A stretch of 20,000 nt of DNA from Alloascoidea hylecoeti (GCA_001600815.1 BCKZ01000002.1:1729582-1749581); one strand, 5' to 3'. Shown: positions 1 through 20,000, numbered from the stretch's first letter. Numbers and translations are program-made. The notes: generated from the letters alone by a model not told the origin.

Positions 1-317
1 ATTTTCAAGGTAATAATAGCTGGATACAACTCGTTAAGTTCTCAGATTATGGAATACCTAATGTTGAGTGTAAAATGTGCAAAGTATCTGAATTACACAA
101 TGGAAGGTTTATTATGGCTGTTTATGAATACTATGTTTCAAAGTTTTCATTTAACATTTTAATTGATTTACAAGATGAAACCATTCATAATGCACCAATC
201 CCAACATCAGATGATAGAAAAACTGATAGTTGGTATCTAGATGATGAATTCAATGTCAGATGTGTCACAAATAGATATTTCTATCATCTTGTTGATCATA
301 TGCATAAAGGCGGGTAA
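1..317 (+). CDS. 3' end of an unidentified protein-coding gene, truncated by the window start
   Basis: The frame of ORF 75..317 is open from position 3 (FQGNNSWIQLVKFSDYGIPNVECK-MCKVSEL...HMHKGG*), so ATG75 is probably internal. No recognisable domain. Confidence 0.55.
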   Translation, partial: FQGNNSWIQLVKFSDYGIPNVECKMCKVSELHNGRFIMAVYEYYVSKFSFNILIDLQDETIHNAPIPTSDDRKTDSWYLDDEFNVRCVTNRYFYHLVDHMHKGG

Positions 318-1436
318 ACCATTATTTAAAATTTAACAAATATATTGCTTAGCTATGTGAGAGGTACGCATCTTAAATGAAACATAGGGCTAGGAGGATC
401 TGGAAAAAAGATTGTACAACAATTTGAAGCCGTTCAGCAGAGGTGATTTTCTGAATTCACGGTTGTTAGCGCAGTCACGGTACTGATTGCTAGGATGCAT
501 ATATCAGATGTCAGTTCTAGATTTAAATTTCAATCGATAATATTTGATTTGGCAGTAAAATAGAGGTTTTATTTCATAAAATCTGACATTATGGCGTTTG
601 GAAGGCGCCTCACTGTTTTTATTTCCCACTTAGTTTTATAAAGAGAAGTATATACCGTATAAGAGACTCACTCGTTCGTATGGCACAAGCAACACAAGCG
701 ATGTTGTAAGCTAATTAGAGACATAGGAGCACAAGAAAGAATAAATTGAGGCTTTAAAGGTCTCTACAAGATCAGAGGAATTAAATTAACAGATAAACAT
801 CTACATTTCCTGTTAAAGTATGTAAAATCGTTGCTTTAAACACAAGAAAAGTATCTCCTAATAATATCCATTAATATTTGACAATCAATTATAATAAGTC
901 AACGTTATGGAGATCTTAGATGATTTGGAATTCGGAAAACCCGGATATTCCCTTGTGTATTAATCTATTAGACCAAATAATTCTTGGATAGAAACAAGGG
1001 GAAATTTGGGAGAAAACCAGTACTCTCAAAAGCGGTTTTTACAGATCCCCTAGGATAAGCGCTTAGTCTTATATAATTTTTTTTAACCGTTCATGCACGA
1101 TAGGATTGCTGGTATCAAATCAAATTGAAATCGGATGAGTTTAAAAATCGATATATGCCTATTTTGATAAAAAGATATACTTCATCCATTATTTACATTC
1201 ATATTACAAAAATTATCCAGAATAGCCACTATAACTCCTCAGATAACAAATTATGATGCCTAGAACATTGTTTAAGAGCGCTTATTGATCAAATTATTAT
1301 TAAAGACCTTGTTGAACCAGTTACCCGAAAAGTCGCACGTTCTCTTGTCCACTTTTCAAGACTCAAAATTGCACATTCAACGTTGATGCGCATCCACATT
1401 ACAATGAACATTGTATTAAATAAAATAAAAAAAACA

Positions 1437-1446
1437 GTCACGTGAC
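1437..1446. promoter_or_regulatory. Palindromic E-box GTCACGTGAC (Cbf1/bHLH-type site)
   Basis: Perfect 10-bp palindrome matching the RTCACGTG Cbf1 consensus, about 30 bp downstream of the tRNA. Function not demonstrated. Confidence 0.35.
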
Positions 1447-1461
1447 AGCAAGAGTTGCTTT

Positions 1462-1475
1462 AAAAAAAGAAAAAA
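1462..1475 (-). terminator. RNA polymerase III oligo-T terminator of tRNA-His
   Basis: TTTTTTCTTTTTTT immediately 3' of the tRNA on the minus strand. Confidence 0.85.
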
Positions 1476-1547
1476 TGCCGTTGCCCAGAATCGAACTGAG
1501 GTTTCATCGGCCACAACGATGTGTACTGACCACTATACTACAACGGC
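1476..1547 (-). tRNA. tRNA-His (anticodon GTG), no intron
   Basis: Reverse complement GCCGTTGTAGTATAGTGGTCAGTACACATCGTTGTGGCCGATGAAACCTCAGTTCGATTCTGGGCAACGGCA folds as a cloverleaf: acceptor stem GCCGTTG/CAACGGC plus discriminator A, anticodon arm CATCG-TTGTGGC-CGATG, T-loop TTCGATT. Confidence 0.97.
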
Positions 1548-2165
1548 CAATTTACGGTTTAGAAAAAACGTCGATTGGAATCCGATCCCGGACCGAAGTA
1601 AAAACCTTAAAGTGAAAAATTGTTAAGATCGGGTTGCATGTTCTATACTAAAGAATCGGGTTAAATTATTGTAAAAGAAGTCATACAGATTGTTAAAATC
1701 AGACCATATTATGTATTTATGCATATGTAGCAACAGTAAATTTATCATATGATTTAAACCAGTATATAAAACCACTATTCCTTATAATTAATATTACACT
1801 ATTTAGACTTTTTTATTTTAAATTTTGAATTGCTTTTAAATATGAATTGTTAATAATGATATATAGAAGATGATAGAACAGACAATTGTATGAAGAAATG
1901 AATAGTGCTGAAAATTAAGATCAAGACAAATGAAGTATTTAATGAATGAGATGATTAGTCATGAATGAAAGAGTAAATAATAATATAATAATATCAATCA
2001 TAATTGTATGTGTATATTTTTAAATCCAATTGTAATTGTAAAAGTAATCAATCAATCATACTGATTTCTCTCTATATATTTTTTAAATACTTCCTTTTTA
2101 TAGTTTGTTGTTGGTGAAAAATTCGTAAGATTATTATGAAACCATTAATTATACAACTAATAGTG

Positions 2166-3576
2166 TTAAAAATTAACACTAGCATCGAAATATAATTCCG
2201 GATCTAATAAACTAATATCAGCACTTGTTGCTTCACCATCTAATATTAATTCAGCCATAACTTTACCAGTACCAGGAGCATTATTTATTCCCCAACAACT
2301 ATGGCCACTTGCAAGATATAAATTTTCAACATTTGTTTTACCAATCAATGGACCAGAAGCTGAAGGAACATCTAATACTGGTAAATAACAAGCTTGTCTT
2401 TTTAAAACTGTACCAGATTCTAATTCTTTTGAAATCTTTTTTGCATAATTAAATAATTCATCACATTTTTCATGGATTACTTCAACATCATCAGTTGTTT
2501 CAGGGACACCAACCAATGTATCACCTTCACCACAAACATAAACTTCATCAGGTCTTGAATAAATTTCTGGAGAAACATATTGACCTCTACTTATTTTTAA
2601 TTCGGTGAAAATAGCGTAAGGACTAACATTATGAGGAGTTGAAATTGTAATTGAATGAGCTCTTAATCCACTTATTGGACAATCAGGTAAGATTTTAGAA
2701 GTCCATGGACCAACAGTCATTATAAATTTTGAAGCATTTAAAGTTTTAAAATTAAAAGATGAAGAATTTAAAACTTCCTTTGAAGTTGATGGTATATAAG
2801 TAACTGATTCTGCTGAACCATTATCATTATTATAATTAATTGTTAAAACTTTACCAATTATTAAATCTACAGAACCAGTTTCCATTGCTTTTTTCAATAA
2901 AAAATTCGTAAATTTATAAGGATGAACTTGAGCAGTACTATCAGTACCTCCTAAACTTGAACAACCTTCAATGATATCATTTTTAATCCAATTTAAATCA
3001 GGAGGTAATTGTGGACCTTTTGGTATTCTTGTTGAACCAGTTGATTTTTTAGTTTTTCCCTTTTTATTATTTATATTATTGTTGTTGTTATTCATTGATT
3101 CAACATGATGTTGGAAACTGGAATCATAAGAATCACTACTATAATCAGTATCTAGTTCTTCATGTGTATAATGATGTAAATGATGACGATGATTATGGTG
3201 ATTAGAATCAATATTGGCTTCAATAGAAACAGTTGTTAATCTTCTATAGCCCCATTCTTTTTCGCCATTGTATTCATCCGCTAGATCTTGATGTAATTGA
3301 AAAGACATTGGGACTAATTGTTGAGGGAAAGCCCACAAAGCTAACAAACCACCAGCTTTACCACTGGCACCGCCAGCGACTCTTTTTGATTCCAGGATCG
3401 TTATATGATGAGTACTTGGGGAGAATTTGGGATGACGGGTTAGATAATAAGCGGTAGAAACGCCGATGATTCCAGCACCTTTAAAATATGCAATAGTTAG
3501 TATTATAAATATATATTTGTACTTAAAATGGTATAAACTTACCAACTATTACTATATGCTGTTTCTCCGAGGGCAT
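2166..3576 (-). CDS. TDA3: FAD-dependent oxidoreductase (DAO family), TDA3/BTN3 (YHR009C)-like; exons 3576-3543 and 3478-2166, 448 aa
   Basis: Spliced N-terminus MPSEKQHIVIVGAGIIGVSTAYYL restores the Rossmann GxGxxG motif. Family motifs GASGKAGGLLA, TAQVHPYKFT, QACYLP and LASGHSCWGINNAPGTG are present. Intron 3542-3479 (64 nt): GTAAGT...TACTAAC(3502-3496)...AAG. The ORF-track start at 3545 reads through the intron. Confidence 0.9.
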
Positions 3577-3842
3577 ATTTATAAAGGATTACACTGATAT
3601 ATTAATATTATGAGATGCCGCAACGAATAAACCAAATAAATAAATAAAACTGCGTTGAGCACAAATCGAAAGATTTAACTTGGCAGGTGCAAAAGAAAAA
3701 AAGATGAATTTGAATTTTTTGAATATTAGAAAAGTAAAAAAGCAAAATAAATCAATAAATCAGAATAGAATAATCCCGGACCCGGGCGTCAGCTGTTCTG
3801 CAGGCTATCACCGGAACAGGAAGGCCCGGTGGTTAGTGTCGG

Positions 3843-4511
3843 TCAGACCAGCAGGAGAAGCACCAAAAGCACACAGAGCGCAATTATCAGTAGCGCAATG
3901 CAACAACTTCCTAAAGTGTCCTGGTTCTTGCGCAAGACAGTCTCCACCCGTTTGACCCCACGGCCCAACTTGTCCTGCACTCGGTCCATATCTCTTCCCA
4001 AGTCGTCAACTAAAACAGCTTGCTCCTCTAATTCGTCGTTCATTTCGAATGCTTGCTGGCGCAGATTCTGCACGGTTGAATAGACCTGGTCCAAATGTCC
4101 GTCCTGCTCCTGGAGCATCTGCTGCTGTGCAAATTCATTGTAATTGTCGTAATCCGGTTCATCCGGCCCTCCATCAGTGCTGATCCGGTTCCTAACATCC
4201 GTACTGTTCGTACTATTACTATTATTAAACAGAGAAACCGTTTTATTCATCTCGTTCTCCAAATCCCCTACTATTCGTTTCCGGCTCAGTATCTCATTTG
4301 CATCCAATCCGAACTCCTCGGGTCGAACTCCGGAGATTTTGATCGAGGATTTCATATCGCCAATGGTTTCCTCCAGTTCCTCTAATATATTGTTGAAATC
4401 TTGTCTTCGTTCTTCCGGTGTTTGTTGTGTTGGTTGAAACGGGGTCAACATGTTTCGTAGGTTTCCAAGACGTTCTTTGGCATCCTGATATACTTGTGGG
4501 AATGGATCCAT
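3843..4511 (-). CDS. TLG1: Syntaxin-6/Tlg1-like Qc t-SNARE, 222 aa
   Basis: N-terminal syntaxin-6-type region (MDPFPQVYQD...LEELEETIGDMKSSI...PEEFGL...EILSRK), SNARE motif (QQQMLQEQDGHLDQVYSTVQNLRQQAFEMNDELEEQ) and C-terminal TM anchor (CCIALLIIALCVLLVLLLLV). Confidence 0.9.
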   Translation of the reverse strand: MDPFPQVYQDAKERLGNLRNMLTPFQPTQQTPEERRQDFNNILEELEETIGDMKSSIKISGVRPEEFGLDANEILSRKRIVGDLENEMNKTVSLFNNSNSTNSTDVRNRISTDGGPDEPDYDNYNEFAQQQMLQEQDGHLDQVYSTVQNLRQQAFEMNDELEEQAVLVDDLGRDMDRVQDKLGRGVKRVETVLRKNQDTLGSCCIALLIIALCVLLVLLLLV

Positions 4512-4654
4512 TGTGTGCTTTCTATTTCGTTTTCTATCTATGTCTGTTTGTGTGGTTCTGCTTGTTGGGTGTAATTATAAATGGCCGGGTAACTTGTATT
4601 TTTCACGTTGACATTGACATTGACATTGACATCGACACGATTCTCCAAAAAAAA
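4512..4654. promoter_or_regulatory. Compact (143 bp) bidirectional promoter TLG1/SDC1 with a Reb1-consensus site
   Basis: Divergent ATGs at 4511 (-) and 4655 (+). CCGGGTAA at 4585-4592 is a perfect Reb1 consensus. A-tract just before the SDC1 ATG. Confidence 0.6.
4608..4637 (+). repeat. Hexanucleotide tandem repeat (TTGACA)4 + TCGACA
   Basis: Directly visible in the TLG1/SDC1 intergenic region. Confidence 0.9.
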
Positions 4655-5526
4655 ATGTCAAGTATTCGTGATTTAATAAACAATCCTGAGGTATTTATTA
4701 ATAAATTTTCATCTTTTTATAGTAGTATATAACTAATTTGCCTTGTTTTGATATTAGGATTCTATTCCAACTAATACTGATATTCATAATGATTCCTCCA
4801 TTCAAATCTCAAATATATCATTACATCCTGAATCACAGGATATAAATGTTCAGTCTAATAATACTATCAATTCGGAACCTCAATCTCAATTACAACCTAA
4901 TGACTTTCAAAATCAAAATATAATAACACCAACACCTGTTACACCTGCTGATGATCTAGGTATAAATTTACAATCACAACAACCTATTTTATATTCTCAA
5001 GTTTCAATACCTTCATCGAATCAGATAGCATCTGTAAAAAACACGTCAATATTCTCAAATGTATCAAACTTAAATTCAAATCCAACTTCAAATCCAACTT
5101 CAAATAATTCTTCAAGAAATTCAACACCAAATATAGAATCCCATAATCATACACCAAATCCTCATCAACATCATAATCATGGTAATCATACAAAAGATAA
5201 TGTTAAATTTCCAACAAAATTACCTGATGTCCCACCAAATGAAAAAGCTTCGGATTTAATTGGTGGTGCTAATGTTAGAAGATGGTTAAATGAAAAAGTA
5301 ACTCCTTCGTTATTAGAAGGAATGAGAATGATTGCAAAAGAAAAGTATGTTCATTTATTTATTTATTTATTTATTTAAATCATAAGTATTAACCTTTTGT
5401 TTTAGACCTGACAAACCTTTAGAAATGCTTGGGAAATTCTTTATGGAAAAAAGTAAACTTCTAGAAAGTGAGAATGAAAATGACATACAAATGAATGAAA
5501 ATGAAAATGAAGAGGAAAATAATTAA
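4655..5526 (+). CDS. SDC1: COMPASS (Set1C) subunit Sdc1/Dpy-30; exons 4655-4690, 4758-5344, 5406-5526, 247 aa
   Basis: The spliced product contains the Dpy-30 motif IGGANVRRWLNEKVTPSLLEGMRMIAKEK|PDKPLEMLGKFFMEKS after a long N/S/Q/P-rich N-terminus. Intron 1 is 4691-4757 (GTATTT...AACTAAT...TAG); intron 2 is 5345-5405 (GTATGT...TATTAAC...TAG). Frames join without stops. Exon 1 is less certain than exons 2-3. Confidence 0.88.
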
Positions 5527-7201
5527 AAATAAAATTATTAGAAAGTAATTTGACTCTGACTCAAATTTAAAATCATAATTTATTAATATAGCATACCTTT
5601 ACATCTTTCTTAATACTGATTCAAATCGATAGCATTCAAATTCAAAATATTTGTAATTGATTGTCATTGTACAGCTAGAGGTATAATAACCATCAATTCC
5701 TAATTTAAGATGTAAATAAAAAAAACTCACTAAATCAATTGTAGGAATTATTAATGATTTTGCTTTGGATTTAACATTTAATTCATTTGTATCAATTTTA
5801 AATATCTTGAATTTTCATTTTCTGTATAATTTGCATAATTACTGTATTATGACGAAAATATCCCAAGGACTTGAAGGGAAGTAGAATGCTTTATGTAGTT
5901 TTCTAAGGACATTTATCCCCAGCCTGAATTCGTCATATTGTAGAAACATTTTCGTCGTTTTCGTATGTGTATTTGAAATTTCATAATTACGTCACAATAC
6001 TCGACATTCACTGAAGCCAAATAACGAAAACTAGGTCACTCCGTAAACTAAATATGAGTTTCAATGTACCAAAAATACACAAAAGTGATAAAACTGTCTT
6101 TCCAATGTGGCAAATTCAATCTCGTGAAACTGTAATGCTTTAATATAAAAGTTTATGCTTTGAAATTGGTAATATTGTATAAAATTATAGTATTGAATAT
6201 TATGAGAGTGAACTTATGTGTATATTACGATTCATAGTTAAATATAAGATACTACCGTATACGTAATTATAGGTTATCCAAACATTCAAAATGGGAATGA
6301 CTTAAAGTACATAAGTTAGTACTCTCATAAATCTAATTAAAGGCCTCTTACAAAGGTTGTATGTGTGGAAACGTGGGATGGCTCCTTTTTTCTACAATTA
6401 GGATCTCCAATCACCATATACAATGAATTACGTCCTTCTTTCCAAATTTTAATCCATACCATAAGACTCACAGACCAATAATTCCCTATACTATAAATAG
6501 TTTTCGATTCAAAGGCTTAGTGTTACGGTTGTGGACCATACAATTTTCCAGATTCTGATGATCCCGACCTAACATTCGCCACTATATAAAACACCATCCA
6601 GATCCCAAATGCTATTAGATCACTCCAATATATATTTATGCAATACCATTCTATTCATTTGGTTCTTCTCACTTAGGTAAGACCAATTACCCGACGGAAA
6701 TATTACATATTCATGTATTTACAGAAGGAATCTTAGGTGGTATTTGATATTCGAATGCTGAAGTTTGAAGCCATATATATACGCACAGATCAAATATTTC
6801 AATCCACTTAGTTGGTTGCAATTACTTTCTAGAAGTGGAATTGTCTGAAATACTGCTTAAGGGTCTACTTTAAATAGCTATATTACTTCAATTATAATAT
6901 ATTTAATCGTATAATGGAGGTATACATTCACATTAGACACAATATCTACGTACAGAATATGAAGGAAATATTTACAACTTTTCAATTAATATATATATAG
7001 AACCATGATCTATCATCATTATAGCTTCACCTATCTACAATTTTATATCATATCAATATCAATTTATAAGTGATAATAATAATATTCACAAATGCATATT
7101 CATACACTGTGTGAACTTATTAATCATGATTTGGAGAACAACTACATTTGCAATCGTAATTGTATTTTATTAATTTATTAAATATATATTAATATTGAAA
7201 T

Positions 7202-7756
7202 CTAATTATATAATTTTAAACCACTCTTGCACGGCTGGTTATTGATACAATCCCGTTTATGTTTCGTTAACATGTGTGATGTCGCATATGTAAAACCACA
7301 CCGTGAACAACTGTAAGGTAACAGTCCAAGATGTATACTNTGGAAGTGATTCCGTAATGATTTTTGGCCCTTGAATTGTCTCTCACATCTCTCACAATTA
7401 AATTTTTCTTCTGAAGTAATCAAAAAAGAATTATCTTTTGAAACCGGTTTGGGTCCAACTGGAGCAGTTTCATTATCACTATCAATATGAACTGGGGTCT
7501 GACTATTATTATCTACATCCTCACTGTTGATATTGTGAATACTGTATGTTTCTTTAACTACAGTTCCTGGATCTTTTGGTTCCTCTAGTTCCTCTGGCTC
7601 ATCTGTCGTTTCTGACTCTTCTAGATCGTCTAACTTCTCTGGCTCTTCTGGTGCTGGAAGATCACCTCTATAAGCAGCAAGGAATTCTTCTAAATGCTCT
7701 CTAGCGTAAATGCTTTGTTCGTATGGGAGTCCCCCAAGTGGTCTATTATCATTCAT
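7202..7756 (-). CDS. C2H2-type zinc-finger protein with acidic N-terminus, copy A (184 aa)
   Basis: Finger 1 FNCERCERQFKGQKSLRNHFxSIH (Cx2Cx12Hx4H), linker LGLLPY (TGEKPY-like), finger 2 SCSRCGFTYATSHMLTKHKRDC (Cx2Cx12Hx3C). The N at 7340 is the third base of the Gln codon. Confidence 0.75.
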   Translation of the reverse strand: MNDNRPLGGLPYEQSIYAREHLEEFLAAYRGDLPAPEEPEKLDDLEESETTDEPEELEEPKDPGTVVKETYSIHNINSEDVDNNSQTPVHIDSDNETAPVGPKPVSKDNSFLITSEEKFNCERCERQFKGQKSLRNHFXSIHLGLLPYSCSRCGFTYATSHMLTKHKRDCINNQPCKSGLKLYN

Positions 7757-8194
7757 TTTATATAGTGTTGGTAATAAAATTAATTATAGTGAGCGATGAG
7801 GAAAAGAGAAAAAGAGCAGATGGCCCTTTAAGTCGGAAAACTTTCATGTCCCTTCCTTATTAGTCTGATGCTGATACTCCAAATTACTTATAACATCACC
7901 ATTTNGGTAATTACAGTGGAAAGAGCTAGTGTTTAATAAAGAAATAAAAACACACAAATATATGCATATGCATGTACACACTTACTAGATGTGGAAACTG
8001 CTTTTATTTCTTTATTAAACACTAGCTCTTTCCACTGTAATTACCNAAATGGTGATGTTATAAGTAATTTGGAGTATCAGCATCAGACTAATAAGGAAGG
8101 GACATGAAAGTTTTCCGACTTAAAGGGCCATCTGCTCTTTTTCTCTTTTCCTCATCGCTCACTATAATTAATTTTATTACCAACACTATATAAA

Positions 8195-8749
8195 ATGAAT
8201 GATAATAGACCACTTGGGGGACTCCCATACGAACAAAGCATTTACGCTAGAGAGCATTTAGAAGAATTCCTTGCTGCTTATAGAGGTGATCTTCCAGCAC
8301 CAGAAGAGCCAGAGAAGTTAGACGATCTAGAAGAGTCAGAAACGACAGATGAGCCAGAGGAACTAGAGGAACCAAAAGATCCAGGAACTGTAGTTAAAGA
8401 AACATACAGTATTCACAATATCAACAGTGAGGATGTAGATAATAATAGTCAGACCCCAGTTCATATTGATAGTGATAATGAAACTGCTCCAGTTGGACCC
8501 AAACCGGTTTCAAAAGATAATTCTTTTTTGATTACTTCAGAAGAAAAATTTAATTGTGAGAGATGTGAGAGACAATTCAAGGGCCAAAAATCATTACGGA
8601 ATCACTTCCAAAGTATACATCTTGGACTGTTACCTTACAGTTGTTCACGGTGTGGTTTTACATATGCGACATCACACATGTTAACGAAACATAAACGGGA
8701 TTGTATCAATAACCAGCCGTGCAAGAGTGGTTTAAAATTATATAATTAG
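8195..8749 (+). CDS. C2H2-type zinc-finger protein with acidic N-terminus, copy B (184 aa), identical to copy A
   Basis: Same fingers as copy A; A-rich start context (TATAAAATG). Confidence 0.8.
   Translation: MNDNRPLGGLPYEQSIYAREHLEEFLAAYRGDLPAPEEPEKLDDLEESETTDEPEELEEPKDPGTVVKETYSIHNINSEDVDNNSQTPVHIDSDNETAPVGPKPVSKDNSFLITSEEKFNCERCERQFKGQKSLRNHFQSIHLGLLPYSCSRCGFTYATSHMLTKHKRDCINNQPCKSGLKLYN
8300..8389 (+). repeat. Degenerate 9-bp coding minisatellite (about 10 units, consensus CCAGAAGAG), mirrored at 7562-7651
   Basis: Units ccagaagag/ccagagaag/ttagacgat/ctagaagag/tcagaaacg/acagatgag/ccagaggaa/ctagaggaa/ccaaaagat/ccaggaact encode PEE-PEK-LDD-LEE-SET-TDE-PEE-LEE-PKD-PGT. Confidence 0.7.
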
Positions 8750-9662
8750 ATTTCAATATTAATATATATTTAATAAATTAATAAAATACAAATACTAACA
8801 TTTCTTTTATCCATTATGCCATTAATTGGCGCTTGTTGGATACAACATCTTCCACCATAAATCTGGAACCCGAAGATTGAAAATGAATCTACAAGTACTA
8901 GTGAGGGTACTCAACCACAATGATCTCCTGCGAAAGAGGAATAATTCATCGCTGATGATGATATTGAAAAACAATTACAAAATTCATAAGTTGCATGCAG
9001 TTGTTTAACATGTAAAAGATTGTGATCATGATATTGATGGAAGTTTTACTCATAAATAACGGGAAATTTTGCTCAAAGAATAATTTCTGAAAGAATATAG
9101 ACGTGTCAGAAAATGGCAGATATTTAATTTGATTTGCTATGCTTAAATAAATCCATTTCTTTGATATGTTACTTAAAATATCTTCCATATTTATACGTTT
9201 ATTTATGGCTTACATAGTACAAGTTGGGAATCTTAAAATTGAAGCAGAAGATATCTAGAAATATTAGAAAAAATTAACATGTTGTAATAAATCATTTAAT
9301 ATATGGCAAATAATTGTGCTATACCATTAGCAAGGACTATAATCTCATCCAATTGTTGAAAACGTAGTGTACCGGTACGCGTTGCTTCCTTTTTGCTGAT
9401 TGAATATAAATGGTTGTAATTATGCAAAACTAAGATGGTACAACGGTGCTAGCAGCGAAAAAATATTGGCGGAGAAAGAGGGAGTATGGTGGAACAACAT
9501 ATGCTACATCTCGTCCTTAAAGCCTCTTATCAGATAAATAGATTAAGACAAATAGATAAACTTCCATTTACTAACCTTATCTCACTTTCTCATATTAATC
9601 TATCAACTCACATATAAACTACACATAAGTAACTTACATTAAAAACTTTTGAGCATTAAAGA

Positions 9663-11693
9663 TTAACTATAAATTGGAACACTAATGGAATCTTTACCAA
9701 GTACAATAAGGTTCAATTTGTTATCAATGATTAAAGTTTGAAAATATTTAGGATTATAGTCCACTAATGGATTATTTAAACTAATAAATTTCCATTTTTT
9801 AGCTTCAATGTCATAAAGCATCAAATATTTAAAGCTTTTCCTATCCAATATTTGAATATTTGGATCAAAGATAGCTTCAAGGTAAAATTGAACTTTTATT
9901 GCTACATTATTATTATTCCAGAAATATGGATCAACTGTCATTTCGATTATATCAAAATTAGGATACTTAATGTTTATTATAGATTGAAGAATATCAATTG
10001 TAGGAGTTTCAACTATGGCCTTCCAAGCACAATGATCGTGATTATTACCATAATAACCATTGGAATCTATTTTATTTGAAGTGATATATCTTGAAGTATC
10101 AACGTCAACTTTTAAATGTTGATCATTATCAATGTTATTATCAATCATATTTAGGAAATTTATCACTGAAGTCCATAATAGTTGAAAGTCATCAATACGA
10201 CAAACATTATTAAAGAATTCGTCATCTAAAATTTTCCAGTTATAATGGATTTTGAACAAATTTGATCCAATCATGATAATCTGGGGGGTAAGGAGATGAG
10301 TATTCATTTGATGCCTTTCATACCAGGACATCCGAAATGTTCGTATCCTATATTCTGATACTCTTTGGTCGTAGTTGATTTTATATTTACCCATGTATTC
10401 TCCATTGGGAGTTTTAAACACTAACCAATAGTAAATGTCCACAGTTTGAATATCATAAACATTAAAAGAGTGCACTCTGACTGGTACTAGAGTATAAAAA
10501 TCGGATATTTGGATTTTAAAAAAAGTGGGAATTGATAAACTGTCAAAAATAAGTAGATTTAGATTCTCTTCAATATTGTATCGCAATTGTATTGTAGCTT
10601 TCCACACCATCGATGATTGTAATTGATCATGAGATACATGAACGTCAGCGATACTGGTCTTCTTATAGCACTTTATAACTATAGGCATATATTTTCCACT
10701 ATTATCCCCTAGATGATCGATTGAGATTAAATACTTTCCTGAAGTGATATCATTAATTTTTAAGAATTTTTCAGGTGTGAATAAGTTACTACGTCTGATT
10801 GCACAATCCCTCATTGTTTTTCTTTTTCTTCTTTTATAAAGTAAGTTAAATAATATAGGATCATAAAACTTTTTATCAAAATTCTTAGGTATATTTAAAT
10901 ATAACTGTTCAGAAAAATTGACAGGCAATATCCAATTGCTAGTTCTAGAACTATCTTTAACTTCAGTTGAAATAACATTTTCCCAATTGAATTGATGTAA
11001 TGGTTTATTAATTATTGCTGACGTTTGGGGGTATTTTGTACATAAGTTATTGACCAATTTTTTCGATTTTAAAATTGATTTTGTGTCTTGCTGAAAATAA
11101 ATATTTGACTGATTCTTGCAAACTGGTGAACACAATGGAATTATTTGAACCACACATTCATCATCAGGATGACGATCTTGTTCTATAATAGTTGTATCAG
11201 TAATTGTATTTTCAACTGAAGAAAATTTTAAAAGTCCAACAGGTGCAAAGTCTAGAAGAAATAAATCATTATATTCTACTTCATTTAGCAGAGTAAAAAA
11301 GTTCAGATACCTATTTTCGAAATCACTATCAAAGTCACTATATTCATGAACAATCTGATTTTGCCATAGCGAGAAAGCTGCCTTGCCATTTTCAATTATT
11401 TTAAAGCTTGGTTCTTCAAGTAAATCACAATTAAACAGATTCACAGTTTTAACAGGTTCATTGATCAAACTCTGGATCATTTTGTTTTGTTTGTATTTTA
11501 ATGATTTGATGCTCTTTCTTTGATTCCCTTTTGTGAGTGAATCCATTATAACAGCTGCATATTGCTCATTATAGTTCTGATTATAATAGGTGAAGAACAA
11601 ATTACATGTCTTGAACAATCTGAGGGCATCGACCGGAGAAAGATGCTCTGCGATGAGAATAATGACATCTCGAGGAAGGTCTACCAATTTCAT
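9663..11693 (-). CDS. F-box domain protein, 676 aa, divergent C-terminus
   Basis: Long uninterrupted ORF. N-terminal LVDLPRDVIILIAEHLSPVDALRLFKTCNLF fits the F-box pattern LxxLPxEIxxxIxxxLxxxDxxxLxxxC. Basic KRRKRK patch. Confidence 0.8.
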   Translation of the reverse strand: MKLVDLPRDVIILIAEHLSPVDALRLFKTCNLFFTYYNQNYNEQYAAVIMDSLTKGNQRKSIKSLKYKQNKMIQSLINEPVKTVNLFNCDLLEEPSFKIIENGKAAFSLWQNQIVHEYSDFDSDFENRYLNFFTLLNEVEYNDLFLLDFAPVGLLKFSSVENTITDTTIIEQDRHPDDECVVQIIPLCSPVCKNQSNIYFQQDTKSILKSKKLVNNLCTKYPQTSAIINKPLHQFNWENVISTEVKDSSRTSNWILPVNFSEQLYLNIPKNFDKKFYDPILFNLLYKRRKRKTMRDCAIRRSNLFTPEKFLKINDITSGKYLISIDHLGDNSGKYMPIVIKCYKKTSIADVHVSHDQLQSSMVWKATIQLRYNIEENLNLLIFDSLSIPTFFKIQISDFYTLVPVRVHSFNVYDIQTVDIYYWLVFKTPNGEYMGKYKINYDQRVSEYRIRTFRMSWYERHQMNTHLLTPQIIMIGSNLFKIHYNWKILDDEFFNNVCRIDDFQLLWTSVINFLNMIDNNIDNDQHLKVDVDTSRYITSNKIDSNGYYGNNHDHCAWKAIVETPTIDILQSIINIKYPNFDIIEMTVDPYFWNNNNVAIKVQFYLEAIFDPNIQILDRKSFKYLMLYDIEAKKWKFISLNNPLVDYNPKYFQTLIIDNKLNLIVLGKDSISVPIYS

Positions 11694-11800
11694 AATGGCA
11701 AAGTAGAGAAAATGGTGCTTTCATCTAGTCAGTATTAATATATATTATTTTGTACCGTAGATCCTACATACAACAGGATGTTGCATATAGCACCTAATAA

Positions 11801-12400
11801 TTATACGATTTCTGGGCATTGCCTCAAATCCGGATCCTCGGTCTTAATTATAAACTCCTGATGTTTGTAATTATCATTAAAGAAAATCTTCATATCAATG
11901 TATAATATTGGATTATGTATGATAAGCTTTAAATTCTTGAATAAGATTTTTTCAGGGGGCTCCTTAAAAGCATACATTGATTTCTTTGGTGTAGTGGTTT
12001 TTAACGTTGTCTGGAGCGATAAGAACCACCAACCCATATTCACTTCATTTTCTATTTTCATTAAAACTTTTCACTAAAACTCTTGTAGTGAATTATCTTT
12101 ACTGATTTCATTGATTGGGGCGATAATTTCATGATCAACTATACTAATTATACAAATTATAAGAATGTTAATAGTACTTCTAAACTAGGTAAACATAGCA
12201 AAGATCAATATCCAAACATATAATCAATTGAATATCGAATATCTTCCAAAAACGGGAATGGATATGCTATTTACTGGATCATTTCATAGATTCAAATTCC
12301 CCCTTTAATCAGATATCATCATTCAAAATACATCAAATTTTCCAAATGTTCCAAATCTAAATTTGAATATTAATTTCTTCTAATGAAATGGAAGAAATTC
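11801..12400 (-). pseudogene. Possible decayed protein-coding gene with LRR-like fragments
   Basis: The 86-aa ORF continues upstream in frame across two adjacent stops (IVDHEIIAPINEISKDNSLQEF**KVL-MKIENE). Further upstream are stop/frameshift-broken fragments ISLEEINIQI, NLDLEHLENLMYFE, FPFLEDIRYS and LCLPSLEVLL. Confidence 0.3.
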
Positions 12401-14382
12401 AACTTCAAATACACATTTACATAATTATTACTATGCATAGTATCTTAATTCTAATAATTTTTATTTGTGTAAAAGCTGAGCGTTCTTCTACAATTTAGCG
12501 TATTGATCTCAGAGTTAACGTCCACCAACTCCATTGAACGATTTTGCCGTTTTATTTCTTAATACTACTTAAGGGGTCTCTTTTTGTTCTGCTTTTAAGT
12601 TCACTTATAAAGCACTCAATTTGCTTACAGTTCAGTATGATCACCTTTTCAAATTCCATTTGATTCAATAAAGCTTACCCACACCTCATTAGAGTAAATT
12701 ATTTAAGGGTCAAGTGCCTGGAATGACTTTTATCAAACATATCCTCTTTGTGATAGTCGAATATCTTACCGTTTCCGGCACGACATGGGAACACTTTAAT
12801 CTATATTTAGTTAGTATCCATCATCTAGATTCTTCTCAATTACGTAACAGTCGTTATATGTCGATAATGCTCCATATTCACGTTTTGCATAATTCATCTT
12901 TTGGGTGGTATGCTGGTGAATATAATTACACTTTCAGCTGATTGATATCAATTCTATTCAAGATTAAGGGTAAACTTTTACATTTGATTTTGATTTCCTG
13001 CCTTTCCTGCTACTCAGACCGGATTAAGATATTCTGATAATCCTTAACTTTTTAATAGTTAGATTGGCTACTATTTCTCGAAAGTAGGCCCTTTGGTTCA
13101 TTACAAATTGATTTTGTTAATAGGCGGGAAACTATTTAAAAGAATGTCAATTGGCGTTGAAGAAGATGAATCTTTATAAGTATTTATTGATAATTAATCG
13201 TATTTATCAGTTCAAACCACGGTCTTTACACACCATATACAAGACCTTGAACTTTTCTTAAGATATACTAGATGTTATATTTCTTTTGTTTGGTACTACT
13301 TATTTTTTACTTTCTAAGCCAATAAAATGCAGGTTTTGAAATAAGCTTTTAGTTTCGAATTTTAACCCACCAAAAACATTACCAAATATATATTTAACTT
13401 TACACTCAAAAAGTTTTAAAGTTATAATATAAGCTTATACTTCAAAGATATGTCCGAATTCTGCAAAAGCAAAAAACAAACCAATTCGGTAGATCTTTTC
13501 CTCGTCATTATACCGAATCACAGAGAATAAGATGATAAAATCCCGTAGATTTTGTTATAGAAACTAAAAAATGAATGAAAAAATTAAAATCATTACTCTC
13601 GAATTTTAAAGAATTCTTTCCGAATTAGTCTGATGATTTATTACCAGAATAAAATGAATTAGATAAATGAAGAGCTAACGGTGATGTAACCCAAACGGAG
13701 TAGTTAAGAAAAAACAAAGAAATAGAGAATCAAAACATTTAAGCCCAGTAGTTAATGATCTGGTTTAAGTTTTCATTCAAATAATCCTCATTTAAATAAT
13801 GGTCAATCAAGTTAGTTCTGCAGAGTAGCTGTTAACTATAGTAAATCCTGGAATGGTATTCCGGGTCACTGCCATTTGATCGTATGAAAAGTACCGGTTA
13901 TTTTTATCGGGGTCATAAACGGCTCGTCGTATAATTAGGCATGACCCGACCAAAAATTTTCCCATAGTAAATAAGCGGGCTGCACAAAATGCGTGCACAA
14001 AATGGCAAAATGGTACGGGTCATATTGTCAATCTTATACCGGTACACTTTAAAATAATATAATAATCTATATAACTTCTATAAAGATATAATTTAAAAGA
14101 AGAATTAATCTTTGATTGCTGAAAGCTTATGTTCAATCTAAATTATGATCTTAGAAAATGGCATGCAATTAAAGGATAAAGTATTTTCAGCACACATAGA
14201 TTCTTACCATATATTTCAATTGTGTGGAACGTTTATGAGTCAAGAAGATCAAATCCTACAGAATAATTAAATAATTAGATTTAAATTTATACCACTCAAA
14301 TAAATATCTTTAGTGTATAGTTATTTAATTATACAGAAGCCAATATTTTTACTCATAAGTTCCACCTCAAAGGCTCCCAATT

Positions 14383-17016
14383 TCAAAAGTTATTTTTCAA
14401 CATTCTTTCTATAGAAGGAGTACCAAAGTCAATAACTGTCAGATCTTCCCGTAGTATAAATTCTTTATTACGGACGCTGAAATCCACAACGGTCTCTAAC
14501 TTACGCGTCCTCAAAGGAATCATATAAATCATATCCTTATAAACCTTTAGTAATTCAGATGTAGACCAATAAATATAAGCACATTTACCTGGTGCTCTAG
14601 GCCTGTAGACTGGTAAGTATGGGTGGGTGAACCTTTTTAAAAGCTTACCAGTAGTGATTCTATAGACCATTAATCTATTTGTATAGACCATTAATCGATA
14701 ATCATAGCTTGTGATTCCGACCACCATCATATCATCGTTAAAATTCAATGATTGAATATAATAAAATATTGGCTCAATACGATTTTCTCTATTATAGTCT
14801 TTAATTTCAGAAAGAGATATAGACCAATGATAAAATAACTTTGCCCCAGAAGAATATAGTTTCCAAATACACATACTTATGTTCTTGTGAAATCCATTAT
14901 GATCACGATGAATCTTCTCTCTCAATTCGTAGAGTTTTCCTTTAAACGATTTAAAAGCCAAAATTTGACCAGCGGATTTAAACTTCAAATAAGAAATAGG
15001 ATAGTTAGCTGGAAATTGAGGGACAATGTTTAAGTTTAAAAATTGATCCGGACAATTAGTTGATCTTTCTGATGTATCAAAATTATAACTTTCATCATAA
15101 TTATAAAGATGTCTAAACTCTAATTGTTCACGGGCCCGTAATTTATTATTAGTTTCAAGTACCACCGGTATCTCTGTTGGAATTCCTGCCTTTAGGGTCC
15201 GGGGATTTAATTCTATGGCCACTCTTCTATCATACCAGATAATATCATATTTTCTTACTCGAAGGATGATTGCTAGAACTACATTTTCTAATTCGAAACA
15301 ATCTTGATAATAATTGTTCGTTTCTTCAATTTCAACATTAAGAATGGTCTCGCTACATTCAGGGGGGACAGAAATTAATTCCTTAAAATCATAAAGAGTT
15401 GTCGTGACTTCTCCTGTTGGTAAATGTATAATTTTAAAATCTGTTTCATGGCCATCTAATAATGCAAAGTCGGAGTTTTTACTTAATCGCCGTAATCTGT
15501 ATGATGCTAGATCCGAAGTTGTATAATGAGGTATTCCTGGGTAATAATTTTTCCTCTGCAACACCACATTATTATCATCATCATAATAACCATTATCATA
15601 ATCATAGTCATTACCAAAGTCATTTCCATTTCCATTTCCATTATTATCATTATTATTACCATTGTCATTGCCGTTATTATCATTATCATCATCGCTTTCT
15701 TCGTATGCATCATAAAAAGGTGTTTCGGGAGTGTAACATGTATTCTGATATATAATGTCCCTTAAATTTCCAGGAATGTTAGATATATCACTATGCTTGA
15801 CATATTCAAATCTAAGTTGTTCAACTTTCTCATCGGAGTGAACAAATGTGATTTTTCGATTACTAGGGTCCAGTAAACAATCCTCAATATGAACATGGCT
15901 ATTAAGAATCCAATAATCAACCGATTCTAATTTATCAGGATTTGTGATCTTCCATTGTTGAAGAAAGTCGACCATATATGGAGATATTATTGTACTCATA
16001 TATGTGATATCGATTGGAGTTTTCAATTCATCATCAATATTTCTCGACTTCAATCGATCATGAATATCATAACTTATCTCAACTTTAATTAAGGAAACTG
16101 CTATTGAATGGAATAATATGATATAGTCTCCTTTTGCACGGATATTAAATAGGAACCAGTCTGCTTCTGTCATTTTAGTTGAAAATCTTTCCACTGGATC
16201 GGTCTCATTATTGTCACCTAAGCCATTCACTTTTTCTATTTTTTTTTTGTAGAATTCTGTATTATTCAAATTAAATTCTTTAATTATATTAAAACTACCA
16301 GAGAATTGTAAAGTATTATCAAATATAATAACTTCCGTCGTCTCATTATTATATCTTAAAATAAATTCTCCACAATCCAGGGTTACGAACCTATAAGTCC
16401 AATACTCTTTGATATTCTTATCTTGCTTCTGTAAGGAAACGATATTGGAAACCGTAGCAGTAGGATTAGCTAAATTTAAAGTTAATAGTCTTTTAGATAA
16501 TTTTTTATAGCTCATATTATACTTATAATCATCGAATACTTTGGTGATGAGAAAAGAATTTTGATATAACTGTACATATTCTTGTGTTTTATTATTGACA
16601 ATTCTATTATATTCCAAGAATAATTTGTAACCGAAGCCATTTTTAATGAGACAAACGATTTTGTCATAAGCGTTTTTCAAGCGTCTACGCTTTCCAATTA
16701 CACCATTTAAATTTAAATTACTGTGCATTTTAGTTTTGAGTGTACCAGTAAATTTACTCATCCTTTCAATGGTAGCCACTAGCCATAGTTTGTACTTTTT
16801 CCGTTCTGAAGGAGATAAGACTAGTTTCCAAAATCCGGATTGATTAATATGGTTGTACCAATAACGAGATACGTCTTGAGTCTGTTTGAGTTCTAACAAT
16901 GATCCTTGATCAACTATATGACTAAATATTTCGACTAAAACTTCTGGTGGGAAAACCCTCATTGGATCCCTTCTGTTTGGTAATCGTAATAACTCTAAAT
17001 TAGTATTATGATCCAT
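14383..17016 (-). CDS. F-box domain protein, 877 aa, with possible degenerate WD40-like C-terminal region
   Basis: Long uninterrupted ORF. N-terminal DPMRVFPPEVLVEIFSHI...QDVSRYWYNHINQSGFWK matches an F-box. KRRRLK patch, D/N-rich tract, and WD-like segments DFKIIHLPTGEVTTTL and IQSLNFNDDMMVVG...RLMVYRITTGKLLKRF. Confidence 0.82.
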   Translation of the reverse strand: MDHNTNLELLRLPNRRDPMRVFPPEVLVEIFSHIVDQGSLLELKQTQDVSRYWYNHINQSGFWKLVLSPSERKKYKLWLVATIERMSKFTGTLKTKMHSNLNLNGVIGKRRRLKNAYDKIVCLIKNGFGYKLFLEYNRIVNNKTQEYVQLYQNSFLITKVFDDYKYNMSYKKLSKRLLTLNLANPTATVSNIVSLQKQDKNIKEYWTYRFVTLDCGEFILRYNNETTEVIIFDNTLQFSGSFNIIKEFNLNNTEFYKKKIEKVNGLGDNNETDPVERFSTKMTEADWFLFNIRAKGDYIILFHSIAVSLIKVEISYDIHDRLKSRNIDDELKTPIDITYMSTIISPYMVDFLQQWKITNPDKLESVDYWILNSHVHIEDCLLDPSNRKITFVHSDEKVEQLRFEYVKHSDISNIPGNLRDIIYQNTCYTPETPFYDAYEESDDDNDNNGNDNGNNNDNNGNGNGNDFGNDYDYDNGYYDDDNNVVLQRKNYYPGIPHYTTSDLASYRLRRLSKNSDFALLDGHETDFKIIHLPTGEVTTTLYDFKELISVPPECSETILNVEIEETNNYYQDCFELENVVLAIILRVRKYDIIWYDRRVAIELNPRTLKAGIPTEIPVVLETNNKLRAREQLEFRHLYNYDESYNFDTSERSTNCPDQFLNLNIVPQFPANYPISYLKFKSAGQILAFKSFKGKLYELREKIHRDHNGFHKNISMCIWKLYSSGAKLFYHWSISLSEIKDYNRENRIEPIFYYIQSLNFNDDMMVVGITSYDYRLMVYTNRLMVYRITTGKLLKRFTHPYLPVYRPRAPGKCAYIYWSTSELLKVYKDMIYMIPLRTRKLETVVDFSVRNKEFILREDLTVIDFGTPSIERMLKNNF
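15568..15695 (-). repeat. Trinucleotide-like low-complexity tract encoding a D/N/G-rich linker of the 877-aa F-box protein
   Basis: ATT/ATC/TCC repeats on the + strand encode DDDNDNNGNDNGNNNDNNGNGNGNDFGNDYDYDNGYYDDDNN on the - strand. Confidence 0.85.
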
Positions 17017-18911
17017 ATCGATGTCGGCTGATTATAATAATGTAATCGGTAGTATATTAAAGTATTGTGCCAGCTTATAGCAAGCTTAAGTAATATATAT
17101 AAATTGTTTATATATTGATAAAGAAAAAGTGAGGTAATTAAACAGAAATATAAAAATTTATATTATAACTATAAAACTAGTACTATAAATAATTTTTTTT
17201 ATGCAGGATGGGGAGGTTGCGCAATTGTGTTGTGTTCCAAAAAAGGATACTATAGTAATATTAATTCACGGCCTAAATTAGTGAGCATTCTTGGAAGTAT
17301 TCACTCCTGATCAGTAAAGTAGAGTTTATATGGCTTTTTGGTGCAACTGGAACTACACAGTCTCTTTGACTTGCATAATTCAAAATTAAAGGAGCTCGTT
17401 ACTAAAACCCAAGTAATTTTTGATCATTCAACCAAGTTATGACAATTTGTCTTGATAGGATCAATGTAAAGAGTTTAAAAGCTTATAGCTGTAAGTACCG
17501 GCTGCCTTTAACACACAATATCTTACTATGTATGAATTTCAAAACTATATGGGCAAAAACCCTCCTGATGATTTAATTATCAACTAGAATCGGGGGATTT
17601 AAGTGATGTCAAATGTGAAGCTTTGACTAATCTATTCATATAGATGAGTCTGATTGTGATTTAGTAAACTTGGACATTGATTGATTCTTAACCACTTCTT
17701 CATTATCATGTTTCTTGTTGATTCACACCTTATGGAATAATAGTTTAAGATAAATGATTTCAGGCTCCTCTTTAGCAATTAATTGCTAGAATAATCATCA
17801 CTTCCAAACTCTTGATTAAAATAATTGTCAGAAAAAGATGTAATATTTTGGTTTTCCTAATTAAACACTACTTGTCGAATTACCCGAGGTTTACACAATA
17901 TTCATATTCTTATTATATCATTACACAATCATCTGGACCTACCATTGAGTTTTCAAACTGAAAAGTATAAAAATCATTTAATATTTTTTAATCGTTGGAC
18001 TTAAACGTTTATTATGGCCCAAGGTTTGCAACAGTCTCAATAATATTATGAGATTATCTCGATTACAATAATCCCATCCATATGTGTTTCAGAAAATGTT
18101 TCATTCAGCTTTTTGTATACTTGACTCTGATTCCAGACAATTGACTTTAAGTAGAGAGTTTATATCATTGAATGAGATACATATGTTAAATTCCTTGACA
18201 AACGTAATTAATTCTAATTGGTTTGAATTATTATAGCTAGCGCTGATGCTAAAACATATATAACACATGAAAACATAATAGTGAAGACATTTAAAGTATA
18301 ATCAATATTATAAGTTTAAAGATACGAGTTAGCTATCGTTGTAGATAAGCTCTTCGTTTTTTCTACTTTTACAACGCGTGAGTTAGCATCCTTGAATCAT
18401 TGAAATTGAAATGTAACTAAGGGTAAAATTATTAAAGTAGTATTGTAATGAATAACTGGGAAATATCAATATTAATTCATTGAATGTTTACCTGTAGTAC
18501 TTTAAATACATGTGTCATAGCTTTGGACATAACATTCTATGATTATAATATATCGTCGACGTCAGATCCAACATAGAACTAACCATAGATAACAATTAAT
18601 ACATGTATTGCAATTAAACAAAACAAATTACAATTAAAGCATCATATATAAAAATTATACAATTTTAATTTATCTCATATATTATTATTATACTAATACT
18701 AATATTCATTGACACAATCATGAAGATTCAGACAGAGCAAGTTACAAAAAAAACAGATTTATAGCAAATATGAACGAGCATTTTTCTAAAGAGTGAATAT
18801 AATCAGTTAATCAATCAAGAAAAAAGAAGAAGATATTTAATAATAAAAAAAACAATTAATCAGCCGATTAATTAACAATTAACAATTAACAACTAACAAA
18901 TATTAATAAGT

Positions 18912-19276
18912 TTAGTATTGTTTATTGGCAACGTATTGAGCCTTCTCATTTTCATATCTCTTTTTATCAGCTTGAGCCTTTGCTTCGAAGGGAAGTTTCT
19001 CAGCTGGTGATAAAGCCTTCCAACGTTCACCAAGGAGTTTACCAACTTGACCAAAAGTTACATCTGGTTTCTCAGCTCTGATAACATCACGATTGGCATT
19101 AGCGAAGAACATATAAGCTGAAAGAGAACGTTTTGGAGCATCAGGATCTGGGTTGAATCAGTTGGTTAGTTAGCGCGTTGCAGAATAATAGTTAGAGCTT
19201 AATTTATTAACATACCCTTCTTCTTTCTGACGACCTTGGTTCTTCTTCTGGTTTTTTCGGACGCGTCTTTTGGCAT
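18912..19276 (-). CDS. NHP6: HMG-box chromatin protein Nhp6; exons 19276-19216 and 19147-18912, 98 aa
   Basis: Spliced product [67 protein letters not shown]...[11 protein letters not shown] is a classic Nhp6. Intron 19215-19148 (68 nt): GTATGT...GCTAACTAAC...CAG. Confidence 0.96.
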
Positions 19277-19692
19277 TCTAAAAAAAGGGGGTGAAAGTTA
19301 GAAGGGGAATTCTGGAGAACTGGATGGTGGTGGATGAAGATGGTTATGGCTGGTGGATATGCACGTGTTTGCGTGCATACCTTTATTTTGACTTACTTGG
19401 AATTGGCAGTAGATGGTTTTAACTATGACAGTAGCAGTATAGTTAGAGAGGAAGGTATTGTTAGGAGAAGGAGGCCAGCAACATAAATTTGTTTGCCTGT
19501 TGTCTGGGCAACACACATGACTGGCTTGGCATCACCCGGGTGGCCTCGGGAATAAGAGCTCATCCCGGAAGCCGAGAGATGTTGCGTCCGGATTTTCATC
19601 CTTTAATGCAACCAAGTTTTTATTTTTTTTGTGCAGTTTCATATATATTTCATAGATTATCTTTAAATTTACAAACACTGTTTTCACATGGT

Positions 19693-20000
19693 ATGCCTGC
19701 TATCAACACCTCCAATTTTAACCTGGTTTTATCGTGTCTGGGCGCATTCACTCTCTGTTACGGTTTTATATCATACTTCTTGAAAAACTCTTTGTACATC
19801 TCTGAACCGTTACCATGTGTTCTATTTGGTCTATTCTTCAACAAAGTCGGTTGGATCGTCCCCGAACAATATGGAAATGTTAGAGAAATCACCCTGGAGT
19901 TTAGTAGACTTGTTTTAGGAATACAATTATTTTTGGCCGGTTTTCAACTTCCATCAAAATATATATGGAAACATATTTGGGATATCGTCATTTTATTGAT
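19693..20000 (+). CDS. Alkali cation/H+ antiporter (CPA1, fungal Nha1/Sod2 family), 5' part, truncated by the window end
   Basis: MPAINTSNFNLVLSCLGAFTLCYGFISYFLKNSLYISEPLPCVLFGLFF...ITLEFSRLVLGIQLFLAGFQLPSKYIWKH has the family N-terminal signatures (SxFxKxxLYxxE; ExSRxVLxIQxFxxGxxLPxKY). The frame is open to the window end. Confidence 0.87.
   Translation, partial: MPAINTSNFNLVLSCLGAFTLCYGFISYFLKNSLYISEPLPCVLFGLFFNKVGWIVPEQYGNVREITLEFSRLVLGIQLFLAGFQLPSKYIWKHIWDIVILL

Follow-up and report, generated by a model that had tools for sequence, protein, structure and literature searches.

The inverted paralogous gene pairs of Caenorhabditis (PMC1803023) are the closest described counterparts of the locus reported here: their divergent genes reach up to 100% identity and are separated by short intergenic arms around a spacer, several pairs belong to one family, gene conversion has been proposed, and the presence of orthologous structures in three species proves their age. 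The vsp pairs of Giardia (PMC2996952) consist of identical ORFs, head-to-head or tail-to-tail, with flanks that are identical up to an abrupt end, and several occur in the genome; 2.2-3.8 kb separates the ORFs, which encode surface antigens, and the authors read the pairs as recent duplications. Large-loop fold-back inversions in S. cerevisiae are reported to have a central loop of at least 15 nt and a second junction at homology or microhomology, and come from laboratory selections, where resolution was mostly at dispersed repeats (PMC7467729, PMC10622511). On the primate X and Y chromosomes conversion keeps gene-bearing palindrome arms more than 99% identical (PMC8981503, PMC3723533), and the inverted-repeat centromeres of the budding yeast Komagataella phaffii, in which ∼2-kb untranscribed arms enclose a 1-kb Cse4-bound core, have virtually identical arms that recombine naturally with one another (PMC5010909). 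In the literature searched, which mostly excluded subscription papers and bioRxiv supplements, we found no precedent for natural, conversion-maintained gene palindromes in budding yeast, where long inverted repeats have so far been studied mostly as engineered fragile sites.

The palindrome described here, pair A, lies in a 20,000-nucleotide stretch of Alloascoidea hylecoeti DNA (the window) that forms the final 20 kb of contig C2, in a genome of 24.8 Mb, 136 contigs and ∼30% GC. The window's TDA3-like protein shares 51–67% identity, over most of its length, with proteins of named budding yeasts and has no close named relative, which places the host on a long Saccharomycotina branch. The original prediction was of two identical zinc-finger genes at 7160..8791, head-to-head in 790-bp inverted arms around a 52-bp spacer, and alignment of the arms bears this out (Table 1). 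There is no mismatch among the called bases, and the only non-matching positions are N7340, opposite an A at 8611, and the mirrored Ns at 7905 and 8046; when the window was shuffled 20 times, exact inverted matches reached no more than 13–18 bp. As in Caenorhabditis, the two inverted arms of pair A are almost identical and carry paralogous genes, and its spacing is close to that of the first example described there (438 bp between the genes compared with 446 bp), with a shorter spacer (52 bp compared with 126 bp) and in a single budding yeast genome. As predicted, each arm holds the whole 184-aa ORF with 193 bp upstream, and 42 bp downstream where about 40 bp had been given. The 438 bp between the two ATGs had been called a mirror-symmetric promoter; the distance is correct, but the 52-bp spacer within it is asymmetric. 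The outer junctions, where a gradual decay of similarity had been described, show instead an abrupt stop, with a mismatch at 7159/8792, three further matches and then 26–46% identity per 100 columns. The spacer has no unusual folding (z 0.21), and scans of the palindrome found no tRNA and no Rfam feature.

Table 1. Features of the palindrome, its surroundings and the other inverted gene pairs. Coordinates are those of the window unless a contig is named.
Feature	Position	Strand	Remarks
Pair C right arm, outer end	1..316	+	belongs to a separate inverted F-box-type pair
SDC1/Dpy-30 gene	4655..5526	+	intact, two introns, 247 aa; faces left zinc-finger copy
Dispersed repeat	6321..6773		∼450 bp, between SDC1 and left arm; many copies at ∼65–80%
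Left arm	7160..7949		790 bp; presumed original copy; convergent to intact SDC1, as family copies elsewhere are to SDC1 relics
Zinc-finger ORF, left copy	7202..7756	-	184 aa; one codon contains N7340
N7340	7340		mirror 8611 is A in window, X1 and X2, G in X3; silent (third codon position); the arms probably differ here
N7905/N8046	7905, 8046		mirror pair of Ns; probably an unphased arm difference
Spacer (loop)	7950..8001		52 bp, unique; own 112-bp contig in runs X1, X2 and X3
Right arm	8002..8791		790 bp; presumed newer copy; gene-family remnant on its right is cut short by the arm
Zinc-finger ORF, right copy	8195..8749	+	184 aa; Pfam zf-C2H2 match
Outer junction microhomology	8786..8795		9/10 bases mirror 7156-7165; mismatch is 8792
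Remnant of dispersed membrane-protein gene family	8786..9210	+	decayed, front-truncated; 4 stops in 68 codons
Pair B	C2:1687221-1691018		1832-bp arms, 134-bp spacer; head-to-head 307-aa paralogous zinc fingers
Pair C	C2:1725568-1729897		F-box-type gene pair, spacer 1392; mosaic identity
Pair E	C1:1224016-1231729		head-to-head 374-aa dehydrogenases; 1290 bp at 99.8%; spacer 5134 bp
Pair F	C17		tail-to-tail ADHs of 351 and 400 aa, unrelated N-termini; 1040-bp core at 99.0%
Pair G	C17, between pair F genes		head-to-head 63-aa cysteine-rich genes; arms ∼657 bp at 98%; spacer 692

The encoded protein has an acidic segment (residues 19–100, with 26 D/E against 5 K/R) and two finger stretches, matched by Pfam PF00096 (zf-C2H2) at 26.8 bits in the right copy against a cut-off of 25.2. 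The first finger is C2H2 (C121, C124, H137, H142), and the second ends in Cys (C150, C153, H166, C170). These features fit the transcription factor that had been proposed, although the role itself stays putative. The small family has two copies in pair A, two at C2:1.688–1.690 Mb (pair B), two on C38 and one on C37; a match on C10 proved to be an unrelated finger protein of conventional type. Within the reach of our searches the family appears confined to this genome. A word search gave no orthologue, the one match among 48 candidates being the query itself; a family-profile search retained three of 3,642, namely the query, a 196-aa protein with the length of the C38 paralog, and one multi-finger animal protein. 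None of 67 pattern matches in metagenome contigs was orthologous, 148 of the best 150 rows of a full HMMER search were larger multi-stretch proteins with no orthologue found, and the Atlas search gave generic C2H2 clusters only. Nor did the word, profile, metagenome-contig and HMMER searches reveal an orthologous locus in another species.

Assembled sequencing runs show that both copies are present. Four of the 12 runs covering the stretch were compared (X1, X2, X3 and X6), X1–X3 coming from three studies; the runs that contain the stretch are from one organism and from wood-decay and insect metagenomes. In X1, X2 and X3 respectively, a left-flank contig ending at 7185-7189 has depths of 6.7, 10.9 and 21.4, a right-flank contig starting at 8762-8766 has 7.59, 7.54 and 20.9, and a single arm contig starting at 8002 has 13.6, 19.1 and 46.6. 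The original prediction had named half depth over the arms as the sign of one copy assembled twice; instead, the ratio of arm depth to mean flank depth is 1.9, 2.1 and 2.2, although contig depth is a poor proxy for copy number and X1 and X2 are flagged as possible sources of the assembly. The junctions, which it had also proposed to check, are joined in these contigs as expected: the 112-bp spacer contig (7920-8031; depths 7, 3.2 and 28.7) runs at both ends into the arm start, linking two inverted arms, and each flank runs into an arm end. Run X6 contributes only 151-bp pieces at the locus and is too thin to judge.

We conclude that two head-to-head copies are present and that the order flank-arm-spacer-arm-flank is well supported, the orientation of the spacer being left free by the contig data. 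That a single copy was written twice by the assembler is very improbable. Such an error could account for the Ns within the arms, and the support comes from contigs rather than from spanning long reads, with X1 a possible source of the assembly; yet doubled arm depth and the predicted flank and spacer attachments recur in all three runs that cover the locus, and one of these, X2, is another strain, since its flanks differ from the window by seven substitutions and one insertion across ∼3,380 bases.

The Ns themselves are informative. Single Ns number 13 in the 10,044 bases of near-identical arms in this genome and 44 in 705,716 other bases (35 of the 44 in two clusters on C5), a density ∼20 times higher in the arms, from which we infer that they mark arm differences that the assembler could not place. 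At 8611 the X3 arm contig has G, in contrast to the A of X1, X2 and the window. The earlier description of the arms as identical apart from Ns, correct for every called base, therefore probably understates the real differences: the Ns probably hide one or two between the arms of pair A, which on this reckoning would be ∼99.7% alike.

Comparison of the flanks suggests which arm came first. The SDC1 gene facing the left arm is the genome's sole Dpy-30 match, and at pair B and one C38 locus (C38a) the family copies are likewise faced by SDC1 relics, which points to the left copy as lying at the ancestral locus. On the other side, the remnant of a membrane-protein gene is 68–76% identical to copies on C42, C83, C19 and C8. 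Other copies of this family continue upstream where the window has the right arm, and the missing front half was not found to the left of the palindrome. The right arm thus appears to be a newcomer that replaced the front of a decayed gene. On C38 a gene of the membrane family lies divergent from a family zinc finger, ∼2 kb apart, and by analogy the arm may have overwritten ∼2–3 kb, including the front of the membrane-protein gene.

An origin by fold-back or template switching, raised in the original prediction, finds support in this junction anatomy. Starting from a single gene, breakage or fork stalling immediately upstream of the left copy would free a 3′ end, which would fold back across the 52-nt loop, copy 790 bases through the gene and rejoin the chromosome at the 10-base microhomology, overwriting the DNA between. 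A microhomology end beside a truncated remnant is what such large-loop priming and rejoining would leave; the 52-nt loop exceeds the 15 nt that delimits the laboratory class (PMC7467729), and the second junction, at which 9 of 10 bases match, may mark a microhomology end with loss of the DNA between. Compared with the selected laboratory events, pair A would be a natural 790-bp copy rejoined locally.

The long terminal inverted repeats might also recall a fold-back transposon or an inverted-repeat centromere, the latter being known in yeasts (PMC5010909), but we regard either as highly unlikely. The left and right flanks share no direct repeat that could be a target-site duplication, and the arm DNA matches only its own locus in the genome; absence of both a target duplication and dispersed arms argues against a transposon insertion, as does the failure to find the rest of that gene on the left. 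Nor does the anatomy resemble the ∼2-kb gene-free arms and ∼1-kb core of the K. phaffii centromere, since 555 of the 790 bases of each arm are coding and the core is only 52 bp.

Long inverted repeats of this kind had been described as fragile in S. cerevisiae through Mre11-Sae2 processing. For pair A this fragility is overstated, as the 52-bp loop lies outside the range attacked. In S. cerevisiae, MRX/Sae2 is reported to attack spacers of up to 8 bp and fragility to fall as the spacer lengthens, whereas divergent transcription adds Mus81-dependent breaks at perfect palindromes (PMC8053094); a review cites inverted Alus 52 bp apart that cause no fork stalling in eukaryotic cells (PMC7999016). 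Persistence of pair A would thus need no special defect, the loop escaping MRX-Sae2 as yeast genetics predicts. Large-loop fold-backs, with a median loop of 36 nt, are the class that forms with working MRE11 and SAE2 (PMC7467729), and one with a 35-bp spacer is described in wild type (PMC10622511). The palindromic duplications of Sae2- or Mre11-deficient cells, which have loops of less than 15 nt and go with a missing SAE2 or MRE11, are a poor match, since the loop here is 52 nt and MRE11 is present in the genome. SAE2 was missed by a family search, and a motif search gave a candidate on C8, a coiled-coil ORF spanning 567 aa or more whose C-terminus has a weak Pfam SAE2 match (E 0.036, below the cut-off); given this ORF, loss of SAE2 as the cause is not supported. 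A survey of 1,154 yeast genomes scored SAE2 as missing in 72 species (PMC12629084), and PMC7145719 leaves SAE2 unmentioned.

Pair A is not alone. Five further near-identical, gene-bearing inverted pairs (B, C, E, F and G) were found, B through the pair A protein, C by its position, F and G in a scan for ADH_N, and E in a block sample. Pair B lies 47 kb from pair A, and its arms differ by one mismatch and two N pairs. Both arms end within one SDC1 relic, which is identical between them at 113 of 114 positions inside (99%) and at 186 of 261 outside (71%), whereas each is 69–76% identical to true SDC1 throughout; since a single recent duplication cannot give both values side by side, pair B must be an old pair that was overwritten from one arm. 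In pair C, 150/150 blocks surround blocks of 85/128 and 94/139, and the right gene is broken. All 10 mismatches in the core of pair F sit close to its ends, no farther than 32 bp from one or 120 bp from the other. Mismatches cluster at the arm ends in pairs B and F, and do not in A or E. The spacer of pair E contains a copia gag relic. These patterns, read from the sequences, make arm-to-arm conversion clear in pairs B, C and F.

The original prediction left open whether pair A is very recent or is kept homogeneous by conversion. Conversion does act on neighbouring inverted pairs, and we put the probability that pair A is a real local inverted duplication subject to the same process at roughly two in three. 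Breaks or template switches would be repaired from the other arm, as in its neighbours, holding the arms ∼99.7% alike and allowing the homogenised tract to creep outward. For pair A itself the evidence is one edge base in the second strain. The X2 arm contig is 794 bp long and reaches 8795, and the X2 flank contigs are 4 bp shorter, so that the edge mismatch 7159/8792 is absent from this strain; contig ends and the counts of the other letters suggest that the change sits at 8792. Among five family copies, three agree with the window at this position, one has the other base and one a gap, so X2 is most simply seen as a correction templated from the left arm. From the 0.2% distance between strains, such a base would be expected by chance in a few cases in 1,000, and it is possible that X2 retains the original state and the history ran in reverse.

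A less probable alternative is that pair A is a young, neutral inverted duplication, too recent to have diverged and in no need of conversion. Its arms end abruptly, as they do in Giardia, with no diverged outer homology and no mosaic in the alignment, so that its own sequence contains no sign of great age; one or two arm differences in 790 bp are also about what the flanks show between strains. The palindrome nevertheless predates the split of the two strains, the X2 edge base fits a templated correction, and pairs with much longer spacers in the same genome are converted. The four stops in the truncated remnant also speak for some age, although that gene may have died earlier.

Selection for doubled, co-regulated expression of a useful regulator, with the family twice palindromic for that reason, seems unlikely. 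At two of the five family loci the genes stand head-to-head with both ORFs intact, the two pairs differing in their junctions, and the finger region of the B and C38 copies (three paralogs) is under constraint, with dN/dS of 0.13–0.37. Conversion covers pseudogene DNA as well, however, namely the SDC1 relic of pair B and the broken F-box-type copy of pair C, so that homogeneity needs no selection; both zinc-finger palindromes lie within one duplication-rich 90 kb; and dS between the pair A gene and its paralogs is saturated. Two promoters serving one protein would at most double its dose, and pair A is not a switch, because a flip of the spacer would leave the product unchanged.

On the preferred reading, pair A would resemble in its working the conversion-maintained inverted pairs of Caenorhabditis. 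Primate sex-chromosome palindromes have far larger arms. Set against them, pair A shows no rise in GC: GC3 of its gene is 0.27, compared with a median of 0.23 and a 10–90% range of 0.12–0.30 in a genome sample, and gives no signal of GC-biased conversion.

Pair A alone is of modest interest; it gains more as part of a genome-wide habit. Four of 43 ADH_N matches lie in inverted pairs of this type, and a positional sample of 12 blocks, each 50 kb long, contained one pair that reached 400 bp and 95% identity within 10 kb (pair E), plus two of 105 and 140 bp. Scaled up from 600 kb, the one qualifying pair would give ∼40 for the whole genome, an estimate with very broad limits and for this genome alone. 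Inverted pairs as such are not rare, since 19% of 469 tandem arrays in nine yeasts are reported in opposite orientation (PMC2822764). We tentatively suggest, as a conjecture more doubtful than not, that gene-bearing palindromes are regularly formed and retained in this lineage, perhaps by the tens in each genome, with large-loop fold-back as the usual route of local duplication and arm-to-arm conversion thereafter, helped by hairpin processing weakened through the highly diverged SAE2 candidate. If so, no natural case would be tighter than the 52-bp pair, and a culturable budding yeast would offer a standing form of Y-chromosome-like concerted evolution. Identical yeast paralogs in inverted pairs, moreover, need not be young. 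The head-to-head promoters are of the kind that raises Mus81-dependent breakage in S. cerevisiae (PMC8053094). If the arms do exchange sequence, conversion rate and tract length could be measured in yeast against spacer length, because natural repeats of differing age and spacer occur here in one genome, with spacers of 52, 134, 692, 1392, 5134 and 5788 bp.

Relics of SDC1/Dpy-30, the gene that marks the ancestral locus, lie dispersed alongside the zinc-finger family, and in palindrome B, the second palindrome of this family, such a relic holds the boundary between converted and unconverted sequence. The palindrome B arms agree even in their long QN repeat tracts.

Features of the window and of the rest of the assembly (G000)
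Feature	Location	Details
SDC1/Dpy-30 gene	window 4655-5526	two introns; long, low-complexity middle part
MEMO1-like gene relic and SDC1 relic	window 12093-12428	palindrome B right flank, copied inverted
Palindrome B	G000:C2:1687221-1691018 (excerpt L065, 3221-7018)	arms 1832 bp, spacer 134 bp
Pair C, inverted F-box-type	window 1-316 and G000:C2:1725568-1729897	mosaic identity
Two large lineage-specific F-box-like genes	window 9663-11693 and 14383-17016	weak Pfam matches
374-aa dehydrogenase pair, head-to-head	G000:C1:1224016-1231729	99.8% identity
Small inverted repeat	G000:C2:1662556-1662911	arms 116 bp, 99%; spacer 124 bp
Diverged SAE2/CtIP candidate	G000:C8, around 109.8-111.5 kb (excerpt L139, 1326-3029)	minus strand
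Dispersed repeat, about 450 bp	window 6321-6773	dozens of copies, 65-80%
Repeats of about 90 bp, both orientations	G000:C38:87921-90189, C37:47159-50723, C7:3642-12773	90-97% identity, C7 copies taken separately from those of C37/C38
Two dense single-N clusters	G000:C5:311351-311428 and 336805-337175	

The right copy of pair C is without its N-terminus and carries a stop and a frameshift, and the 587-aa copy has no Pfam match. On C38, a relic of the F-box-like gene at window 14383-17016 lies next to a family zinc finger.

Three inverted repeats lie within 9 kb of contig C17 (429801-439000, excerpt L141). The two members of the C17 ADH pair have a 99% core in common and differ at their N-termini, which are of cytosolic type in one and presequence type in the other; the 9-kb interval also contains head-to-head genes that resemble metallothionein genes and a non-coding inverted pair of roughly 170 bp (about 89% identity). 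The spacer of the C1 dehydrogenase pair contains a copia gag relic, and no gene is clearly present in the small C2 repeat.

For the SAE2/CtIP candidate, the Pfam match is below the cut-off and limited to the last motif.

LTR ends are not clearly seen in the dispersed repeat at window 6321-6773. The repeats of about 90 bp are possibly transposon ends; an ARAGORN scan, confined to the C37 and C38 copies, found no tRNAs in them. The single-N clusters on C5 are perhaps collapsed repeats.
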